From Escherichia phage phT4A, in sequence record NC_055712.1: a stretch of DNA of 64,000 nucleotides; one strand, written 5' to 3'. Of the stretch, positions 1 through 64,000 are shown one piece after another. The notes under the pieces were generated by a model that was given only the letters and a program-made list of their open reading frames with translations, had not been told where the DNA came from and did no database searches. Numbering within the stretch: the stretch's first letter is position 1; each line of letters begins with the position of its first letter. A program made the translations under genes and the position numbers.

Positions 1-129
1 GTTGTTTTTCAGGTGCTGACGAATGCGCGGGAGTTCGTTATACATCGATCCGGATACGTCACAAACAAAAACGTGGTTAGTCGGGGTTGGTTTGGCTACG
101 GCGTTTTTGAATTCAATGTTAGTGATCAT
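1..129 (-). CDS. hypothetical protein, N-terminal fragment with vWA-like MIDAS motif; gene runs off window start
   Basis: ATG at 129 on minus strand, frame open to position 1; translation MITNIEFKNAVAKPTPTNHVFVCDVSGSM contains DxSxS. Confidence 0.3.
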   Translation of the reverse strand, partial: MITNIEFKNAVAKPTPTNHVFVCDVSGSMYNELPRIRQHLKNN

Positions 130-136
130 AATTTTC

Positions 137-457
137 TCATTTATAGGTAAATTTGATTAAAATTTCGTTTACTTTTTTGCTAATTATATCTAATGCATCA
201 TCGCATCCAAACTTACTACTCAACAATGAAACAAAATCATCCATCGTTGTTGTTTGAGACTCGCCAACGTCAAAAGACAGAGCGTAGGCAACAGGATTTT
301 TAATCCTTACGATTTGAATAGTATACTCATTCAGGTCAAACCGTTCAAGATATTTTCGCAAAGAAAATAAATCAATCGGTACTGGTAGAGTTTGACTAAA
401 CGTTATTTCTTCCCCCAGTTGATAGGGGGGCATTTTTACACAGATTTCGTATTCCAT
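137..457 (-). CDS. hypothetical protein
   Basis: 106-aa ORF in tightly packed minus-strand array. Confidence 0.4.
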   Translation of the reverse strand: MEYEICVKMPPYQLGEEITFSQTLPVPIDLFSLRKYLERFDLNEYTIQIVRIKNPVAYALSFDVGESQTTTMDDFVSLLSSKFGCDDALDIISKKVNEILIKFTYK

Positions 458-987
458 CAGTGATGACTCTTCATAGTGTGTTCCAGATTACGGAAAATTT
501 GCCCGTGTTCAAGCTGGGATTGGAATTCTCCGCATTCATCAGAGTAAGTAAATTCATAAATGAATACACCGTCCTGATTGCCAAATTTAGAGTTGTACTC
601 TTCATACAACCACATCTTGATCAGAGCGTCTTTCTCTTCTGTTTCCAGATCATACCAGTCACGCCCATCATAAGCAAGCGCAATTTGAGGATTAGACCGA
701 TATCGAGTTTCGGCGCTATCTTCGGTTTCCCATTCATAACGCTTATCATCATAGTATGATTCGAAGCTATTTCCCATATGACCGCCCAGGTCGCGGTGTA
801 CCTGCTGTACAACTTCTTCCGCTGTCGGGCAAGTCATCCAGCTATAACCACAGTTAGGAACACAGTCACCCATCATTTCGCGGAGATTGTTGATATCAGT
901 CGGATCCTTCGGGAACCGTACAATAAAGCTACTTGATGAACTATTGCTCACAAAACCAGAACGGATTTTCATTATAATTTCTCCCAC
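457..987 (-). CDS. hypothetical protein
   Basis: 176-aa ORF, no recognisable motif. Confidence 0.4.
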   Translation of the reverse strand: MGEIIMKIRSGFVSNSSSSSFIVRFPKDPTDINNLREMMGDCVPNCGYSWMTCPTAEEVVQQVHRDLGGHMGNSFESYYDDKRYEWETEDSAETRYRSNPQIALAYDGRDWYDLETEEKDALIKMWLYEEYNSKFGNQDGVFIYEFTYSDECGEFQSQLEHGQIFRNLEHTMKSHH

Positions 988-1211
988 TCAAACGTTGTGA
1001 AATGTTTTCTTTCGTCATACCCAACAGTACAACAATGTGTTGGCTTTCCTGTGAATCCATCAAACACAGTTATACAATAGTAATGCAAAGATGGAAGCGG
1101 TGTATGCTTAATGTAGTTGATCGCGACGTTCAGGTCAACAGTAGAACATACACAATCAGACGTTTGATCAAAACGGCCATCAAAAATCAACTCAATGCTA
1201 TAGATGTTCAT
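972..1211 (-). CDS. hypothetical small protein
   Basis: 79-aa ORF, Cys-containing. Confidence 0.3.
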   Translation of the reverse strand: MNIYSIELIFDGRFDQTSDCVCSTVDLNVAINYIKHTPLPSLHYYCITVFDGFTGKPTHCCTVGYDERKHFTTFEWEKL

Positions 1212-1500
1212 CTTTCACTTCCTTCATATTTTTCATAACTTCTTCAAAAGTTATAGGGTAAGGAGAAAACGTTATTTGATTAATATTTCTCGATTCCCAC
1301 CGAGTTCTATCTAGTTCTGAGTAGGATATTAACTTACTATTATCCCATACGCTAAAACGAATATTATCTATAGAACCAAGATATGAAAAACAATCATGGT
1401 TGTTTACTGCATCAATACAAACCTGTAGAGATTCAGATACACATATAATTTCGCCCGGTTCATAATCAAGCAATCTTTCTCCGACAAAAATCATAACCAC
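1198..1500 (-). CDS. hypothetical protein
   Basis: 100-aa ORF. Confidence 0.4.
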   Translation of the reverse strand: MVMIFVGERLLDYEPGEIICVSESLQVCIDAVNNHDCFSYLGSIDNIRFSVWDNSKLISYSELDRTRWESRNINQITFSPYPITFEEVMKNMKEVKDEHL

Positions 1501-1661
1501 CCCCTAACAATGCTAACCAGCAGTAAACCCAGGATCCAGAACACGGCAACCGCACAAATACGGGCCATTACTACATTTCCGCGACTAGTCCACTCCGCAC
1601 TAAGAAACAAGAGGACAAACGTTAACGCGTATAAAACCATTTCAATAACTTCGGTAATCAT
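1491..1661 (-). CDS. small hydrophobic membrane protein
   Basis: 56-aa ORF found by hand below the ORF-track cutoff, two hydrophobic stretches. Confidence 0.3.
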   Translation of the reverse strand: MITEVIEMVLYALTFVLLFLSAEWTSRGNVVMARICAVAVFWILGLLLVSIVRGWL

Positions 1662-1673
1662 ATAAACCCCACG

Positions 1674-1694
1674 AAAAAGCCCCTTTCGGGGCTT
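1674..1694 (-). terminator. rho-independent terminator
   Basis: hairpin AAGCCCC-TTTC-GGGGCTT followed by T-run on minus strand, just after ORF 1701-1979. Confidence 0.6.
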
Positions 1695-1700
1695 GATTAA

Positions 1701-1979
1701 TCAATGTCCGAACACACCACGAATAGACTCTGCGAATGCATACAGTTCAGGATTTTTAGCTTTCACTGTTTCGATTTGTTCCAGAATGTAATCTGGCTTG
1801 TATTTCGCACCGAACCAGCAGTAAGAGAAAGAGCGATCCCACATGAACACGTTATAGTATTCACCGTTGCGAACTTCAACCATCACATAACCAGGATTAG
1901 AACCCAGCGGATAATCTTTCAGAAGATTGAATTTCGCGCCAGCACCAGTACATCCGTTAAACAGGTCATTAAAAGTCAT
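1701..1979 (-). CDS. hypothetical protein
   Basis: 92-aa ORF. Confidence 0.45.
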   Translation of the reverse strand: MTFNDLFNGCTGAGAKFNLLKDYPLGSNPGYVMVEVRNGEYYNVFMWDRSFSYCWFGAKYKPDYILEQIETVKAKNPELYAFAESIRGVFGH

Positions 1980-2037
1980 GGTATGTTCCTTTTGTCAGTT
2001 TCGTTTCAACAAGGTCACTATACTATTCTTCGTTAGC

Positions 2038-2571
2038 CTATGCAAGATTTAATTTAGCAAATTCTCCAAAATGTTTTATCGCTTCCTGGTCGTATGCTTT
2101 TGCAGCCTCTAACTCATCACTATAAGAACCGATATGCTTAACCTTACCATCAACCATTATCTGTGCAATGTAACGTATTCCGGTTGGTTGATTGCGTACA
2201 CATACACCCTTGAATATGCTGGTTCCTTCCTTTCGCCGTTTCCTGTTCTGAGAGTTGCGGGATTGGTTCGCTTCGCGCAAGTTATCAATCCCGTCACCAG
2301 CCTCAACACCATTTTTGTGATCAATCACATCAGGTAGTTTTCCGGTCGCAACGTAGTAGATGATTCGATGGCGTAGATACCCTTTGCTTTTGAAATAAAC
2401 GCGTGTATATCCTCCTTTGATCTTCGAACCAACTTCCTTTCCGATCAAGTCGGAACGTTTATGCGATGTTCGTATAATCTTTCCTGTGTGGACATCAACA
2501 GAAACAGTTTTGAGGAATTCATCAATTCCTCTCTGTTCTTCTTCAACTGTTCTTAATCCATTATGTGACAT
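2038..2571 (-). CDS. HNH homing endonuclease with C-terminal AP2 DNA-binding domain
   Basis: HNH core LRHRIIYYV...VIDHKNGVEAGDGIDNLREAN; AP2-like GVCVRNQPTGIRYIAQI..GKVKHIGSYSDELEAAKAYDQEA; overlaps 3' end of the methyltransferase gene. Confidence 0.75.
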   Translation of the reverse strand: MSHNGLRTVEEEQRGIDEFLKTVSVDVHTGKIIRTSHKRSDLIGKEVGSKIKGGYTRVYFKSKGYLRHRIIYYVATGKLPDVIDHKNGVEAGDGIDNLREANQSRNSQNRKRRKEGTSIFKGVCVRNQPTGIRYIAQIMVDGKVKHIGSYSDELEAAKAYDQEAIKHFGEFAKLNLA

Positions 2572-3476
2572 AACGCCTTCTTAATTTGTTTTGCTATGGC
2601 TTCAATCACTGGGATGGAAACTGAATTCCCAGCCTGTTTGTAAGCCTGTATTTTGCTTTCAGGGATGATAAACGAATCCGGAAACCCTTGTAACCTAAAA
2701 CATTCTCGCGGGCTTAATCTTCTAGGGTTCTTACCTTCCTGTAATACCAGACATTGAACACCGTCCTTTCCATATTGGGCTGTTATCGTCCCAGTACACA
2801 CAGAATCCACCATAACGGCCTGATAACCAAACCCCTTGCCGTTTGCCTTGTTTCGTTCTTTACGCTCTCTAAAGCCCTTCCAGGCACGATCTGATATGGT
2901 GTATTGATCATTATCCGGTTCGAGAATGTCACCGACCCTTGTTGGGGTACGTGGAGGAACAGGAAAACTAAAGAACACTGGATCGCGAAAGCAGACAATA
3001 AACACACGCTCTCTTCGTTGAGGCAATCCAAAATCTTTTGTATTCATTACCTGATAATGGATATCGTATCCTTCGTCCTGTAACAGCCTGTAGATGGTTT
3101 TAAACGTGTTTCCCTTGTCATGGGTTAATAGCTGGGGAACATTCTCAAAGAACAGCACAGAGGGCTTTTTAGCCCGTATAATGCGGAGTATTTCAAAGAT
3201 GATAGTACCGCGAGGATCTAACATGCCCTGTTTTAAACCTGCTTTACTGAACGCCTGACAAGGAAACCCAGCTAACAGGATATCATGATCAGGCACATCA
3301 TTTTCATCAATGGCGAATATATCACCCTGAATATTTTCATCGCCCCAGTTATCAGCATATGTTTGTTGTGCATGTTTATCGATTTCAGACGTTAAAAGGC
3401 ATTCGACCCCGCCGAATGCCTTATCGAAACCGAGCCTCACGCCACCAACACCAGCGCAAAGGTCAATTATTTTCAT
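2553..3476 (-). CDS. DNA (cytosine-5)-methyltransferase
   Basis: motif I DLCAGVGG, motif IV PCQAFS (catalytic Cys), motif VI ENV, 307 aa. Confidence 0.9.
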   Translation of the reverse strand: MKIIDLCAGVGGVRLGFDKAFGGVECLLTSEIDKHAQQTYADNWGDENIQGDIFAIDENDVPDHDILLAGFPCQAFSKAGLKQGMLDPRGTIIFEILRIIRAKKPSVLFFENVPQLLTHDKGNTFKTIYRLLQDEGYDIHYQVMNTKDFGLPQRRERVFIVCFRDPVFFSFPVPPRTPTRVGDILEPDNDQYTISDRAWKGFRERKERNKANGKGFGYQAVMVDSVCTGTITAQYGKDGVQCLVLQEGKNPRRLSPRECFRLQGFPDSFIIPESKIQAYKQAGNSVSIPVIEAIAKQIKKALCHIMD

Positions 3477-3739
3477 ACGTCGAAATCAACCTCATCGATT
3501 TTGTATGATTCTTCGCCAATATCAGCCCATAGCTGAATATTCACGCTTTTCGCATCACGATAAAGAGATTGACCACAAAGCCCACCTGTATAACAAGTTT
3601 CTGTAATCTCGTTAACTTCCAGGCGGAGGCTATTGCGCATAATTTTAACAACAGCCTTTTCCATTGCAGAATCCAGGGTTTTAGTATCACCCAATACTAC
3701 ATCTTTAACGTTCAAAATAACATCACTCATTATCGCCAC
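3473..3739 (-). CDS. hypothetical protein
   Basis: 88-aa ORF, start overlaps upstream stop. Confidence 0.4.
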   Translation of the reverse strand: MAIMSDVILNVKDVVLGDTKTLDSAMEKAVVKIMRNSLRLEVNEITETCYTGGLCGQSLYRDAKSVNIQLWADIGEESYKIDEVDFDV

Positions 3740-3975
3740 TCCGTTTCAATTCCGTGTTTGTATGCGTCAACGCCCAGAGGGGTGATCACTAAACACATAT
3801 CAGTATTTTTCGTTGGTGAACTAAACGCCATAGATGCATAACCTTTTTGAATCAGGGCATCACGCCCCGATTTACTGGGAACATCGTTGAAATCTAAATC
3901 CAACATTTTTGACGAGTATCTGTAAAGTTTACACAGAACATCAATTTCAGCGCCGGATAATTTCGGGTATGTCAT
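3730..3975 (-). CDS. hypothetical protein
   Basis: 81-aa ORF. Confidence 0.4.
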   Translation of the reverse strand: MTYPKLSGAEIDVLCKLYRYSSKMLDLDFNDVPSKSGRDALIQKGYASMAFSSPTKNTDMCLVITPLGVDAYKHGIETEWR

Positions 3976-4739
3976 TTGTAGTACCTCACAACATGTTCAG
4001 AATACACACGTTCAATGAAATCATTCCAGAAATCGCGATCAACTTCTTTCGGATAACCAGATACAGCCGCCAGCTTTTCAACTTCACACATCGTTGATTC
4101 TAGCGCCTCTTGTACGGTTGCGAAAGGAACACCGCCAGCTTTAACCATTTTCAAAAATGCGCTATCCGGAAGAGGATACACAATATCACCTTCTTTGAAA
4201 ATCTGGATCAATTGCATACCACCGCGCAACGCATGAGAAAGAGCTTTCCAGTCGATCCCGTTGTTGGCTTCTGCTTGCCGTGCGCGTTCCCCGTATTCAT
4301 CCCAGAGTTTATACACGGATTTCTTCATTTCCGCTACAGTGATCGTAGACTGGAATTTACGCCCCAGAACTTCATAAAATTCCTGACAACCTGATTTCAG
4401 TGTTTTGTCTGTAACGAATCGACAAAACTCATTGGTCGGGAATCGGTTAGAAATCTCACCAACTTTGATGCGCTTGCCGTAATTAGATTCATCCACGTTA
4501 CCCAGCAATGATGTACCATACCAGTAATCGGGAATCATTTGTAACACATCAACAACTTCACGCAGTGCCGCCAGGCGAGAACCTTTAACACCATACTTCG
4601 CCGCTTGCTTACGAACATAACCAAACAGGCCAGTTAATTCCGTAGTGTAGAAGCGCGAACGGTTAGCGCGGAGATATTGCCAGATATCAGAGTTAGCGAT
4701 CAGCTTGCTATCATCTGCATGAAGCATATCAATCGCCAC
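3972..4739 (-). CDS. hypothetical protein (5' boundary uncertain, assembly gap upstream)
   Basis: 255-aa ORF; upstream region runs into N-gap 4941-5040. Confidence 0.45.
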   Translation of the reverse strand: MAIDMLHADDSKLIANSDIWQYLRANRSRFYTTELTGLFGYVRKQAAKYGVKGSRLAALREVVDVLQMIPDYWYGTSLLGNVDESNYGKRIKVGEISNRFPTNEFCRFVTDKTLKSGCQEFYEVLGRKFQSTITVAEMKKSVYKLWDEYGERARQAEANNGIDWKALSHALRGGMQLIQIFKEGDIVYPLPDSAFLKMVKAGGVPFATVQEALESTMCEVEKLAAVSGYPKEVDRDFWNDFIERVYSEHVVRYYK

Positions 4740-4940
4740 GGTATCACCATCACATGCGAGGCTAATAAACTTTTGCAGACTGTAAATCTGACGATCTACG
4801 TCATTAACATCGTTCTTTGAGTTTTTATCACCAGTTGATGTATCGATAGACTTCTTCGCAGTGCCTAACAGGATTTCGCGAGGATGAGGGAGATAGATCC
4901 CTTTGTAGTCTTTATCGCTTGTTGGTGTTTCCAGTCCGTA

Positions 4941-5040
4941 NNNNNNNNNNNNNNNNNNNNNNNNNNNNNNNNNNNNNNNNNNNNNNNNNNNNNNNNNNNN
5001 NNNNNNNNNNNNNNNNNNNNNNNNNNNNNNNNNNNNNNNN
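4941..5040. other. assembly gap (100 N)
   Basis: run of exactly 100 n. Confidence 0.99.
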
Positions 5041-5410
5041 CTACATGGGTAACAATACCATCAACAGCAGAACGAGAATTAACATAAATTTTGCTAATCT
5101 CCGCCATGAAAACACTATCTCTCAGATATCGAGCAGTCACTTTATCTAAACACTGAGAAGATACTTTATCTCCGCCAGGATATACTGAGATAATCATTAC
5201 ATGACCCTGAACACGAGCGGTTCCTACTTTATGCAGAATGTAAACCATCGAACCATCAGAATCTTTAGATACAAGGATCACACTGAAAGATTCTTTGTGT
5301 TGCTTCCGAGTTTCTCCACAAGTAAAAGATACTTCCAGAAAATCACCAACTTTAACACCACGGGGTTTTGCTACTTGTTCACGAACACTAATAACAGGGA
5401 TCATAATCAT
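5041..5410 (-). CDS. hypothetical protein, 3' end lost in gap
   Basis: ORF open from ATG at 5410 into N-run. Confidence 0.35.
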
Positions 5411-5679
5411 TTCCTCACAGTTTCAAATTCTTCATCAGATTTCCAATATACGTTAAAATTACGACAATCGTGTTCGGATGTCAACGTGTATTTTTCATTT
5501 GTTTTTTCGTCAGTGATAACCATAGTTTCATTCTCGATCGAGTTAACACCGTAAACGAAAACATTCTCACCACGTTTGTTTAAAAACGCATCACCCTTTT
5601 CAATCAACTGCCAACAGGTAACAGGCAAACCACCCGGACTAACCGGGCGGGTAACAAGACAATAGGGATGTTTAATCAT
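5407..5679 (-). CDS. hypothetical protein
   Basis: 90-aa ORF. Confidence 0.4.
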   Translation of the reverse strand: MIKHPYCLVTRPVSPGGLPVTCWQLIEKGDAFLNKRGENVFVYGVNSIENETMVITDEKTNEKYTLTSEHDCRNFNVYWKSDEEFETVRK

Positions 5680-5870
5680 TTAAATTCTTCCATTGCATAG
5701 GAAGTAAGATCTTTGAAATACCTTGCGGTGTTGCCTTCTGGGTTGTTTGTAATCTCCATCAGGATAACAGCACTATCAACTCCTGCTTTCTTAGCCATGA
5801 ATGAAAGGGCTTCGGTAGCAATAATCGTTGCTTTCATAACATCAGCTTTAGAAACGTTGATTGTATTCAT
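5676..5870 (-). CDS. hypothetical protein
   Basis: 64-aa ORF immediately downstream of PeSL-like cassette. Confidence 0.4.
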   Translation of the reverse strand: MNTINVSKADVMKATIIATEALSFMAKKAGVDSAVILMEITNNPEGNTARYFKDLTSYAMEEFK

Positions 5871-5895
5871 TTTTCTTCCTTTTCATTAATCACTT

Positions 5896-5945
5896 GGTAT
5901 GTGTGTATAATACAAAAGCCCTCACGAGAACGCAAGGGCTTTTTA
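5896..5945 (-). promoter_or_regulatory. PeSL-like early promoter-stem-loop cassette
   Basis: minus strand TTGCGT-17nt-TATTAT with GC hairpin GCCCTTGCG..GTGAGGGC in -35/spacer, followed by ACACACAT leader. Confidence 0.55.
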
Positions 5946-5977
5946 TTAAATTTCGTATAAATCTGGATTCACAATAA

Positions 5978-6007
5978 CCGCACATAAAAGATCATCTATA
6001 TGTGCGG
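5978..6007 (-). terminator. stem-loop terminator after Nudix/NMNAT genes
   Basis: perfect 9-bp stem CCGCACATA/TATGTGCGG. Confidence 0.5.
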
Positions 6008-6043
6008 CTTCTTGTTCTAAGGTTTGCTTAGATGAATGTGCTT

Positions 6044-6622
6044 TCAAGCAACCCCCGTAAAGGCGTTTACTATCTGGAAATGATCATCGAAGAATTCCCC
6101 TTGTCGTTGCACGACCTCATGCATAGGTAGCCAGAACGCGTCTGCTGCATCATCAGCACCGCCCATGATACGAGGCAATGAACCATCGTTATTAGGTTCG
6201 AGCTTGATATACTGTGCTACAGTCGGTTTTGAGAAGTACACCGAACGTTTCGGATGATCGAACAGCATCGAATTACGGATAGAACCACGAATAACCTTTT
6301 CAGGTACTTTAATTCGTACTTCTTCCAGTAATTCACGGATCGCACAATCAAGGAACGTTTCGTTACCGTTTTTGTGTCCACCCGGAAGCGCTAACGCATC
6401 TTTACCAGGCGCAAACTTACGACGGATTACTAACACGTGGTTATTACATACGACCACTGAATCAGCCGTGCAACAGTTCAGAGAATCCGGATACGGATAT
6501 TTTTTGAACTTGTCAATCTCTCGTTGCCAGTGCGCATCTTCATGGGACAAACGCTGGAATTCTTTTGTTTGTGTCCATTCATCGATAAAGGAAACCGTAG
6601 TGCTAGGCGCATATTTTAACAA
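6044..6622 (-). CDS. Nudix hydrolase domain protein (probably C-terminal half of a NatV-like NMNAT-Nudix fusion)
   Basis: Nudix box GGHKNGNETFLDCAIRELLEEV; no ATG start (ORF track begins at TTG); reading frame open across stop of upstream NMNAT ORF. Confidence 0.7.
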   Translation of the reverse strand: MLKYAPSTTVSFIDEWTQTKEFQRLSHEDAHWQREIDKFKKYPYPDSLNCCTADSVVVCNNHVLVIRRKFAPGKDALALPGGHKNGNETFLDCAIRELLEEVRIKVPEKVIRGSIRNSMLFDHPKRSVYFSKPTVAQYIKLEPNNDGSLPRIMGGADDAADAFWLPMHEVVQRQGEFFDDHFQIVNAFTGVA

Positions 6623-7116
6623 ATCTTCGTCCCAGCTTCATGGTGTTCCCAGATAATTTTGCGTAAATTGGTCGAGGACAGATCCTGGTCTCCAACCTTC
6701 ACAGATTCAACCGGAATATGATTCCATCCGAATGCTTTAAGCCAGTAAGAATCTTTGTCTTTTTCGTACCCGACGATCGCAATTCGGTCATTTCGAGTTT
6801 CATCGATTGCCATACGAACACGGGATTTCCATTTTTCCTCGTTATAGAGATAATCCGGAATGTGAGCGAATTTGATTCTGGCTGCATCTTCAACATCAAG
6901 TTTGCAGATAGACCAGCGAGTGATCATTGCTTGACGCTGTTTAGCGGTCAATGGGTTTAATGTGTTCGGATATGCATAAGCAGAACCGATCAGAATGTAA
7001 ACCGTATCAGCAACAGCAAGGGCTTCCCTTACCATTTTCTCATGACCATAGTGAAAAGGTTGAAAACGTCCAATTACTACAGCTTTATCATATTTGTGTT
7101 TCATAACGTGCTCCAC
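6616..7116 (-). CDS. nicotinamide/nicotinate mononucleotide adenylyltransferase-like (NMNAT)
   Basis: HxGH motif VVIGRFQPFHYGH and C-terminal SxTxxR motif SSTNLRK. Confidence 0.7.
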   Translation of the reverse strand: MEHVMKHKYDKAVVIGRFQPFHYGHEKMVREALAVADTVYILIGSAYAYPNTLNPLTAKQRQAMITRWSICKLDVEDAARIKFAHIPDYLYNEEKWKSRVRMAIDETRNDRIAIVGYEKDKDSYWLKAFGWNHIPVESVKVGDQDLSSTNLRKIIWEHHEAGTKIC

Positions 7117-7253
7117 GTTTAAAGGTTAATCATAAAACAGACGCAATTATTAAAACACCAAACAATCCACCAATGAAACCAAAGAATAGTGAAATGAGTA
7201 TTGTCAATACGATCTGTTTTATGTTCATTATAGTATTCTCGTTTTAGATGTCA

Positions 7254-7272
7254 AGCCCCCAAAGAGGGGGCT
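7254..7272 (-). terminator. GC-rich hairpin after SPFH gene
   Basis: AGCCCCC-AAAGA-GGGGGCT; weak T-run. Confidence 0.45.
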
Positions 7273-7280
7273 TTAAAACA

Positions 7281-8207
7281 TTATTTACGAGAATCGAAAA
7301 TCACTTTACCCGCATAATCCGAACCCATTACAGTTTGAGGTACGCCACCTTTATAGCGGGTAGAGTAGTTCATCTGTACATCCAGTTCTTTCCAGCGGAT
7401 CATTTCCGGTGTAATGGTGCGTTGCAGGGCGGCGTTGGCTTCTGCTTCTTTCTTCGCTGCATACAGACGGGCATCAGCATCACGTTCGTTAGCGATTGCA
7501 GCGTTTTCACGCGCCTGGCGATCGGCTTCCGCTTGTTTTACTGCTTGTAATGAAGTCTGTTCTACTTTTTGCAGTTCAGCTTTAGCAGCGTTAACCTGTT
7601 CTTCGCGGATCTTCGTGTTAGTTACCTGTTCCATGATAACTTCCGGCAGGGTGATATCCTGCAAGAATACCTGTTTCACAGTGTAACCGTAAGGCCGTGC
7701 ATAATCTTCTACTTCCTGCTGAATTGCGATTTGCAGTTGGTTTTGGATCTTCGCATCAAACAGGTCTTGCGCTTTTGGTACGGATTTACCAAATTCGCGA
7801 ACAGTGGAAAGCAGTTTTTCAGTTACATACTTATCCAGTGCCTGATCCTGATTACCCGCGTTGATACGGTTGATCGGTGCTTTGCTACCGTCGAATTGCA
7901 GCATTACGGTCATATCCACAGTGGATTTAAATTTATCCTGGGACGGAACCTGTAATTTGTCGAACTTCATCGCGATGTCTTTGGTGCTGAACGTATCAAA
8001 CGTTGCCAGCGGGTTTACAATGTGGAAACCAGGCAGTACGGGTTTCGGTGATACTTTACCCATGAAGGTTTCAGTTTTAACCGTACCGTCTTGCACAATG
8101 GTATACATGTTAGGCACTAACCACAGTGCTGCGACTACGCCCAGAGCGATCAGAGAGGTTTTCTTCGGGTTGTTCACGATAGTGTTTAAGTTCATCATAA
8201 TTTCCAT
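7281..8207 (-). CDS. SPFH/band-7 (HflK/C-stomatin-prohibitin-like) membrane protein
   Basis: N-terminal TM helix SLIALGVVAALWLV, SPFH-like core, Ala/Gln/Glu-rich coiled coil AKAELQKVEQTSLQAVKQAEADRQARENAAIANERDADARLYAAKKEAEANAALQR. Confidence 0.65.
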   Translation of the reverse strand: MEIMMNLNTIVNNPKKTSLIALGVVAALWLVPNMYTIVQDGTVKTETFMGKVSPKPVLPGFHIVNPLATFDTFSTKDIAMKFDKLQVPSQDKFKSTVDMTVMLQFDGSKAPINRINAGNQDQALDKYVTEKLLSTVREFGKSVPKAQDLFDAKIQNQLQIAIQQEVEDYARPYGYTVKQVFLQDITLPEVIMEQVTNTKIREEQVNAAKAELQKVEQTSLQAVKQAEADRQARENAAIANERDADARLYAAKKEAEANAALQRTITPEMIRWKELDVQMNYSTRYKGGVPQTVMGSDYAGKVIFDSRK

Positions 8208-8266
8208 AAGTTGTTGTTCAATTCGATAGTTATTCTATCATCACATTTCACGCTGTCAAACTATTT

Positions 8267-8650
8267 TTAAGAAAGTTTTGTCAGCTTGTAGATTGTTTGA
8301 TAGCACAAGCCCTTAATCTCGTCCAGGATGTTCTTCAAAGAACTATCTACTGATTCGTAGATCTCGTTTGCTTCGTTGGCTATTTTACGGAGATACGCCA
8401 CCGTGTCAAGCACATTTTCGGTTTTTAGCACAGGTTTGTATCTTCCCGTGATTCCTATGTGGATTTCGGTGAATTTATCAACCAAATCCTGCATATCTTC
8501 GTAAAAACCCTCATATGCTTTATGTTGTGAGTATGAACCTGTTGCAAAATGTGCGCTATGCATATAGGTAACGGACATAAGGCACATGCCAATAAAGGCA
8601 TCTATCTTGCTTGAGTTCTCAGATTCTGTAATTTGTTTAAATGATTGCAT
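8267..8650 (-). CDS. hypothetical protein
   Basis: start moved to MQSFKQ with AAGGGA RBS. Confidence 0.4.
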   Translation of the reverse strand: MQSFKQITESENSSKIDAFIGMCLMSVTYMHSAHFATGSYSQHKAYEGFYEDMQDLVDKFTEIHIGITGRYKPVLKTENVLDTVAYLRKIANEANEIYESVDSSLKNILDEIKGLCYQTIYKLTKLS

Positions 8651-8660
8651 GATGATCCCT

Positions 8661-8963
8661 TTATGAACGATGGATACTTGCAAACTCATACGCGACCCTG
8701 ATTCCTAGCTTTGCGCATTCGGATTCAGATCGGCATTGTTTTTGGTGCCATTTTCGTTCCATGTAGTTGTAGAATAGTTCGCTTGTATTTACGCTGGGAG
8801 GGATCGTTGTGATGTATACTTGAAGGGCCGCATTAATATAATCGTCAAATTCTTTCTGAACCGGACGGTCGGCGGCGTGTGTTGTGGGTGTCATCATCAA
8901 CAATCCGAACAGCACAGCCATTGATATGCGTTTAATGTTCATAACAATTACTCTTTTACTCAT
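8661..8963 (-). CDS. secreted/periplasmic protein with signal peptide
   Basis: N-terminus MNIKRISMAVLFGLLMMTPTTHA-ADRP, AxA-type cleavage site. Confidence 0.45.
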   Translation of the reverse strand: MSKRVIVMNIKRISMAVLFGLLMMTPTTHAADRPVQKEFDDYINAALQVYITTIPPSVNTSELFYNYMERKWHQKQCRSESECAKLGIRVAYEFASIHRS

Positions 8964-8991
8964 AGACCCACTATAGGTCTACTCCTGTATA

Positions 8992-8999
8992 TATTTATA
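8992..8999 (-). promoter_or_regulatory. T4-type late promoter TATAAATA
   Basis: exact TATAAATA on minus strand about 29 nt upstream of ATG at 8963. Confidence 0.55.
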
Positions 9000-9047
9000 G
9001 CAAAAACGAGGCCAAGCCTCGTTATAATATTTTTGCTGTAAAGTCAA

Positions 9048-9440
9048 TCAAGTAATGTCATACCAACACAAACTTCTTTCGAAAGCGCGTATTTTGTTCA
9101 CGTTTTCTACGTTTTCGTCCCAACCGATCACACCAGCTTTCATACGTTTCAGTTCCTGACGTAAACGGGTACGTACTTTTGAATCAATTTTCTTTACTGC
9201 AATAGAAAGCATTGCATTCAGATCGCCATGAGCTTTGTTACCGTCGCGACACAGATTATTATCAAATCGAATGTATGCACATCCTGATTTGTGTTTCCAG
9301 TTGGTTGAGTACCAACGCAACCCATCCGGATCAATACCATGTTGAGCATAATAACGAGAATACTCTTTTACTTCTTCGATCTTTTCGTTAGATGAACGGT
9401 CACGAAGAGGATTGTATTTCTTACGGTAAGTGCGACTCAT
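9048..9440 (-). CDS. hypothetical protein
   Basis: 130-aa basic ORF downstream of tk. Confidence 0.45.
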   Translation of the reverse strand: MSRTYRKKYNPLRDRSSNEKIEEVKEYSRYYAQHGIDPDGLRWYSTNWKHKSGCAYIRFDNNLCRDGNKAHGDLNAMLSIAVKKIDSKVRTRLRQELKRMKAGVIGWDENVENVNKIRAFERSLCWYDIT

Positions 9441-9456
9441 AATGATCTCCTTTTGT

Positions 9457-10065
9457 TTATTCTTCCACTGTATCAGGGTTGTTCTTTAGTTGCAAGTAAT
9501 GTTTTCGACAAAGTGAAACATATTTGTCTTCGGCCCCGATCTCAATCTGGTCGCCATTAGCAACAAATTTGCCATTTGCATCAATACGGGCAACGGTAGT
9601 TGCTTTCTTTCCACAATGACAAACCCCCCGCAACTCCCTGATCTCATCAGCAAGTGCCAGCAACATATAAGAACCTTCAAACAGGTTCAACTGAAAATCG
9701 GTTCTTAGTCCATATGTCATTACGGGTATATCTAATTCGTCAACAACCCGACACAGATCCATGACATTTTTCCTGGAAAGGAATTGTGCTTCGTCCACAA
9801 ACACACAAGAAACTAGTTTCTGGCTGTCGCTATAAAAATGATTGTTGTGAACATCATAATATAAGTCCATATCAGGTGTGATCATGGTACATGTTGCTTC
9901 CAACCCAATACGCGAAGAGATACTCTGTTTACCTTCTCGCGTATCAATTGCTGGTTTGTACATCAGGATCCGCATACCGCGTTCCTGGTAGTTGTATGCA
10001 TCGGTGAGTAAACGAGCACTCTTGCCAGCATTCATTGATGCATAATGAAAATATAGTTTAGCCAT
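9457..10065 (-). CDS. tk: thymidine kinase
   Basis: P-loop ASMNAGKSARLL, VFVDEAQF, zinc ribbon CHCGKK...SLCRKHY; near-colinear with T4 Tk. Confidence 0.92.
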   Translation of the reverse strand: MAKLYFHYASMNAGKSARLLTDAYNYQERGMRILMYKPAIDTREGKQSISSRIGLEATCTMITPDMDLYYDVHNNHFYSDSQKLVSCVFVDEAQFLSRKNVMDLCRVVDELDIPVMTYGLRTDFQLNLFEGSYMLLALADEIRELRGVCHCGKKATTVARIDANGKFVANGDQIEIGAEDKYVSLCRKHYLQLKNNPDTVEE

Positions 10066-10339
10066 TTATCCTCTCAACAAAATCTGGGGTATTTTGGAAT
10101 TTCCCTTCCCCTTCATGGTTTTTGCATGTTTTATTTGAACAGTAGATCCACCAATCCCACTCATCATAAGGGGGTTTGGTAATGTTCATTACGCAAATTA
10201 AAGGGAAATGACAATCCCGACAACGAACTTTTTCTATAATGTGTGCGTTAGCCAATTGAAAACCATCCTTTACCCATGAGTTTTTCATTATGTCGCGCAA
10301 GATACTCTTTGATTTCTGGCATCCGGATCGCAGTGTCAT
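10058..10339 (-). CDS. hypothetical Cys-rich protein
   Basis: 93-aa ORF with CRDCH...CSNKTC. Confidence 0.4.
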   Translation of the reverse strand: MTLRSGCQKSKSILRDIMKNSWVKDGFQLANAHIIEKVRCRDCHFPLICVMNITKPPYDEWDWWIYCSNKTCKNHEGEGKFQNTPDFVERING

Positions 10340-10475
10340 ACTCTTCTTTCGTCATGGTATGATTTGCGCAACCCATACACCCGCACACCTGCGCGTTACA
10401 CCAACGGAGTGTTCCATATGTCGCAATCACCTTCATTGCTTTAGCTTTGATTTTGTCAGTCATGATTATAACCAC
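10248..10475 (-). CDS. hypothetical protein
   Basis: 75-aa ORF overlapping neighbour; start uncertain. Confidence 0.3.
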   Translation of the reverse strand: MVIIMTDKIKAKAMKVIATYGTLRWCNAQVCGCMGCANHTMTKEEYDTAIRMPEIKEYLARHNEKLMGKGWFSIG

Positions 10476-10743
10476 TCATTTCGTTATCTTGTGCTTGATG
10501 TATATCAAGATACCACATATTGATTTTGCTTTTCAGTTCGTCCATTTCCTTACTCAGACAATTGTCAACGATACATAGAACATTAACAGTTTCTTTACGC
10601 TGCATAATGTTGATGTTATTCGCTTTCATCGCTTGCGCCAATGCATTATAGGTTTTAACCAGTGCGGCGCGTTGTCCTTTGATTACGGCGATCCGCTTGT
10701 TTGCTTTCTTAATCTCCCGACCTGCTTTGATAGGATCCATCAT
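10456..10743 (-). CDS. hypothetical coiled-coil protein
   Basis: 95-aa ORF. Confidence 0.4.
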   Translation of the reverse strand: MMDPIKAGREIKKANKRIAVIKGQRAALVKTYNALAQAMKANNINIMQRKETVNVLCIVDNCLSKEMDELKSKINMWYLDIHQAQDNEMSGYNHD

Positions 10744-10745
10744 GA

Positions 10746-11219
10746 TTAATTCGCCTTACGAGGATCGAAATGAACGACAATGATCGGGTAATCACCAGTC
10801 ACCTCATTAATAATGCGCTTAATGAGTTCCCAGTCGCCCCCAGCGAGGCCAGCACCGATTAAAGGTGTGATGATAGGCTTTCCAGTCTTAACGGCGTCAG
10901 CAAGCCCTACAGCCTGTTTAAAAGCATTGCCGATTGCGTCATAATCGACACGCGGCCCAGGTGTCCAGAAATCATATTGAGTATATGCATTGAAAACAAT
11001 GTTGCCTTTTTCGCCAATGTAAACAGAACAAGTTCCGAGCTTATCACGGGAACCTTTTAACGTATTGGCATCAACTTGAAATGCACCAGGAATACGATCG
11101 CGGATTTCGCGAGCAATACCAGCGCCCATATTGCAATAGCAGTTGCATCCGTGGATCAAATGGCCTTCACCGTTCAGATACATATTGACAGCATTACCTT
11201 TCACTTCTTTAATGATCAT
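10746..11219 (-). CDS. macro domain (ADP-ribose binding/processing) protein
   Basis: Gly-rich loops GCNCYCNMGAGIAREI and ITPLIGAGLAGGDW resemble macro-domain phosphate-binding loops; start set at MIIKEVKG. Confidence 0.5.
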   Translation of the reverse strand: MIIKEVKGNAVNMYLNGEGHLIHGCNCYCNMGAGIAREIRDRIPGAFQVDANTLKGSRDKLGTCSVYIGEKGNIVFNAYTQYDFWTPGPRVDYDAIGNAFKQAVGLADAVKTGKPIITPLIGAGLAGGDWELIKRIINEVTGDYPIIVVHFDPRKAN

Positions 11220-11303
11220 TTTTATTTTTCCGATATAGTAGGGCCACAACAAGGCCCATCAAAATCACAAGGATCCACAATACAGTGAATTGAACCCCTA
11301 CGC

Positions 11304-11492
11304 TCATTTTCTCGCTTTCCGTTCACGGCGGCGATCTTCTTGATGACACATATATAAAACACCACCAAAAATTATAAAACCGATAACAACGCCTATAAAG
11401 TATCCAGCACTAAACATAGTCATCATCCCCGCAATAGTAACAAGGCCCAGTGCTCTCATGCTTACCAGCATTGTACGCCAAGAACACCACAA
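11304..11492 (-). CDS. small membrane protein
   Basis: 62-aa ORF, hydrophobic core, basic C-terminus. Confidence 0.35.
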   Translation of the reverse strand: MWCSWRTMLVSMRALGLVTIAGMMTMFSAGYFIGVVIGFIIFGGVLYMCHQEDRRRERKARK

Positions 11493-11525
11493 CCGCCGCC
11501 ATAATAATAAAAATCCAGATAGCCA

Positions 11526-11849
11526 TTAGTAAAGTCCTATGCCAGCATTGAATTCGTCAACCAAATAAGTACGGAACTTTTCGCACCGTTCCTTATTTGG
11601 CGCTTGTTTGCATAGATTCATCATTGGTTCAGACTGCAAAAACTCTTTTTGTTTCAGCAACTTACCGCGTTTATACAGGTGAGCATTTTCCTCTCCCCAC
11701 ATATAAGCAACATCTAACTGTTCTGCGATCACTTGCTTACATACTGCGACATCTTTGATATCACGATTGTTGCATAACTCATCCAGGCGAGCATCACCCG
11801 CGTGAGCAAATCCAGCAACCAGAGTTAAAAGCAGTGCTAACTTTTTCAT
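11526..11849 (-). CDS. secreted/periplasmic Cys-containing protein
   Basis: signal peptide MKKLALLLTLVAGFAHA-GD; 4 Cys in mature part. Confidence 0.45.
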   Translation of the reverse strand: MKKLALLLTLVAGFAHAGDARLDELCNNRDIKDVAVCKQVIAEQLDVAYMWGEENAHLYKRGKLLKQKEFLQSEPMMNLCKQAPNKERCEKFRTYLVDEFNAGIGLY

Positions 11850-11858
11850 GATGATTCC

Positions 11859-12458
11859 TTATTCATCCTCTTCGATAGGAGTATAATAATGCGCATTACA
11901 GATATACGCAAGAACTTTTTTCAGAGACATATCCGAGAATGTCGGATCCTGGTTTCGTCTCATCCCACTACCAGTTTCAACAGCCCAACGTTTGTTAGCT
12001 GGATTGTATGTCAGCCAGTAACAATCCCATTCAGACAGAGTATGTTCGAACAGATCGAAACGCTTACGCCCATTTGCTTGCGGCCTGACAAAAGGTTCAA
12101 CCATTTCTAAAGCGGTTAAAACTCGATTAAGGTTTGAACCGTCTTCATCCATCGCGATCCGCAAACAGTATTGGTTAATGTCCGGATCCATACCATCGAT
12201 ACCCAGACCGATAGATTCGAAAAATTTTGTTGCCGCGTGATAAGACACACTGGAAGAACGATATTCCAACATCACGGGGATCTTTTCCCCGTCCTTGACG
12301 TTGTTAATGATATCCTGATCGATGAGTTCAATCAGGTCTCTTTTCTCTTTAATCAACGTGGAAATTTCTTCTTGCAGTGGGGCTATCTGTGCATGAAGTT
12401 CTTTTATCCGTTGATCAATTACGGTCACTTCGAAAGCTAAATTTCTCATTGTACCCAT
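11859..12458 (-). CDS. hypothetical protein
   Basis: 199-aa ORF, N-terminal coiled coil. Confidence 0.45.
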   Translation of the reverse strand: MGTMRNLAFEVTVIDQRIKELHAQIAPLQEEISTLIKEKRDLIELIDQDIINNVKDGEKIPVMLEYRSSSVSYHAATKFFESIGLGIDGMDPDINQYCLRIAMDEDGSNLNRVLTALEMVEPFVRPQANGRKRFDLFEHTLSEWDCYWLTYNPANKRWAVETGSGMRRNQDPTFSDMSLKKVLAYICNAHYYTPIEEDE

Positions 12459-12632
12459 TCCCCGTTTTTGTCAATATACATGATCCAATCAGCAACCGAC
12501 CAATGGGAAGTATTGCCTTTCGGAGTCGCTACGATGTAGGAACCAGCTTTAAACAGTACGCGTTTAGTTTCGTTCAGGATCAGGTCGCTCATAATGTATT
12601 CCTCTCAATTAGATGCATCCATAATAAAAAAG

Positions 12633-12656
12633 CCCCCGACCGAAGTCAAGGGCTTT
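12633..12656 (-). terminator. rho-independent terminator
   Basis: imperfect hairpin followed by TTTTTTATTAT on minus strand after ORF ending at 12660. Confidence 0.5.
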
Positions 12657-12659
12657 TTG

Positions 12660-13301
12660 TCAAATGATTTGTTTTTCTTCTAACAGCTTCGCGGTTGTAT
12701 TAACCATACGAGCATAATCACGGGCTTCTTTCTTTGTATACTTGAAACCAGCGTTATAGCTCGCCAGCGCCTTTTTCAAGTCGCCTTTGTGGTAATCAAG
12801 CCAATACTCCAGTTCATAGATCGCATACTTCGATCCACCTTGAAGAGTTTCGAGCTTTTTGATTACTACGCGTTTAGGATATGACTTATCCATTCGTGCG
12901 CTGGCGCTCCTTGCGGTAACTTGCCAGCATCCATAAGCGTGATGGCCTTTTTTACCTTTACCGACATTCTCACATGCGCGAGACTCGATCCAGGCAATAG
13001 CCGCTAAATGATAGCCTAAACGTTTAGCCTTATCTTTTTCTACAGGTTTTGCAGTCTTCAAATCATAGTTGTGTCCAACTCGATAAGCATACTCCAAAAC
13101 CTCTTTCTGCTTCGGTGTAATGTTATCCAAATCCTTGATGTAGGATGGAGAATTTTTGTTTGCCGGAGGCTTCACAGTAGCCTTTTGTAAAGGCAATTGA
13201 TGAGTAGGCAAATCCGCAATGAAATCCCCTAGCGGATCCGTCGCAGCGTTGCCAGAAAAAGAGCACAAGAAAATGCTGGCAGCAATAATAATTTTCTTCA
13301 T
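12660..13301 (-). CDS. secreted lytic transglycosylase-like (SLT domain) protein
   Basis: signal peptide MKKIIIAASIFLCSFSGNA; AIAWIESRA (Glu-Ser) and YGCWQV resemble SLT catalytic motifs. Confidence 0.5.
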   Translation of the reverse strand: MKKIIIAASIFLCSFSGNAATDPLGDFIADLPTHQLPLQKATVKPPANKNSPSYIKDLDNITPKQKEVLEYAYRVGHNYDLKTAKPVEKDKAKRLGYHLAAIAWIESRACENVGKGKKGHHAYGCWQVTARSASARMDKSYPKRVVIKKLETLQGGSKYAIYELEYWLDYHKGDLKKALASYNAGFKYTKKEARDYARMVNTTAKLLEEKQII

Positions 13302-13365
13302 TTTAATACCTATGTTGCAAAAAGAGGGGCAATAATACACCCCACTTTATATTTATGCAACTATT

Positions 13366-13920
13366 TTAGATAGTTTTCGCGTCACGTAGTTTATCGGCGA
13401 TAAACTCAGCAATGTTATAATTTGAAATAGCCTTGTTAGGATCGTATAGCGCAATGATTTCATCTAACGATACCATAACGGCATGTTTAAAGTAGACGCT
13501 CCAGCTAGTAGTAAGGATCTCACTGTTGTCAAATCCACAATCAGGGCTGAACAATGCGCGGTATTTGTACCCACTGTATTTCGTCAGACGATTTGTGCTG
13601 TGCGCATCACTGGTGATCAGAAAAGTCCCCTGGTGAGTTTCAACAACGAAAAAGTATCCGAGGCGTTCTTTGTTGTCCAGCATCTTTTCAAACTTGCGAT
13701 CGGTTTCTTCGCGAACAATACGAGAAGTCAGCATTTCCAACACTTTATCGTATTCAGGCCAATCATTCTCGATCACGATTGCATCAAATGGTTTCTTACC
13801 ATTAATCCCGCGCCCGATTTCGATTTTCGTGCAAATTTCGTTGAACGTTTTCAAATCTTCTGGCGTCAGTTCTTTAAGATCGCTCAACTTTGCTACATAA
13901 TAACGTTTTTCTAGTTTCAT
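13366..13920 (-). CDS. hypothetical protein
   Basis: start set at MKLEKRYY to avoid overlap. Confidence 0.4.
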   Translation of the reverse strand: MKLEKRYYVAKLSDLKELTPEDLKTFNEICTKIEIGRGINGKKPFDAIVIENDWPEYDKVLEMLTSRIVREETDRKFEKMLDNKERLGYFFVVETHQGTFLITSDAHSTNRLTKYSGYKYRALFSPDCGFDNSEILTTSWSVYFKHAVMVSLDEIIALYDPNKAISNYNIAEFIADKLRDAKTI

Positions 13921-13921
13921 T

Positions 13922-14116
13922 TTACAATTCAACCTCGTTTTTACAGTATATACATTCAATAAAATCAACTTTTCGCATGTTGAAGAAATATGAACCCTCA
14001 GAAGATTTTTCCTTGTGTTTTACATCTTCCGCGTCATATTTCATAGTAGTATCACAACAATTGCACGTAACAATACGAGATTTTGCATTTATGATCTCAA
14101 TCATGATACACCTCAA
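13922..14116 (-). CDS. small zinc-ribbon protein
   Basis: CNCC...CIYC; paralog of next ORF. Confidence 0.4.
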   Translation of the reverse strand: MRCIMIEIINAKSRIVTCNCCDTTMKYDAEDVKHKEKSSEGSYFFNMRKVDFIECIYCKNEVEL

Positions 14117-14316
14117 TTCAAAAATAATTTCACAGAGTTACCACATTTAGGGCATGTGATAAATTTTTTCACGACATAATCAGCAGCAGAGAAAAATCCA
14201 TTGTAAATCGATTCTCTCTTTTGCTGTATATCAGATAGTTCGTATTCTAACCCACTTTTACAGCAACTGCAAACAGTAATTAGTTTTTGGCTATGGATGA
14301 CAGTAATCATATACAC
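14113..14316 (-). CDS. small zinc-ribbon protein
   Basis: CSCC...CPKC. Confidence 0.4.
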   Translation of the reverse strand: MYMITVIHSQKLITVCSCCKSGLEYELSDIQQKRESIYNGFFSAADYVVKKFITCPKCGNSVKLFLN

Positions 14317-14346
14317 CTCACAAAAAGGGGGCTTTCGCCCCCATCA

Positions 14347-15693
14347 TTAGAAATTGTCTTCGACAAACGCCGCGAGACGGGAACGATACACTGTATCAAG
14401 AATGATATGGCTTGAGTGTTCGTATTCTTTCAGCTTTTCAACAGCCCATACAAACCCGTTGTTTACGGCAGTGTTTCGAGGGTTGTCGATCTGCTTAATG
14501 TTCCCGCATAGTATCAGAAGTGTGTTCTCTCCGCAACGAGAAATGATAGATTTAATTTCGTGGTTGCTAAGGTTTTGACATTCATCAACAATTAGCACAG
14601 AACCTTTGCCCGGATCCGGATGTCCGATACTGCGACCACGGAAGTAATACAGGCTAGGGAATTGCACCACCCCTTTTTCAATCAAACCTTCAATGTATTT
14701 TTCAGATTCCGGATTATCCTTAAACAGAATATTCAGGCTAGTAATACAAGGTTCAATAGAAGGCCGGAGTTTTTCGCCCAATGTACCAGGAAGGAAGCCG
14801 ATTTCACTTGATAACGGGCTATCTGACTTCACATACATCAAGTTAGCGTAATGTCCACTATTAACCAGGTGCATAGCACCGGAAACAGCAAGCATTGTTT
14901 TACCAGAACCAGCGCCGCCCATAATGGTAGCAACATCGATTTCATTGCTCATAATGGATTCAACGAAAGCCGCTTGCAGAGAATCACGGGGCTGGATAGC
15001 TTTCATGAGTTTGCGTTTCATCGCCTGTTCATGCTTAACAGGTAAGACATTCAAGCAAATCTCATCAGCAGTCACTACACGCCCGACTAACTCACCATTA
15101 GAGGTAATGTACTGGTTAGGATAAAAATCTTCGTCAGGAAGCGAACTGTAAGTGATTTGGGCTACATTATCCGTATATCCCAACACTTCCACGGTATCCC
15201 AGAAATCAGGGATCTCTACGTAACCGGAATACAACACATCGCTATCTTTTAACGTATCGTCGCCAGTATACTGTTCTACCTTACACCCACGGGACATTGC
15301 GATCAGCAACATCATAATATCGCGAGTAACTAAGGTTGCATCCTGCTGCATACAAGTTTCAATGATTCGTTCGTCTTGCTTGTCAAGAGCAAACGTTTTG
15401 TTTCCGACATAATCAACCACTTTAAGGGTGATAGTGTCAGACAGTGCTGGGTTTGTCAGGTTTAAAGGAATACCTGATTTCGTAATCGCATCATATGACT
15501 GACCGAAAATAACTTTTGACAGAAGCCGGATCGCCAATCGTGCTTCGTGCGCTGTTCGTTCTTTCGTTTTCAGGTGATCTAATTCACCCATAGTAGCAGA
15601 GGTAATAATGATTTCTGTACCAGGTTGAGTGAATGAATAGATTGAATAGGGGTTACTAATCAAAACATTGGTGTCTAATACGTATTTTGACAT
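14347..15693 (-). CDS. phoH: PhoH-like ATPase with N-terminal PIN domain
   Basis: PIN start MSKYVLDTNVLISNPY; Walker A GGAGSGKT; 448 aa. Confidence 0.85.
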   Translation of the reverse strand: MSKYVLDTNVLISNPYSIYSFTQPGTEIIITSATMGELDHLKTKERTAHEARLAIRLLSKVIFGQSYDAITKSGIPLNLTNPALSDTITLKVVDYVGNKTFALDKQDERIIETCMQQDATLVTRDIMMLLIAMSRGCKVEQYTGDDTLKDSDVLYSGYVEIPDFWDTVEVLGYTDNVAQITYSSLPDEDFYPNQYITSNGELVGRVVTADEICLNVLPVKHEQAMKRKLMKAIQPRDSLQAAFVESIMSNEIDVATIMGGAGSGKTMLAVSGAMHLVNSGHYANLMYVKSDSPLSSEIGFLPGTLGEKLRPSIEPCITSLNILFKDNPESEKYIEGLIEKGVVQFPSLYYFRGRSIGHPDPGKGSVLIVDECQNLSNHEIKSIISRCGENTLLILCGNIKQIDNPRNTAVNNGFVWAVEKLKEYEHSSHIILDTVYRSRLAAFVEDNF

Positions 15694-15702
15694 ACATTAA
15701 CC

Positions 15703-16227
15703 TTATGTGGTTTCGTTAAAAAATGCACCGAAAACCTCTTTTGCTTTCCGGTTATAAACGGATTTTGCTTCTTCTGGAGTGTTATAGTACCCCAAAAATT
15801 TTCTTTTTCCATCTATGTTTATCTGCGCTTTGTACTTCCCATTGGCTTTATGATAAGAAACACCTTTCAACCCTGTACTACTGTTTGAGTTACATTTCTT
15901 TTTCATCGCATTTTGCTGGTTCGTCGCTTTCTGTAAATTTCTTGCTGTATCTCCATTCTCAACACCATATACATGATCTACGATAGGAGGAAGATAACCA
16001 TTCTCAACGTAAAACACTATTCGGTGTCGCAAATACATAGAACCTTTAAAATGAATTTGGGAATACTCGTTTTTGCTTCCGGCTTCACTTCCAGGAAACA
16101 TAGGGCCGCGCTGAACTTTCCAATACACTTTACCTGTAGATGTATCAACATCTACAAAATTCAGAAGAGATTCGATCCCTTGAATCTCTTCATGTATGGT
16201 TCTTGATGAATAGCCATGACTTTTCAT
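15703..16227 (-). CDS. HNH homing endonuclease with AP2 domain (paralog of 2038-2571)
   Basis: YLRHRIVFYV...IVDHVYGVENGDTARNL; AP2-like GVSYHKANGKYKAQINIDGKRKFLGYYNTPEEAKSVYN; ATG overlaps upstream stop (TAATG). Confidence 0.7.
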   Translation of the reverse strand: MKSHGYSSRTIHEEIQGIESLLNFVDVDTSTGKVYWKVQRGPMFPGSEAGSKNEYSQIHFKGSMYLRHRIVFYVENGYLPPIVDHVYGVENGDTARNLQKATNQQNAMKKKCNSNSSTGLKGVSYHKANGKYKAQINIDGKRKFLGYYNTPEEAKSVYNRKAKEVFGAFFNETT

Positions 16228-16685
16228 TACATACCCAGCGAAATTACGTGAATATATGCTAATGGATGTTTCTTTTGTACACAATGCATGAGTGTATTAT
16301 ACACAATGTCCATGCGTTCATTGCGCGTAAGATCACACTCATCAAAAATAAGGTTTATTGCCTGGTGCTCTATTCGACGTCCACGGAAATGATTAAGAAT
16401 TGCCCCTTTACTGGTCAATACATCACATCCGGTAGCACCATTTAGCTGTTTGGCGTCTTGTGCTGCATTTAACGTATGCGCTACGTAAATGTTAAGGGAA
16501 CTATGGGAACGTTTCATAAAATCAAACGCGCCTTTAGTCTTTTGCGTTTCTCTGCCCAGATCCAGCCTGGTTTCGAATACCATAAAATCGTTAGGGCCGT
16601 AATTATGCGTTGGTTCTTCCAACTCTCGCATAAGATGCATCTTACGACATTCTTCAATTGTCTTTACATAAAATTCACTATTCAT
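16227..16685 (-). CDS. hypothetical protein
   Basis: 152-aa ORF. Confidence 0.45.
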   Translation of the reverse strand: MNSEFYVKTIEECRKMHLMRELEEPTHNYGPNDFMVFETRLDLGRETQKTKGAFDFMKRSHSSLNIYVAHTLNAAQDAKQLNGATGCDVLTSKGAILNHFRGRRIEHQAINLIFDECDLTRNERMDIVYNTLMHCVQKKHPLAYIHVISLGM

Positions 16686-16716
16686 GTTTTACCTTTAAGG
16701 GGCCAAAGCCCCTTTG

Positions 16717-17112
16717 TTACGCTAATTCCACATGCGGGGCATCAATGAATTTTGTTTCGATCGGAAGGTTCGGATCATTTTTCCAGTTGATACCAAAACG
16801 CAGTTTAACACCCAGTTCATCACCTGCTTGTTTAACAGCATTCAGGACAGGCAACCACACTTTAGGGTTTGTTTGCCAGCCTTGAGGCAACACGCTAGGA
16901 TACAGATCCACCGCATCACCCGTGATGTGTTTTGAGTTCATTGTTTGAGATACACCCTTACGGACATTCTCGCGCTGTTGTTCTACAGTACGCAGACCTT
17001 CACGTACACCAAAATCAACAGGAGACAGTTGCAGAGCACGTTCTACGACTTTCACCAGTTGAGGTTTAACGCCTTTAAGGTTGTTAAGGCTTTTTTGACT
17101 GAATTTAAACAT
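16717..17112 (-). CDS. peptidase M15-like (L-alanyl-D-glutamate / D-Ala-D-Ala type) cell-wall hydrolase, possible endolysin
   Basis: zinc-site-like SKHITGDAVDL and size ~130 aa typical of small phage M15 endolysins. Confidence 0.6.
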   Translation of the reverse strand: MFKFSQKSLNNLKGVKPQLVKVVERALQLSPVDFGVREGLRTVEQQRENVRKGVSQTMNSKHITGDAVDLYPSVLPQGWQTNPKVWLPVLNAVKQAGDELGVKLRFGINWKNDPNLPIETKFIDAPHVELA

Positions 17113-17179
17113 AAATCACCTCTTGTAAAAATACCCTGTTTGGGTACACAGGGTATTTATGGTTTAAGAGGTTCGATAC

Positions 17180-17590
17180 TTAATAATCGTAAAGATCACC
17201 GAAACATTCGTCATACTCGCGTTTACGTTCAATTTGCTCGTTTCTACGATCTTCCATATATGGAGGAAGACGGTTTTCATTGACTTCATCAATGTAAGCC
17301 TGTGCATCCTCTTTTGTTAGAAAGAATGCATGGAAATTGTACCCGTTGTACCCGTTGTACCCGTTCATACTACGATCTTCAAGAGAGAATTCTGTGTGAC
17401 AGTCCCAGTCTTTGTACAGGGTGATACATTTAGCAAACAGCCCAATACCGCGATGAATGTATGGGAATCCAGTAACAATCATCTTGCTACCCATTTCCGC
17501 ATTTTCTCCGTTCACACAGAATACTTCATACATGATCGCGCCTGGTTTAACATCTTTCTTAACAGCACGTTTTTCAAAAGCACTTTTCAT
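17180..17590 (-). CDS. hypothetical protein with NGY tandem repeat
   Basis: 136-aa ORF containing NGYNGYNGYN. Confidence 0.4.
   Translation of the reverse strand: MKSAFEKRAVKKDVKPGAIMYEVFCVNGENAEMGSKMIVTGFPYIHRGIGLFAKCITLYKDWDCHTEFSLEDRSMNGYNGYNGYNFHAFFLTKEDAQAYIDEVNENRLPPYMEDRRNEQIERKREYDECFGDLYDY
17338..17367. repeat. 3 x 9-bp tandem repeat (ACCCGTTGT) inside CDS
   Basis: acccgttgtacccgttgtacccgtt read directly. Confidence 0.7.
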
Positions 17591-17644
17591 AATATATTCC
17601 TCTCAATTGGTGTAACTACAGATTACTAGTTTAGTTTCTGAATG

Positions 17645-17968
17645 TCAACAAGGTTTATCGTTTTTTGACGGAAAAGTTAGAGTGAACAAACGATCATGAA
17701 GGTTGTCGATCCGTTCACAAGCCTGTTTCAGTATGGTTTTATCACCATCATTTGTTGTTTCAATGCATCCAAGTTCATCGGCGTCAATGTTCACTACATC
17801 GCTCATCAATGAAGCAAACACGTTAACATCAGGATGTAACAGTTCTTCGATTTCGGCCTTCATGCCGTCGTGTTCAGAAAGGATATCAATAATATCACGG
17901 GTTAAATCTCCCTGGTACGGGAACCCTGTTTCTAAATGATTGATGATCCTTTGTGCTTTCGTAATCAT
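17645..17968 (-). CDS. hypothetical acidic protein
   Basis: 107-aa ORF. Confidence 0.4.
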   Translation of the reverse strand: MITKAQRIINHLETGFPYQGDLTRDIIDILSEHDGMKAEIEELLHPDVNVFASLMSDVVNIDADELGCIETTNDGDKTILKQACERIDNLHDRLFTLTFPSKNDKPC

Positions 17969-17980
17969 AATTTTACCTAC

Positions 17981-18001
17981 AAAAAAGCCCCTTTCGGGGC
18001 T
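17981..18001 (-). terminator. rho-independent terminator
   Basis: AAGCCCC-TTTC-GGGGCTT followed by T6 on minus strand. Confidence 0.65.
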
Positions 18002-18007
18002 AGTTAA

Positions 18008-18271
18008 TTAAAGTTCACAGCAACGGCACACACCGTATTTTGTAAATGGAGCATCACCGCTAACGTAGGCCCAGAAATCACATGCTTCTTCGGCAGTATC
18101 GAAGATTGCGGCATCATAGAACCCGTGGGCTTCGTTACCGTTCTCATCGATGAAAACCGGAGTCCAGATATTAGGATTGAAGCAATCGTCAACAACAACC
18201 CAACCTTCTTTATCTTTCATTGCTTCTTTGTTGGCTTCGATGTGAGCTAAGATTTCGTTCATGATGTCCAT
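18008..18271 (-). CDS. hypothetical protein
   Basis: 87-aa ORF. Confidence 0.4.
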   Translation of the reverse strand: MDIMNEILAHIEANKEAMKDKEGWVVVDDCFNPNIWTPVFIDENGNEAHGFYDAAIFDTAEEACDFWAYVSGDAPFTKYGVCRCCEL

Positions 18272-18284
18272 TTTTCTCTCCTAA

Positions 18285-18337
18285 AGTGTGTTTCGTTTCT
18301 ACAGGGCTATAGTCTCATAACCCCGTATCTACGTCAA
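18285..18337 (-). promoter_or_regulatory. degenerate PeSL-like cassette
   Basis: TTGACG -35-like box and conserved GTAGAAACGAAAC leader; -10 weak. Confidence 0.35.
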
Positions 18338-18340
18338 CAC

Positions 18341-18601
18341 TTATTTGAAGCGAATTGTGCTATTTTTGAAAAATAGTCCAGAGCACACAGCACCTTCAAT
18401 TTTCACCCCTGTAGGGCTTTTAGCAACGAACCCTGTTGCGTAGGTGTCTTTCTCATCACATGCGAACCAGGCGTGGCCTGTGTACGTGATATCGCTAAAC
18501 CCGTTAGCAGTCAGAATACGTTCGGCTTCTTTCTCATCGGTGCATCCGGATTGTGCTAAAACGACAATAACGACTAACACCAAAGCAATAATATATTTCA
18601 T
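18341..18601 (-). CDS. putative lipoprotein
   Basis: MKYIIALVLVVIVVLAQSGC: signal peptide with lipobox-like Cys. Confidence 0.45.
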   Translation of the reverse strand: MKYIIALVLVVIVVLAQSGCTDEKEAERILTANGFSDITYTGHAWFACDEKDTYATGFVAKSPTGVKIEGAVCSGLFFKNSTIRFK

Positions 18602-18602
18602 G

Positions 18603-19034
18603 TTAAACTCTTTTTAAGTTGGTTTTACTGGCTTCAATCCAGTACACGGGATCAGAATAGTTACCGCACATACCCAGTAACACAGTTGTACATCCTAAAT
18701 GATCGGAAGGTCTCAATCCATCAGGATGAAAAGGCAATTCGTTAACACCGATACTGGTAGCAAAAAGAGCACCTCCAGTACTGTAAAATGTTTTGATATG
18801 ATCGTATGCATCATCAGGCCACTGAAAACGATAAGTTTTATTGTCAATGGTTACTGTATACATATCATATTCCGTAAACAACGGATCTTTTCCTTGTGTT
18901 GCCCCATACAGAGCGCCGCGCCATTCAACCAGATTTGCTTCAATGTCGCTTACACAAATTTCGTTACCCATACGCAAATCATGAAGGATCCCTTCAATGG
19001 TACGAATAGCCCCACTAAGTTCATTAGTTAACAT
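18603..19034 (-). CDS. hypothetical protein
   Basis: 143-aa ORF. Confidence 0.45.
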   Translation of the reverse strand: MLTNELSGAIRTIEGILHDLRMGNEICVSDIEANLVEWRGALYGATQGKDPLFTEYDMYTVTIDNKTYRFQWPDDAYDHIKTFYSTGGALFATSIGVNELPFHPDGLRPSDHLGCTTVLLGMCGNYSDPVYWIEASKTNLKRV

Positions 19035-19214
19035 AGAGTTTCCTTTAAATCGGTTTAATGGTTTTCAGGTGTAGTTTAGCATAAGAAGAACCAAATGAGT
19101 TACCATTATGATCAAACTTATGTTCTTCACTCTTCCAGTATTTCCCCGATTTCATCAAGGGTATACGCTTCTTACCTGCTGTTATCGTTTCAACCATTCC
19201 GGTATGAGTGAATG

Positions 19215-19562
19215 TCATGATATACCCTCTTCTTTCAGCACTTCCCAGATCAGTTTATCAAGGTGCATCAGGTTCCACATAACCGAATCATAAGAACCCA
19301 GTGAGCGGGAGTAAATCACTCCCCATGAACGATAACTTTTCTGGAATGCTTCTGCACTATCTACATCATACGGCATATCATCACCGGATGCAATCAAAAG
19401 TTTAAGGATCATCAGACTGTTCAGAAGTTTTGAACTAGCGTCTTGTGCTTGTACTTTTGCACAATAATTTTCAATAATCGCTTTTGCCTTTGGTTCGGTG
19501 ATGCGTCCATTTTTGCATCGCTCTTTGTACACATACATAAGTTCATCGATTATTTCTTGCAT
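19215..19562 (-). CDS. hypothetical protein
   Basis: 115-aa ORF. Confidence 0.4.
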   Translation of the reverse strand: MQEIIDELMYVYKERCKNGRITEPKAKAIIENYCAKVQAQDASSKLLNSLMILKLLIASGDDMPYDVDSAEAFQKSYRSWGVIYSRSLGSYDSVMWNLMHLDKLIWEVLKEEGIS

Positions 19563-19896
19563 ACATTCTTTCCTTCTGTTCTGTGCTCATGCCATACAAC
19601 TGAGAGCGTATACGGTCTTGTATACGACGCGTTTCGTTTTGCATCAGTTGGTTTGAAAGAATCAAATCGACCACCGCGCCGCGAACTTTCCATAGATAAT
19701 CAATCATCGCCATATCTTCATCAGTATGGAAACCCTTCGCATCACATTCATAGATAATGCTTTGCCTTTCCGCCATTGCCATTTCTGCTGTCGCCGGAGT
19801 AGCCAGAGAATATTCATACTTCTCGATCAATGATTCCAGTGTACGTGGTTTTACGGGAATGTCAACAGTTATTGGACGAATCATATACAGCCCCAC
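19543..19896 (-). CDS. hypothetical protein
   Basis: 117-aa ORF. Confidence 0.4.
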   Translation of the reverse strand: MGLYMIRPITVDIPVKPRTLESLIEKYEYSLATPATAEMAMAERQSIIYECDAKGFHTDEDMAMIDYLWKVRGAVVDLILSNQLMQNETRRIQDRIRSQLYGMSTEQKERMYARNNR

Positions 19897-20177
19897 TTAT
19901 CACCATCTGCTTTAATCTGTAAATTAGCCAGGAATGAAAACATAATATCACAGTTGCTTTCGATTAGATAGCGATATTTTAATACGGTACTTACCTCTTC
20001 CGGTTCTACCGTAGTGACCTTAATGTCTTTAGCACAAAGATCATAATCGTTACAGTACCCGTCAATATCCATAAGCGTTTTGTTTTCATCTGGATATAAT
20101 TCCAGCAAATACGCATCTTCATCAGTTACCAGCGCAACTATCCGGTTGCGCCTTGTGTTATAGGTTAAGATCTTCAT
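19881..20177 (-). CDS. hypothetical protein
   Basis: 98-aa ORF. Confidence 0.4.
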   Translation of the reverse strand: MKILTYNTRRNRIVALVTDEDAYLLELYPDENKTLMDIDGYCNDYDLCAKDIKVTTVEPEEVSTVLKYRYLIESNCDIMFSFLANLQIKADGDKWGCI

Positions 20178-21328
20178 TTCAATTCCACCGCGTATACATC
20201 CAATTCAGGGGCTTTGTGTACGCGCATATCTTTACCACATACAGCATAAGCCGGACAGTTACGGCAACCATTATGATCCTTATTACCGATCAATTCCTGA
20301 CGGAATTTCTTAGTTTTCGGATGTTCCCAGATATCTTTGATAAAGTCACTGGCTTCCAGTACGTTAAGCCCTTCTGACCATCCACCCTCGACCCAACGTT
20401 CAGTAAAGGAACAAGGGAAGAATTCACCCTTCTCGTTGATGTACGAGCTAAACATAGTTGCTTCGCAATCTTCCGCGTACTGTTTGTATTGTTCAAAATT
20501 TTCATGCCCTTCCATAGCCTCTACAAAGGCCGGAGCGGAACAGGAATCAAAACCGAACCCTACACCGGATTCAAGGCAATAATCTACCAGCGCTTTATAC
20601 TGCTCGCGTGTAACGGTATCCCAGTTCTTCCCACGACCTTTTTGTTTCAGACCCAGGAATACGATCGCGTTAACTTGTTTCAAGCGCGGATCATTCTTTA
20701 CAGCATCAACCACGTTAAACGCGTCATCATAGGTTTTAGAGCTAACCATGAAATGAAGGTTGATTTGCTGTTGTCCGGCTTCTGCAAGATTAGCCACTGA
20801 ATTAAACGCTACATCGAATCCAGCATGTTTGTATACTGATACCGCAACAGCCCCAGCAACAGCCGCTAAACGCGCTGCAACGTCTTTTGATACATCAGCA
20901 ATGGTAAGGTTCGGCACAATGCCTTTAGAACGCGCATAGGCCATCATATCAAACATATCAGGGTTTGTTTGTCCCTGTGCATCAGCACCGAGGGCGCATT
21001 GAGTCAGCCAGGGCATTTTGTCGATGATTTTGGTGAAGGTGGCAAGATCCATGTTGAACCCGTTCGGGTTATTGGACTTGTAGCAGAACCCGCAGAGTTT
21101 ACCCGCTGGCCCGTTGCATTTGGTAGTGATCTCGATATCGAGGATAAAAGGAAAATGACTATAAATAGGATCGTCAGCAGGAGTTTTTCCCCAAGTCATC
21201 ATATGACCTGTTTTCATATCAAAATTAAAATTAACCTCTTCGGAACGATAGATTTTCTTTCCTTTCGCTTCCAGTAGAAGTCCAACAGGCGTTTTGATAT
21301 GTTTGGCGTTTACTTTAACGTGTCTCAT
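20174..21328 (-). CDS. Cys-rich putative Fe-S / radical-SAM-like enzyme (uncertain)
   Basis: N-terminal cluster ITTKCNGPAGKLCGFCY (Cx8CxxC) and C-terminal CRNCPAYAVC (SPASM/twitch-like); start set at MRHVKVN with GAGG RBS. Confidence 0.35.
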   Translation of the reverse strand: MRHVKVNAKHIKTPVGLLLEAKGKKIYRSEEVNFNFDMKTGHMMTWGKTPADDPIYSHFPFILDIEITTKCNGPAGKLCGFCYKSNNPNGFNMDLATFTKIIDKMPWLTQCALGADAQGQTNPDMFDMMAYARSKGIVPNLTIADVSKDVAARLAAVAGAVAVSVYKHAGFDVAFNSVANLAEAGQQQINLHFMVSSKTYDDAFNVVDAVKNDPRLKQVNAIVFLGLKQKGRGKNWDTVTREQYKALVDYCLESGVGFGFDSCSAPAFVEAMEGHENFEQYKQYAEDCEATMFSSYINEKGEFFPCSFTERWVEGGWSEGLNVLEASDFIKDIWEHPKTKKFRQELIGNKDHNGCRNCPAYAVCGKDMRVHKAPELDVYAVELK

Positions 21329-21340
21329 AGGAACCTCATA

Positions 21341-22069
21341 ATGTATTACGTTTACAGAATCACGAATGTTATAGAGAACAAGCACTATTATGGATCAAGA
21401 AAACCTAAAAAGTCAATGCTTGCTTCCGACGATTTAGGGAAACACTATTTCAGTAGTTCCCGTGATAGTCATTTCATCCAGGATCAGAAGGAAAATCCAG
21501 GACACTACAAATATAAAATAATCGTATCTGGGTTGTCAAGGGAAAAAGCGATGAAACTTGAGAAAAGGTTACACGAAATCTACAAGGTGGACAAGAACCC
21601 ACATTTTTATAACAAACACATACACAACAGCATTGATTTTTCATGTACGCCAGAAACAGGAAAGAAGATTTCTCAAACACATCAGAAATACGCAGCAAAG
21701 AAAATCTCAGAATCCCATAAAAGGCGATTCAAGGAAGGTATTGCATCACACAAAGGAGAGAACAACCCACGATACAACGACCATCGGTCTTATGAAGAGA
21801 TACACGGAGAGGAAAGAGCGGAAGCTATACGTAAAGCGCAATCTGAATCAAGAAGTGGAAAAGGCAATTCCCGCGCGGTTATGTGGAGATTTACTTCCCC
21901 TACTGGAGAAGAATTTTTAGTTGAAGGAGAATGTAAAAAGTTTTGCAAAGACAGAAATATTTCCATGCGCAAACTGAAAACATATTTTGGTGAAGTCATC
22001 ACAACATGTGATAAACCCTACGATATCTCTAAGAATACCGTAGGATGGAAATTAGAAAAGATTATTTGA
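21341..22069 (+). CDS. GIY-YIG homing endonuclease (seg-like), divergent from neighbours
   Basis: MYYVYRITN...HYYGS GIY-YIG motif, basic K/R/H-rich C-terminal region; sole + strand gene in a minus-strand block; AT-rich. Confidence 0.7.
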   Translation: MYYVYRITNVIENKHYYGSRKPKKSMLASDDLGKHYFSSSRDSHFIQDQKENPGHYKYKIIVSGLSREKAMKLEKRLHEIYKVDKNPHFYNKHIHNSIDFSCTPETGKKISQTHQKYAAKKISESHKRRFKEGIASHKGENNPRYNDHRSYEEIHGEERAEAIRKAQSESRSGKGNSRAVMWRFTSPTGEEFLVEGECKKFCKDRNISMRKLKTYFGEVITTCDKPYDISKNTVGWKLEKII

Positions 22070-22316
22070 ATCTTCTTTTACGTTCGTCAGCCAGTTCTTT
22101 TTTGTACGTTTTGATGTACTTCCCGTTAAGGATGCGAAGCTGTTGGAAAACCTTGTTGCACAAAGCACGTTTCGCTTTGTATTCAGGCGTATTGCGGATT
22201 GATTCGATCGTCATCCCCATTTCATTTTTAGGGTACGCGCTCAACTCCCTGCCGATCTCTCTGTGCCAGTTGCTTAACTGATCACGCTGTGCTTTGTACT
22301 CTTCAAAAGTTAACAT
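22062..22316 (-). CDS. hypothetical protein
   Basis: 84-aa ORF. Confidence 0.4.
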   Translation of the reverse strand: MLTFEEYKAQRDQLSNWHREIGRELSAYPKNEMGMTIESIRNTPEYKAKRALCNKVFQQLRILNGKYIKTYKKELADERKRRFK

Positions 22317-22324
22317 AACAATCT

Positions 22325-22385
22325 CCGGTTTCGTTTCTATGTGTGTAAGGTATCATTACCCTACACACAACGCAAGCGATTTTTA
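22325..22385 (-). promoter_or_regulatory. PeSL-like cassette (degenerate)
   Basis: TTGCGT-17-TACCTT, ACACACATAGAAACGAAAC leader. Confidence 0.4.
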
Positions 22386-22583
22386 TTTTCCGTAAAGAAC
22401 ACAACATTTTTTATATTTTTCACGGGCTTTTTCTTCATTACTAAAGGAAACTCCCATTCCAAAATCAGAACCTTCGTAAGTAACATCCCACGATTCATAC
22501 CCATCTTCCGAATAATAGGAAAGTGTTATTTTACGATCTTCAAGAACAAGTTGTTCAACAACAATATCAATTTCAGTAGTCAT
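22383..22583 (-). CDS. hypothetical protein
   Basis: 66-aa ORF. Confidence 0.4.
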   Translation of the reverse strand: MTTEIDIVVEQLVLEDRKITLSYYSEDGYESWDVTYEGSDFGMGVSFSNEEKAREKYKKCCVLYGK

Positions 22584-22722
22584 AGTTCATTTCCATAATC
22601 TTTTGCTGCATCTTCGGGGGTTGCGTCCAGTCGATAAAGCTCAACGGCTAACGGACTGGGTTTGATTTCGCGGTTCAGGATCTCACTGATACCGCGAAGG
22701 AATTCGATATAAGGACGGAATC

Positions 22723-22974
22723 TCATTTGATACGTACCGCGTTAAAAGCCTGGTTGCGCAGTTCATAAGCCTGTTCAAGCTGTTCAGTAGTGAACAGAGG
22801 ACTATCAGTGTTAGTGGTGAAACTGCAAATGGTTTTGTTGTCGGCGTTGACTTCTTCGACAACGATTTCATAACCCCAGATCCCGCTGTACTCACATTTC
22901 ACGTTCCGGTACTTGATGTAAACTGCTGCAACATCTTCTTTTTTGTAGTTCCGGCTTTTGTAGATGATTTCCAT
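22723..22974 (-). CDS. hypothetical protein
   Basis: 83-aa ORF. Confidence 0.4.
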   Translation of the reverse strand: MEIIYKSRNYKKEDVAAVYIKYRNVKCEYSGIWGYEIVVEEVNADNKTICSFTTNTDSPLFTTEQLEQAYELRNQAFNAVRIK

Positions 22975-22984
22975 GATTTCCTCC

Positions 22985-23045
22985 TTCGTTTCGATGTGTG
23001 TACAATAACAGATCAGGGTTATCGAGTTTTAGCAATTTGTGCTAA
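22985..23045 (-). promoter_or_regulatory. PeSL-like cassette (degenerate)
   Basis: conserved ACACACATCGAAACGAAGGAG leader; -35 unclear. Confidence 0.35.
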
Positions 23046-23324
23046 TTATGCCATTTTCTTAGCGATTTTCCAGGAGGCTTTGAACGCCGGAACGTCTTCA
23101 ATATCAATCCAGAAACCAGATCCGAAACCATCACTATAGCAAGGGCAACCGTCGCAGTAGTTTTCCCAGGTCATCACTTCACCACCAACAGAAGCACCAG
23201 TTTCCATAGCACGTAATGCATCTTCAACTTTTTCCAGTTTTTCGGCGTTGTCGTCGTAAATGACAAAGTACCATTTACCGTTGTATTCGTTACCAAGTTT
23301 GATAGCTTCGCGAACAAGTTTCAT
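23046..23324 (-). CDS. hypothetical protein
   Basis: start at MKLVREAIK directly after PeSL leader and AGGAAATCATC RBS. Confidence 0.45.
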   Translation of the reverse strand: MKLVREAIKLGNEYNGKWYFVIYDDNAEKLEKVEDALRAMETGASVGGEVMTWENYCDGCPCYSDGFGSGFWIDIEDVPAFKASWKIAKKMA

Positions 23325-23339
23325 GATGATTTCCTTTTT

Positions 23340-23408
23340 GTCTGTTTCGTTTCTATGTGTGTAATATAACAAAACCCCTCACCATTGGCAAGGGGTTTTT
23401 GCAAAAAT
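23340..23408 (-). promoter_or_regulatory. PeSL-like early promoter-stem-loop cassette
   Basis: TTGCCA-17-TATATT with hairpin CCCCTTGCCAATGGTGAGGGG, leader ACACACATAGAAACGAAACAG. Confidence 0.6.
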
Positions 23409-23668
23409 TATCGTTTGATTGGGGTATTATCTATAACCCGTTGAATTTCCGAACGCATCGTAGAATACTGGCACAATTCGGTAAGCGCCCGATCCAGGTG
23501 CATCATAGCGTAAGAAAACTCTTTTCCGCATTTGTCGCATCGAGCGTATAAATGTAAATGGATGCGCCCGATCCCATCTACCTGACTATATTTCTTGAAT
23601 ATGTAAGGTTTTGCACCTCGATAGCCAGTAGCTTCATGCTTACACTCTCGTTTTTTGAACCATGACAT
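23408..23668 (-). CDS. hypothetical Cys/His-containing protein
   Basis: 86-aa ORF. Confidence 0.4.
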   Translation of the reverse strand: MSWFKKRECKHEATGYRGAKPYIFKKYSQVDGIGRIHLHLYARCDKCGKEFSYAMMHLDRALTELCQYSTMRSEIQRVIDNTPIKR

Positions 23669-24243
23669 TAATAATATCCTTGTACGTTGAAGCGGTCACA
23701 CAACAATCTACGTGTTTGGTTAGTATCGCTTTGGATAGAATGCAACATAGCGCTGAACATGTTTAGGTTATTTTGCATCATTTCCGCGCTCATGAGAACT
23801 TCCATACGCGCACGTAAGCGTTTATTTTCTTCTTCCAACTCAACCATACGGTCATATGCTTTGATGCGCTCTAAGGGCATATCAGGACGCTCTTTGAGTA
23901 CGCGAGCACGTTCAACCTCACAAGCATGATTTGCTTTCCAGTGGTTCGATTCCGCTTCAAATTTATTAAGGCGGCGGATCTCTTCAACCATCTTTTTGAT
24001 CATGTGTGGATCCATCATGTCGATGAATTTCATCAGGCAATTGGATTTTGTTTTGTTGTCAGCACCAGACCAAGACGAATTATACGTAACGGTAAACGTG
24101 CGGCCCATTTCATCAACAACCCCGATCTTGTTATCATCGGTGATTGTAGCCGCCCATTTATCCCGCATGGCTGTACAGGTTCCGCTGGCGACACTATGCA
24201 ACTTGTTTAATGTTGCATCATCAAATACAATTTCATCACTCAT
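23668..24243 (-). CDS. hypothetical protein with C-terminal coiled coil
   Basis: 191-aa ORF. Confidence 0.45.
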   Translation of the reverse strand: MSDEIVFDDATLNKLHSVASGTCTAMRDKWAATITDDNKIGVVDEMGRTFTVTYNSSWSGADNKTKSNCLMKFIDMMDPHMIKKMVEEIRRLNKFEAESNHWKANHACEVERARVLKERPDMPLERIKAYDRMVELEEENKRLRARMEVLMSAEMMQNNLNMFSAMLHSIQSDTNQTRRLLCDRFNVQGYY

Positions 24244-24250
24244 ATATGCC

Positions 24251-24649
24251 TCACATAGATTTCAAAATACGCAGAAGTGCGTTAGTAAAGATATCAGGAA
24301 CACAACCACCAAACAACTTATGATTCATCAGCGCTAATTTCATGCTGTGATTTTCAGTATATCGCCCGTTATGGATCCCCCAGGCAACGACATTACCAGG
24401 TTCATGAATAACTAAGTTAGTGAGAGTAACGGTCATGCGCTCTTTATCATTGATAGAGAATGAATAGCAGTAACCGGATCCGATGTCGCCGTAAAGGTTA
24501 AGGTCTTTCAATTTCCCTTGCTCATGCAAGCGTTTCATATGAACTGCACATGCATGATTAATGGTCATTTCGTCATCCCTAGCCCAATCATCAATACCAG
24601 AGGTATAACGAATATTGAAATAGTTAGTCAGTTCATTTGATACGCTCAT
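24251..24649 (-). CDS. hypothetical protein
   Basis: start set at MSVSNE with GTGAGG RBS. Confidence 0.4.
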   Translation of the reverse strand: MSVSNELTNYFNIRYTSGIDDWARDDEMTINHACAVHMKRLHEQGKLKDLNLYGDIGSGYCYSFSINDKERMTVTLTNLVIHEPGNVVAWGIHNGRYTENHSMKLALMNHKLFGGCVPDIFTNALLRILKSM

Positions 24650-24827
24650 TAGAAACCTCACTTTTATAAAATTCTTTACCAGTCCCATTACAGCTACTGC
24701 ATTTGGGGGAACGGTTGCTATCATACCGCCCCGATCCGTTACATGCAACACATTTCCTTAATTTCCAGCCATACACGAACCTCATATAATAATCAGTTCG
24801 TGCGGCCTTGCGTTCGTGGAAATTCAT
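24633..24827 (-). CDS. small DnaJ-type zinc-finger (CxxCxGxG x2) protein
   Basis: CVACNGSGR and CSSCNGTGK. Confidence 0.4.
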   Translation of the reverse strand: MNFHERKAARTDYYMRFVYGWKLRKCVACNGSGRYDSNRSPKCSSCNGTGKEFYKSEVSNERIK

Positions 24828-24967
24828 TCGATTTCTACCGAGTAACCTTCTTTACGTTTTTGGTCAGCGAAATTTCTTGCGCCTCCCCAATCGTAACAGG
24901 TTCTACGACCAACTTCTGAATCATTATGAAACCAAATCACGGTATATCGCTTTCCCATAATAACCTC

Positions 24968-25171
24968 TTAAACTTTGTTGTAAACCTGAACCAACCACAT
25001 TTCGATGTTAGGCGCGTAAGTAACGTTTACCTTATGCATTGTGCGGTATTTGTAAGCGGCTTTGTATGCATCGAGTTCAGTCGGAACACAGAAAGAGAAA
25101 CCGTTGTCATAGCGTTCTGCGTTAGAAACTTCACAACCAACTACAGCGGCAATATTTTTGTTCATGTTCAT
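24968..25171 (-). CDS. hypothetical protein
   Basis: start MNMNKNIAAV after PeSL leader with AGGAAAACATC RBS. Confidence 0.45.
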   Translation of the reverse strand: MNMNKNIAAVVGCEVSNAERYDNGFSFCVPTELDAYKAAYKYRTMHKVNVTYAPNIEMWLVQVYNKV

Positions 25172-25186
25172 GATGTTTTCCTTTCT

Positions 25187-25250
25187 CTGTTTCGTTTCGA
25201 TGTGTGTAATATAACAAAGCCCCTGCACTAATGCAAGGGCTTTTTGATTA
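25187..25250 (-). promoter_or_regulatory. PeSL-like early promoter-stem-loop cassette
   Basis: TTGCAT (25236-25231) -17 nt- TATATT (25213-25208) with hairpin GCCCTTGCATTAGTGCAGGGGC; leader ACACACATCGAAACGAAACAG. Confidence 0.65.
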
Positions 25251-26162
25251 TTTTGGTAATTTTTCGATTGTTGCTTTCAACTCATTGATTTTATTAAAGA
25301 GTTCATCGCTATATTTCATCAACTCACTACGGCGTTTTTCGGCCCACTTGATCAGGAATTCAGGAGAATCTACACCATACGTGTAACCTTCTGCACTCAG
25401 TTGAATACGAGCACGGGAACCATAATCAACAGAACTTTGTTCAATGAGAAACTTAACCGCATCAAGCAGGGCTAAATCTTCATGACTTACCATGATTCCT
25501 TCTGCCTTTGGAAGATCCACAACTTCATCCTGAATGAGTTCACGGCGGGTTGTTTCTTCCAGTGTTTCATGATTCTGGATCATCGTTTCGACCGGATCCT
25601 TTGCCACGGCTGGTTTGTTTTCACCTACTTCTTCCAAAAACATCAAAATCCATCCAGGAATTTTAGTCCGGAAAGAACTTTGTACTTCACTGGTGCATGA
25701 ATTTCCCAGAATGTGGATCGCGTTACCATGCATATCAGCTTTATTGATATAGATAACGTTCTGCTGTTCCTGTCGGTTGCTACCATAAGAAAGGAAGCGG
25801 CGTAACGATGTGTTATGACCATACTTCCCTAAATCGATTTCAGCCAGGCAATCAATGATCCCACGGTTAGAAACCTTGTAACGCTTACCCTGTTTGAAAA
25901 ATAACGATTCTTCCAGGTGAGTAGGGGTAAACTCTTCATAAAGAACATAGAATTCTTTAGGAATTTTGCGCTGAACCAGACTCAGTTTACAATTATTAGA
26001 AGGAACAATAACAGAGTGAATGTTTCCTTCGGTATCACACATAGCTTGCATTACTTGCGGATAGTAAAGATGGTCTTTCTTGCAAGTATAGCTATGGATA
26101 CGACTCTGACGTTTTTTGAAGTACCATTTACCAGTTTCAAAAGGCGCTGTTGTAAAATTCAT
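25248..26162 (-). CDS. hypothetical protein, translationally coupled to upstream DUF262 gene
   Basis: 304-aa ORF; 4-nt overlap with 26159-26689. Confidence 0.45.
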   Translation of the reverse strand: MNFTTAPFETGKWYFKKRQSRIHSYTCKKDHLYYPQVMQAMCDTEGNIHSVIVPSNNCKLSLVQRKIPKEFYVLYEEFTPTHLEESLFFKQGKRYKVSNRGIIDCLAEIDLGKYGHNTSLRRFLSYGSNRQEQQNVIYINKADMHGNAIHILGNSCTSEVQSSFRTKIPGWILMFLEEVGENKPAVAKDPVETMIQNHETLEETTRRELIQDEVVDLPKAEGIMVSHEDLALLDAVKFLIEQSSVDYGSRARIQLSAEGYTYGVDSPEFLIKWAEKRRSELMKYSDELFNKINELKATIEKLPK

Positions 26163-26689
26163 TTTGCATTCTCATACATAGTTAAAATTGCTTGCATATG
26201 TTCCGGTGATTGTGGAACCCCTGCAAAGTTCACTTTCAAAAAGAAATTCAACCGATCTTTTATGTTGCACTCATCGAGTCCAAGCGCTGGCAATGAAATG
26301 TTTTCAAAAGCACGTTGTTCATGTCTTTCCATTTCACCCCAAAACAAACGGGAACCGTTAGGCATCGGTATTCCAATTTCATTGTTCCAGAATTTCATGA
26401 TAGTTGTCAAGCGTTGTTTTCCATCAATGACTTCTACCCATCGAGATTCGTTGAATTCACTATCAACCGCGATCGCAATGATACCGCAAGGAAACCCAGT
26501 AATCAAAGTCTTCATGAAAGCATCTTGCTCTTTCTGCTTCCACACGTAGGGCCGCTGATAGGACGGATTCAGATCCAGATCGTTGTTCTTGAACCAATGA
26601 ATGTAACTACCAACCATGATCGCATGATCGCGACTTTGGAAAGTTTTTAACTCACGAATACGGTTTCTTACAATTTCGTCTGTCATTAT
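26159..26689 (-). CDS. DUF262 / ParB-like nuclease domain protein
   Basis: LNPSYQRPYVW and VIDGKQRLTT (DGQQR-type motif); start set at MTDEIV (ATGA overlap with upstream stop). Confidence 0.6.
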   Translation of the reverse strand: MMTDEIVRNRIRELKTFQSRDHAIMVGSYIHWFKNNDLDLNPSYQRPYVWKQKEQDAFMKTLITGFPCGIIAIAVDSEFNESRWVEVIDGKQRLTTIMKFWNNEIGIPMPNGSRLFWGEMERHEQRAFENISLPALGLDECNIKDRLNFFLKVNFAGVPQSPEHMQAILTMYENAK

Positions 26690-27009
26690 AAAATCACCAT
26701 CCAGTATATAATCGTAATCATAACCGCTACAGTGAAACACATTGCAGCATACACACGCGCATTATGAACCTGTGTTTTCAATTCTGCGATCTCTTGATCC
26801 TTTTCGCTTTCAAACTCTTCGCGAGTACCATAATACCCAGGATCGTTAGCAGTTGCCAATCTAACCGCATCTTTTTCAACCAGCGTTGCGTAACCGCTTT
26901 TTATTTGTGTCGCCCCGTACCATCCACCCCGATCGTTGTTAATGATCAGATGATCGCCTTTTTCGTTATGCTTTGATTCGCCAACAACAATAACCCGCTT
27001 ACCATTCAT
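26686..27009 (-). CDS. hypothetical protein with C-terminal TM helix
   Basis: 107-aa ORF, hydrophobic tail AAMCFTVAVMITIIYWMVIL. Confidence 0.4.
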   Translation of the reverse strand: MNGKRVIVVGESKHNEKGDHLIINNDRGGWYGATQIKSGYATLVEKDAVRLATANDPGYYGTREEFESEKDQEIAELKTQVHNARVYAAMCFTVAVMITIIYWMVIL

Positions 27010-27016
27010 AATATGA

Positions 27017-27034
27017 TCCTCAAAGGGGCCGAAG
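27017..27034 (-). terminator. GC hairpin
   Basis: AGGGGC-CGAA-GCCCCT; weak T-run. Confidence 0.4.
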
Positions 27035-27037
27035 CCC

Positions 27038-27295
27038 CTATTTCGCGTTCTTCTGTAGATAATCTAACAGATTTCCGCTTTGATGTAAATCCAAAACTTT
27101 AGAAAACTTCTCTGCGTTTCTTTCGTTTGTGAGTTCGTCGAAATGCCATACACCATCATCAGCTATTAACGCGCCAGGTGATGAACCTGTTTCTACATCA
27201 CGGGAAAGCGCAAGCCCCAGAGGGTGTAAGATTTCGCGGTTAATGCGCCAAACAAGGCCCATTTCAGATAGAGTAGTAAAATCGACGTATTTCAT
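27038..27295 (-). CDS. hypothetical protein
   Basis: 85-aa ORF. Confidence 0.4.
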   Translation of the reverse strand: MKYVDFTTLSEMGLVWRINREILHPLGLALSRDVETGSSPGALIADDGVWHFDELTNERNAEKFSKVLDLHQSGNLLDYLQKNAK

Positions 27296-27296
27296 A

Positions 27297-27680
27297 TTAT
27301 GCCTTTGGTTTCACACCGTAGGCCAACATACCAAAACGATGATCATTATCTGCATCTTTAAACAGAACTTCGTTACCATCAATGCAGAGAACCTTTGCTT
27401 CCGGATCGATGTATGGAAGCAACCACAAAGGGATCAGGCGTAGGCCGCTATGTTCATCCCAGCGACTGAAATTAAGTTCTTCCAGTTCATCAAGGGAAAA
27501 CTCATTAGGATCGATATAACGGAACCATTTGGTATTTTTGAGGCGGTCAGGGAAGTTTACAATTTCTTCATAGCCGAATTCAGCACTCCATGAAGAGTAA
27601 ACAGTGACTTCGGATGCTTTGGTTAAAACAGCATCGCGAATTGATTTGCAGATATCGATTAAAGTCAGTTGATTTTCCAT
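27297..27680 (-). CDS. hypothetical protein
   Basis: 127-aa ORF. Confidence 0.4.
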   Translation of the reverse strand: MENQLTLIDICKSIRDAVLTKASEVTVYSSWSAEFGYEEIVNFPDRLKNTKWFRYIDPNEFSLDELEELNFSRWDEHSGLRLIPLWLLPYIDPEAKVLCIDGNEVLFKDADNDHRFGMLAYGVKPKA

Positions 27681-27690
27681 GATATATTTC

Positions 27691-28098
27691 TCATCTTGCT
27701 AAAATTTTAGGCAGTAGTTGCCCCATCGTTTTACGTGCATGTGACGGAATCTGTGATACTGGGACATATTTGAAATCATCCATTTCACGTATAGTCCGTC
27801 CGTTCTTAACGAAAGTGGATGCACAATAGCATTCTTCCGCTACTGGGTAATCTTGCCCTACATAGAGAAATAAAGCAAGGTTTTTTGTTTTCGTGTAATC
27901 GAGAACACCCAGGCTAACCAATTCCTCCGCGAACACTTCAAATCCTGTTTCTTCAAAGCATTCACGGATCGCCGCGTCAATATGAGTTTCGCCCTTTTCA
28001 ACATGCCCCTTCGGAATATCCCAATGGGGCGTTTCAGTGGCATGGCCCATCAACACGGCACCATCTTTAATAAAGATAATACCCGCTGATAGTTCCAT
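27691..28098 (-). CDS. Nudix hydrolase (NudE-like)
   Basis: canonical Nudix box GHVEKGETHIDAAIRECFEETGF. Confidence 0.8.
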   Translation of the reverse strand: MELSAGIIFIKDGAVLMGHATETPHWDIPKGHVEKGETHIDAAIRECFEETGFEVFAEELVSLGVLDYTKTKNLALFLYVGQDYPVAEECYCASTFVKNGRTIREMDDFKYVPVSQIPSHARKTMGQLLPKILAR

Positions 28099-28344
28099 TT
28101 ATTCACCTTCAAAAGCGTTATCAAATGCTTCAAGTGCTTTGTTAGCGCGAGCACTGGCTTTTGTCACACCAGCAGAAAGGTTTTCGAAGAAAGTATGTTT
28201 CCACACTTCGCGGCGACTGGATTCATGTTCCAGACTGTTTTTGTGATCACCGCGAATCTGTTCTTCCATGTCATAACGGTACAGATCGAGTTCTGCGTTT
28301 AATTTCTGTTCTAATGCCTGTGCAAATACATGTTCAATATTCAT
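28099..28344 (-). CDS. hypothetical protein
   Basis: 81-aa ORF. Confidence 0.4.
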   Translation of the reverse strand: MNIEHVFAQALEQKLNAELDLYRYDMEEQIRGDHKNSLEHESSRREVWKHTFFENLSAGVTKASARANKALEAFDNAFEGE

Positions 28345-28592
28345 TTTGTATAGCCTATTTCAGATTTAAGGTTTTCGAGGGTGGAGTGATAAACAACATT
28401 CCCTTCGTGTCGAGTATACCATACTTTTCCGTTCTGGTTACACTCATTCATTACATTTTCATCTAAACCAGGGATCGGCTTCATGCTGGGAGAAAACGCG
28501 ATAGACATCATTTGTTCCGCACTATCAGCAAACCCACAAGGGAAAACAGATCCAGTTGGTTTATCAAGATACATCAACTCTACTTTAGCCAT
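28341..28592 (-). CDS. hypothetical protein
   Basis: start tentatively at MAKVEL; overlaps neighbour. Confidence 0.3.
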   Translation of the reverse strand: MAKVELMYLDKPTGSVFPCGFADSAEQMMSIAFSPSMKPIPGLDENVMNECNQNGKVWYTRHEGNVVYHSTLENLKSEIGYTK

Positions 28593-28878
28593 AGATTTCT
28601 TCGAAATCCTCACAATCAGGCAAATACGTTTCACAGAAGGTGCAAAGCGTAAAGAATGCAGGTTGACGAATACCAGGATTATCCGGTAGATACATCCAGA
28701 AGGTGTTAGCAAACACGATGAATGTTTTCAGGTTTTCGGTGGTAATTTCGCTAACACCATCATACCCGGATTGATTGATCGCGCGTTGCAGTGGCACCTC
28801 GTACTGTTCGCAATAGTCGGCATAATGATCGCTTGTTACAAGGCCATTAGCCATTTTAATCAAATCGACGATTTTCAT
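28585..28878 (-). CDS. hypothetical protein
   Basis: 97-aa ORF. Confidence 0.4.
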   Translation of the reverse strand: MKIVDLIKMANGLVTSDHYADYCEQYEVPLQRAINQSGYDGVSEITTENLKTFIVFANTFWMYLPDNPGIRQPAFFTLCTFCETYLPDCEDFEEIYG

Positions 28879-29210
28879 GATTTTACATATTCCACTTTAA
28901 CAGGTTTTGCAACAAATTTATCTTTGGTGCGCCCATGACCATTACACAGGTCACATTCTTTGTTGAAATCTTTCATATCTTCGACCCATCCAGAATCTGG
29001 CAACCCAGACGGATATGCGTTATAACGAATGGTTTCATAACCTTTTCCGTTGCATTTCGGGCAAACATGAGGACGTTCTTTTTTAGCAGACTCTGCCAGT
29101 TCGCGAAGGGTGGTAGAACTACCATAAGCCCGACACATGTTTTCAAAGTCTTTTAAAGTCATTCTATAAACATCAATGACGTTATATTTTTTGCCGGATG
29201 GTTTAGCCAT
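28875..29210 (-). CDS. DnaJ-type zinc-finger (CxxCxGxG x2) protein
   Basis: CPKCNGKGY and CDLCNGHGR; start at MAKPSGKKY. Confidence 0.45.
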   Translation of the reverse strand: MAKPSGKKYNVIDVYRMTLKDFENMCRAYGSSTTLRELAESAKKERPHVCPKCNGKGYETIRYNAYPSGLPDSGWVEDMKDFNKECDLCNGHGRTKDKFVAKPVKVEYVKS

Positions 29211-29450
29211 AATATATTTCTCACTTAAAGAATTTTTTGATGAAAGAGATAGCAAGGCCGATACCAAAGAAAATTAAGTAACCTTTTCCGTCACCGTGCG
29301 CCAAAACATAGAGTGAGCTGCCGTATGCGATGAGTTCTGCGATGTTCATTAAGTTTCTCATGATATCCTCCTTTTTCTATATTAAGTATCTTACCATAAT
29401 ATAAACCAAAGTCAACAACAAAGTTTTATCAACCCACTTATCACCAGTCA

Positions 29451-29591
29451 TTAGTAATCCCCTACAGGTTGAGACGCCGCAACACTCAGGATCTTGAAAG
29501 TGCAATTGTTCCATTCACAATAAGTTTTTGCGCAATGAACACTTCCTTTCATAACAAACCCGTTTGAGAAAATTAACCAGTAAAGTTTCAT
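29451..29591 (-). CDS. small hypothetical protein
   Basis: 46-aa ORF starting right after PeSL leader with AAGGAGG RBS. Confidence 0.35.
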   Translation of the reverse strand: MKLYWLIFSNGFVMKGSVHCAKTYCEWNNCTFKILSVAASQPVGDY

Positions 29592-29595
29592 GATA

Positions 29596-29659
29596 GCCTC
29601 CTTTGTTTCGACAAGGCCAATATAACAAAGCCCCTGCACGAATGCAAGGGCTTTTTTCA
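29596..29659 (-). promoter_or_regulatory. PeSL-like early promoter-stem-loop cassette
   Basis: TTGCAT-17-TATATT with hairpin GCCCTTGCATTCGTGCAGGGGC, near-identical to copy at 25187-25250. Confidence 0.6.
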
Positions 29660-30196
29660 GTTTTTCAACATCCAAAGTTGCGGAGGACAATCTTTAGAAG
29701 CGATTAGACGATCCAGGCGGGACATAACCCGACGATAACCGTCGTATTCAAAATTAATTTTTGGTGGAACGTAGTTGACCTGGATTGTTTTTCTGTTAGC
29801 TAAAGAAACATACTCAGGGATCACCGTTCGCAACCGTATAGCGATCACTGGCTTCTCTTCGCCTTCGTTAAAGAACATTTGAACAGTTATAGGACAAGCA
29901 AAGATTTTACCATTTACCCGACGATAAACAATAACTTCCTGTGTCCCTTCTGTTTTGGCCTTCACCGCGTAGGTTAGAACATAACACGAATAATGATTTG
30001 CTAGACTCATCATGATATCGCGATAAGTTTCAATATCTTTTTTAATCGATACTGAACGGTCTTTAAAGCGATCTGCAATGTGGTCAGCAGTAGCCGCTAC
30101 CTTGATTGTATACCAGTCACCTAACGCGCTAGTAAACGCCTCGCTAACTTCTTTTCGTACACTGTTAACAAGATACATTAAACGTGTTCTGTTCAT
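29657..30196 (-). CDS. hypothetical protein
   Basis: start set at MNRTRLMY with GAGGA RBS. Confidence 0.45.
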   Translation of the reverse strand: MNRTRLMYLVNSVRKEVSEAFTSALGDWYTIKVAATADHIADRFKDRSVSIKKDIETYRDIMMSLANHYSCYVLTYAVKAKTEGTQEVIVYRRVNGKIFACPITVQMFFNEGEEKPVIAIRLRTVIPEYVSLANRKTIQVNYVPPKINFEYDGYRRVMSRLDRLIASKDCPPQLWMLKN

Positions 30197-30203
30197 ATAA
30201 TCC

Positions 30204-30827
30204 TCACTGATTTTTGAAGTATTCGATCTGACGCAAACGCTTTTCAGCGGCGGCTTTCGAATCGTATTCACCAAGTTCTTTTGTGTGATCGTGATTCAAA
30301 ACAACCCACTTATCGCCACGCTGTTCAATGTGTTCTGTAATATCTTTTAACGACTTATCCAGATCCAGTGATTCAGCCTCTTCACAGATAATAGTCAAAT
30401 CCACGGGCAGTGTCAACAACCTTTTTACTCCGCTGATATCATCAAGCATCGAATCGTATGCAAGGGTTACGTGCGGTTTGTAATCCGGATAATCGTATGT
30501 TGCGCCAGCATCAATAGAATCTTTGAAACGGCTATGCAGGTATTCAGATTCCAGGATCCCTACGATAGTGCTACCGTATTTTGTGTCCCACTTTTCAACA
30601 TCAACCAGTTTAGCAGGTTCTGTGATGTCCTGTTGCGGGAACAAATCAACCGTTTTCCGGCTGTATACGATCGTTGTATGCATCTTTTCGGCTGAAACAG
30701 CATTCTTTGTGATACCTAATGTCTTTTGAACATTTTTCAAAGCCTCACATGAAGCCTGATCGAATTTAGCACACATGTAGATACCAGGATCTACAACAGG
30801 TTTTGTGATTTCAAGAAATGATTTCAT
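30204..30827 (-). CDS. 57B: 2H phosphoesterase, T4 57B/Acb1-like
   Basis: two HxT motifs (MHTTIVY and PHVTLAY) typical of the 2H fold; position next to 57A and gene 1 as in T4. Confidence 0.55.
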   Translation of the reverse strand: MKSFLEITKPVVDPGIYMCAKFDQASCEALKNVQKTLGITKNAVSAEKMHTTIVYSRKTVDLFPQQDITEPAKLVDVEKWDTKYGSTIVGILESEYLHSRFKDSIDAGATYDYPDYKPHVTLAYDSMLDDISGVKRLLTLPVDLTIICEEAESLDLDKSLKDITEHIEQRGDKWVVLNHDHTKELGEYDSKAAAEKRLRQIEYFKNQ

Positions 30828-30840
30828 AAAACACCCCAAT

Positions 30841-30862
30841 AAAAAAGGGGCCGAAGCCCCTT
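30841..30862 (-). terminator. rho-independent terminator
   Basis: GGGGC-CGAA-GCCCC followed by T6 on minus strand. Confidence 0.6.
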
Positions 30863-30878
30863 TGTAATAAATTTGTTT

Positions 30879-31151
30879 TTACGCTTCTTCGCCAAAGTCG
30901 GCTTCATCTTCCGCGCCTTTTTCGACTTCAACGGAAGGGATCAGAGCGGATACCGCGCCAATCACTGCTTCTGGGGTTACTGGCTGGCTTGCGTCAATAC
31001 CCAGTACCGAACACAGGTCGGACAGAAGTTGACGATGAACAGAGAGTTCACTTTCTTTTTGCGCGATTACTTCGTTCAGATCGAATGCGCGGCCTTTCAG
31101 TACCAGTACTTCATTTTGCAGTTTTTGAATATCAGACATTTTATTACCCAT
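30879..31151 (-). CDS. 57A: gp57A-like tail-fibre assembly chaperone
   Basis: small coiled-coil protein with acidic C-terminus immediately upstream of gene 1, as in T4. Confidence 0.5.
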   Translation of the reverse strand: MGNKMSDIQKLQNEVLVLKGRAFDLNEVIAQKESELSVHRQLLSDLCSVLGIDASQPVTPEAVIGAVSALIPSVEVEKGAEDEADFGEEA

Positions 31152-31153
31152 TG

Positions 31154-31849
31154 TTAAAATTTAAAAGTATCGAGCACTTTGCTCTTTAGTTGTTTCAAAG
31201 TACCTTCGTTAGTGATGATACTATCTCCCGGTTGAGGTGTCAAACCTTTTTCCGTGGAATGTTCATCAACAATTCCGGTATCTTTTACAATAAACACAAA
31301 CTTAGCACCCAAGCGTTTCAGGTATTTATATTCGTGTTCCTGACGACAGTCAGTTACCAGAAGATGATTGTATTCGTCACCAGCATATTTATTGACGAAT
31401 CTTTCCAGTGTGTAACGAACCCAAACCGTGTTATCATACTTGCATACGATATCAGTTCCAAACACTTGCATCAAGCGTCTGATACTCCAGGGAGTATCGT
31501 TACTCATAATCAGATTATCAATATCATCAGGACTATAAACAATATTGTATCCACGTTCTTTGAGGATTTCAAGCCCGATTTTGAAAATATTTAGAACATC
31601 TTCATTAGACATCACAAGAGGTTTCTCTCGATCACCTTCGTAAAAAATAGCATCCGGATCAGAATATTTTCCTTCAACCAGACTACGAATGTATGGTTTA
31701 GCGTAACCATATCGCTGCATTGCTACTCTTAGCGTTCTTTTGATACCAAATGCCAGTGCTTCACACTGAACATCATTGTACGCCTCTTGAATAAATTTAG
31801 CAACCGTATCTTTACCAGTTCGCTTTTTTCCACTAATCACATAAATCAT
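31154..31849 (-). CDS. 1: deoxynucleoside monophosphate kinase
   Basis: SGKKRTGKDT P-loop, WSIRRLMQVFGTD, ITNEGTLKQL; colinear with T4 gp1. Confidence 0.88.
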   Translation of the reverse strand: MIYVISGKKRTGKDTVAKFIQEAYNDVQCEALAFGIKRTLRVAMQRYGYAKPYIRSLVEGKYSDPDAIFYEGDREKPLVMSNEDVLNIFKIGLEILKERGYNIVYSPDDIDNLIMSNDTPWSIRRLMQVFGTDIVCKYDNTVWVRYTLERFVNKYAGDEYNHLLVTDCRQEHEYKYLKRLGAKFVFIVKDTGIVDEHSTEKGLTPQPGDSIITNEGTLKQLKSKVLDTFKF

Positions 31850-32379
31850 TAGCTCATTCTCTTTTGAGAAGTGACTACTTTTCCGTCAATTTCAACTTCC
31901 ATATGAAGGAAGCCAAAAGTTGCCATACACGTAACCGCTTCATCACTATCGTTAGTATAACCCAATTCAACCTCACCCAAGTTTGTTGGGAAGGCACCAT
32001 AAAATCTAAATGTGGCGATCGTTTTCATCTGGGAGTTATCCAGGATATGCACAGCGAATGATTGCTTAGGATCATCCCACGCAACAGAGTTAAACTCGTT
32101 GTAATCGTTTGTGCTCAACATCCATATGTAAATCCCAAGATACGATCTCATTTCCTCATCGACTACAAAGCGGATCATCAAAGGATCAAACTCAAAAGCC
32201 GAACCAGGTACTTTACCTCGAACCATCATATTTGCAGGAATATCAACTGCTGGGAGGTTCATTGATGGTAGTGTAACCCCTTGAACTTGTAAAGTCAAAC
32301 CTTTCATGTAACTGTTATCAGGAATATCAACCCGAAAGTTTGTAGGTGAGATTTGGTTTAAAATCATTTCTGTAGACAT
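31849..32379 (-). CDS. 3: tail completion / sheath stabiliser gp3
   Basis: 176 aa like T4 gp3; tail-tube-family motif FRFYGAFPTNLGEVELGYT resembling gp19. Confidence 0.7.
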   Translation of the reverse strand: MSTEMILNQISPTNFRVDIPDNSYMKGLTLQVQGVTLPSMNLPAVDIPANMMVRGKVPGSAFEFDPLMIRFVVDEEMRSYLGIYIWMLSTNDYNEFNSVAWDDPKQSFAVHILDNSQMKTIATFRFYGAFPTNLGEVELGYTNDSDEAVTCMATFGFLHMEVEIDGKVVTSQKRMS

Positions 32380-32458
32380 AGGATCTCCTTTCCTCTATTT
32401 AGCGGGGAACGGGATCAAAGCGGCCTGACGGGGTAATATAAAAATTTGAAGAAAATGC

Positions 32459-32487
32459 TTGACCTTTTAAAATCTTTGATCTATAAT
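32459..32487 (+). promoter_or_regulatory. sigma70-type early promoter P1
   Basis: TTGACC - 17 nt - TATAAT, AT-rich surroundings. Confidence 0.6.
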
Positions 32488-32574
32488 AATTATTAATTAA
32501 AATTTTATCAAAAAGATCTAACAAGATCAAGTAAAATTTAATAAATAATTTATCAAAAATTTTTAGATCTGATC

Positions 32575-32603
32575 TTGAATTCATAAATTTTATGATCTAT
32601 AAT
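32575..32603 (+). promoter_or_regulatory. sigma70-type early promoter P2
   Basis: TTGAAT - 17 nt - TATAAT. Confidence 0.55.
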
Positions 32604-32689
32604 ATATTAATATTTTATTTTATCATAAATTTTTATGAAGATCAATACTTAGATCTAATAAATTTTATGCTTTTTCTGAAAACTTTTCC

Positions 32690-32718
32690 TTTACCCCGTC
32701 ACTAAATACTGGTACTAT
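32690..32718 (+). promoter_or_regulatory. sigma70-type promoter P3 (plus CTAAATA late-like box at 32703)
   Basis: TTTACC - 17 nt - TACTAT about 30 nt upstream of ATG 32749. Confidence 0.4.
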
Positions 32719-32748
32719 GTTCCCATATTGGAAATCAGGAAAAACAAA

Positions 32749-33538
32749 ATGACTCACTTGAAAAAATTCAAAGAATTTCTGACCGAAGGTAAAACCCTCG
32801 CTCGTACCGTAGCACGTGGTCAACGCGCTAAAAACTTCCGATAAACATTCAATCGGTTTTCTTCACTTCAAACATGGTTCTGATTTCGAAGTTTTAGCAC
32901 CGGATTCTCACGATCTGGCATACTTCGGTAAAAACATTGTACGTTTGAAAGGTATGACTACTGGTAAAGTTCAAGCGGCTTATGTCGATTGGGCTAAAGG
33001 TACTGTTTCTTTCTACAGTGGCAATCCGGATGATGATCTGGATTTCGACAAACCAGAAAAATTCAAAGCTGCTACTCTGTATGAAGAGGCGGAAGAAAAT
33101 CTGGATCTGTATAACCAGTTAGCAGAAGATTTCGAAATCGAGATCCCTATGGATGAAGCTCTGGTGAAAGGTAAAGTTTACAAACTCCCAAGCAACGATA
33201 TGCGTCTTCTGTACACTGGGCGTTCTAAAACTAAAGCAAGCGGTGAATATGCAGTGTTTACCGTAGTTGATGCTTCCGGCAAACCTCGCCTAGTATCTGG
33301 TAAAAAATTCACCCAAGAATATAAAGGCGATATGGTTTCTAAACTGGTTCTGGCTGAATCCGAAGATCTGAATGAAGCGGCTAAAGGCATTCGCGAAAAA
33401 GTTATTGCTGTGATGGTGAAACGCGGGTTTAACGAAAAAGATGCAGAAAAGATGGTTGACAAAAACCTGAAAGATGCTATGAAAGTTAGACCTGGTGCGA
33501 CCCCTGGCAAACTTGCAGAAATAGTTAGCACCCTGTAA
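32749..33538 (+). CDS. internal-head-protein-like protein with capsid-targeting-like N-terminus; frame broken by one extra A in A5 run 32830-32834
   Basis: ATG at 32749 with AGGAAAAACAAAATG RBS; N-terminus MTHLKKFKEFLTE resembles T4 IP targeting sequence MKTYQEFIAE; frame open to 33538 after a +1 shift; strongly biased codon usage. Confidence 0.5.
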
Positions 33539-33544
33539 AAATAA

Positions 33545-33572
33545 AGCCCCTTCCTTTCGGTTGGGGCTTTTT
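33545..33572 (+). terminator. rho-independent terminator (bidirectional position)
   Basis: AGCCCC-TTCCTTTCGGTT-GGGGCT followed by TTTTT. Confidence 0.65.
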
Positions 33573-33574
33573 GA

Positions 33575-34429
33575 TTAGTATTTGCTCCAGACTTTTTTTG
33601 CGCCGTAAGGTTTCCCTTTGGACATAAATTGCTGAGTCGGTAGCCAAACAGCTTTCGCCCAATCTTTAGGGGCAATCTCTGCTAATGGTGATTTGAGGTG
33701 TGATGGTAGATATGCTTTGATCATTTCTGTTGCGCCTCGCATACCTTTCACGTTACCCCAGTTAATTTTAAGCACGGTCTTGTTAGAGAGGCGTTTAGTG
33801 GATCCGTACCCTCGCTTCAATAACTCTTCTAAAAACTCCTGTCGTGCTCTGGGTGGCGCATAGTGCAAGTTCAAACCATAGAACACTAAGTTACCCGCTT
33901 TCGATCTTCCGGATCCTAAGAAAATGATCAGTGGAAATCTATCCCAATACGGCAGGGTGTCTTTATATTTTGCATCATATGCAAACGTGTACAGGCGACC
34001 CGTTGCTGGTTTTGCCACACGGTGTGTTTTGATACTGGTTTTGATGAAATTACCAAACCATTCTGTTGAATCTTTCTGTCGCTTTGCCGCCGATACACCA
34101 ACAGTGATCTTTTTCAGACTATTACGGAAATCGTTGATGATCTCGATCCCGTGTTTTTTACGGTAGTCATTACGTTTTTTACGGGCTTCTGTCTCTGCGG
34201 AACGTCGTTCAATCTCATCATCAATCTGTTTTTTGTAACGATGCATTGACTTTGTGAACGTTGCGTAGTTTAATCCCTCAGAATCGGCAAAACGTTTAGC
34301 AGAAACACCTTTCGTTTTTGCCTTACGGAATTTGATCCCCAGTTCAACCCAATCACTCAATTTGCGTTTGGGTGGTGCTTTGGGTTTATCCTCTTCCGCG
34401 ATGATCTCAAACTCAAAAATAAAACTCAT
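33575..34429 (-). CDS. 2: DNA end protector protein gp2
   Basis: 284-aa basic protein between gp3 and gp4 as in T4. Confidence 0.6.
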   Translation of the reverse strand: MSFIFEFEIIAEEDKPKAPPKRKLSDWVELGIKFRKAKTKGVSAKRFADSEGLNYATFTKSMHRYKKQIDDEIERRSAETEARKKRNDYRKKHGIEIINDFRNSLKKITVGVSAAKRQKDSTEWFGNFIKTSIKTHRVAKPATGRLYTFAYDAKYKDTLPYWDRFPLIIFLGSGRSKAGNLVFYGLNLHYAPPRARQEFLEELLKRGYGSTKRLSNKTVLKINWGNVKGMRGATEMIKAYLPSHLKSPLAEIAPKDWAKAVWLPTQQFMSKGKPYGAKKVWSKY

Positions 34430-34444
34430 GTTTCCCTCCAGGGA

Positions 34445-34912
34445 TTACTGACCTCGCCACCCAAAAACTTTTTTGAGTGATTCTTCTGTTACGATTTTGA
34501 ACTGCCAGCCTTTTTGACGGCATAGCTCATTTGCGGCTTTCCACTTATCAATATTAACTGTATAGGTGTAAAGAGCATCAATAAATTTCTTTTTATTGTG
34601 TACGTTGTTGTTTACTGGCTTCGGTGGAGGCATGGTTTCTTTAAGGGGCTTAACCTCCCAAAGATATGTAGTACCATTTTCCATTTCCACATAGAAATCC
34701 ATGTAATAGCGTCTTCTCTTACCGTCTGCATTGCAGAAATACGGGATCACTATACATTCAGAATTCCAACGTTTTACGTGTGGGTTTTTATCCAGCCACT
34801 TCATAACGTAGCGCTCCCACGATGACCTATACGTAATCTTTCGCGGATCGCCTTTATACTTCTGTATGTTTTCGGGTACAAACGACCCTTTATACGTCTG
34901 TCTTCCAGCCAT
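34445..34912 (-). CDS. 4: head completion protein gp4
   Basis: 155 aa, YRSSWERYVMKWLD region, position next to gene 53 as in T4. Confidence 0.65.
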   Translation of the reverse strand: MAGRQTYKGSFVPENIQKYKGDPRKITYRSSWERYVMKWLDKNPHVKRWNSECIVIPYFCNADGKRRRYYMDFYVEMENGTTYLWEVKPLKETMPPPKPVNNNVHNKKKFIDALYTYTVNIDKWKAANELCRQKGWQFKIVTEESLKKVFGWRGQ

Positions 34913-34962
34913 TGCGTAAATCCTAAATAGAATAATATAACGTTTAGATAGGGGAACTTATC

Positions 34963-35517
34963 GTGCTATTTTCATACTTCCCGCCTGTTGATTACAAAGG
35001 CACCCAGACAACTGATATTTTCCGAGACTATCGATTTTATTTTAATCGTGTGATTGGAAAATATAAAACCCGTAGTTACCAGATAACAGGCACACTACGA
35101 CCTGAACAACTTGCAGAATCATTATATGGAAACCAGCAATACTACTGGATCCTGTTGATGCTTAACTCTGTTTATGACCCTTTCTATGGTTGGATCTCCG
35201 ATCAGGAAGCCGCGTATCAGTGCGCTATACAGCGTTATTCTGAGGTTGGCGGTGAACAGGTTCTGTATCATGTAGATGAAAACAACAACAAGTATTATAA
35301 CCTTGTCGAAGACCCCAATAACCCTGGTCATTGGTATGACAAAGGTGACAAACCAATGCTGTATTTACAGTATCAAGGTGTATTAGCTCCTGTAGATATT
35401 TATGAAGATGCAGTGTTGCAAAATGAAGCAAAACGAACAATAAAAATCATTAGTCCGTCTGACATCCAGGCGTTTCTGAATGATTTTATTAAAGAAATGG
35501 AAAAGGCTAACTCATGA
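34963..35517 (+). CDS. 53: baseplate wedge protein gp53
   Basis: GTG start; colinear with T4 gp53 (YDPFYGWISDQEAAYQ, VLYHVDENN, WYDKGDK). Confidence 0.88.
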   Translation: MLFSYFPPVDYKGTQTTDIFRDYRFYFNRVIGKYKTRSYQITGTLRPEQLAESLYGNQQYYWILLMLNSVYDPFYGWISDQEAAYQCAIQRYSEVGGEQVLYHVDENNNKYYNLVEDPNNPGHWYDKGDKPMLYLQYQGVLAPVDIYEDAVLQNEAKRTIKIISPSDIQAFLNDFIKEMEKANS

Positions 35518-37283
35518 AATTAGGCGGAAATTTACACTCCCCTTTCTTTGATGGGGTGGTTGAAAACGTTGATGATCCGCGCGGGTTGGGCCGTGTTCAA
35601 GTCCGTGTATTTGGACAACACCCAGCCCAAAAACAAAAATCCGATGCAATCGGTGTTCCTGTTGAAGATTTACCCTGGATGATGCCTATTCAGGATATTA
35701 GAAGCGCTGCGATCTCTGGTGTGGGCTTCTCTCCAACTGGTATCACTCGCGGATCCTTTGTTGTTGGTTATTGGCGTGACAAATGGCACCAAGATGGTAT
35801 GATAATTGGTACTGTCGCTGGTGAATATGTCGAACAACCAGACACACAGAAAGGTTTTTGCGATCCTATGGGTGAATACCCTCGCTATGTTGGTAACGAT
35901 GTTAACTCCCTTGCTTTAGGTGGTTTGAAAGGCAAAGGATCATCAAGTGTCATCATTCGTGATTCAAACACAAGCATAGCAGTAAACCCAGACGATCGCC
36001 CACTGGATGAGATACCAGAAGATAACCGCCCTGATACGGGTGGATTTACGATCGAAAAGATGCTCAAGCAGGATGAGGGGATCCGTACACGATGGTATAC
36101 AGACAGTGAAGGATATCCGACAATCGGGATCGGGCATTTGCTTATCCGCGAAAAGACTCGCGACACTGCAAAAATTAACGCTGCGATCAGTAAAGCGGTA
36201 GGTCGAGAAGTAACAAACGGAACAATCACGGCAGAAGAGGTATCAACCTTATTTGCTCAAGATTTAGCCAAAGTAAGATCTGATATTCAGAGAACCGCTA
36301 ACGTCCGTGAAGTGTATGTGAACCTCAACCGTCCTCGTCAAATGGCGATCGAAAACATGTCGTTTCAAATGGGCGTCGGTGGTGTTGCTAAATTCACCAA
36401 TACCCTGAAAGCGATGAAAAATGAAGATTGGCAAGCGGCTTATAATGGTCTTCGAAATTCACTGTGGGCTAGTCAAACTCCAGGCCGTTCTTCTCGCGTG
36501 TCTAAAATAGTCCTCACGGGCAACCTTGAATCATATGGGGTACAAGTACCAGATCCGGAAGGGCGCTCTCTGAGTGCTGCTTACGCTGCGTATAACGGTG
36601 CTACATTGCTGGCGGCTAGTCCGGAAGATCCTTTTACTCCTGGTGATACCCGTGTGATGTTTGAAGAACCAGCATCATCTTATAATGCTGAATATCCGTA
36701 CAATATGGTTTTTGAATCGAGATCCGGACACATTCAGGAATTCGATGATACCCCAGGATACGAACGATATAACCGTGTTCACCCAGCAGGGAGTTACGAA
36801 GAAATTCGCCCGGATGGAACCCGCGTTGTTAAAATCGTAGGGGATGATTATCAAATTGTGATGCAGGGCCGGAAACTCAACGTTAAAGGCAACTTGCAGG
36901 TAGTTATTGAAGGCGACGCATTCATTTACAACATGGGTAACGTTCAACAAACGGTTGATGGTAACGTAACTGAGTTTGTTCGTGGCAACGTTCAACAAAC
37001 GGTTGAAGGTGAGTACGTTGGCCTGATTAAAGGCAATGCTGAACTAACTGTAAACAAAGATGCAACAGTTAACGTTGATCAGAATCTTACCGCAAATGTG
37101 AAACAGAATGCAACCGTGGCTGTAACAGAAGACGCAACGGTCACTGCAAAAAATGCGAAAATTGAGATTGAAGAAACGATGGATATCGGTGCTAAAGATA
37201 TCAATATCAAAGCAACGAATAACACGTTTATTGATTCTGGCGCATTAACAAAAATCACTGGCGGCACCGTCCAAGTGGGGTAA
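35514..37283 (+). CDS. 5: baseplate hub + tail lysozyme gp5
   Basis: OB-fold N-terminus, central T4-lysozyme-like domain (YTDSEGYPTIGIGHLL), C-terminal beta-helix repeats (GNVQQTV...). Confidence 0.92.
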   Translation: MKLGGNLHSPFFDGVVENVDDPRGLGRVQVRVFGQHPAQKQKSDAIGVPVEDLPWMMPIQDIRSAAISGVGFSPTGITRGSFVVGYWRDKWHQDGMIIGTVAGEYVEQPDTQKGFCDPMGEYPRYVGNDVNSLALGGLKGKGSSSVIIRDSNTSIAVNPDDRPLDEIPEDNRPDTGGFTIEKMLKQDEGIRTRWYTDSEGYPTIGIGHLLIREKTRDTAKINAAISKAVGREVTNGTITAEEVSTLFAQDLAKVRSDIQRTANVREVYVNLNRPRQMAIENMSFQMGVGGVAKFTNTLKAMKNEDWQAAYNGLRNSLWASQTPGRSSRVSKIVLTGNLESYGVQVPDPEGRSLSAAYAAYNGATLLAASPEDPFTPGDTRVMFEEPASSYNAEYPYNMVFESRSGHIQEFDDTPGYERYNRVHPAGSYEEIRPDGTRVVKIVGDDYQIVMQGRKLNVKGNLQVVIEGDAFIYNMGNVQQTVDGNVTEFVRGNVQQTVEGEYVGLIKGNAELTVNKDATVNVDQNLTANVKQNATVAVTEDATVTAKNAKIEIEETMDIGAKDINIKATNNTFIDSGALTKITGGTVQVG

Positions 37284-37287
37284 TTAA

Positions 37288-37337
37288 ATGATTATGGATT
37301 ATGAATCAATAATTGATGGAATTATGCAAAATTATCA
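37288..37337 (+). CDS. start of ORF running into assembly gap (may be 5' end of the following large ORF)
   Basis: ATG 37288 with GGGG RBS; MIMDYESIIDGIMQNY then N-run 37338-37437. Confidence 0.3.
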
Positions 37338-37437
37338 NNNNNNNNNNNNNNNNNNNNNNNNNNNNNNNNNNNNNNNNNNNNNNNNNNNNNNNNNNNNNNN
37401 NNNNNNNNNNNNNNNNNNNNNNNNNNNNNNNNNNNNN
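37338..37437. other. assembly gap (100 N)
   Basis: run of exactly 100 n. Confidence 0.99.
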
Positions 37438-38910
37438 TGCAAATATACGGGTATGCAGGTTAACACCAACGCAGATACAAGCATTCCTCCTGTTCCTCCT
37501 GCAATGCCTTCCACTTATGGGGCATTACCGAGTGAATTAATCCGTGCTGATATTTCGTGCATTCCGGCAACTGTTGGTTTCGCATATACAAATATCAGTG
37601 ATGCTATGTTACAGGCATGGAACGAAACCCGTAATACGTTCAAGCTACAGTTTAACATGTTAACGGGTGCTGTACAGAATGGATTCGGGATCGCGACGAT
37701 GTTTGATGGTTTATCCGTATCGATGGAAGAAGTAATGGCGGGGGCGCTCGCATTGTCACAGCAAGCATGGCAAACTGCTATGAAAGTTTTCAGACAAGTG
37801 ATTAGCGCTGCATTTAACATTATCGGTGGTGCATGGGGATTGATTAATCAGTTCTTGCCTCAAGTAACCATCTTAGGTGTTGCGATCAACATTTACGATC
37901 TGGTGTTTGGTGATAATTCTGTTCAGACTTTGAAAGATGCGTTTAATGCAATCATCAAATCCGGACAACAAACATATGAAACCGTCATAAACGCAATATA
38001 CGGGGCCATAGGAAGCGCATACAATTACTCTGTGGAATATGTCAAAGCTGGCGCTCGCGACCTTGTGGATGCGTGTAGCGCGTTATTTGATTGGTGTTTA
38101 ACGATGTTCCAAAACGGTTGCGTTGCATTAATCGACTTATACGGTCGGATCATGCAAACATGGGCTATCCCTCCGGAAGTCCCAAACCCGTTATGGTCTG
38201 CGGTGCTGGCTATCCGTAACATCATGATGCAAATCAAACCACTTGATATAATTCTGGGCGGTAACTTCCCTGGATTCACTGCAATGGATTTGTATCAACA
38301 AGCACAGGAAAAAGTCAAGGCTTTTGTTGATGAGTCATACGAACAGATCCGAGGGCTTTATGAACAGGGGCAGGAACTTTACAAAACGTTAAAAAATCAG
38401 ATTTTCGAACGTGATACAATTCAGAGAAAATTCAACCAGTACTTAAACTGGATGTGGGGCGCTGTAACAGACGAAGCAACAGCGGCTTATCAATCTGCAT
38501 TGGATGCTGCAAACGCTGCTGTAGCTGCAACACAGGCCGCGTATGACGCTATACAGGAACAGATTGGATCTCTACAAGATGCAATGAAAGATACATACAG
38601 CATGGCGATGGAAGAATTAAAGAAATTGCCTTTGATGAGTACAATAAACGAGTTTTTAGGCTTCTGTGGTGTCGCATTTGACGATCTTCTCAAGTCATAT
38701 GAAAATGCGATTACTGGTGCTCAGTCTCTGTACAAAAATTTCATTGATAGTTCTCGCTCGTTTAAAGATCACTGCAAAGTAATCTATAACCAAATTTGTA
38801 CGTTGGCGTTGAGTAAAGTCACACAATATGTGAATAAATTGCTGTCTCTCATAGGATTAGCAATCAACTTTGGTTCGATTAGTGTATGTGTTCCAGTACT
38901 GAAATACTAA
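37438..38910 (+). CDS. large hypothetical Ala/Gln-rich protein between gp5 and gp6 (5' partial)
   Basis: about 490 aa of open frame after gap; no T4 structural homolog recognised. Confidence 0.5.
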   Translation, partial: CKYTGMQVNTNADTSIPPVPPAMPSTYGALPSELIRADISCIPATVGFAYTNISDAMLQAWNETRNTFKLQFNMLTGAVQNGFGIATMFDGLSVSMEEVMAGALALSQQAWQTAMKVFRQVISAAFNIIGGAWGLINQFLPQVTILGVAINIYDLVFGDNSVQTLKDAFNAIIKSGQQTYETVINAIYGAIGSAYNYSVEYVKAGARDLVDACSALFDWCLTMFQNGCVALIDLYGRIMQTWAIPPEVPNPLWSAVLAIRNIMMQIKPLDIILGGNFPGFTAMDLYQQAQEKVKAFVDESYEQIRGLYEQGQELYKTLKNQIFERDTIQRKFNQYLNWMWGAVTDEATAAYQSALDAANAAVAATQAAYDAIQEQIGSLQDAMKDTYSMAMEELKKLPLMSTINEFLGFCGVAFDDLLKSYENAITGAQSLYKNFIDSSRSFKDHCKVIYNQICTLALSKVTQYVNKLLSLIGLAINFGSISVCVPVLKY

Positions 38911-38941
38911 ATAGTCGAATGATCAAGAGGAATTTATAATA

Positions 38942-40867
38942 ATGGCTACTGCTAAGACTAAGACTGTCAAAAAACAGATTAACCAAATCCCCGATATTTT
39001 TATCGGGGGTACTTTCGAAGAAATTAAAACAGATCTGATTGATTGGCTGGGTGGACAAGAAGAGTTTAAGGATTACGATTTTTCCGGCTCGCGAATGAAC
39101 GTACTGATCGACCTTCTGTCGTATGCTACTCTTTATATTCAGCAGATGGGTAACACGGCTCTATTTGAATCGTTTATTCGCACGGCTGCATTGCGTAGTT
39201 CTGTTGTACAGTCTGCTCAAGATCTGGGATATATGCCAGATTCTCGCACGGCTGCAAGCACAGCAGTAATGATTACGGCTGCTAACCCACTGACCCCAAC
39301 ATCGATCCGTATCCCGCGCGGTACAAAATTCATCGGTACTGTAAAGAATACAGACAGTTATTCTTTTGTTGTATCAGATGACGTTGTTATCGTTCGTGAT
39401 AGTAATAACAACTATACATCAATGCTGAACCTGGTGCAAGGCCGTTTAGTTCGTACTGAACTAATTTATGACGGTTCGAGTATCCTGATCCGAGATCCAA
39501 ACATTGACCGTAGTCAGGTACGTTTAACTGTAAACGGCGCACAATGGGAAGACTGGACAAACGAAAGCATTGTAAACGCAACAGGCGCAAGCACGATTTA
39601 CTACATGCGTGAAACTGTTGATGGACATACCGAAGTTTATTTCGGTGAAGGTGAAGCAAGTCAACAAGTGGCGGGTGGTGCATTAACCGCTGAATATATC
39701 GGGGGCTTGAAACCTGCTAATGGATCGACTATCGTTATTGAATACCTGTCAACCGATGGGGAAGCGGCTAACGGTGCAAAAGATTTTATCTATGTCGATA
39801 CATTAACCAATATTAGCATCACTAACATCGAAGAAAACCCGACTAAATCCCCTGATTATGTCGGTGCTGATGGTGGTGGTGATCCAGAAGATATCGAGCG
39901 TATTCGAGAACTGGCCCCTGTTATGCGTGAAACACAACGCCGTTGTGTAACTGCATCGGATTATGAATCTTTCCTGTCTCACAGATTTGGTTCTATCATC
40001 CAGGCGGTACAGTGCTTTACTGATAACGAAAAACCCGGTTATGCTTTCATTTCTGTTAAACCAAAGTCAGGTTTGCGCCTAACATCGGTACAGAAAGAAG
40101 ATATGCAAACGTATCTTTCGAAATATAACCTCGCGACGATCACCCCGTCGATTATGGATCCTAACTATCTGTATATTGTGCAATCTGTAAAAGTAACGTA
40201 TGATATCAGTAAGTTGACGGAATCAGAGGAATGGTTACGCGGTCAGGTTATTTCGTCGATCGACTCTTACTATACTGACAACGTTGAAATTTTCAACAAA
40301 TCTTTCAGTGTATCTAAGATGTTGACTTATGTCGATCAGTCTGATACCTCTATTATCGGTTCGGAAGCAGATATTAAATTGCTCCGTGAAATTGACAACT
40401 ATTACAGCGCCCCTATGTCTGGGATCCATTTCTTGAACCAGGTGGAATCTAAATCAATCATTTCCAGTACATTCAAGTTCACCAACGGAGAAGACGAAAG
40501 TTATGATGTTCGTTATGCTTCTACGGAAATGGATCAGGATGGTAACGCAAAAATTGTAATAGGCCCGTTCAAGGATGGGGATATTTCGATTGCTGCTTAT
40601 ACAGGCGATGACTTTGAAAAATTAACAGATGCAGGAACCCGTAATAAATATTACGAAGTTGGATCGGTTTCTCATTACACCGATTTCATTATCTTTGACC
40701 TGGGCGTTCTGAACGTATCCGCCGATAGTTTCAGCGCTGCTTATATCGAGCTAACCGCAAAGCCTCTCGAAGAAACCATTTTTACTCGCGATGGATCGTT
40801 GATCGTGTTTGAAAATGACCTGCGTCCTCAATACACCACATTGACTATGAATCCTATCAGTCAATAA
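38942..40867 (+). CDS. 6: baseplate wedge protein gp6
   Basis: 641 aa, position and size match T4 gp6. Confidence 0.8.
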   Translation: MATAKTKTVKKQINQIPDIFIGGTFEEIKTDLIDWLGGQEEFKDYDFSGSRMNVLIDLLSYATLYIQQMGNTALFESFIRTAALRSSVVQSAQDLGYMPDSRTAASTAVMITAANPLTPTSIRIPRGTKFIGTVKNTDSYSFVVSDDVVIVRDSNNNYTSMLNLVQGRLVRTELIYDGSSILIRDPNIDRSQVRLTVNGAQWEDWTNESIVNATGASTIYYMRETVDGHTEVYFGEGEASQQVAGGALTAEYIGGLKPANGSTIVIEYLSTDGEAANGAKDFIYVDTLTNISITNIEENPTKSPDYVGADGGGDPEDIERIRELAPVMRETQRRCVTASDYESFLSHRFGSIIQAVQCFTDNEKPGYAFISVKPKSGLRLTSVQKEDMQTYLSKYNLATITPSIMDPNYLYIVQSVKVTYDISKLTESEEWLRGQVISSIDSYYTDNVEIFNKSFSVSKMLTYVDQSDTSIIGSEADIKLLREIDNYYSAPMSGIHFLNQVESKSIISSTFKFTNGEDESYDVRYASTEMDQDGNAKIVIGPFKDGDISIAAYTGDDFEKLTDAGTRNKYYEVGSVSHYTDFIIFDLGVLNVSADSFSAAYIELTAKPLEETIFTRDGSLIVFENDLRPQYTTLTMNPISQ

Positions 40868-40872
40868 TCGTT

Positions 40873-40904
40873 AACCCCTGTCTTCGGATAGGGGTTTTTC
40901 TTTT
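40873..40904 (+). terminator. rho-independent terminator
   Basis: AACCCCT-GTCTTCGGAT-AGGGGTT then T-run. Confidence 0.65.
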
Positions 40905-40912
40905 TATAAATA
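40905..40912 (+). promoter_or_regulatory. late promoter TATAAATA
   Basis: exact TATAAATA 36 nt upstream of gp7 ATG. Confidence 0.6.
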
Positions 40913-40947
40913 CGTGATATACATAACCGCAAATTTGGAGAAATATA

Positions 40948-43900
40948 ATGATTAAAGCGCCTTCGATTACGAGTTTGCGCGTTGATAAGCTGGCTGCTAA
41001 CTTCGTTTACCTTAAATGGGATGATGTTGGCATGGATTTCTATTATGTGGTTGAATTGGCCCGTAGCCGTGATATGGACGGAACTATTATTCCAGACGAA
41101 GAGTTAATCTGGACGCAGTTGGGTTATAGCTACGAAAACGAATGGTTTAGCGATCAGGTTGCCCCAAATACACGTTATAAATTCCGTATTCAAACAACTC
41201 ATGAAGGGTTTGAACCTTCTGATTGGGTGATCAGCGATGAATTATGGACGTTTGATGAGAACGCCTACGCATATACAACCATGCGTGAATTCACCCCTGC
41301 TGATTCGTTTATCAATGAAAAATTCGCCAAAAACAATCGTGATTACGTCGATTTTAACGATGATGTTATTATGGCTTCTCTGATGGTTGAGGATTTTGTA
41401 TACTCTCCCCTGTATTCTGATGTAAGCCAGATCAGCGATAAGATCCTGAAACAAGAAAGCTACCATGAAATTCAAGATCACATCGAACACGTTTGTAATG
41501 ATATAGATCGCACGTTCCTGGTATACTCAAACGGATTGCTTTACCTGTTTGAACGTTTTCAGAATATGGCTAAAGTGTCAAATGACAAAGGCCAAACGTG
41601 GTATTACTACAAAGCATTAAACGATCGTGTAGGCAATCCGGTTTCCCGTACCGTTGCTTATCAGAGCGCTAACACTACGTATGTGTTAGGATACGATCGC
41701 ATATTTTACGGGCGCACGTCAACAGATATTCGTTGGTCTTCTGATGAAGTTCGTTTTTCTGCTGATGATGTAACGTTTGCGAAGCTGGGGAACCAGTCAG
41801 GGTTAGATTTTGATGTTGATTCATACAACACGTATGCGCGTCTACCGGGCGGAGTGTCGAAGTATGCCGAAGCTATAGCTTGTTCTAGTGATTGGCTCTA
41901 CGTGGCTGCTAAGAACGTTATGCGCCGTATTGCGTTACGTAACACACCAATTGATACTGATCCTGGTTCGCCGACCTTTGGTGAACGTATTTTTGATGAA
42001 GTTTCATATACCATCGTACCAGGAAATGATAAAATTGTTGTTAAAAAAATGGACGTGCTAAATGACCGTCTGTACGTTCTGGTAACTGGTGAAGTTAAAA
42101 CGGCGATGATGGATCCGACTGTCAAAGCTAACGTGATCCCATCAAACGATGCTGGCGTTTATCTGTGGGATGAGAATGCAAAGACGTTTACCCGTGTTTA
42201 TGGTAAAACCGAAGATGAACGTTTTTATATCACTCATGAATATACCAATATGTCAACCAATGGCGATGAAGTTTACATTTCTGTTGGTAACTACAAATAT
42301 CCAGGCACTTTGTCAGATCCAGATCTGGTTGAAAAGTATCCGGAAGATGTGCATTCAGCGGTGAAATACGATCTTGTTCCTGGTTATACTGCGAGCATTT
42401 CGATTAACTTTGCTACAGTTCGTGCAAATCAGAACGATCCTACAGTATGGAACTTTGGGCCGCAAGAGTACTACAATGAAGCAAACTTTAGCTGGCATTT
42501 CCGCGATAAGGTTAGCACATGGATCACCAATGATAACCGTCCTCTGGTGGTTTATCCGGAAACCCTGTATACTCTGGTTACTGATAGCGCGTCTCCTGCG
42601 TCAACGATTCGTGTAAACCATGAAGTTTGGGACAAAGGAACAGTTACTATCTACTTGAATAATATCAAGTTTACTGGTTTTACGAAGTACACAAACGGTG
42701 TTCTGTTGTATCGCTCAGGTGGTAGGATAATTGGATTCTATGAACTGTCATACCGCGCAAGGGATGAACTCACTATTTTCTGGAAACCCGATAACACTTT
42801 AATGGTGGCAAGTCTGGTTAATCAGGAACGTGAAAATCCATATACGCCGGATATTGAACCTGGATTAATCGACCCTGATCTGAGTCACATGATCACTCGT
42901 TTTGCTCCGCAAAGCTATCTGGACAACCAACAGTTCGAAAAATTTGGTGAATACTATCTGCAATACATTTCGTTGGGAAGCAACAGTTACTATAACAAAT
43001 TGCTGAACCTCATCCGGAACAAGTATCCGAGAGAGAAAAACAACGTTGAATATTTGTGGTCTGAAATTAACCGCCGTAACATTTACCTGGATAAAACCAA
43101 ACGTGAGGCAGTGGTTAGATTTTTCGAATCACGTGCAAGTGATTTCTATTCAACAAAAGGGATCGAAGCAAGTTATACGTTCCTGTTTAAATTGCTGTAT
43201 AACGAAGATGTTTCCGTTGAGATCGAAAGCTCCAACAGTCTCGAATATGATATTTTGGTTAGTTCAACAAATATCAGTCAGGATATCGTAGGCCGGACGA
43301 TCTATACACCAACTGGACGCGCTAACGTTACATACATCGAACGTGAATATGAAAATGGTCAATTGCGTTGGTCAATGACTCTGCATAATGCTCAAGGTAA
43401 CTTTATCGAAGGACAGGTTGTCAAGTCAGAAAAAACCAATTTCACCGGAATGGTAATTCGTGGTGTTCGCGGTAAACAAATGGCTAACAACTCGATCGAC
43501 TATATCAACCGTGGACGATCTTACTATGTGATGAAAATTCGTTCAAATCTACCGACTTCCCGTTATAAGGATGACGTATTGAGGTTTGTTCATCCGGTAG
43601 GATTCGGCTTTATGGGTATCACGATGTTAACAGTATTCATCAACTCTGGTTTGTCAATGACTCATAACGAGACAATCATTGATATTCTGAGAAACTACCG
43701 TTTCGATAGTGGTTATCCTAAGTTCTGGCCTGATCGCATTGCGAGTATGGACGGTAACGGAAACCAACAATTCGACCTGGTTACTGGTGAACCTCTGTAC
43801 ACCGCACACCCGCGAGCGGGGGAACCTTTTGATGTACCTCCGGAATATGACATTGAAGAAAAACCGCTTAACGGTGTTCTTCCTTCTGCGCGACGGTTCG

Positions 43901-44034
43901 ATCAAAGCCCGTTGTTCGATTGCTCAGGCGTTAAATATTCACAGTTCCGTAATTTGGTGGATAAACGACTGAAAGATGATGCAGGAAACCCACGTGATCC
44001 AAATCCTCCATCACAGATTAAGGTAGGAAATTAA
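40948..44034 (+). CDS. 7: baseplate wedge initiator gp7
   Basis: 1028 aa (T4 gp7 about 1032 aa), position between gp6 and gp8. Confidence 0.8.
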   Translation: MIKAPSITSLRVDKLAANFVYLKWDDVGMDFYYVVELARSRDMDGTIIPDEELIWTQLGYSYENEWFSDQVAPNTRYKFRIQTTHEGFEPSDWVISDELWTFDENAYAYTTMREFTPADSFINEKFAKNNRDYVDFNDDVIMASLMVEDFVYSPLYSDVSQISDKILKQESYHEIQDHIEHVCNDIDRTFLVYSNGLLYLFERFQNMAKVSNDKGQTWYYYKALNDRVGNPVSRTVAYQSANTTYVLGYDRIFYGRTSTDIRWSSDEVRFSADDVTFAKLGNQSGLDFDVDSYNTYARLPGGVSKYAEAIACSSDWLYVAAKNVMRRIALRNTPIDTDPGSPTFGERIFDEVSYTIVPGNDKIVVKKMDVLNDRLYVLVTGEVKTAMMDPTVKANVIPSNDAGVYLWDENAKTFTRVYGKTEDERFYITHEYTNMSTNGDEVYISVGNYKYPGTLSDPDLVEKYPEDVHSAVKYDLVPGYTASISINFATVRANQNDPTVWNFGPQEYYNEANFSWHFRDKVSTWITNDNRPLVVYPETLYTLVTDSASPASTIRVNHEVWDKGTVTIYLNNIKFTGFTKYTNGVLLYRSGGRIIGFYELSYRARDELTIFWKPDNTLMVASLVNQERENPYTPDIEPGLIDPDLSHMITRFAPQSYLDNQQFEKFGEYYLQYISLGSNSYYNKLLNLIRNKYPREKNNVEYLWSEINRRNIYLDKTKREAVVRFFESRASDFYSTKGIEASYTFLFKLLYNEDVSVEIESSNSLEYDILVSSTNISQDIVGRTIYTPTGRANVTYIEREYENGQLRWSMTLHNAQGNFIEGQVVKSEKTNFTGMVIRGVRGKQMANNSIDYINRGRSYYVMKIRSNLPTSRYKDDVLRFVHPVGFGFMGITMLTVFINSGLSMTHNETIIDILRNYRFDSGYPKFWPDRIASMDGNGNQQFDLVTGEPLYTAHPRAGEPFDVPPEYDIEEKPLNGVLPSARRFDQSPLFDCSGVKYSQFRNLVDKRLKDDAGNPRDPNPPSQIKVGN

Positions 44035-45027
44035 ATGGCACAACAAAACTTGTATCGGTCGGTAATTACTGCAAAATTCCGAACCGAAAACTTGATGAAC
44101 TTCAAAGATATGATCGGCGATGCCGCCGATCTAAACACGATTTATATGTCTATTGGGCGAACTGAATCATGGGCGGATAACGAATCCGACCCTAACTTCG
44201 CCCCGCCATATCCAAATGATAGCACCGATGGTGTTAGTGATATGTGGACGCATATGATCGGGGCTACTAAAGTTCCTGGTGATATGATAGATGCAATTTT
44301 ACCACGTAAAGACTGGGGTGATACTCGTTATCCAAACCCGAAAATCTTTTACTTTAACGATATTGTCGTTGTAAACACCGCGCCTTATAACCGTACTGAT
44401 CCGGGTAAAGGTTGGATGGTTTATCGTGTAGTCGATGTTCCTGATATCGGTTCTTGCTCCATTTCGAGCATTACCGGAAAACTTGAATGTATCAGGATCG
44501 GCGGTATCTGGAGTCCGTCTCATGAATCTAGTGAACCTCCACGCGGAGAAGCTAACGGGATCGACATGGGCGACGGTTATAAATGGGAATACCTCTACAC
44601 AATCCCGCCAGATGTCGTGATCAACCGCTGTACAAACGAACATATCGTAGTTCCTTTCCCTGGCGAACTGGAAGAGGATCCGGTACGTTGGGGTTATGAT
44701 AACGTGATTCAATGGTATCCAGGACAATACGATCTAGTGTATCGGTTGAAGGTGAATTCAATGCGTTTTCGTGCATACATGGATTCTCTTTTCTTCCCGC
44801 AATCTACGCTTCCTGGTAACAAAGGGTTCCGTCAGATAAGTATTATTGTAAACCCGTTGATTAAAAAGGCAAGCCCGACCGAACCTGAAAAGAAAGCAAC
44901 TGGTGATTACTATAATGCTAACGCGCTTGAACCTGATTCCGGACGTATGATTTACATGGAAAACAGACAACCTATTATTCGCTCCCTTGATCAGACTGAG
45001 GAAGTGAGTATTGTATTCGAATTCTAA
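44035..45027 (+). CDS. 8: baseplate wedge protein gp8
   Basis: colinear with T4 gp8 (DMWTHMIGATKVPGDM, RKDWGDTRYPNP, GDGYKWEYLYTIPPDV, MIYMENRQPII). Confidence 0.9.
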   Translation: MAQQNLYRSVITAKFRTENLMNFKDMIGDAADLNTIYMSIGRTESWADNESDPNFAPPYPNDSTDGVSDMWTHMIGATKVPGDMIDAILPRKDWGDTRYPNPKIFYFNDIVVVNTAPYNRTDPGKGWMVYRVVDVPDIGSCSISSITGKLECIRIGGIWSPSHESSEPPRGEANGIDMGDGYKWEYLYTIPPDVVINRCTNEHIVVPFPGELEEDPVRWGYDNVIQWYPGQYDLVYRLKVNSMRFRAYMDSLFFPQSTLPGNKGFRQISIIVNPLIKKASPTEPEKKATGDYYNANALEPDSGRMIYMENRQPIIRSLDQTEEVSIVFEF

Positions 45028-45036
45028 GGAAAAACA

Positions 45037-45900
45037 ATGGCTTACCAAACAGCAAAAAAACTAATTGATGTCGGTGAAATCGGCAACCCATCAACAGGCG
45101 ACCCGCTTTATGATGGTGGTGTTAAACTGAACGAAATGATCACCAACGTTTATAATGCGTTTGGTGATGTGCGTATGCTGTCTGCAAACGAAGGTGTCGG
45201 TAACATGGTGATCCATGCTACCGGATACTATCAGAAACTACCACGCACTTACTATTCAAGCACACCGATCGAACTGGGTTCCTTGCATGACATGGATACT
45301 TCAACAGGTTCGATTACCGTTGTTCTTCCTTCTGGTAAGGTTGGAGAAGGTTGCTACTTCATAAATAGTACGGGTAGTGTCTCTGTTGATCGTCCTATCG
45401 CGTTTCGTCCTCAAGTTGGCGATACTATCGCGGGGGTTGCAGACCAGTTGTATATCACGTCACCTTACACCTTTGTAAAAATCTGGTGTACCAAAAAAGA
45501 AGGTGCGGTAACAACATGGGATTATTCTGTAGAATCTATGTTCGGTTCTAAAACGATGCCTGTTGACACTACGGCGCTTGTACTGAAAGCAAACCCGACT
45601 GCTATTCCTATGTTCGGATATAGCGAATTTAGCGGGGCTAAGGTGCTCGTATACGCAGAAAACGTAGCTGGTACAGTTACCAAAATGGCAGAAGTTTTAA
45701 TGACCGTGGATCGTGTAAACAAAACGATTTATTCAACGGAATACGCTATTTTGAAAAACAGTGAAGATGAAATGTTTACATTAAACTTTACTGTCGGTGC
45801 TGGTGATGTCGTATACGCTAACGTGCAAGCGATCAAAGAAGATCGAATTAAATTCACGATTAAAGCAATCGATACGATTAAATCAGGGATCGCGTCATGA
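45037..45900 (+). CDS. 9: baseplate wedge / long tail fibre attachment protein gp9
   Basis: 287 aa, synteny. Confidence 0.75.
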   Translation: MAYQTAKKLIDVGEIGNPSTGDPLYDGGVKLNEMITNVYNAFGDVRMLSANEGVGNMVIHATGYYQKLPRTYYSSTPIELGSLHDMDTSTGSITVVLPSGKVGEGCYFINSTGSVSVDRPIAFRPQVGDTIAGVADQLYITSPYTFVKIWCTKKEGAVTTWDYSVESMFGSKTMPVDTTALVLKANPTAIPMFGYSEFSGAKVLVYAENVAGTVTKMAEVLMTVDRVNKTIYSTEYAILKNSEDEMFTLNFTVGAGDVVYANVQAIKEDRIKFTIKAIDTIKSGIAS

Positions 45901-47714
45901 AACAAGAAATTTTAATAGGTCAGGTTGTAGACGATGGTACAGGCGATTACCTGCGTCGAGGTGGTCAAAAGACTAACAGCAACTTTACAGAATTGTATAA
46001 CATGCTGGGGGATGGTGAGATCCCCCATCCAGCAGGTGCCTGGAAAACTTTTGCGGGTACGACGCTATCACCAAAATTTGGTGAATCATGGGCGTTGAAT
46101 ACCAGTGCAAACAAAATCACCGTAAACCTCCCGAAAGGCGGCGTAGGCGATTATAACAAAGTTATTCGTCTGCGTGATGTGTGGTCGCGTTGGGCTACCA
46201 ACAACGTTAGACTGATCCCCGCAACTGGTGATACTATCAAAGGTTCCCCAACTCCTAAAGATCTGTTTAAAGATTTTATGGATGTGGAATTGGTGTATTG
46301 TTCTCCGGGCCGTTGGGAATACGTCGAAAACAAACAGATTGACAAAATCACAACTTCGGATCTGGCAACAGTAGCAAAAGAAACGTATATTGCTACTCAG
46401 GGACAAACTGACTTCCCTAACGTATTCGGTGTTGGTAATGAATACAACCTGCAATCGTTCGAAGTTTACTATCGCGGTAACTTGCTTTTCATCGATGAGA
46501 AAGACGGATTCAATGCTGATAACTCAGACTATGGATCGATTGGTTCTGCTCCTGGTGAACTGGTTGCACTTGATGGTAATTCAGTACGTCTTAAAAACCC
46601 GTGTAACGCTGGTGACACGCTTCAATTTGTTACCTATCTAGATGGGTTAGCAACATGGCGTTCGAGCTATGAAGCGTATGTGATGCGCATGTATCAGACT
46701 GGTGATACTTCTCTGGAAACCGTTCCTGGTGAACAGTGGGTAGGTGATCTGGCAACCAAAAAAGAGTTTACACCTGCTGAATTTGGTGTTAACCCTCGCG
46801 TGTTGATTAACCCTAACTCGTTTGAACTGCTTCTCAACGGTAAACAACTGGTTAAAGGCGGTGACGCTGACTATCCGGCGTTTTCCTGTGAAGGTGCGGA
46901 AGGTGTTGATGAAAGTACGTGTGTTGGTAACTCTGGTGTATGGGTTCCGTCAGGACAGGATTATAGTTTAGTATTCACTGATTCTGTAGTGACTTCAATC
47001 AAGTTTGCTCAGGAACTGGAATCCGGCGACGTTGTAACGATCCGTTGGTTTAACAATGATATTGGTACTCTGATGGATTGGGAAGGAACTGGCGGTATTA
47101 AAGAAAAAGCTGATAAGGTTTATCTCAATAACGAAGAAGAAGTTATATTGACGAACCGTATCGAATATACCGATTATAATAACCCTTCTCAGAAAACAAT
47201 GCGTAATACAGGGGAAACCTATCAGGGACGTATTCTGGATATTCAGGCTATGTTTGATATTATCCACCCGATCGGAACCATCTATGAAAACGCACACAAC
47301 CCGGCAAACCCTGCTGATTATATGGGATTTGGTGGTTGGAAACGTTACGCAGAAGGTTATTTCCTGGCTGGCTGGACATCAAATGCAGCGGATCCTGATT
47401 TCGCATTAAACAATAATGATTTAGATAGTGGTGGTCAACCGAGTCATACGGCAGGTGGTACAGGCGGTGATCGTGGTACAGAAATCAAAATCATCAACGT
47501 TCCTGAACTTGTATCAAAAGATAAAGTTCTGATTGCTGATGAAAATGGTGCTGTGATCATTGGTGGTTGTCAGTTAGATCCTGATGCTTCTGGCCCTGGA
47601 TACACTAAATACCGTGAGGATACATTGAAAGTGAATCATGGTAACACATTACCTGATAAAATCAAAACTATTCCACCGTATATGACTGCACATCGCTGGA
47701 TAAGGGTTGCATAA
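45897..47714 (+). CDS. 10: baseplate wedge / short tail fibre attachment protein gp10
   Basis: 605 aa, synteny. Confidence 0.75.
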   Translation: MKQEILIGQVVDDGTGDYLRRGGQKTNSNFTELYNMLGDGEIPHPAGAWKTFAGTTLSPKFGESWALNTSANKITVNLPKGGVGDYNKVIRLRDVWSRWATNNVRLIPATGDTIKGSPTPKDLFKDFMDVELVYCSPGRWEYVENKQIDKITTSDLATVAKETYIATQGQTDFPNVFGVGNEYNLQSFEVYYRGNLLFIDEKDGFNADNSDYGSIGSAPGELVALDGNSVRLKNPCNAGDTLQFVTYLDGLATWRSSYEAYVMRMYQTGDTSLETVPGEQWVGDLATKKEFTPAEFGVNPRVLINPNSFELLLNGKQLVKGGDADYPAFSCEGAEGVDESTCVGNSGVWVPSGQDYSLVFTDSVVTSIKFAQELESGDVVTIRWFNNDIGTLMDWEGTGGIKEKADKVYLNNEEEVILTNRIEYTDYNNPSQKTMRNTGETYQGRILDIQAMFDIIHPIGTIYENAHNPANPADYMGFGGWKRYAEGYFLAGWTSNAADPDFALNNNDLDSGGQPSHTAGGTGGDRGTEIKIINVPELVSKDKVLIADENGAVIIGGCQLDPDASGPGYTKYREDTLKVNHGNTLPDKIKTIPPYMTAHRWIRVA

Positions 47715-48382
47715 TGGCTTACAACAATATTTCAAAAACAAGGGAGGGCGCTCGCGTCCTCTCTAAAGAAGCAGATTACTTACAGTATGATACTTATGGT
47801 AAGTTGCCTCTGATCGGCGGTAAACGTTCGATCGGCGAACCAAACATTGACCAAACAAAACGCGGTGTTCTGTATGGAAACGTACAATCCGCAATTGATG
47901 ACCTGTATACGCTTATCGAGCAAATCCCGATTAACGGCGTTGTTACCATGACTGAGGATGCACCTCCAATCGCCGTACAGCAGGTTGAGAGCGTTTCTTT
48001 TGATGGTATTGTACAGAACATCGATTCAGACCAAGAACAGGCTGTAGTTCACGTATACGGCTTCCCTTTCATCTTTGATAATGGGACTAACGCCGCAACC
48101 GTTTGTGAAACTGCATACAACAAATTTACTGAATTCGTTGCAGCGGAAAAATATTTCGCAGAAGTTAACCGCAAAGGTGTTGATGGTACGATCCTTGAAT
48201 GTCGATTTATTGATAGTGTTCCGCACCCGGCAACAAATATCTCAGAAAACGGTATTCGTCAAATCGGAACTATCGACGTAGCCGCAAAAAATGGCTATGG
48301 TTCATGGGTTAAGTTGGGTTCTGGTTTCTTACCTGATGTTACTCCGCAAGTAACCGTGTATTACTTCAAACGAATTGCATAA
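47714..48382 (+). CDS. 11: baseplate wedge protein gp11
   Basis: 222 aa, synteny. Confidence 0.75.
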   Translation: MAYNNISKTREGARVLSKEADYLQYDTYGKLPLIGGKRSIGEPNIDQTKRGVLYGNVQSAIDDLYTLIEQIPINGVVTMTEDAPPIAVQQVESVSFDGIVQNIDSDQEQAVVHVYGFPFIFDNGTNAATVCETAYNKFTEFVAAEKYFAEVNRKGVDGTILECRFIDSVPHPATNISENGIRQIGTIDVAAKNGYGSWVKLGSGFLPDVTPQVTVYYFKRIA

Positions 48383-48391
48383 GGATAACAC

Positions 48392-49777
48392 ATGAGTAAC
48401 AATACAATCAACCACGTAAGTGATAAATCCATTTACGTGACATTTGACCCAACAGGTACTGATTGGCCTGATACCATAACCAACGTACAAGATGCGTTGG
48501 AAAAAATAGGTAGTTGGGCGCGTACTGATACTGGGCTTCCTATCGCAACAACTTCTGTTCGTGGTATTGCTCAGATCGCAACCGAAGCTGATATTGACGC
48601 TGGCACGGATAACACTAAGATTGTTACTCCGAAACTGTTAGCATATCGTATGCAGAACCCTAAAGCATCACAAACCGTATGGGGTTATACGAAGTATTCG
48701 ACTGATGCGGAATCTACAACCGTAACTAACGATGCATCGTCTATTACTCCGCGATCTCTGAACTATGTGTTCAATAACCGTAAAGGTACAGAATCGGTTT
48801 GGGGTTCTTCTAAAATTGCTACCACTGCACAGGCGGTTGCTGGTACAGATAACACTGTAACTATGACTCCGCTTAAAGTCAAGCAAGCGATCGCGTCCCT
48901 GGTTCCTGTTCAGTCAAGCGCGACCGAAAGCTCGCAAGGTTTGGTACAACTGGCAACAGTTGCACAGGTTCAGGCTGGTACGATCCGTGAAGGGTATGCA
49001 ATTTCACCTTATACGTTTATTCGTTTAACTGCAACTGAAAGCAACCTGGGCGTTATTCGTATCGCATCACAGGCAGAAGCAAACGCGGGTACTGATGACA
49101 CCAAAGCGATTACTGCGAAAAAATTAATCAATACCCGTGCAACTGGATCTCAGTTCGGTGTTGTCAAATTAGCAACAACTGTTGGTTATGTGGCAAACAC
49201 TGCACTTTCTTCAAACGCTGCTGTATTACCTAGTGATCGAAATGCGGTAATTAACGGTTCTCTTTATGAGAATAGCGCAATATATAACAACAAATATCAG
49301 ACGTGGACAGATCTTGATTGGCATTTCCCAGTAGGTGCTATTGTCATGACTGGTTTTCAGACTGACCACGGTAGTTTGTATATTTGTGATGGTCGCTCAC
49401 TGAATAAAAATAACTATCCGTTACTTTTTGAGCGTATAGGTTATACATTTGGTGGTGGCGGTGATTGGTTTAACCTTCCAGATTGTCGAGGCGTTGCAGT
49501 ACGTGGTCATGACCGTGGACGCGGATTAAACCCTAATCGTGGGTATGGTACATATGAAGGCGATATGTTGGGCTGGCACGAACACCCATTACAGCTTATC
49601 TACCAGAACGGCGGTAATATTCCGAAATGGCAAGCAGTTTATGAACTTAAAAGCGCCGAGAAAAACGATCAGAGTGCTCGCGTGTTTGATTCTTCCATAA
49701 CTAAAGCTACTGGTGTGGGCGGAGAAGAAACCCGCATGAAAAACATCGCATTAAACTACGTAATTCGCGTATTATAA
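48392..49777 (+). CDS. 12: short tail fibre protein gp12
   Basis: N-terminus MSNNTINHVSDKSIYVTFDPTGTDWP and repeats ...GTDNTK..TP..L match T4 gp12; conserved C-terminus NIALNYVIRV. Confidence 0.88.
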   Translation: MSNNTINHVSDKSIYVTFDPTGTDWPDTITNVQDALEKIGSWARTDTGLPIATTSVRGIAQIATEADIDAGTDNTKIVTPKLLAYRMQNPKASQTVWGYTKYSTDAESTTVTNDASSITPRSLNYVFNNRKGTESVWGSSKIATTAQAVAGTDNTVTMTPLKVKQAIASLVPVQSSATESSQGLVQLATVAQVQAGTIREGYAISPYTFIRLTATESNLGVIRIASQAEANAGTDDTKAITAKKLINTRATGSQFGVVKLATTVGYVANTALSSNAAVLPSDRNAVINGSLYENSAIYNNKYQTWTDLDWHFPVGAIVMTGFQTDHGSLYICDGRSLNKNNYPLLFERIGYTFGGGGDWFNLPDCRGVAVRGHDRGRGLNPNRGYGTYEGDMLGWHEHPLQLIYQNGGNIPKWQAVYELKSAEKNDQSARVFDSSITKATGVGGEETRMKNIALNYVIRVL

Positions 49778-49790
49778 CAGAGGTTATTAA

Positions 49791-51543
49791 ATGATCATCG
49801 ACAAATTAAACCCGTTGCCGAAGATCCCGTTTGTTGATGGCGTCCCAGATGACGCCACGACTCAAACGAAGATTATTTGGATCAAAAACGGTGAAACTCT
49901 GGACGGTTCGCCAGATAAAGTGTCAAACACTGGTAGTCTTAACCGAACTGGTGTAAACATCCAGCAGAACGCGGTTCAGTTAGAACAAAATACCATCACC
50001 CATAATGATAAAATCAACGAAGTAATCGATCAGGTTAACTTGATTACTGAAAACATTGATGCTATTGGTGATGAGAGCGTAATCAAAAAAAGTTAACCAG
50101 TTGGATCAGGATGTTCAGGCATTAACTTTATCTAACACCCAAACACAGAACAAGGTAGCACAGTTAACCCTTTCTGTAAATGCTCAGAACGATGAAATTG
50201 GGGAATACGATCCAGAAAAGGATCCTAAACACCGCACAATTCGTAATGATATCATTTACATTAAGAAAGAAGTTGGTTCATATCCTGGATTTAACGTTGA
50301 TGGTGATGTTGACCCCTCTTCTACTGGTACTGGCCTTAAATACCGCGTACTGAGTAACCAACGTGCTATTTCTATGCAGGAAACTCGCATAACCAAACTG
50401 GAAGATGATTGGGCGCTTTCCGAAGTAGGACAACTGACAGAAGAGGTAAAAGAACTTCGTGCTGAAATGGGTGATTCTGGTCTTGCCACAACCCGATCAA
50501 TCTATGCGCGAATCAAGATCCTTGAGGATGGTTCTATTGTAATGCAAAATGAACTTGATGCGATTAATAGTTATATCGGTCGCACGTCAGGTTCAACCAG
50601 TTCCATTAACGATCGTGTGAACAGTCTGGAAAACTCCGTTAGTTCTCTGGCTACACAAATCAATGATCCGGTAACTGGTATCACTGCACAAATTGCAACC
50701 ATTAACGGTCAAATCGGTACGGCTTCTGCTCAGGGTAGTATCCGTTATGATATTGCGGAAACTAAACGCAGATTGATGGATATGGAAATGATTCTGGGTG
50801 AATCCGGCGATGATGGATTGCAGGGACAAGTTGCGATCTTAACTGGTGACGTTGGTGAAGATTCAGATCCTACCAGTATCAAAGGCCGTTTGAGTGTTGT
50901 TGAGGGTGAATTACGCACCAACACTAGCGCACTCTGGGAACTGCAAGGCGTTGTAGGTAACTCTTCTAGTGGCCTCGTTGCAACTAGCCAGCAGATTAAC
51001 AAAGAAATCTATGGTGATGGTGTTAGTTCCGATCCTGTTACTCGCGCTGGTTTGAAAACAACAACCCGCAACCTGTTCACTCAGGTAGGAGATAACTCCG
51101 AAGGTAACGAAACGGGCATTTATGCACTGATTGCCGACCTTACTAAACGTGTTGAGGATTTAGAAGCGTTGAACATTGCACAGGCACTTGCAGATCGCGT
51201 AACTATCGAAGATCTGAATGCTAAACTGGCTCTGTACATCAAAGAAGCTGACGCCGATCTCCGTTATGAGAGCAAAAACCCGCCTCTGTCATTCGGTACT
51301 AACCTAACTGGTGATACTGAATACACTACTGGCGATCCATTGTCTCTAAGCGTAACTATGAATGGTGGTGTTTCTCCGCTGTCTTACCAGTGGACGAAAA
51401 ACGGCGTAAACGTTGGTACTGATGCTAACACATTTACCATCGATTCGCTACAGCCTTCTGATTCCGGAACTTACAAAGTAACGGTAACTGATGCAAGCCA
51501 TAAAGTCATCGTTTCTGATGAACTGGCGATCACTGTCGCTTAA
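49791..51543 (+). CDS. wac: fibritin (wac, whisker/neck fibre) with apparent +1 frame break at A7 run 50085-50091 and Ig-like C-terminal domain
   Basis: N-terminus LPKIPFVDGVPDD...IIWIKNGETL like T4 Wac; segmented coiled-coil body; C-terminus SYQWTKNGVNV...SGTYKVTVTD Ig-like; frames rejoin if one A is removed. Confidence 0.75.
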
Positions 51544-51551
51544 CGATTAAC

Positions 51552-51572
51552 AAGGGGCTTCGGCCCCTTTTG
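51552..51572 (+). terminator. rho-independent terminator
   Basis: AAGGGGC-TTCG-GCCCCTT then TTTT. Confidence 0.65.
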
Positions 51573-51581
51573 AGGATCTTT

Positions 51582-52508
51582 ATGATTACGAACAACCCAG
51601 CACAATTAAAAGATGAAATTCTGCGCCGTTTAGGTGCTCCGATCGTCAAAATCGAAGTGACAACCGAACAGGTTTATGACTGCATTCAACGAGCATTAGA
51701 CCTATATGCAGAATATCATTACAATGGATCTAACAAAGGGTATATCATTCTCACCCTGGGGCCGGACAACCCGAAAAATATTTTCGATCTGAGTAAAGAA
51801 CACATTTTCGCAATTACTAAAGTGTTGCGTACTAACATGGGTTCCCTTGTATCGATGGATGGTACTGCGGTTTATCCGTGGTTTACTGATTTCCTGATGG
51901 GCCTTACTGGTGGTTCTCTGGGCGGTGGTGGTTGTGCATCACGTACCTACGGAATGAACGCATATGGCGCGGATATGGGCTATTTTACCCAGATGATGAG
52001 CTATCAGCGGTCAATGCAAGATCTCCTGTCTCCGCTTCCGGATTACTGGTATAACGACGACACAGGACAGTTTGCAGTATACGGAACCGTTAAAGATGGT
52101 GATATTGTTGTTATCGAAGCAATGATCAGATCCTTTGTTGATGTACCCAGTATGGTCGGTAACGTCGCTGGATACGCTACAGCGGGTTCTGATGGTGAAG
52201 ATAAGCCAACTATAGCAGATATATACAATAACCCCTACAAAGCCGTCTCAGGCGGCGTGAAGGCTGGTCAAGGTACAGGCGTTCAGAGTTCATCCTCTGC
52301 GTATAACAACCGTTGGGTGAAAGATTACGCAACTGCTCTTGTTAAAGAGGTAAACGGTCAGGTGCTGGCTAAGTTTCAGGGTATGCAATTGCCTGGTGGT
52401 GTTGCTCCGGATGGAACCAGACTGATTCAGGAAGCTATGCAAGAAAAAGAAAACCTCCGTCAAGAACTTCTGTTACTGTCTGATGCACTTCCAGTGTTGA
52501 TGATGTAA
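51582..52508 (+). CDS. 13: neck protein gp13
   Basis: ATG at 51582 with GAGGA RBS; ILRRLGAPIV, YPWFTDFLMG, NNRWVKDYATAL colinear with T4 gp13. Confidence 0.9.
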   Translation: MITNNPAQLKDEILRRLGAPIVKIEVTTEQVYDCIQRALDLYAEYHYNGSNKGYIILTLGPDNPKNIFDLSKEHIFAITKVLRTNMGSLVSMDGTAVYPWFTDFLMGLTGGSLGGGGCASRTYGMNAYGADMGYFTQMMSYQRSMQDLLSPLPDYWYNDDTGQFAVYGTVKDGDIVVIEAMIRSFVDVPSMVGNVAGYATAGSDGEDKPTIADIYNNPYKAVSGGVKAGQGTGVQSSSSAYNNRWVKDYATALVKEVNGQVLAKFQGMQLPGGVAPDGTRLIQEAMQEKENLRQELLLLSDALPVLMM

Positions 52509-52517
52509 GGGGGAAAA

Positions 52518-53132
52518 ATGCAATTTAGATTATATCTAGTAGAGTTTAAAACTTCTACGGGAATAAAAATATATGGAGGTAAACGCCATTCTCCATTTAA
52601 TGATCCTAGACATGATTGTTATTGCGGATCTGGGGTATACATCAAACGAGCATTAAAAAAATATGGAAGAGAATGTATTGTTAATATACAATGGTCAAAA
52701 CCGTTTCCAAACAAGGATTTATTAGCGGAAGCCGAAGAATTACTTGTTGATGAGTTGATAGCATCTTATGATAATTGTGTTAATTTAGTTCGTGGCGGTA
52801 AAGGAGGTGCTTCTTTTTATAATCCAGAAGATAACCCTAATTTTGGTTCTAAACGATCTATTGAATCTAAAATAAAGATGTCAGAAAAGGCAAAAAATAG
52901 GGTTTATAGCGAGGAAGGACTAAAACGAAGACAGGAAGCCACTAGGGTCATGATTCAACACAGAAAGCCTCGTGATGTTTCTGGAAGCAAAAACCCAGCC
53001 GCACGAAGGGTAATTGTGGATGGAGTAGAATACTCAACATTGAAAGAATGTGGAGATCATTACGGGATAACTAAAAACTCCGTCTTTAGTCGAATAAAAT
53101 CTAAGAAATGGGAGGGATGGAATTATGCGTGA
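52518..53132 (+). CDS. GIY-YIG homing endonuclease (seg-like) inserted between gp13 and gp14
   Basis: FRLYLVEF...IKIYGG GIY-YIG-like N-terminus, C-terminal DNA-binding tail RRVIVDGVEYSTLKECGDHYGITKNSVFSRIKSKKWEGW; markedly AT-rich; overlaps gp14 start. Confidence 0.7.
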   Translation: MQFRLYLVEFKTSTGIKIYGGKRHSPFNDPRHDCYCGSGVYIKRALKKYGRECIVNIQWSKPFPNKDLLAEAEELLVDELIASYDNCVNLVRGGKGGASFYNPEDNPNFGSKRSIESKIKMSEKAKNRVYSEEGLKRRQEATRVMIQHRKPRDVSGSKNPAARRVIVDGVEYSTLKECGDHYGITKNSVFSRIKSKKWEGWNYA

Positions 53133-53871
53133 TTGGGATGATAATTTATTCGCACAGTTGGAATCTGGCGAAGGTGTTGATAATAGTTTAAAAACGGAAG
53201 TTACTAACAAATACGTTAACTGGTACAAGTATAACCCTACTCAACAGTTACATGATTCACTAACAGCCGAAGCAATTCAAATGAAATCTCCGGATATGTA
53301 TTACGTCCGTCGAGAATTTGTTAATATTGATAAAATTTTGGGTGAAGACCGTGAATCGAAGTTTACAAAATCGTGGAAAATTGCAGCATACATCGATTCG
53401 TATGCAAACTACGAAGGACAGAGAGACTTTTACAGCAAATTCGGTATGATGTCAAACGATGAAATGACACTTGTGATCAATCCTCGTTTATTTGCACATC
53501 AAACTGATGGCGGGATCCCTGTTCTGGGGGATTTGATTTATTTCCCTATGGATAATAGCCTGTTTGAAATTACATGGATTGAGTTTGATCCGTTCTTCCA
53601 GTTCGGTGATCGTCCTCAACGTAAAATCAACCTCGTTAAATTTATCTATACTGGTGAAGAATTGGATCCTAAACTGCAACGAAATGAAGGGATTAACCTT
53701 GCTCCAGATGCTGATCTGGATCTCGAACCTATTCGAAATCTTGATGGATTGGCTGATACCAATATTGAACAATACGAAGAAGATCAAGCCTTTGAAGATG
53801 AAGGCGATGAATTCATTGAATCGTTTGATGTTGTTAACGGACGCGGATCACCGTTCGCACAGTTCCCATAA
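53125..53871 (+). CDS. 14: neck protein gp14
   Basis: DLIYFPMDNSLFEITWIE, FIYTGEELDPKLQRNEGIN colinear with T4 gp14. Confidence 0.9.
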   Translation: MRDWDDNLFAQLESGEGVDNSLKTEVTNKYVNWYKYNPTQQLHDSLTAEAIQMKSPDMYYVRREFVNIDKILGEDRESKFTKSWKIAAYIDSYANYEGQRDFYSKFGMMSNDEMTLVINPRLFAHQTDGGIPVLGDLIYFPMDNSLFEITWIEFDPFFQFGDRPQRKINLVKFIYTGEELDPKLQRNEGINLAPDADLDLEPIRNLDGLADTNIEQYEEDQAFEDEGDEFIESFDVVNGRGSPFAQFP

Positions 53872-53874
53872 ATA
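53867..53874 (+). promoter_or_regulatory. possible late promoter variant CATAAATA
   Basis: one mismatch to TATAAATA, upstream of gp15. Confidence 0.3.
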
Positions 53875-53951
53875 TAACCAGGGGAAACCCTATACATGTA
53901 AGGGTATAAGATTTCTCCTATACCCGCTTTAACCCATACAGGAAAAATAAA

Positions 53952-54772
53952 ATGTTTGGATTTTGGTATAATAGTTCGCTGCGAAATTATATTGTCTTGA
54001 TGGGTTGTCTTTTCAATCACGTGCAAGTTAAACGCATTCGCGGCGAACAAGAAAAATTTATCAAGGTTCCGATTACCTACGCATCAAAAGAAAAATTCCT
54101 GGCATCCATGAACAAGCTGAACTATGCATACAGTCAGGAAAATGTTGCTAAAACGGAAACAATTTTACCACGTATGAATCTATCCCTCGTTGATTTGCAG
54201 TATAACGCAATTCGTAAAACGGGGATCGCGGTAAACCAAAAAATGACGCAGTTACGCGCACCTGGAAAAACAGTAACGCAGTTTAACCCTGCTCCGTATC
54301 GTCTCATGTTCGAACTGGGAGTGTATACCCGTTACGAAGATGATGTGTTTCAGATCATAGAACAGATACTGCCATACTTCCAGCCGCATTTCAACTGTCG
54401 TATTACAGAATTACATAAAAACGACATTAAAATAGACCGAGATATTAAAATATCTCTGCAATCTGTTTCCCCTGATACCACGTTTGAAGGTGATACAACG
54501 ACACGGCGACACATTGAATGGTCTTTAATGTTTGAATTACAGGGCTACCTGTATCCGCCTGTTAACGAGATTAAAGGCGAGATCAGAACAGTATACACGG
54601 ATTTCTTTTCCAATATGAACCCGTTGGACAAAGACAATTTTGAATCCGTTGATGCTCAGGTGGATCCGGTTGATATGCCTATACAGGATTACACGGGAGA
54701 AGAATACGTTCAAACGTATGCTAATGATATCCCAATTCCTAGCGGTGATCAACCTCCTAAACCGAGGGGCCA

Positions 54773-54776
<4 letters not shown>
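53952..54776 (+). CDS. 15: tail sheath stabiliser / tail completion gp15
   Basis: FIKVPITYASKE, QIIEQILPYFQPHFN colinear with T4 gp15. Confidence 0.9.
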
Positions 54777-57115
<2,339 letters not shown>

Positions 57116-57132
57116 TTAGAGGAAACTTAATA

Positions 57133-59124
57133 ATGGCTTTAATCTCTCCAGGCATTGAAACTAAAGAAACATCGGTACAATCTACCGTTGTTCGAAATTC
57201 AACTGGTCGTGCTGCTATTGTTGGTAAATTTTCATGGGGGCCAGCTTACCAGATCCGTCAGATTTCTAACGAAGTCGAACTGGTAAACTATTTTGGCTCC
57301 CCAGACAATGACACCGCTGATTATTTCATGAACGCTGTAAACTTTTTACAGTTCGGTCAGGATCTGCGTGTTGTTCGTGTCGTCGATAAAGAAGCCGCAA
57401 AAAACGCAACCGCGATCTATAATCAGATCAAAACCACGATCACCGCTGCTGGTTCTAACTATGCAGTAGACGATCAGATCAAAGTTAAACACAATAACGT
57501 TGTTATTGAAGAAGATGGTGTTGTTACCAGCGTTGATGATCAGGGTAAAATCCTGTCTGTGTTCATTCCGAGCACTAAGATCATCGCACATGCTAAACAG
57601 GTTGGTGTATATCCGGATCTATCTAGTGGCTGGACTACAGAAATCATTTCCAGTTCTTCTGGTGTTTCTGCTACGATTACAATCGACGGCGTAGAAGTTG
57701 ATCCGGGTATTACTCTGCTCAACCTTGATACCGCAAAAGAAACTATTCAGGCAACTGCTTTCCAGGAACTTTGCACCAAATACCAGCTACCGTCTGTTAT
57801 TGCAATTTATCCTGGCGAAATGGGTAGCACCGTAACGGTTGAAATTCTGTCTAAAGCTGCATACGATTCTTCGGCTGTCATTAAGTCTTATCCTTCTGGT
57901 AAGTCTGGTAAAAACAGCGGTCGCAGTTCGATGAACTTTGGCCCTCAGAATGATAACCAATACGCGTTTATCGTTCGCCGTGGTGGTATTATCCAAGAAA
58001 CGTTTATCGTGTCAACCGCTAAGGGTGATAAAGATATCTACGGTTCAACGATCTACATGGATGATTTCTTTGCAAACGGTGGTTCGCAGTATCTGTATGG
58101 TACGTCCCTAAACTGGCCTGTCGGATTCTCCGGCGTTCTGGAACTGGGCGGCGGTACTTCTGCAAACTCCACTGTAGGCGCTGATGAACTCATGGCTGGT
58201 TGGGATATGTTCGCAGATCGTGAATCTCTGCATGTTCCTCTGCTGATTGCGGGTGCTTGTGCTGGCGAAACTGCCGAAATTTCGTCTACTGTACAGAAAC
58301 ACGCTGTGTCTATCGGTGAAACCCGTTCAGATTGCGTTGTATTCGTTTCTCCGCCGCGTTCTGCTCTGGTTAATATCCCACTGGCTCAGGCCGTTGATAA
58401 CCTCGTAGAATGGCGTACAGGCTACAAAATCGGTAATACTACCCCAGTTGATAATAACATGAACGTAAGTTCAAGTTATGCGTTCATCGACGGTAACTAT
58501 AAGTTCCAGTATGATAAATACAACGATGTTAACCGTTGGATCCCGCTCGCGGGTGATATGGCTGGCCTCTGTGTTTATACCGATCAGGTATCGCAACCGT
58601 GGATGTCTCCGGCTGGCTACAACCGTGGTCAACTGCGTAACTGCATCAAACTGGCTATCGAACCGACCAACGCGCATCGCGATTCTATGTACCAGGTACA
58701 GATTAACGCGGTTACTGGTTTCTCTGGTGGTGCCGGATACATTCTGTACGGTGATAAAACCGCAACGACTGTTCCAAGCCCGTTTGACCGTATCAACGTT
58801 CGTCGCTTGTTCAACATGATCAAGAAAGACATTGGCGATAACGCAAAATATAAACTGTTTGAGAATAACGATGATTTCACTCGTTCTTCCTTCCGTATGG
58901 ATGCAGGACAGTATATGTCTAACGTTCGCGCTCTGGGCGGTGTATACGATTACCGTGTGGTTTGTGACACTACGAACAACACGCCGGATGTTATTGATCG
59001 CAATGAGTTTATTGCATCAATCTACGTCAAACCAGCACGTTCTATCAACTACATCACACTGAACTTCGTAGCAACCTCAACTGGTGCGGATTTCGATGAG
59101 TTGATTGGATCAACGTCAGTATAA
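57133..59124 (+). CDS. 18: tail sheath protein gp18
   Basis: start MALISPGIETKETSVQST matches T4 gp18 N-terminus; ORF-track start 57064 lies inside gp17. Confidence 0.92.
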   Translation: MALISPGIETKETSVQSTVVRNSTGRAAIVGKFSWGPAYQIRQISNEVELVNYFGSPDNDTADYFMNAVNFLQFGQDLRVVRVVDKEAAKNATAIYNQIKTTITAAGSNYAVDDQIKVKHNNVVIEEDGVVTSVDDQGKILSVFIPSTKIIAHAKQVGVYPDLSSGWTTEIISSSSGVSATITIDGVEVDPGITLLNLDTAKETIQATAFQELCTKYQLPSVIAIYPGEMGSTVTVEILSKAAYDSSAVIKSYPSGKSGKNSGRSSMNFGPQNDNQYAFIVRRGGIIQETFIVSTAKGDKDIYGSTIYMDDFFANGGSQYLYGTSLNWPVGFSGVLELGGGTSANSTVGADELMAGWDMFADRESLHVPLLIAGACAGETAEISSTVQKHAVSIGETRSDCVVFVSPPRSALVNIPLAQAVDNLVEWRTGYKIGNTTPVDNNMNVSSSYAFIDGNYKFQYDKYNDVNRWIPLAGDMAGLCVYTDQVSQPWMSPAGYNRGQLRNCIKLAIEPTNAHRDSMYQVQINAVTGFSGGAGYILYGDKTATTVPSPFDRINVRRLFNMIKKDIGDNAKYKLFENNDDFTRSSFRMDAGQYMSNVRALGGVYDYRVVCDTTNNTPDVIDRNEFIASIYVKPARSINYITLNFVATSTGADFDELIGSTSV

Positions 59125-59147
59125 CATGTAAGGGGCTGAAAAGCCCC

Positions 59148-59155
59148 TATAAATA
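59148..59155 (+). promoter_or_regulatory. late promoter TATAAATA
   Basis: exact motif directly after hairpin AGGGGCTGAAAAGCCCCT, 18 nt upstream of gp19. Confidence 0.65.
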
Positions 59156-59172
59156 CACATAGAGGTTAGAAA

Positions 59173-59658
59173 ATGCTTACTGATATTGTACGCGCCTTTG
59201 AATCCGGTGATTTCGCACGTCCGAACCTGTTCGAAGTAGAGATCCCGTACCTGGGCAAAAACTTTAAATTAAAATGTAAAGCCGCTACTATGCCAGCGTC
59301 TACCGTTGAAAAAGTTCCGGTAGGTTACATGAACCGCAAAATTAACGTTGCTGGTGACCGTACCTATGATGACTGGACAATCACGGTATATAACGACGAT
59401 GCACACACAACCCGTGATGCAATCGTAGCATGGTCAAACATGCTGCATGGTATGGGTGAAGACATTACAGGGGATATCCCTGCAAACTACAAAAAAACCG
59501 CTACGGTTAAACAAAAAAACCGTAACGACGAAGTAACCGCCGAACATACCATTTATGGCCTGTTCCCGACCAACGTTGGTGAGGTTACTTTAGACTGGGA
59601 TAGCAACAACGAAGTGAGCACTTTTGAGTGTACTTTCGCGCTAGACTGGTGGGTTTAA
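59173..59658 (+). CDS. 19: tail tube protein gp19
   Basis: 161 aa; YGLFPTNVGEVTLDWDS. Confidence 0.9.
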   Translation: MLTDIVRAFESGDFARPNLFEVEIPYLGKNFKLKCKAATMPASTVEKVPVGYMNRKINVAGDRTYDDWTITVYNDDAHTTRDAIVAWSNMLHGMGEDITGDIPANYKKTATVKQKNRNDEVTAEHTIYGLFPTNVGEVTLDWDSNNEVSTFECTFALDWWV

Positions 59659-59662
59659 ACGC

Positions 59663-59670
59663 TATAAATA
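59663..59670 (+). promoter_or_regulatory. late promoter TATAAATA
   Basis: exact motif upstream of gp20, followed by hairpin AGGGGTAGCAATACCCCT. Confidence 0.6.
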
Positions 59671-59713
59671 TAGGGGTAGCAATACCCCTTATCATTATTT
59701 TTCGGAGTTGTAA

Positions 59714-61288
59714 ATGAACTTTTTTGGATTAGACAATGTGTTAGGGTTTTTCAAAAATTTCGCCAAACAGGATGAAATGGAATTTGAAGCCCAATTAAAA
59801 GATGATACAGGTTCGATTGCGCCTCCGAAAAATAACGACGGGGCGCACGAAATCGAAACGGACTTATCAAACCAGCGTTATTCTTCTGTGTTCCAACAGT
59901 TCTATTCCGGACAGGATCCGCGAATTCAGAACAAAACACAGCTAATAAATACATACCGTGGCATCATGACATACCCGGAAGTGGAAAACGCTGTTTCTGA
60001 AATCATTAACGAAGCGATTGTTAATGAACAAGGAAAAGATATTGTTACGATGGATCTTACTAAAACGAATTTTAGTAAAAATATCCAAGATAAGATCATG
60101 GAAGAACTCGATACCGTAATGAATATTCACGATTTCGATAACCGAGGCTCTCGTTTATTCCGTGATTGGTATGTTGATTCGCGTATCTATTTCCATAAAA
60201 TCATGCACAAAAATGAAGCTGACGGCATCAAAGAATTGCGCCAGTTAGATCCCCGTTGCATGGAACTGATCCGAGAATCGGTTACAGAAACCCTACCCGG
60301 TGGGGTTAAAATTTTCCGTGGCTATCGTGAATACTTCGTATACACCGCACCGAAAAACGGTTATAGCTACAACGGACAGATTTATAGTCACAATGACAAG
60401 GTAAAAATTCCTCGCTCTGCGATTGTTTACGCTCATAGCGGCCTTGAAGATTGCGACAACAACATTATAGGCTACCTGCACCGCGCGGTCAAGCCAGCTA
60501 ACCAGTTGCGTTTGCTGGAAGATGCTATGGTGATTTACCGTATTACCCGTGCGCCTGAACGTCGTGTGTTCTATATCGACGTAGGTCAGATGGGTGGCCC
60601 TAAAGCTACACAGTACGTAAATAACATTGCACAGGGCTTAAAAAACCGTGTTGTATATGACGCGAGCACTGGTAAAGTTAAGAATCAGCAAAATAACCTG
60701 TCAATGACAGAGGACTATTGGCTGATGCGTCGTGATGGTAAAGCAGTTACCGAAGTTTCAACGCTTCCTGGTGGCACTGCCTTCTCTGATATCGACGATG
60801 TTAAATGGTTTAACCGTAAGCTGTATGAAGCGTTGCGTATTCCGTTAAGCCGTATGCCTCGCGATGATGGCGGTATCCAGTTGGGTAACGATGGCGGTAT
60901 TACCCGCGACGAATTGAACTTTAGCAAATTTATTCGCGAATTGCAAATTCAATTCAACCCTGTTCTTGCGGATCCGTTAAAAACTAACTTGATCGCGAAG
61001 AAAATCATTACAGAAGATGAATGGGATGAAAACGTAAGTAAGATTGCTTTTGTATATCAGCAAGATTCTTACTATTCCGAAATCAAAGATATTGAGATTT
61101 TGGAACGCCGTTTAAACCTGATGGGCCAACTTGAAGGAGTGGTCGGCAAATATATCTCCCATAAATACGTAATGAAAGAAGTTCTCCGGATGTCTGATGA
61201 GGAAATTCAAAGCGAAGCCAAACAGATAGAAGAAGAATCAAAAGAAGAACGTTTTAAAAATCCAGAAGCGGAAGAGGAAAACTTTTGA
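59714..61288 (+). CDS. 20: portal vertex protein gp20
   Basis: 524 aa as in T4 gp20, synteny. Confidence 0.88.
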   Translation: MNFFGLDNVLGFFKNFAKQDEMEFEAQLKDDTGSIAPPKNNDGAHEIETDLSNQRYSSVFQQFYSGQDPRIQNKTQLINTYRGIMTYPEVENAVSEIINEAIVNEQGKDIVTMDLTKTNFSKNIQDKIMEELDTVMNIHDFDNRGSRLFRDWYVDSRIYFHKIMHKNEADGIKELRQLDPRCMELIRESVTETLPGGVKIFRGYREYFVYTAPKNGYSYNGQIYSHNDKVKIPRSAIVYAHSGLEDCDNNIIGYLHRAVKPANQLRLLEDAMVIYRITRAPERRVFYIDVGQMGGPKATQYVNNIAQGLKNRVVYDASTGKVKNQQNNLSMTEDYWLMRRDGKAVTEVSTLPGGTAFSDIDDVKWFNRKLYEALRIPLSRMPRDDGGIQLGNDGGITRDELNFSKFIRELQIQFNPVLADPLKTNLIAKKIITEDEWDENVSKIAFVYQQDSYYSEIKDIEILERRLNLMGQLEGVVGKYISHKYVMKEVLRMSDEEIQSEAKQIEEESKEERFKNPEAEEENF

Positions 61289-61531
61289 TGAAAGAATTTA
61301 TCGAAGCAATCAAAAGCGGTAATCTGGTGGAAGCTAAAAAAAACTTTTTACTCCATCATGGAAGACCGCAAAGAAGCGCTTCGTCACGAATTGCGCGTTG
61401 AACTTGCCGAAGCTGTACGCATCGAAGGCGAAGAAGACAAAGAAAAAGACGACGAAGGCGCTGATAAAGATGACGAAAATGGCGATAAAAAGCCAGCCGA
61501 GGATGATAAATCCGATAAAGATGATGAGTGA
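61288..61531 (+). CDS. 67: prohead core protein gp67, frame broken at A8 run 61336-61343
   Basis: MKEFIEAIKSGNLVEAKK then +1 shift into ...SIMEDRKEALRHE...acidic tail KDDE; resembles T4 gp67 MEGLIEAIKSNDLVAARK. Confidence 0.7.
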
Positions 61532-61539
61532 GGTGTGTA

Positions 61540-61944
61540 ATGCAACTTGACATCGAAATCACCGCCGAAGATCTCCAGGAACATTTAGACGAAGCGAAAG
61601 CCCGTGTAGATATTCTGGGTATCGATGAAGGCACGGTTAAAATCATCGAAAATTTGGCGGTCACCGAACCAAATTTAGCCCTTGCTATGATGGCGGTTGT
61701 TGAAGGTTTAACACTTGATGAGGTAATTGTCAAGCATGTTGATTCCCGTGGCAACGTAGAACGCCTCAAAGACAGGAAAACCCGTGAGCGTAATGCGTAT
61801 CAGACGACCGGATTAACTAAATCCCAACGTCGCCAGATCGCGCGTCGTGCTCTCAAAACAAAACGTGCTAACCCGTCAATTGCTACTCGCGCACAACGTA
61901 AGCGCAAGAAAGCATTGCGTAAACGTGCTGCACTGGGGCTATAA
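61540..61944 (+). CDS. 68: prohead core protein gp68
   Basis: ATG 61540 with GAGG RBS; 134 aa; position between 67 and 21. Confidence 0.75.
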   Translation: MQLDIEITAEDLQEHLDEAKARVDILGIDEGTVKIIENLAVTEPNLALAMMAVVEGLTLDEVIVKHVDSRGNVERLKDRKTRERNAYQTTGLTKSQRRQIARRALKTKRANPSIATRAQRKRKKALRKRAALGL

Positions 61945-61946
61945 AT

Positions 61947-62594
61947 ATGAATGAATCCCAAATCAACGAAAACGGCGATATGCTTTTAATCGAAGAATGG
62001 GGTTTACCTTGCGGTGACGTTTCAGAATCTATTTTAGAATCTGTTGGGGAATCAAAAGACGGTAAATTGCGGATCGAAGGTATTTTCCTTCAAGCCGAAA
62101 AGGTTAACCGTAACCGTCGTTTGTATCCTAAAAACGTACTTGAAGAAGCAGTTAACGATTATATTAGAACTCAAGTTAACACCCGTCAAGCATTAGGTGA
62201 AATGAATCACCCTCCGCGCCCGAATGTGGATCCGCGAAATGCTTGCATCCTGATTGAAAAATTGTGGTGGAAGGGTAACGATGTTTGGGGCCGCGCTGTT
62301 GTTGTTGAAGGCGACGGTGGTGATGGTGACAAACTGGCGGCGTTGATTCGTGCTGGTTGGGTTCCTGGTGTTTCTTCCCGTGGATTAGGTAAGCTCTCCG
62401 ATTCCGGCAAAGGCTACGGCGTTGTACAAAAGGGCTTTAAATTAGCTGTAGGCGTTGATGTCGTCTGGGGGCCAAGCGCACCTGATGCATATGTTAAGCC
62501 TATAGTGGAAAATCAGCAAAGCAAACCGCTTGTTGAGAATAATAGTGCTGATGACGCTTTTCGGGAATTGTCCGAGCGTTTGAAAGGTCTATAA
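61947..62594 (+). CDS. 21: prohead core scaffold protein and protease gp21
   Basis: MNESQ..., LYPKNVLEEAVNDY, GEMNHPPRPNVDP, GWVPGVSSRGLG colinear with T4 gp21. Confidence 0.93.
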   Translation: MNESQINENGDMLLIEEWGLPCGDVSESILESVGESKDGKLRIEGIFLQAEKVNRNRRLYPKNVLEEAVNDYIRTQVNTRQALGEMNHPPRPNVDPRNACILIEKLWWKGNDVWGRAVVVEGDGGDGDKLAALIRAGWVPGVSSRGLGKLSDSGKGYGVVQKGFKLAVGVDVVWGPSAPDAYVKPIVENQQSKPLVENNSADDAFRELSERLKGL

Positions 62595-62597
62595 ATA
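62590..62597 (+). promoter_or_regulatory. late promoter TATAAATA
   Basis: exact motif 30 nt upstream of gp22 ATG. Confidence 0.6.
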
Positions 62598-62626
62598 CAT
62601 TAAACAAAACAACAGGAAAATCAAAA

Positions 62627-63415
62627 ATGCTTAAAGAACAACTGCTGGCGGAAGCCCAGAACCTGGATACTCCGGTCGAGTTAGACAGCATTTTCGAATC
62701 AGTTGAACTTTCTGATGACGTGAAAGCGACATTCACCACTGTATTCGAACAAGCTGTAAAAGCTGGCGCGGCAAAACTCGCTGAATCCCACATTACCCAG
62801 ATCGCGGAACGTTCCGACGAACTGGTCGAAGCTCAGGTAACTGAACGTGCCGCTGAAATCGAAACTAAGCTGTACGAAGATGCTGATAAATATTTTGCGC
62901 ACATTTCCGAAGAATGGCTGAAAGAAAACAAAGAAGCCGTTTCCCGTGACATCAAAGCAGATCTGTTTGAATCCCTGATCATGGGCCTCAAAGAAGTTCT
63001 GGTTGAACATAACGTTGTCATTCCGGAAGAACAGGTTGATGTAGTCGCCGAACTGGAAGACGAACTGACTGAGAATCAGCAGGAAGTTAAAACCCTGTTT
63101 GAAGCAAATCAGGAACTGACCAAAGAAATTTCAGAAATGAAACGCAATGCAGTAGTTTCAGAGAAAACTAAAGGTTTGACCGAATCTCAGGTCGAAAAAG
63201 TAGAATCTCTGATTGAAGGGCTGGAATATTCCGCAACCTTCGAAAATAAACTCAGCGCAATTGTTGAAATGGTAGCAACCAAAGCTGAAAAACCCGTTGA
63301 CGAGTCTGTAAATACTCCGCAAACGAAAGATGACTTTGTTCCGGTAGTCGAAAGTGTTCCGGCAGAGAAATCCAAGATCAATAAATATGTACAAGCGGCA
63401 AAAGCCCTTTCTTAA
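62627..63415 (+). CDS. 22: prohead core scaffold protein gp22
   Basis: 262-aa acidic coiled-coil protein, synteny. Confidence 0.85.
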   Translation: MLKEQLLAEAQNLDTPVELDSIFESVELSDDVKATFTTVFEQAVKAGAAKLAESHITQIAERSDELVEAQVTERAAEIETKLYEDADKYFAHISEEWLKENKEAVSRDIKADLFESLIMGLKEVLVEHNVVIPEEQVDVVAELEDELTENQQEVKTLFEANQELTKEISEMKRNAVVSEKTKGLTESQVEKVESLIEGLEYSATFENKLSAIVEMVATKAEKPVDESVNTPQTKDDFVPVVESVPAEKSKINKYVQAAKALS

Positions 63416-63434
63416 TTTCAAAAGGTAAGAAACA

Positions 63435-64000
63435 ATGTCTAAGAAAAACGAATTGATGGAAAAATGGAACGATCTTCTGGAGTCTCAGGAAGGCTTACCG
63501 GATATCGCTACCAAATCCAAAAAACAACTGATTGCTGCCATTATGGAAGCACAGGAAAAAGACGCAGAAGTTGATCCGGTTTACCGCGACGAGAAAATCG
63601 TTGAATCCTTCGGTGGTTTCCTGGCGGAAGCTGAAATTGCTGGTGACCACGGTTACGACGCAACCAAAATCGCTTCTGGTAACTCAAGCGGTGCTATCAC
63701 CAACATCGGCCCTGCTGTAATCGGTATGGTTCGCCGTGCGATTCCTAACCTGATTGCGTTCGATATCTGCGGTGTTCAGCCTATGACTGGCCCTACTGGT
63801 CAGGTGTTCGCTCTCCGCGCAGTGTACGGCAAAGATCCGCTGGCTTCCGGTGCTAAAGAAGCATTCCATCCGATGTTCTCCCCGGATAGCATGTACTCCG
63901 GTCAGGGCGCGGCTCCGAGCAACGGCTTTAACGAACTGGCTTCCGGTACTGCTATCGCTGACGGCGCTATCGTGTTCCACGATTTCTCTGAAACTGGTCG
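63435..64000 (+). CDS. 23: major capsid protein gp23, N-terminal part (continues past window end)
   Basis: DEKIVESFGGFLAEAEIAGDHGYDATKIASG, IGPAVIGMVRRAIPNLIAFDICGVQPMTGPTGQVFALRAVYGKDP nearly identical to T4 gp23. Confidence 0.93.
   Translation, partial: MSKKNELMEKWNDLLESQEGLPDIATKSKKQLIAAIMEAQEKDAEVDPVYRDEKIVESFGGFLAEAEIAGDHGYDATKIASGNSSGAITNIGPAVIGMVRRAIPNLIAFDICGVQPMTGPTGQVFALRAVYGKDPLASGAKEAFHPMFSPDSMYSGQGAAPSNGFNELASGTAIADGAIVFHDFSETG

Follow-up and report, generated by a model that had tools for sequence, protein, structure and literature searches.

The window, which is the whole stretch of 64,000 nucleotides that was analysed, belongs to Slopekvirus, a KP15/KP27-like group of T4-type Klebsiella phages. 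On its minus strand, a gene for a 175-aa DUF262 protein (mini-DUF262) runs into a gene for a 304-aa partner. The genes and the elements that surround them are listed here.

26686..27009, minus strand: upstream ORF of 107 aa whose C-terminal tail is hydrophobic (PHROG 7472)
26159..26686, minus strand: mini-DUF262 gene, 175 aa (Pfam PF03235, E=7.1e-19; AF2 model; family alignment)
26159..26162, minus strand: ATGA stop/start overlap, formed by the TGA of the DUF262 gene and the ATG of the partner and read directly from the sequence
25248..26162, minus strand: partner gene, 304 aa (PHROG 10932), predicted to be adaptor-like and non-enzymatic
25208..25243, minus strand: PeSL-like element, a predicted 12-bp GC-rich stem-loop terminator between TTGCAT (-35-like) and TATATT (-10-like)
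29619..29654, minus strand: second copy of the PeSL-like element with one mismatch, found by terminator scan and repeat search

PeSLs are promoter-early stem-loop cassettes of the hyperplastic regions of T4-type phages. They were described for RB49 and phi1, and recombination at PeSLs shuffles the ORFans of such regions (PMC2839356). The repeat in the window is 36 nt long and is present in two copies, where none is expected by chance. Like the PeSL cassettes, it is a repeated element of ~36 nt in which a -35-like and a -10-like hexamer enclose a GC-rich stem-loop, and the repeats flank strings of early genes that are rich in ORFans. Unlike the RB49 and phi1 elements, the match is at the sequence level only and the -35 is weak: TATATT is a good -10 hexamer, but TTGCAT agrees with the -35 at 3 of 6 positions and falls under the scanner's threshold. 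The copy at 29619..29654 heads an early cassette of ~4.4 kb, and the DUF262/partner pair is its end. The element at 25208..25243 is predicted to end this cassette and probably promotes the next gene.

The 107-aa ORF lies directly upstream, and its TAA stop overlaps the DUF262 ATG (TAATG). It shares 80% identity with its counterpart in CF2 and 59% with that in RB43. The ORF is co-conserved in Slopekvirus and Pseudotevenvirus. Its membership of the module is uncertain because JC221-type loci lack it. Genes with a putative role in host interaction, NudE and an Acb1-like gene among them, also lie in the early accessory region near the pair.

The DUF262 ORF had been placed at 26159-26689 in an earlier note made from the sequence alone. 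The ORF is real and lies on the minus strand, but this start is 3 nt off because positions 26689-26687 read ATA. The ATG is at 26686-26684, which makes the gene 26159-26686 (175 aa), and GenBank relatives are annotated in the same way. A GTG at 26740 opens the longest ORF and was dropped as a start, as the homologue alignment gives it no backing.

The assignment of this ORF to DUF262 is borne out by profile search. Pfam PF03235 (GmrSD_N) matches at E=7.1e-19 and 69.1 bits, against a cut-off of 33.2, although the match spans profile positions 4-78 of 199 only. The PADLOC NsnA model matches at E=3e-18 (model positions 45-196), PHROG 1583 at 1.4e-58, and the PADLOC PD-T4-2_A model at 1.7e-13 (residues 32-102 only). 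Judged by these profiles, the 175-aa ORF is a genuine DUF262/GmrSD_N protein, and the assignment is far beyond chance. The two strings named as its signature are both found: YQRPYVW spans residues 43-49, and (V)IDGKQRLTT spans residues 86-95. DUF262 is defined by the motifs QRxxxW, DGxQR, and FxxxN (PMC12065111), which fall in the gene as follows.

26540..26557, minus strand: motif I, QRxxxW (Q44, R45, P, Y, V, W49), with Q44, R45, and W49 invariant
26411..26425, minus strand: motif II, DGxQR (D88, G89, K90, Q91, R92), with D88, G89, Q91, and R92 invariant
26228..26242, minus strand: motif III, FxxxN (F149, L, K, V, N153), with invariant columns

Invariance was read from family alignments of 23 and 25 sequences, with members down to 25-38% identity. 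After motif III, residues G156, Q159, S160, and H163 are also invariant and are specific to the family. Motif II aligns with the DGQQR of PDB DUF262 chains and is the predicted NTP-binding centre. Motif conservation suggests that the DUF262 protein is an NTPase.

Structure prediction had been proposed for both proteins. For the DUF262 protein it gives a confident model with a ParB/Srx fold (AF2, pLDDT 89.4). Foldseek matches the model to the N-terminal domains of ParB, Noc, and KorB and to PadC (6ryk), BrxU, SspE, and Srx, with PadC and Srx ranking near the top. For ParB, Noc, PadC, and BrxU the probability is 0.99-1.0; the E-values are weak (~2e-3), and the TM is ~0.43. Only 22 residues follow motif III, and the protein covers just the N-terminal ~180 positions of PHROG and PADLOC models that are 352-417 positions long. 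No ParBDB DNA-binding domain, DUF1524, or HNH was found in it by Pfam, PADLOC, the AF2 model, or the alignment. The protein is predicted to be the ParB/Srx-type NTP-binding core alone. DNA sensing by such a core is not assured because the ParBDB domain is missing. Some proteins of the ParB/Srx fold act on small molecules or proteins.

GenBank labels on family members include 'ParB-like partition protein' and 'chromosome partitioning protein'. A role in ParB-type partition or DNA segregation, as in some of these labels, agrees with a fold like that of the ParB, Noc, and KorB N-terminal domains. However, a helix-turn-helix or any other domain for binding DNA is lacking, as are a C-terminal dimerisation domain and a ParA partner, and the protein carries the DGKQR of the DUF262 clade rather than the GERRxR CTP box. 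The genome is also that of a virulent T4-type phage without a plasmid stage. The partition reading is effectively refuted by domain content.

The partner was originally described as an ORF with no recognisable motif, and no Pfam, NCBIfam, or PADLOC match was found for it. It matches PHROG 10932, and residues 216-304 also match PHROG 15764. The family is rare, with 17 clusters among 1.84 billion representative proteins. The AF2 model of the partner reaches a pLDDT of 64; it shows barrels and helices, and the linker between them is of low confidence. The parts of the protein are as follows.

25923..26141, minus strand: predicted beta-barrel domain 1 (~residues 8-80), basic, pI 8.5
25620..25901, minus strand: predicted beta-barrel domain 2 (~residues 88-181), basic, pI 9.3
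25491..25613, minus strand: acidic linker (residues 184-224), pI 4.35, pLDDT <50
25251..25490, minus strand: C-terminal module (residues 225-304), a helix, a conserved loop (Y260), and a long terminal helix

The order of strands and helices is identical in the modelled domains 1 and 2, and F-x-x-GK-(W/R)-Y opens both. On the model, domain 2 is an internal duplicate of domain 1, and the barrels are predicted to be SH3-like. The linker varies in length and is gapped in the family alignment. The C-terminal module is a stand-alone protein of 99-104 aa in RB43-type phages and is the portion of the partner that is always kept beside the DUF262 gene. Searched against the PDB, it gives coiled-coil near-matches only. 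No conserved catalytic-type residues were found in the family alignment of the partner, no nuclease fold in the structure search, and no DUF1524, HNH, or HEPN match in Pfam, PADLOC, or NCBIfam. The model points to a non-enzymatic, adaptor-like protein.

Other relationships of the partner were considered and rejected. The half that the phage protein lacks relative to long DUF262 proteins, the C-terminal ParBDB, is not supplied by the partner: the partner matches none of PHROG 1583/2598, NsnA, PD-T4-2_A, and SspE, and it is predicted to form beta-barrels plus two helices rather than an eight-helix bundle. Comparison by hhalign gives little sign of kinship between the barrels and the N-terminal extensions of DUF262 relatives of 277-288 aa (probability 0.2). 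The 'LALLD' motif shared by the C-terminal module and the Ead/Ea22 proteins encoded after DUF262 in temperate phages is a chance likeness (hhalign probability 0.3).

The partner diverges much faster than the DUF262 protein, with 22-56% identity against 73-80% in the same phage pairs and dN/dS of ~0.25 against ~0.03. Within Slopekvirus, dN/dS is ~0-0.06 for the DUF262 gene and ~0.2-0.3 for the partner, from small counts. Judging from these ratios, purifying selection acts on both genes in this genus.

The 4-nt overlap reported between the two genes is present as ATGA at 26159-26162 and had been taken as the sign of a co-translated pair. As stand-alone evidence the overlap is discounted because 4-nt overlaps occur at 11 of 71 local same-strand junctions (15%), and 42% of these junctions overlap somehow. 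The SD pairing of the partner, at -2.7 kcal/mol where the local median is -3.9, is weak and within the background range. The linkage is nevertheless borne out by comparative evidence. Wherever the context of a partner-family locus was inspected, which covers some of the 117 GenBank matches and the metagenomic loci L011-L013, a mini-DUF262 gene precedes the partner at a distance of 0-1 genes. Linkage is seen in Slopekvirus, in Lw1/Miller/CF2, in RB43-type phages (C-terminal module only), in JC221, in three metagenomic lineages, and in Phynn, and the DUF262 proteins of these lineages share 43-100% identity. All five IMG/VR partner loci (5/5) are on contigs that also give a mini-DUF262 match. The -4 junction itself is kept in nearly all mini-DUF262 loci at ≥40% identity, and it recurs before at least five unrelated downstream families, with an HNH nuclease among them in one lineage. 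The DUF262 gene and its partner are a real, phage-specific linked pair.

Alternatively, the two could be independent accessory genes that abut in a tight early operon, with an overlap that means nothing. The 15% background of 4-nt overlaps would agree with this, as would the shuffling of ORFans by PeSL recombination in hyperplastic regions (PMC2839356). The DUF262 gene also occurs with those five or more unrelated downstream families and stands alone in Phi1. Set against these points, the partner is never more than one gene from mini-DUF262 at the inspected loci, even where the DUF262 proteins are only 43-48% identical, and the five IMG/VR loci and Phynn are all linked. In RB43-type phages, moreover, the partner was shortened and both the C-terminal module and the ATGA junction were retained. 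Chance adjacency is quite unlikely.

Members of the mini-DUF262 family are proteins of 167-177 aa with 39-99% identity. The minimal architecture is the norm and not a truncation, because the family comprises 25 clusters of this length plus dozens of viral contigs. Full-length enteric matches in bacterial genomes are few, and all are prophages or phage contigs. The family is coherent and almost exclusively viral. Its T4-type carriers are canonical-cytosine lineages with their own cytosine methyltransferases (Dcm-type). No paper on a phage-encoded stand-alone DUF262, or on the KP15/KP27 copy of the gene, was found in the literature.

The gene downstream of mini-DUF262 differs between lineages. 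Phi1/RB49-type phages have mini-DUF262 and no coupled partner, so that the protein can act by itself or with factors encoded elsewhere. The coupled gene of temperate phages encodes an Ea22-like protein, which may simply be the next gene of the operon. In one viral lineage (L139), mini-DUF262 is joined by a 4-nt overlap to an HNH endonuclease; its DUF262 protein is 32% identical to that of the window. When the alternative downstream proteins were scanned with PADLOC, the L139 HNH protein weakly resembled Septu PtuB and no other resemblance was found. Among the immediate neighbours in other lineages (224 clusters), no informative Pfam match was found in those scanned.

The DUF262 domain had also been called nuclease-like, and this claim is not supported: the core carries no DUF1524/HNH and no ParBDB, and the partner has neither a nuclease fold nor conserved catalytic residues. 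GmrSD, BrxU, and SspE share with the phage protein the PF03235 N-terminal domain with QRxxxW, DGxQR, and FxxxN, and sequence-profile matches connect it to PDB 9jfl, 7p9k (BrxU), and 6jiv (SspE). However, those proteins are 560-820 aa long and add a His-Me/HNH nuclease and, in the middle, a helical domain that binds DNA. The phage protein, at 175 aa, has neither domain, and its partner is not a nuclease. In searches with Pfam, PADLOC, and NCBIfam, the nuclease domain of a GmrSD-type Type IV system was found in neither protein. The helical ParBDB that follows the core in such systems is likewise lacking, and the partner does not match those PHROG and PADLOC models either.

A split Type IV system would be a phage-borne analogue of GmrS/GmrD in which mini-DUF262 senses modified DNA and the 304-aa partner destroys it; the DNA of rival T-even phages, with its hmC or glucosyl-hmC, would be one such target. 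DUF262 is the sensor of modified DNA in all characterised systems, and T4-type carriers lack hmC and would therefore not target themselves. Two-subunit GmrS + GmrD and the L139 pair resemble the window's pair in that DUF262 and effector are on separate adjacent polypeptides, and L139 couples the two by the same 4-nt overlap, but the window's partner lacks HNH and DUF1524. A split Type IV system is very unlikely.

Menshen NsnA, the best PADLOC match, and PD-T4-2_A/Dazbog DzbA also place a DUF262 gene beside a separate, variable effector gene. NsnA is ~385 aa, has an obligatory ParBDB, and works with the NsnB ABC-ATPase and the NsnC nuclease (PMC12065111), and PD-T4-2 pairs DUF262 with HEPN. At the phage locus, the neighbours are the 107-aa ORF with its TM tail and the 304-aa partner; no ATPase and no PADLOC match was found among them, and the partner has no HEPN match. 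Menshen and PD-T4-2/Dazbog are bacterial defences, whereas the mini-DUF262 family is viral. The -4 junction with unrelated downstream genes fits DUF262 defence systems, in which a constant sensor goes with variable effectors. The ParB-like domain of PadC and sulfiredoxin are also compact ParB/Srx cores without a DNA-binding domain. Cores of this type are nucleotide-binding modules that act through a bound partner protein. They differ in having a GERRxR-type box rather than the DGxQR of the DUF262 clade; the likeness is one of fold only, and the biology is unrelated.

Another possible role, put forward in the earlier note beside action against competing phages or host DNA, is that of a decoy. 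Mini-DUF262 would mimic the N-terminal domain of host GmrSD/BrxU, SspE, Dazbog, and Menshen enzymes and would shield the methylated DNA of the phage through inactive heterodimers or competition for DNA or NTP ligands, with the partner targeting or stabilising it. The early accessory region beside putative host-interaction genes (NudE, Acb1-like) would suit such a protein. BrxU cuts 5mC DNA through an NTP-controlled dimer-monomer cycle, the carrier phages encode Dcm-type methylases, and the partner evolves fast. However, the DUF262 protein is 73-100% identical across phages of different host genera, with dN/dS of ~0-0.06. Beyond DGQQR, the GmrSD-family proteins of hosts have almost nothing in common (PMC12373910), and one conserved mimic is therefore unlikely to pair with them. 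The strict invariance of all three motifs also argues for an active enzyme over a passive mimic. A decoy role is doubtful.

The tentatively preferred reading, held at a little under even confidence, is that the pair is an NTP-driven switch and its adaptor in phage-host or phage-phage conflict and not a restriction nuclease. The pair would be a phage-specific accessory module whose two genes close an early cassette within a hyperplastic region. The DUF262 core would bind and hydrolyse NTP and so undergo a conformational switch, by analogy with BrxU, GmrSD, and SspE. The partner, a rapidly evolving adaptor, would be translated from the ATGA overlap. Its two basic SH3-like barrels probably bind a target (DNA or protein), its acidic linker would be flexible, and its C-terminal helical/coiled-coil module probably serves for docking to the DUF262 protein or for oligomerisation with it. 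The adaptor would couple the switch to a lineage-specific target. The phages concerned would be T4-type phages whose cytosine is canonical (methylatable), and the conflict would fall in the early phase of infection. We infer the NTPase activity, the physical interaction, the binding of a target, and the role in conflict. The uncoupled mini-DUF262 of Phi1/RB49-type phages, the Ea22-like neighbour in temperate phages, the frequency of gene overlaps, and the missing ParBDB weigh against this reading.

A broader and improbable extension is that mini-DUF262 is an NTPase switch of phages that reads DNA modification, works with exchangeable effectors or adaptors, and discriminates between types of DNA, a viral counterpart of Type IV, Menshen, and Dazbog systems. 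The coupled genes would be the SH3-barrel adaptor, a multi-TM protein, the HNH nuclease, and the Ea22-like protein, and the users would be canonical-cytosine T4-type phages and some temperate phages. If true, such phages would, for example, tell their own 5mC DNA from host DNA or from the hmC DNA of T-even phages, for superinfection exclusion or host-DNA discrimination.

Few sensor domains recur as widely in the anti-phage immunity of bacteria as DUF262 (GmrSD, BrxU, SspE, Menshen, Dazbog, PD-T4-2). The locus explains the 'DefenseFinder protein' label that has been left uncommented in therapeutic Klebsiella phage genomes, and this label matters when Slopekviruses for phage therapy are annotated for safety and host range. 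The locus represents a compact, almost wholly viral clade in which the catalytic core is kept and the rest is passed to a coupled, fast-evolving partner. If this core is an autonomous NTP switch, it would be a minimal system for dissecting the DUF262 mechanism, and phages would share the module of their hosts, to fight rivals or as a counter-measure.

The window comes from a Slopekvirus, the KP15/KP27 group of T4-type Klebsiella phages. It carries a pair made up of a mini-DUF262 gene, encoding the ParB/Srx-fold, predicted NTP-binding core alone, and a downstream partner gene. The 2.2-kb stretch around the pair matches vB_KpnM_Squirrel_ER27 at 99.9% identity and dozens of other phages at 98% or more. 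Existing database labels for the two genes are 'hypothetical', 'DUF262 domain-containing', and 'DefenseFinder protein'. Every gene in the neighborhood is on the minus strand, in an accessory region that lies between the 57A/gene 1/gene 3 block and the lysis and tRNA side and holds nudE and numerous small ORFs. The ORF listing and direct reading give the following genes.

26159-26686, minus strand, mini-DUF262 gene, 175 aa
25248-26162, minus strand, partner gene, 304 aa

The ORF that the earlier note placed at 26159-26689 exists, but its start is 3 nt off: the ATG occupies 26686-26684. This ATG is overlapped by the TAA stop of an upstream 107-aa ORF (TAATG). The motifs quoted for the protein, YQRPYVW and IDGKQRLTT, are present, and it matches Pfam PF03235 (GmrSD_N, formerly DUF262) at 69.1 bits against a cut-off of 33.2 (E=7e-19), in an alignment spanning profile positions 4-78 of 199 only. 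The best PADLOC models are Menshen NsnA (3e-18) and PD-T4-2_A (2e-13), and PHROG 1583 is matched at 1e-58; these PADLOC and PHROG models are 350-420 positions long, and the protein reaches no further than about position 180 in any of them. DUF262 is defined by the motifs QRxxxW, DGxQR, and FxxxN (PMC12065111). All three are invariant in the family (Q44-R45...W49, D88-G89-x-Q91-R92, and F149...N153), as are the family-specific residues G156, Q159, S160, and H163.

AF2 models the protein with confidence (pLDDT 89.4), and the fold matches ParB, Noc, PadC, KorB, BrxU, SspE, and sulfiredoxin with a probability of ~1, yet with weak E-values and a TM of ~0.43. The sequence profile reaches the PDB DUF262 chains 9jfl, 7p9k (BrxU), and 6jiv (SspE). 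A ParB partition protein is ruled out by domain content. In NsnA, DndB, GmrSD, and SspE, DUF262 goes with an eight-helix DNA-binding domain, ParBDB (PMC12065111), whereas the window protein has only 22 residues after motif III and therefore lacks this domain. The protein is a complete, if minimal, domain rather than a fragment. Distant relatives of 265-288 aa (P0026-P0032, L135-L137) add to the core a 110-150-aa N-terminal extension, composed of a basic or coiled stretch and a 'KVGD...VLEV.D.G.YKV' segment with the look of a small beta-barrel. Homology between these extensions and the partner was not detectable.

The partner was described as having no recognizable motif, and this holds across Pfam, PHROG, PADLOC, and NCBIfam searches, where the sole full match is its own PHROG 10932. 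PHROG 15764 (102 positions) is matched as well, by the last 90 residues. AF2, working from a five-sequence alignment (pLDDT 64), predicts four parts. Two tandem beta-rich domains (barrels; about residues 13-78 and 93-181, pLDDT 75-85) have an identical strand/helix order, both start with F-x-x-GK-(W/R)-Y, and are basic (pI 8.5 and 9.3). An acidic, low-confidence linker (residues 184-224, pI 4.35) is followed by the C-module (residues 225-304), a helix and conserved loop closed by a 35-residue terminal helix. A profile search run exhaustively against 1.84 billion representative proteins found just 17 partner clusters at E <=1e-3, without informative fusions among them; family members are ~100 aa (C-module alone) or 260-330 aa. 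Because residues invariant in the alignment with divergent homologues are mostly aromatic or structural, with a few scattered charged ones, and because the YGHNTSLRR loop is kept in close relatives and not in JC221-type proteins, the partner is read as non-enzymatic, a putative binding or adaptor protein. In a metagenomic T4-type lineage (L011, 2705-3460), a 251-aa gene upstream of DUF262 encodes a barrel-like 'L.IGK.Y' start and a coiled-coil end; the layout is like that of the partner, with no BLAST similarity to it.

The TGA of the DUF262 gene overlaps the partner ATG by 4 nt (ATGA), as noted earlier. Such overlaps make up 15% of local same-strand junctions (11/71), and 42% (30/71) overlap in some way. 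Partner Shine-Dalgarno pairing is weak (-2.7 kcal/mol) and inside the local range. Against this background, the overlap alone does not mark a co-translated pair; the linkage itself is upheld by comparative evidence, which is the stronger argument for a DUF262-partner unit. At each partner-family locus with inspected context, the partner lies 0-1 genes downstream of a mini-DUF262. This linkage contradicts the reading of the two genes as unrelated neighbors, which is ranked lower for that reason. The partner (304-319 aa) is coupled directly to DUF262 in Slopekvirus and in Lw1, Miller, and IME-CF2. In JC221, in Phynn, and in three metagenomic lineages, DUF262 is coupled to a ~150-aa multi-TM ORF, and a 266-328-aa partner homologue comes next. 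RB43-type phages encode a coupled 99-104-aa protein that is the C-module only. The IME-CF2 and RB43 DUF262 proteins are 97% identical, yet the two barrels are present in IME-CF2 and lost in RB43; the loss is therefore recent, and it spared the C-module as well as the ATGA junction.

Nearly all loci at or above 40% DUF262 identity have the -4 junction, with at least five unrelated downstream families: the partner, Ead/Ea22-like proteins (ST64B-like temperate phages), a ~103-aa protein (~148-kb phages), the multi-TM protein, and several singletons. Of these, the Ead/Ea22-like proteins are taken up next. In ST64B-like prophages (L004, L105-L117, L129), these DUF262-coupled proteins are mosaic, with exchanged middle sections between a common N-terminus (MSNIDKQAL) and C-terminus (AAGIKVEGE). 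Phi1/RB49-type phages have a mini-DUF262 without a coupled gene, which counts against obligatory pairing. On a viral contig (L139, IMG/VR UViG_3300046512_000087, about 3001-4430), a 163-aa mini-DUF262 of 32% identity overlaps by 4 nt a 313-aa HNH endonuclease, which matches Pfam HNH_5 (3e-8) and HNH above cut-offs and, weakly, Septu PtuB. This split GmrSD-like layout shows that arrangements of this kind occur in other phages. For the present pair, the reading as a split restriction nuclease is ranked lower because the partner is without nuclease features; the 175-aa mini-DUF262 protein has no nuclease domain either, and the nuclease label used in the earlier note is not supported.

Where the DUF262 proteins of two phages are 73-80% identical, the partners of those two phages are 22-56% identical. 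Inside Slopekvirus, the DUF262 gene has a dN/dS of about 0-0.06 and the partner gene one of about 0.2-0.3 (small counts). The pair therefore consists of an enzyme-like component that stays constant and a companion that changes fast. The suggestion of a pure decoy for host DUF262 enzymes is ranked lower, because the protein is too conserved against the extreme diversity of host GmrSD proteins (PMC12373910) and its catalytic motifs are kept strictly.

The mini-DUF262 family is composed of 25 clusters of 167-177 aa in a large protein database, from 99% down to 39% identity, with many further full-length relatives on viral contigs (down to ~25%). Among bacteria, searched at one genome per species, full-length relatives are confined to a few prophage- or phage-like enteric contigs, and all other matches cover residues ~25-100 only, within ordinary long DUF262 proteins. 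The family is essentially viral. A 178,077-bp contig in an assembly labelled Flagellimonas marina, a marine member of the Flavobacteriia, encodes an RB43-like mini-DUF262 (L014, 78% identity) and is probably a T4-type enterobacterial phage genome inside a bacterial assembly.

By tblastn, the DUF262 protein is found in 298 phage records and the partner in only 117. Carriers include Slopekvirus, Pseudotevenvirus (RB43 group), JC221, Hena1-like phages, ST64B-like temperate phages, and, at 35% identity, Krischvirus (RB49/Phi1 group). Only 52 Escherichia records match, the matches listed being Krischvirus-like, and we infer that T-even genera with hmC are without the gene. KP15 and KP27 reportedly lack hydroxymethyltransferases and glycosyltransferases and have predicted Dam and Dcm methylases (PMC5219037). 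None of the known non-canonical-base enzymes occurs in the RB43 or RB49 group; both groups encode a cytosine methyltransferase, specific to the group in each case (PMC8056088). Phi1 has its DUF262 gene in a single overlapping string with an annotated DNA methyltransferase, which lies two genes upstream.

L005 1451-3016, Phi1 string: ORF187 (mini-DUF262), ORF188 (zinc-ribbon), ORF189 (annotated DNA methyltransferase)

The ORF189 annotation has no Pfam match; FDGSG, FPPC, and ENP motifs were seen by eye only.

A 36-nt element, AAAGCCCTTGCATTnGTGCAGGGGCTTTGTTATATT, is present in two copies with one mismatch, where 0 are expected by chance.

25208-25243, minus strand, PeSL-like copy 1, directly after the partner stop
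29619-29654, minus strand, PeSL-like copy 2, 4.4 kb upstream of copy 1

The element is made up of a 12-bp GC-rich stem-loop, then a T-rich tract. These lie between the hexamers TTGCAT and TATATT, which are spaced 17 nt apart; TTGCAT is a weak -35 match. PeSLs (promoter-early stem-loops) terminate and initiate early transcription and mediate ORFan shuffling in hyperplastic regions of T4-type phages (PMC2839356). By sequence likeness, the element fits the PeSLs described as mobile regulatory cassettes in RB49 and phi1 (PMC2839356), and it may have promoter and terminator activity. The copies bracket a 4.4-kb string, and the pair therefore forms the end of a probable early cassette that holds about eleven ORFs, nudE among them.

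Several other genes of the region were noted. A plus-strand 256-aa homing-endonuclease ORF (21299-22069) with a GIY-YIG-like N-terminus ('YVYRITN...KHYYGS') lies amid minus-strand early genes, adjoining a ~385-aa ORF named Fe-S oxidoreductase in other records; it is shared with Squirrel_ER27 and missing from the same site of phage Roth22. Several Roth phage records give the name 'anti-CBASS protein acb1' to an 85-aa protein (27038-27295, minus strand), whose sole match is Pfam DUF7415 (E=4e-12). The likelier Acb1-type candidate is ORF 30204-30827 (annotated 'RNA ligase', adjoining 57A), because the syntenic gene of a metagenomic locus (L013) bears PF23474 Acb1. Downstream of the pair lies ORF 24968-25228 (minus strand), whose probable start is the ATG at 25171. 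The resulting 67-aa protein (MNMNKNIAAVV...) is near-identical by eye to a 67-aa ORF downstream of the RB43 pair and matches PHROG 7982 (1e-47). Compared with a relative, the gene has 5 synonymous differences and 0 nonsynonymous ones. Several GenBank Slopekvirus records place two plus-strand ORFs (24743-24919 and 24926-25231) over this gene, which looks like a strand mis-annotation, the 67-aa gene being the conserved one.

A literature search found no paper on this mini-DUF262 gene. The DUF262 domain is already known; the minimal virus-restricted clade, its consistently coupled yet interchangeable downstream partners, and the partner family itself appear not yet to have been described. All characterized systems use DUF262 as an NTPase that detects modified DNA and governs an associated effector (PMC12065111 among the sources). 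The core encoded here has kept all motifs and lost its own DNA-binding and effector parts, and it is paired with a fast-evolving, non-catalytic protein, of which the C-module is the constant element. The best-supported reading of the pair is a predicted NTP-driven switch, the mini-DUF262 core, with an adaptor module whose C-module would serve for docking or oligomerization and whose basic barrels would bind the target. Switch and adaptor would act early in infection, in conflict between phage and host or phage and phage.

Follow-up and report, generated by a model that had tools for sequence, protein, structure and literature searches.

A plus-strand gene between gp3 (tail) and gp2 (head) in Escherichia phage phT4A probably encodes a T4-type internal head protein of high abundance, and its first 13 residues match the T4 head-loading tag for injected proteins. 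The gene, with its ATG at 32749 and its stop at 33538, yields a 262-aa protein of the phrog_7322 family after removal of one A from the assembled sequence, and it has its own promoter island and bidirectional terminator. The window analysed, 64,000 nucleotides of NC_055712.1, is part of a draft Slopekvirus genome; it has 99.9% identity to the Klebsiella phages Roth22 and PMBT1, and the scaffold contains two 100-N gaps.

The sequence itself displays the leader with its cleavage motif, the protease gene, the promoter and terminator motifs, the biased codon usage, the conserved gene order and the artefactual frameshift, and from there packaging, cleavage, ejection and function are inferred. The sequence features listed in an earlier note on this DNA were mostly present, except that its ATG (32750) was one base off and the third of its promoters is weak; its interpretation of the gene as one for an internal protein stood, only two of its three promoters are strong, the gene is not hypervariable as T4 internal proteins are, and an anti-defence role is an analogy.

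A capsid-targeting-like leader

The predicted propeptide, or capsid-targeting sequence, MTHLKKFKEFLTE (32749..32787, plus strand) ends in the motif LTE13, after which gp21 is predicted to cut, and is followed by G. It is slightly atypical in carrying three extra residues (MTH) ahead of the canonical register: F4 and L/F7 of a typical homologue leader, MKSFKELLSE, become F7 and F10 through a three-residue shift of an unchanged register. A TTG at codon 4, which would give MKKFKEFLTE, was rejected as the start, given that the Shine-Dalgarno spacing favours the ATG (AGGA at 32737..32740, plus strand, 8 nt before it). Homologues from other genera begin MKSFKELLSES, MKTFKELITES or MKNFKEFLNEV, and the MKTFKE of one of them is identical to the start of IPI; for comparison, the T4 leaders read MKTFKEF... 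in IPI and MKTYQEFIAE↓A in IPII and IPIII.

Positions 4 and 7 of the T4 capsid-targeting sequence matter for targeting, and positions 8 and 10 for processing (PMC9026906); the leader match covers all four of these experimentally mapped positions. Of the 17 family members, 15 share one alignment column for the L/I-x-E motif, and in these leader position 4 is aromatic and position 7 hydrophobic; the most distant homologue, that of vB_Mm5 (MGFKSFIEK), has no canonical form of the motif. The resemblance to a capsid-targeting N terminus is stronger than the earlier note had claimed, with homologue leaders that come closer to those of IPI, IPII and IPIII.

A leader search returned two additional candidates in the phage, both unrelated to the studied protein: a Dps-like DUF5856 protein (window 8267-8650), which begins MQSFKQITE↓S, and a Zeta_toxin-like kinase (PMBT1 143619-144458), which begins MKSFKQFTESTLTE↓A and whose gene has an ATAAATA box ~30 nt upstream. 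The leader on two more proteins of the same phage suggests an injected proteome larger than that of T4. The gp21 prohead protease (Peptidase_S77, E 1.9e-73) is encoded at 61947..62594 on the plus strand and the gp22 scaffold at 62627-63415, and gp23 retains an L-A-E↓A maturation site (FLAE↓AEIAGDHGY). A homologue of Acb1 has a similar start, MKSFLEITKP, without the cleavage motif.

Protein family and predicted structure

The family, phrog_7322, includes RB43ORF200w, KP15_152 and KP27_206; its members are annotated as hypothetical, or in a few records as 'tail completion protein'. In the protein search, the match extends over the whole protein for most records. A profile run against 1.84 billion representative proteins matched only 13 of them, all phage-like, and searches of Pfam, NCBIfam, PADLOC and PDB sequences, with the single sequence and with the profile, gave no significant match.

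Two AlphaFold models, one of the window type and one of a variant with an alternative C terminus, have a pLDDT of ~73, and the AF2 model consists of small domains joined by low-confidence linkers; a modelled chain of this kind could plausibly pass the tail channel. A structure search of BFVD found only family members and one uncharacterized protein of Vibrio phage nt-1, and the weak fold matches, to SH3/Tudor/KOW/CarD-like barrels and RuvA domain III, are with interaction modules of a generic kind; the structure and profile searches of the repaired protein gave no pointer to any activity. Outside the leader, the mature part has no similarity to the T4 internal proteins in sequence or fold, and the PHROG families differ.

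Within the family, there are at least three types of C-terminal module, and the C-terminal 50-aa module also occurs as a free-standing small gene in one of the clusters of early genes in RB43. Sites of the form L/I-x-E↓A/S are found in the linkers at E136 (10/17 members), at E203 (all 12 members that have the middle domain) and at E209 (nine).

Promoter island, late box and codon usage

The gene is preceded by an AT-rich island (32380..32748), the most AT-rich real stretch of the window, with a GC minimum of 13% over 200 bp (the two next-lowest minima are the 100-N gaps). As the earlier note had described, it is also rich in GATC, with 10 sites against ~0.8 expected from base composition, which is the densest cluster in a window whose median is 2 per 300 bp.

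Scanned for sigma-70-type promoters, defined by -35 and -10 hexamers near consensus at a spacing of 16-18 nt, the island contains two strong ones on the plus strand, P1 (TTGACC-17-TATAAT, 32459..32487, 11/12 matches) and its duplicate P2 (TTGAAT-17-TATAAT, 32575..32603, 10/12). Each lies in one of the two copies of a direct repeat of ~116 bp (families D1 and D2), a GATC abuts the -10 hexamer of each, and they are among only seven plus-strand sites in the whole 64 kb that score at least 10/12. Both are specific to Slopekvirus; RB43 and GAP161 have neither of them, nor the GATC cluster. The third promoter of the earlier note, P3 (TTTACC-17-TACTAT, 32690..32718, plus strand), reaches only 8/12, below the scan threshold, and is a weak sigma-70-like site. 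On the minus strand, a promoter-like site (TTGATA-17-TATTAT, 32483..32511, 10/12) points towards gp3/gp1/57A/acb1 and would, judging by its sequence, turn the island into a hub of divergent early promoters. Middle promoters with MotA boxes were rejected for the island because their spacing is wrong, and the short ORFs annotated there in some records (32399-32584, minus strand; 32592-32705, plus strand) are AT-rich chance ORFs overlapping the promoters.

The P3 spacer contains the CTAAATA late-like box that the earlier note had listed (32702-32708, plus strand), 47 nt upstream of the ATG. This heptamer occurs seven times in the window, counting both strands, and four of the seven precede gene starts by 23-47 nt, namely those of gp3, gp53 (34923), gp6 (38907) and the studied gene, the one for gp3 being at 32396..32402 on the minus strand, 23 nt from the gp3 start (32379). 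At the homologous position, RB43, GAP161 and vB_Mm5 have ATAAATA or TATAAATA, with the late box 40-47 nt before the ATG, and the overlap of early and late elements seen at P3 recurs in all three. On these sequence grounds, the box is probably a real late promoter.

Codon usage is strongly biased, as the earlier note had held: the Fop of the repaired gene is 0.731, level with the scaffold, tube and sheath genes (gp22 0.739, gp19 0.722 and gp18 0.695), and most other scored genes have values of 0.43-0.63. Such a bias would fit hundreds of protein copies per head.

Some observations run against a head protein. The Slopekvirus leader has its three extra residues, and the vB_Mm5 homologue is without a canonical L/I-x-E. 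The T-even ip loci turn over fast, and the gene, in contrast, is conserved and keeps its synteny; the protein is larger than IPI-III; and a protein that is purely structural or packaged has no need of strong sigma-70 promoters. Two very strong promoters of this type would also suit an unpackaged, abundant early/late protein of the cytoplasm, such as a host-takeover, nucleoid-binding or RNA-polymerase-binding factor, in which case the MK.FKE.L.E start would be a feature of the family or of translation initiation and no targeting signal. Selection on translation initiation could account in part for short A/T-rich MK.F.. starts, and the start shared with the Acb1 homologue, the generic interaction modules among the weak fold matches and the C-terminal module that stands alone among RB43 early genes are all in keeping with a cytoplasmic role. 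We nevertheless consider this possible but rather unlikely, as all four functionally mapped leader positions are conserved, two unrelated proteins of the phage carry the same leader, a late box is present at every homologous locus examined and the codon bias is like that of virion components.

It is quite improbable that the island goes beyond a promoter cluster and is a Dam/SeqA-timed switch or an R-loop-type origin comparable to T4 oriF and oriG, with the gene merely its neighbour. In oriF and oriG, a promoter is followed by a DNA-unwinding element. The GATC excess, the low GC content and the GATC sites abutting both -10 hexamers would be compatible with such a function, as would the Dam methylase gene of the phage genome (PMBT1 151831-152682) and the proximity of T4 oriE, within gene 5. 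The same applies to the inverted repeat that flanks the island (I1: 42 nt, 74% complementary; left arm 32426..32467), in which the perfect 11-mer TGACGGGGTAA of the left arm (32426-32436) is paired with TTACCCCGTCA in the right arm (32691-32701); this pair occurs nowhere else in the whole Slopekvirus genome, and in RB43 and GAP161 an AT-rich core at the corresponding place is bordered by inverted repeats of unrelated sequence. However, these two phages are without the GATC cluster and the two strong promoters, searches of the island for DnaA or IHF sites gave poor matches only, with no convincing DnaA or iteron motifs, and a promoter role alone explains the island.

Reading frame, terminator and conserved slot

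As assembled, the ORF ends at 32844, shortly after an A5 run (32830..32834, plus strand) in which the earlier note had recognized an extra A. Roth22, PMBT1 and Snake_ER16 have A4 there and an intact 789-nt ORF. Across ~34 kb compared with PMBT1, there are only three 1-nt indels; because all three are +A in A-runs, and the remaining two break wac and the prohead-core gene gp67, the frameshift is almost certainly an assembly artefact, one of three homopolymer errors in the draft. For the A-run, both programmed frameshifting and transcriptional slippage were rejected, given that the relatives inspected are in frame with A4 and that slippage would call for a run longer than A5. A genuine pseudogene in this phage, from which only a 31-aa peptide would be made, accords with the stop at 32844 and is very improbable in view of the three indels, the two gaps in the scaffold, the intact ORFs of the relatives, the full-length matches of most search records and the fact that no further substitutions have accumulated.

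The gene ends at an intrinsic terminator that it has in common with the convergent gp2 (33543..33575; hairpin 33543-33570 followed by a T-run). The folding energy is comparable on the two strands, at -16.9 kcal/mol (z -3.0) on the plus strand and -16.4 kcal/mol on the minus strand, and the terminator is therefore bidirectional; a simple terminator scan missed the hairpin because of an internal 2x2 loop. The strong terminator that the earlier note had assigned to the gene is thus a stable GC-rich hairpin followed by a U-run, which in addition serves both directions.

In T4, the interval between genes 3 and 2 is only ~106 bp and contains no gene, in agreement with the earlier note. Slopekvirus, Pseudotevenvirus, an uncultured relative and Morganella phage vB_Mm5 all have the gene conserved in the same slot adjoining gp2, with variation only in the C-terminal modules; it is not hypervariable, the trait that the earlier note had named for T4 internal proteins. 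That the gene, adjoining gp3 and gp2, encodes a tail or neck assembly protein, as the 'tail completion protein' of some depositors would have it, is scarcely credible, since the protein has no similarity to tail families in Pfam or PHROGs, the name was apparently carried over from the neighbouring gp3, T4 builds its tails without such a gene and a structural adaptor would not typically swap C-terminal modules.

Proposed role and significance

As an internal head protein, which is the interpretation that we favour, the product would be synthesized both late in infection, from the CTAAATA promoter, and early, from the sigma-70 promoters. Its 13-residue leader would attach it to the gp22 scaffold at the core of the prohead and would be removed by gp21 after Leu-Thr-Glu13; the protease may also cut the two flexible linkers at the conserved L/I-x-E↓A/S sites. 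The mature protein, of ~27.6 kDa and with three small domains in a row, would be kept in the head with the DNA, be ejected with it into the cell and act in the first seconds of infection, after which the early promoters on the incoming genome would replenish it.

On the analogy of T4 Ip1-3, neutralizing a host defence or taking over a host function would be its most likely job, and the protein is a good candidate for an injected host-takeover or anti-defence factor. The more specific role of anti-defence effector, put forward in the earlier note, draws on the analogy with T4 Ip1-3 only, with no homology past the leader and no fold or family match. A literature search for virion proteomics or N-terminal sequencing in Slopekvirus or Pseudotevenvirus found none, and the literature on KP15, KP27, phiEap-3, vB_EcRAM-01 and RB43ORF200w virions contained nothing on the studied protein.

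More speculatively, and in our view unlikely, the family would be a carrier-and-cargo delivery system, with linkers cut by gp21 and a re-supply sensitive to Dam and SeqA. Its conserved N-terminal domain (residues 14-130), tagged with the capsid-targeting sequence, would bring small, interchangeable C-terminal modules into the head, cuts at the linker sites would release several free mini-effectors to be injected from one gene, and the island could restrict re-supply to unreplicated, fully methylated incoming DNA.

Each of the three T4 internal proteins was recently shown to disable a different type IV restriction enzyme (PMC12373910), and capsid-targeted proteins are therefore a productive source in the search for new counter-defence activities. 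The family described here is uncharacterized, is predicted to be very highly expressed and is conserved in Slopekvirus and Pseudotevenvirus phages, which are now collected for therapy against Klebsiella, Enterobacter and Cronobacter. If injected, the protein is probably a host-range determinant, and, following the precedent of T4, its leader could serve to package foreign proteins in these phages.

Comparison with known systems

Like T4 IPI, IPII and IPIII, the protein has a predicted N-terminal capsid-targeting leader, of 10-19 residues in such proteins and ending in L/I-x-E. It is likewise found in a T4-like phage with a gp21 protease, encoded by an accessory, non-essential-looking gene with its own promoters, and has a predicted high copy number. 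Resemblance among the T4 internal proteins is confined to the leader (PMC12373910), and the studied protein is similarly unlike other internal proteins except in the leader. Unlike theirs, its mature part of 27.6 kDa comprises three domains, without homology to them and in other PHROG families, and its gene occupies the gp3/gp2 slot, outside the T-even ip hotspots, conserved across genera and not hypervariable. Ip1-3 inhibit GmrSD type IV restriction enzymes, each a different one (PMC12373910). For the protein studied here, packaging is a prediction from sequence.

T4 Alt is a packaged ADP-ribosyltransferase, and its paralogues ModA and ModB are expressed early. As an injected head protein it is comparatively large, and gp21 processes both of its ends (PMC9026906). 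The proposed logic is alike in that an activity would be delivered pre-made and also supplied by early transcription; unlike in T4, one gene and not a set of paralogues would give both supplies, and no ADP-ribosyltransferase fold or motif was detected in the studied protein.

The locus can also be compared with morons and with the promoter-early stem-loop (PeSL) cassettes of RB49-type phages, reportedly the subject of work by Arbiol et al. in Genome Biol Evol in 2010. As in those elements, strong sigma-70 promoters and a terminator form a self-contained unit, oriented opposite to a conserved late-gene block, and the promoter unit is duplicated. Unlike them, the gene is anciently fixed at its site in several genera, and the 11-mer that flanks its island is unique in the genome.

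A conserved, syntenic gene beside gp2

The + strand gene (ATG 32749, stop 33538) is embedded in a - strand block comprising the Acb1/57B homologue (30204-30827), 57A (30879-31151), the gp1 dNMP kinase (31154-31849) and gp3 (31849-32379) and, after a 370-bp island and the gene itself, gp2 (33575-34429) and gp4 (34445-34912), with gp53 and gp5 beyond on the + strand. In T4 the gene order is the same, but genes 3 and 2 lie only ~106 bp apart and, as the earlier note held, enclose no further gene. Many Klebsiella Slopekvirus genomes, among them Roth22, PMBT1, KP15 and phiEap-3, match the 1.2-kb region at 99.9% identity. The intact gene encodes a 262-aa member of phrog_7322, a PHROG without functional annotation; the family occurs in Slopekvirus, Pseudotevenvirus (RB43, RB16, GAP161, Miller), Yersinia phage JC221, Pantoea phage Phynn and Morganella phage vB_Mm5. 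At all loci examined the gene adjoins gp2 and converges on it; it is therefore conserved and syntenic across several genera, not hypervariable as T4 internal proteins are. The family is small (14 clusters among 5.8 billion proteins; 13 representatives among 1.84 billion), and depositors call its members hypothetical (KP15_152, KP27_206, RB43ORF200w, GAP161_183) or, in a few cases, 'tail completion protein', a name apparently transferred from the neighbouring gp3.

As assembled, the ORF is broken by an A5 run at 32830-32834; in relatives this run is A4 and the ORF, of 789 nt, is intact. Across ~34 kb compared with PMBT1 by blastn there are exactly three 1-nt indels, each an A added to an A-run: at 32830 in this gene (A4 to A5), at 50085, breaking wac (49791-51543; A6 to A7), and at 61336, breaking the prohead-core gene gp67 (about 61288-61531; A7 to A8). 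Since a phage with both gp67 and wac broken is implausible, we attribute the three added As to errors in sequencing or assembling homopolymers. The window also holds two stretches of exactly 100 Ns (4941-5040 and 37338-37437), which mark it as a scaffolded draft assembly. The extra A had been correctly noticed, but by sequence comparison the frameshift is almost certainly an artefact, and the true ATG lies one base earlier than first placed. In the same blastn comparison, 52524-53196 is unaligned; a 204-aa ORF between gp13 and gp14 (52518-53132, +) falls within this ~670-bp segment absent from PMBT1 and is probably a homing-endonuclease-type insertion.

Expression signals

The codon bias of the repaired gene (Fop 0.731) is as strong as had been claimed, level with gp22 (0.739), gp19 (0.722) and gp18 (0.695), most other genes scored lying at 0.43-0.63. 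A 308-aa SPFH/band-7-like membrane protein gene (7281-8207, -) also scores as high as the structural genes (0.724) and is preceded by a sigma-70 promoter close to consensus (TTGACA-16-TAGAAT). The 36 bp separating the two convergent stop codons fold into a hairpin that has a T-run on each strand (-16.9 and -16.4 kcal/mol), and the strong terminator proposed for the gene is therefore bidirectional.

The late-like box is likewise borne out: CTAAATA occurs seven times in the window, four of them preceding the starts of gp3, gp53, gp6 and the gene under study by 23-47 nt, and other late genes have TATAAATA. At the homologous place, ATAAATA (RB43 and GAP161) or TATAAATA (vB_Mm5) lies in each case between the hexamers of a sigma-70-like site with TTGATC as its -35. 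The weakest of the three proposed tandem promoters, P3 (32690-32718, +), matches only 8/12 but has this same layout, and the overlap of early and late promoters therefore appears to be ancestral. The strong P1 (TTGACC-17-TATAAT, 32459-32487, +; 11/12 in the promoter scan) and P2 (TTGAAT-17-TATAAT, 32575-32603, +; 10/12), which are among only seven + strand sites of at least 10/12 in 64 kb and are carried by a tandem duplication of ~116 bp, look like Slopekvirus additions. A sigma-70-like site on the - strand (TTGATA-17-TATTAT, 32511-32483) could give early transcription of gp3, gp1, 57A and acb1.

The promoter island is, as described, AT-rich and GATC-dense: it is the window's most AT-rich real stretch (13% GC over 200 bp; N-gaps account for the next two minima) and holds its densest GATC cluster (10 observed against ~0.8 expected). 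The island lies between the arms of a perfect 11-bp inverted repeat (32426-32436 and 32691-32701) that occurs nowhere else in the genome. RB43 and GAP161, in the same place, have inverted repeats of unrelated sequence around an AT-rich core (1569-1582 and 1701-1714 of comparison locus L010); the architecture is thus conserved, the sequence not. The GATC enrichment, the Dam methylase encoded by the phage and the flanking repeats might reflect methylation-timed promoter control or an origin function. In the heavily frameshifted record of Klebsiella phage CPRSB (1120-1515 of its locus, L011, against window 32370-32760), island differences fall mostly at GATC sites, mainly G>A or C>T; they resemble miscalled bases at Dam-methylated sites and so hint, indirectly, that these GATCs are methylated.

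A predicted T4-type capsid-targeting leader

In the T4 record, the leaders are MKTFKEFTSTTTPVSTITE/A for IPI and MKTYQEFIAE/A for IPII and IPIII (slash, cleavage site). The Slopekvirus N-terminus reads (MTH)LKKFKEFLTE/G, and other family members begin MKSFKELLSE/S, MKTFKELITE/S, MKNFKEFLNE/V or MKQFKQFLSE/V. The first ten residues of IPIII are enough for packaging, positions 4 and 7 control targeting and 8 and 10 processing, and the prohead protease gp21 cleaves after L/I-x-E (PMC9026906). All four mapped positions are satisfied, and 15 of 17 family members have L/I-x-E aligned in one column; judged by these residues, the N-terminus is predicted to be a capsid-targeting sequence of the T4 type, in agreement with the resemblance originally noted. 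The window encodes gp21 (61947-62594; Peptidase_S77, E 1.9e-73), and the gp23 maturation site is kept (FLAE/AEIAGDHGY).

The same leader occurs on two unrelated proteins of this phage. A 127-aa DUF5856/phrog_858 protein (8267-8650, -), whose PHROG is annotated 'starvation-inducible transcriptional regulator', starts MQSFKQITE/S, a capsid-targeting-like leader whose I-x-E site makes it a second candidate packaged protein. Beyond the window, a 279-aa Zeta_toxin-like P-loop protein (Pfam E 2.8e-7; PMBT1 LT607758.1 143619-144458, or L005 38620-39459, -) starts MKSFKQFTESTLTE/A with an ATAAATA late box ~30 nt upstream, and is a candidate injected zeta-like kinase. The 57B homologue (30204-30827, -) is the anti-CBASS protein Acb1 (Pfam E 2e-47); its N-terminus, MKSFLEITKP, and that of T4 57B, MMEFKDFSTG, are both IPI-leader-like without L/I-x-E at positions 8-10.

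Modular architecture

Sequence searches of Pfam, NCBIfam, PADLOC and the PDB returned no match to the 262-aa product. Its AlphaFold2 model (mean pLDDT 72.7) has a disordered leader followed by three domains: residues 20-127 are beta-rich and include a helix, 143-196 are again a beta domain, and 214-261 are a three-helix bundle. Low-confidence linkers (127-136 and 204-211) join them. Structure search of BFVD found family members and one uncharacterised Vibrio phage nt-1 protein only, and no catalytic fold emerged from model or search. The N-domain, with a near-invariant motif DSHDLAYFGK..VRLKG.TTGK, is the conserved part, and C-terminal parts are swapped among at least three module types. The 50-aa helical C-terminal module matches phrog_9411 and also occurs as a free-standing small gene: a 77-aa protein in an early-gene cluster of RB43-GVA (HE981739.1; 1126-1359 of its locus, L012) is ~53% identical to the Slopekvirus three-helix module, which the RB43 protein at the gp3/gp2 locus lacks. 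L/I-x-E followed by A or S is conserved in both flexible linkers (E136 in 10/17 members, E203 in 12/12 with the middle domain, E209 in 9 members), and cleavage there by gp21 might therefore also release the modules from one another. The L-x-E tripeptide is common, however, and gp21 leaves many of its occurrences in T4 proteins uncut.

Proposed role and comparison with known systems

The original observation is confirmed and its interpretation partly supported. The 262-aa protein would be synthesized on a large scale, docked by its leader onto the scaffold core, trimmed by gp21, kept alongside the DNA and ejected with the onset of infection, after which the early promoters would re-supply it. 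That it would arrive ready-made and also be transcribed strongly as an immediate-early product suggests a role that is required within seconds. Leader, gp21 and late box speak for the internal-protein-like part of the proposal, and we consider packaging somewhat probable; the anti-defence part is by analogy, and as a role it seems doubtful. Our best guess, by analogy with Ip1-3, all of them inhibitors of GmrSD enzymes (PMC12373910), would be counter-defence or takeover. The DNA of Slopekviruses reportedly bears an unknown modification (PMC5219037).

From its sequence features, the protein is a candidate new, uncharacterised member of the known capsid-targeted injected class, and its gene gives experiments a clearly defined starting point, though not a surprising one. 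Sequence comparison found no similarity to the T4 internal proteins past the leader, the same pattern as among Ip1-3, whose likeness is limited to the leader (PMC12373910). Within that class it would be distinctive in its conservation, synteny and modular C-termini.

Follow-up and report, generated by a model that had tools for sequence, protein, structure and literature searches.

Spike tips determine how contractile injection machines cross the outer membrane. In phage T4 and in the T6SS, the tip is a single asymmetric protein of the PAAR type (gp5.4 in T4) that caps the threefold end of the gp5/VgrG beta-helix; in the absence of gp5.4, infection by T4 depends on the LPS core (PMC12407873). 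Gene 5.4 is absent from phages RB43, RB16 and Lw1, in which the locus contains orf205w, encoding a protein of ~690 aa that a 2025 preprint proposed to be a unique spike-tip protein replacing gp5.4 (PMC12407873; doi 10.1101/2025.08.28.672839). Cryo-EM of the RB43 baseplate, at 17.7 A and with C6 symmetry imposed, revealed an enlarged spike tip, and the density of this tip is fitted by an AlphaFold model of orf205w that the authors grade as low confidence (PMC12407873). The member of this family from the Slopekvirus Helios, gp203, was modelled with AlphaFold3 on the gp5 trimer in a 2026 paper (PMC13611949). In that model, the segments F287-I327, E398-W440 and K631-I670 form an intramolecular triple coiled coil, and the protein makes a hydrophobic contact with the last strand of gp5; according to its authors, the function of gp203 is not experimentally established (PMC13611949). 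Phage P1, in which the UpfB tripod stands on the PAAR protein UpfC, likewise has an alpha-helical extension past the end of a contractile-tail spike (PMC13611949).

Here, we examine the locus between genes 5 and 6 in a 64,000-nt stretch of the genome of Escherichia phage phT4A (NC_055712.1; hereafter, the window). The ORF found there belongs to a protein family that is already known, that of the RB43 orf205w-type candidate for a large non-PAAR spike tip. The ORF is the Slopekvirus ortholog of orf205w and encodes a 76-kDa protein that, in our assessment, is likely to be a non-PAAR spike tip, present in a single copy at the blunt C-terminus of the gp5 trimer's beta-helix. In these phages, this protein most likely takes the place of the ~100-aa PAAR tip, gp5.4, and probably also that of gp5.1. 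Comparative evidence, especially a cassette swap between T4 and phage PD112 and the tip-specific C-terminus of gp5, strengthens the spike-tip assignment at the level of sequence.

One gene interrupted by an assembly gap

The first-pass annotation placed at this locus, between gp5 and gp6, a single long frame at 37438-38910 that follows a 100-N gap, with a possible start at 37288. All these elements are present in the window sequence, and both neighbours have strong Pfam matches:

[quoted passage not shown]
37245..37283, + strand: last gp5 beta-strand, LTKITGGTVQVG, and stop codon; carrier-specific C-terminal motif, proposed docking platform
37288..37337, + strand: start of the candidate tip gene, codons 1-16 (MIMDYESIIDGIMQNY) plus 2 nt; identical to the start of the 688-aa CDS of phage Miro
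37338..37437, no strand: assembly gap, 100 N standing for 544 bp; hides codons 17-198 and with them the greater part of the conserved N-terminal alpha/beta domain
37438..38910, + strand: remainder of the candidate tip gene, codons 199-688 and stop codon (phrog_5296, E 1.8e-271, profile positions 199-685)
38942..40867, + strand: gp6, baseplate wedge subunit, the downstream neighbour (five Gp6 Pfam domains)

The run of Ns is exactly 100 bases long. The ATG at 37288, 4 nt past the gp5 stop codon, opens a frame that breaks at the Ns after 16 codons and resumes at 37438 with 490 codons. In the ORF list of the window, this ATG is in frame with the downstream piece by chance: the two pieces are fused only because 100 N happen to preserve the reading frame. 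The next gene after gp6 is gp7; downstream of gp6, there is a terminator-like hairpin (40873..40896) followed by TATAAATA at 40905..40912.

A megablast search with positions 36800..39100 matched 156 phage records, 110 of them at least 95% identical, and all these close matches are Slopekviruses of Klebsiella, Raoultella or Enterobacter (Miro, KP15, PMBT1, phiEap-3 and others). The window locus is more than 99% identical to the Klebsiella Slopekviruses of the Miro/KP15 type. In the set used to size the gap, which comprised more than 100 complete Slopekvirus genomes with both flanks 99.2-99.7% identical to those in the window, the flank-to-flank interval is 2745 bp in each of the relatives among the records listed, compared to 2301 bp in the window, so that the 100 N stand for 544 bp. 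In Miro, the interval is a single CDS of 688 aa (YP_009607393.1, labelled 'hypothetical protein'). The first 16 residues are the same in the window and in Miro, and the frame that follows the gap corresponds to aa 199-688, with 488 of the 490 residues identical. Given this near-identity to the relatives, the gap apparently hides codons 17-198 of one 688-aa gene. The size of ~540 aa originally assigned to the protein is therefore an artefact of the assembly, complete relatives carrying one continuous gene. The related concern that small genes could have been lost in the gap is contradicted by every complete relative: no such genes are hidden, because the missing stretch encodes residues 17-198 of the same protein. 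The oddity of the locus is thus explained by an assembly gap combined with a previously described gene family.

A narrow family of large proteins in T4-like phages

The full-length protein, as represented by Miro, consists of 688 aa and is acidic (76.1 kDa, pI 4.8). It belongs to phrog_5296, a family listed with 'unknown function', and aligns along its entire length with the complete profile (positions 1-685 of 685; E = 0, 1273.6 bits), whereas scans of the full-length protein and of its N-terminal 199 aa against Pfam and NCBIfam yielded nothing significant. A match to a well-known T4 protein in profile searches, which would have refuted the first-pass annotation, was not obtained; the protein has nevertheless already been described in RB43-type phages. 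The accompanying description as Ala/Gln-rich and of low complexity was overstated, with 11.4% Ala and 6.7% Gln in the visible part, and holds only for a segment at about aa 545-575, within a long predicted helix, where the bias is clear.

A word-indexed search of 5.8 billion proteins retrieved 62 clusters (580-764 aa, 32-99% identity). The named clusters all come from T4-like phages of Enterobacterales, namely Slopekvirus, Enterobacter and Citrobacter phages, Yersinia JC221, Pantoea Phynn, Pectobacterium POP12, Proteus PM2 and Escherichia PD112. An exhaustive profile search, covering 1.84 billion representatives, recovered 8 cluster representatives of full length, along with 5 fragments and 9 partial matches that were weak; it contributed one full-length cluster beyond the word-indexed search and disclosed no deeper family link among these representatives. 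Four of the nine weak partial matches have a family-specific Pfam match, and all four are tape-measure-type proteins. Judging from these searches, the family is narrow. In the phage collection, tblastn detected the family in 215 records, in 213 of these at no less than 80% coverage.

The protein is orthologous to RB43 orf205w, with which it shares 78.6% identity at 100% coverage in tblastn; orf205w is of similar size (~690 aa) and is encoded in the same slot, directly downstream of RB43 gp5. The two proteins share a domain plan, with ~220 aa of mixed alpha/beta structure followed by an all-helical part. The window ORF is likewise a 99% identical ortholog of the protein treated in the Helios paper. 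There is no substantive difference from either orf205w or Helios gp203, other than that 182 residues are hidden in the gap of the window, and the function of the family as a whole is putative.

Linkage to gp5 and to its C-terminal end

We traced the immediate neighbourhood of the gene in ten lineages: the window, Miro, RB43, Morganella phage Mm5, Cronobacter phage S13, Dhakavirus WG01, Bragavirus Pm5461, Tequatrovirus PD112 and two metagenomic contigs with 32-36% identity. In all ten, the spacer between the gp5 stop codon and the start of the orf205w-like gene is between -1 and +6 nt. The downstream side is less constant. In S13, gp6 is not the downstream gene, and in the metagenomic contig L015 a gp25-like gene intervenes; because the orf205w-like gene stays with gp5 in both cases, its conserved partner is gp5 rather than gp6.

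The gp5 protein of the window is 50% identical to T4 gp5 across T4 residues 10-538, and the similarity is lost beyond this point. In 10 of the 10 carriers of the orf205w-like gene that were examined, gp5 ends in (G/A)-T/N-V-x-V-(G/R), mostly GGTVQVG or GGNVQVG. The usual tail is ...K(I/V)(T/S)GG(T/N)VQVG, with variants in Pm5461 (TGANVQVG), Mm5 (TGGTVVVR) and L015 (TGGTVSVG), and the C-terminus in the window, LTKITGGTVQVG, is like those of the carriers examined. In the gp5.4 carriers T4, Moon, Marfa and Aeromonas phage 31.2, gp5 ends in GSRI(D/N)(I/L/V)G, and in the gp5.4 carrier Acinetobacter phage Berthold it ends in ...NWNAPRYNMV. Thus, in these alignments, the C-terminus of gp5 co-varies with the type of tip gene.

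Replacement of gp5.4 and a cassette swap in PD112

Homologs of T4 gp5.1, gp5.3 and gp5.4 were not detected by tblastn in the complete Slopekvirus genome PP889462 or in the window, where the best E-values are 0.35-0.97, 2.1-3.2 and 0.94-2.6, respectively. The gp5.4 query is sensitive: it found 1422 phage records, down to 26% identity (Campylobacter and Salicola phages). The orf205w-like gene and gene 5.4 share one genomic slot, that between genes 5 and 6, where one substitutes for the other within a single cassette.

This replacement can be followed within a single genus because PD112 is classed, together with T4, in Tequatrovirus. The DNA of the two phages is 95.8% identical up to about codon 503 of gp5; high identity returns, at 95.6%, in the final bases of gene 5.4 and continues downstream. 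The block exchanged in between spans 2295 bp in PD112, comprising the last ~88 codons of gp5 and a gene for a 678-aa protein of the orf205w family; its T4 counterpart spans 1605 bp and comprises the last 73 codons of gp5 together with 5.1, segC, 5.3 and 5.4. At the protein level, gp5 of PD112 and T4 are 95-100% identical in 30-column windows before the swap point, after which identity falls to 80% and then to 41%, 19% and 27%. The gp5 spike end and the putative tip gene thus travel together as one module, and the joint exchange of the gp5 tail and the adjoining gene is what would be expected from a physical interface between the two products.

Predicted structure

For the full-length protein, AlphaFold2 (AF2) predicts a compact monomer (mean pLDDT 87.5, pTM 0.78, with an alignment of 45 sequences), in which the N-terminal ~205 residues make up an alpha/beta domain, a Pro-rich linker comes next, and the body behind it is helical, with a core of three long helices. 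The elements that lie within the visible part of the gene are as follows:

37453..37557, + strand: Pro-rich linker, aa 204-238 (SIPPVPPAMP...); almost devoid of regular secondary structure according to AF2, isolated bridge residues only
37720..37824, + strand: core helix 1, aa 293-327; AF2 helix, matching Helios gp203 F287-I327 (PMC13611949)
37855..37893, + strand: hydrophobic beta-hairpin LPQVTILGVAINI, aa 338-350; AF2 strands 341-343 and 346-348, P339 and G345 invariant
38050..38163, + strand: core helix 2, aa 403-440; AF2 helix, corresponding to E398-W440 (PMC13611949)
38170..38196, + strand: PPEVPNPLW motif, aa 443-451, right behind core helix 2; P444, N448 and P449 invariant, P443 and P447 at least 90% conserved
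38281..38583, + strand: long variable helical hairpin, aa 480-580; AF2 helices 480-534 and 543-580
38749..38847, + strand: core helix 3, aa 636-668, with the most conserved segment, CKxIYNQIxTLALSKVTQWVNKLL; AF2 helix, mean conservation of aa 641-660 80%
38878..38904, + strand: C-terminal hydrophobic beta-strand ISVCVPVLK, aa 679-687; AF2 strand, Kyte-Doolittle peak 1.9, C682 and P684 at least 90% conserved

The three core helices agree between this model and that of Helios gp203. In the linker, P215 and P218 are invariant; in a model of the N-terminal part by itself, pLDDT declines from 71 to 43 over the course of the linker. A Foldseek comparison with the PDB gave nothing at E < 0.09, with TM-scores below 0.2; the N-terminal domain, as modelled, has no relative among solved folds. 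Comparison of the protein with itself by hhalign detected no significant internal threefold sequence repeat (probabilities 2-38%).

Conservation is distributed unevenly along the helical body. The block at aa 321-340, next to the beta-hairpin, has a mean conservation of 76%, and aa 481-600, at 38-55%, are among the least conserved parts of the protein; the long helical hairpin located there includes the Ala/Gln-biased stretch. Both hydrophobic stretches quoted in the first-pass annotation exist, and they coincide with two conserved beta elements, the hairpin at aa 338-350 and the C-terminal strand at aa 679-687. We infer that these two elements form a docking base on gp5, rather than membrane-spanning segments.

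Two other identities were considered and rejected. A PAAR-type protein, that is, a small (~100 aa) beta cone with a His/Cys metal site, is ruled out by the length of 688 aa and the predicted helical body. Pfam gives no PAAR match at E <= 1, blastp against T4 gp5.4 gives nothing at E <= 10, the only invariant cysteines are C20 and C199, and a conserved His triad is absent. The sole resemblance in a sequence search of the PDB is to the peptidoglycan-binding repeat CW_7 (Cpl-7), at aa 491-537. This match appears to be due to chance or composition: the per-repeat i-E values are 0.11-3.8, and the combined value of 1.5e-8 counts one segment three times. There is also no Pfam CW_7 match, and the segment belongs to a single long helix, rather than to a small three-helix unit such as a CW_7 repeat forms, and conservation is poor in this part of the protein.

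Proposed role and alternative explanations

The earlier suggestion of a spike-associated or ejected protein gains support from the coupling to gp5, the co-inheritance with the gp5 C-terminus, the lack of gp5.4 in these genomes and the published candidacy of the RB43 ortholog as a tip. As a spike tip, the protein would perform the same job as that proposed for gp5.4 and the PAAR tips, by quite different means. It has no sequence or Pfam relationship with these proteins and is seven times larger; its predicted structure is largely alpha-helical, in place of the small beta cone, and it lacks the His3Cys metal site; its partner gp5, too, has a C-terminal end other than that of the T4 system. The comparison with P1 also has its limits. 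There, three copies of a separate helical protein are placed on a PAAR protein, whereas in the window a single chain is predicted to supply the three core helices and no PAAR protein is present.

The mechanism that we envisage would proceed as follows. The protein would be translated straight after gp5 from the same late mRNA, given the observed spacing of the two genes; gp6 is probably part of this late transcript as well. The chain would fold into the predicted compact body, the core of which consists of three long helices of one polypeptide. This core could provide a pseudo-threefold base made up of the hairpin at aa 338-350, the PPEVPNPLW motif and the C-terminal strand at aa 679-687. Through a hydrophobic patch, that base would then close off the conserved end of gp5 (...KITGGTVQVG), an arrangement that others have modelled with AlphaFold3. 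Upon sheath contraction, by analogy with T4 and P2 biology, the tip would be the first part of the virion to pass through the outer membrane and would be released with the spike into the periplasm. The parts facing the host envelope would be the N-terminal domain, which is conserved, and the long helical hairpin, which is variable.

A further possibility, which we consider unlikely, is that the protein is a delivered effector, a single-chain, fusion-protein-like helical bundle with a conserved N-terminal domain of unmatched fold that is active after release into the periplasm. For example, the hairpin and the C-terminal strand may rearrange into the inner membrane, or the N-terminal domain may bind an envelope component and open a path for the DNA. 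If true, this would add a new, non-PAAR class to the spike cargo of phages. Also unlikely is an assembly factor specific for gp5: a scaffold or chaperone for the folding or trimerisation of the variant end of the gp5 beta-helix, missing from the mature virion. The tight linkage to gp5 and the co-inheritance with its C-terminus would fit such a factor equally well, the published attempts at co-expression of orf205w with a gp5 fragment were unsuccessful (PMC12407873), and we found no virion proteomics in the literature on carrier phages that either detects or excludes the protein, with KP15/KP27 and phiEap-3 reported without mass spectrometry. The virion data set for Morganella phage MP1 does not discriminate, because gp142-146 are all unlisted and this interval presumably includes gp5 itself. 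The extra density at the RB43 spike tip, which is big enough for the orf205w model (PMC12407873), argues against an assembly factor. So does the lack of any alternative tip candidate in these genomes, which follows from the absence of gp5.4, and a 76-kDa protein with surface-type motifs strongly conserved across 32-99% identity is large for a dedicated chaperone.

Some automatic annotations name the gene product 'tail length tape measure protein' or 'baseplate hub structural protein', which would make it the tape measure of the tail or a protein of the tube lumen; the former name is used in Pharokka-style records. We regard this identity as very improbable. Tape measure proteins (T4 gp29, PhageMin_Tail/TMP) share Ala/Gln-rich amphipathic helices with the protein analysed here, hence the weak profile matches: PHROG matches have E-values of 5.5e-11 to 8e-4 for the visible part and 6.9e-9 to 1.3e-4 for the full-length protein, and the exhaustive profile search recovered distant matches to proteins with PhageMin_Tail or TMP_3 domains. 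These matches, however, map to the helical hairpin, which is variable and rich in Ala and Gln, and do not involve the diagnostic tape-measure domains of the matched proteins. Pfam shows no tape-measure domain in the protein, blastp gives no similarity to the Slopekvirus gp29, and a compact rather than extended fold is predicted (pTM 0.78). Furthermore, a separate gp29 homolog is encoded elsewhere in the genome, in the hub cluster, so the protein is not the tape measure. Weak apolipoprotein-like matches map to the same hairpin (aa 480-580). An oriE-associated replication-origin protein, entertained in the first-pass annotation, or a mosaic of unrelated small genes split by the gap, is scarcely credible. 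What speaks for either is the position, near that of oriE and the small ORFs of T4. However, T4 has oriE and repEA/repEB within gene 5 itself and not in the interval that separates it from gene 6; in the window, the sole repEA-like signal is antisense within the conserved gp5. A mosaic is also at odds with the continuity of the ORF in 213 of the 215 phage records (at the coverage of 80% or more) and with the length of the family members, about 670-760 aa.

If the protein is indeed a spike tip, as we consider likely, the existence of a 76-kDa, helical, non-PAAR protein in this place would imply that the spike-tip position tolerates a wholly different solution, one that is passed from phage to phage in a single cassette with the gp5 end. 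The gene would then be a candidate determinant of host range or of the efficiency of plating. For therapeutic Klebsiella Slopekviruses, the practical value lies in its correct annotation. Existing labels for the gene include 'hypothetical', 'tape measure', 'baseplate hub' and even 'SbcC-like'.

Transcription and exchange of the tip gene

In phT4A, the putative spike tip gene lies between gp5 and gp6, and the boundary between gp6 and gp7 is marked by two signals.

40873..40896, strong terminator-like hairpin (10 bp stem and T-run), directly 3' of gp6
40905..40912, T4-type late promoter, exact match to TATAAATA, after the hairpin and ahead of gp7

This arrangement, with a hairpin after gp6 followed by a late promoter before gp7, points to a single late transcription unit that comprises gp53, gp5, the tip gene and gp6.

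Escherichia phage PD112, which is classified as a Tequatrovirus, carries a large cassette that includes the tip gene. Comparison of the PD112 locus (L014, 2234..4528) with that of T4 (L008, 3467..5071) shows that the counterpart of the cassette in T4 consists of the gp5 tail together with 5.1, segC, 5.3 and 5.4. On both sides of the cassette, the PD112 DNA is ~96% identical to that of T4, and the left breakpoint falls within the gp5 beta-helix.

The gp5-tip pair remains unbroken in two loci despite the rearranged order of the baseplate genes. In Cronobacter phage S13 (L011, 711..4558), small ORFs on the reverse strand, and not gp6, come next after the pair, and in a metagenomic contig (L015, 237..4970), a gp25-like gene separates the tip gene from gp6. 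Near gp2, Miro encodes an AP2-domain homing endonuclease (L001, 2298..2756) that is flanked by a hypothetical ORF and gp2. The corresponding interval in phT4A (33538..33575) is just 36 bp, so this mobile gene is absent from the phT4A isolate; the interval is likewise just 36 bp long in the complete Slopekvirus genome PP889462.

The RepEA-like signal

T4 RepEA yields a weak match (E 3.5e-4) at 36664..36786 on the minus strand, antisense within gp5. The simplest explanation of this match is the conserved gene 5 in reverse reading. An equivalent of the T4 oriE would map to the same site within gene 5, that is, outside the tip gene.

Annotation reliability

The early-gene region of phT4A contains another run of exactly 100 Ns, at 4941..5040; ORFs spanning this gap may be truncated or falsely joined, as at the tip gene. 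The tip gene itself carries mutually inconsistent labels in seven phage records matched by tblastn (H52, H37, H53, H56, H35, H36 and H46). Its public names, 'SbcC-like subunit of palindrome specific endonuclease', 'baseplate hub structural protein' and 'tail length tape measure', are probably wrong. Three genes of PP889462 that Pharokka annotates as 'tail protein' or 'minor tail protein' in fact encode the products listed below, and these functional labels also look unreliable.

L004 20614..20892, 92-aa LysM-domain protein
L005 27514..29727, 737-aa von Willebrand A-domain protein
L004 45883..47589 (outside the window), 569-aa protein whose N-terminus is weakly DnaJ-like
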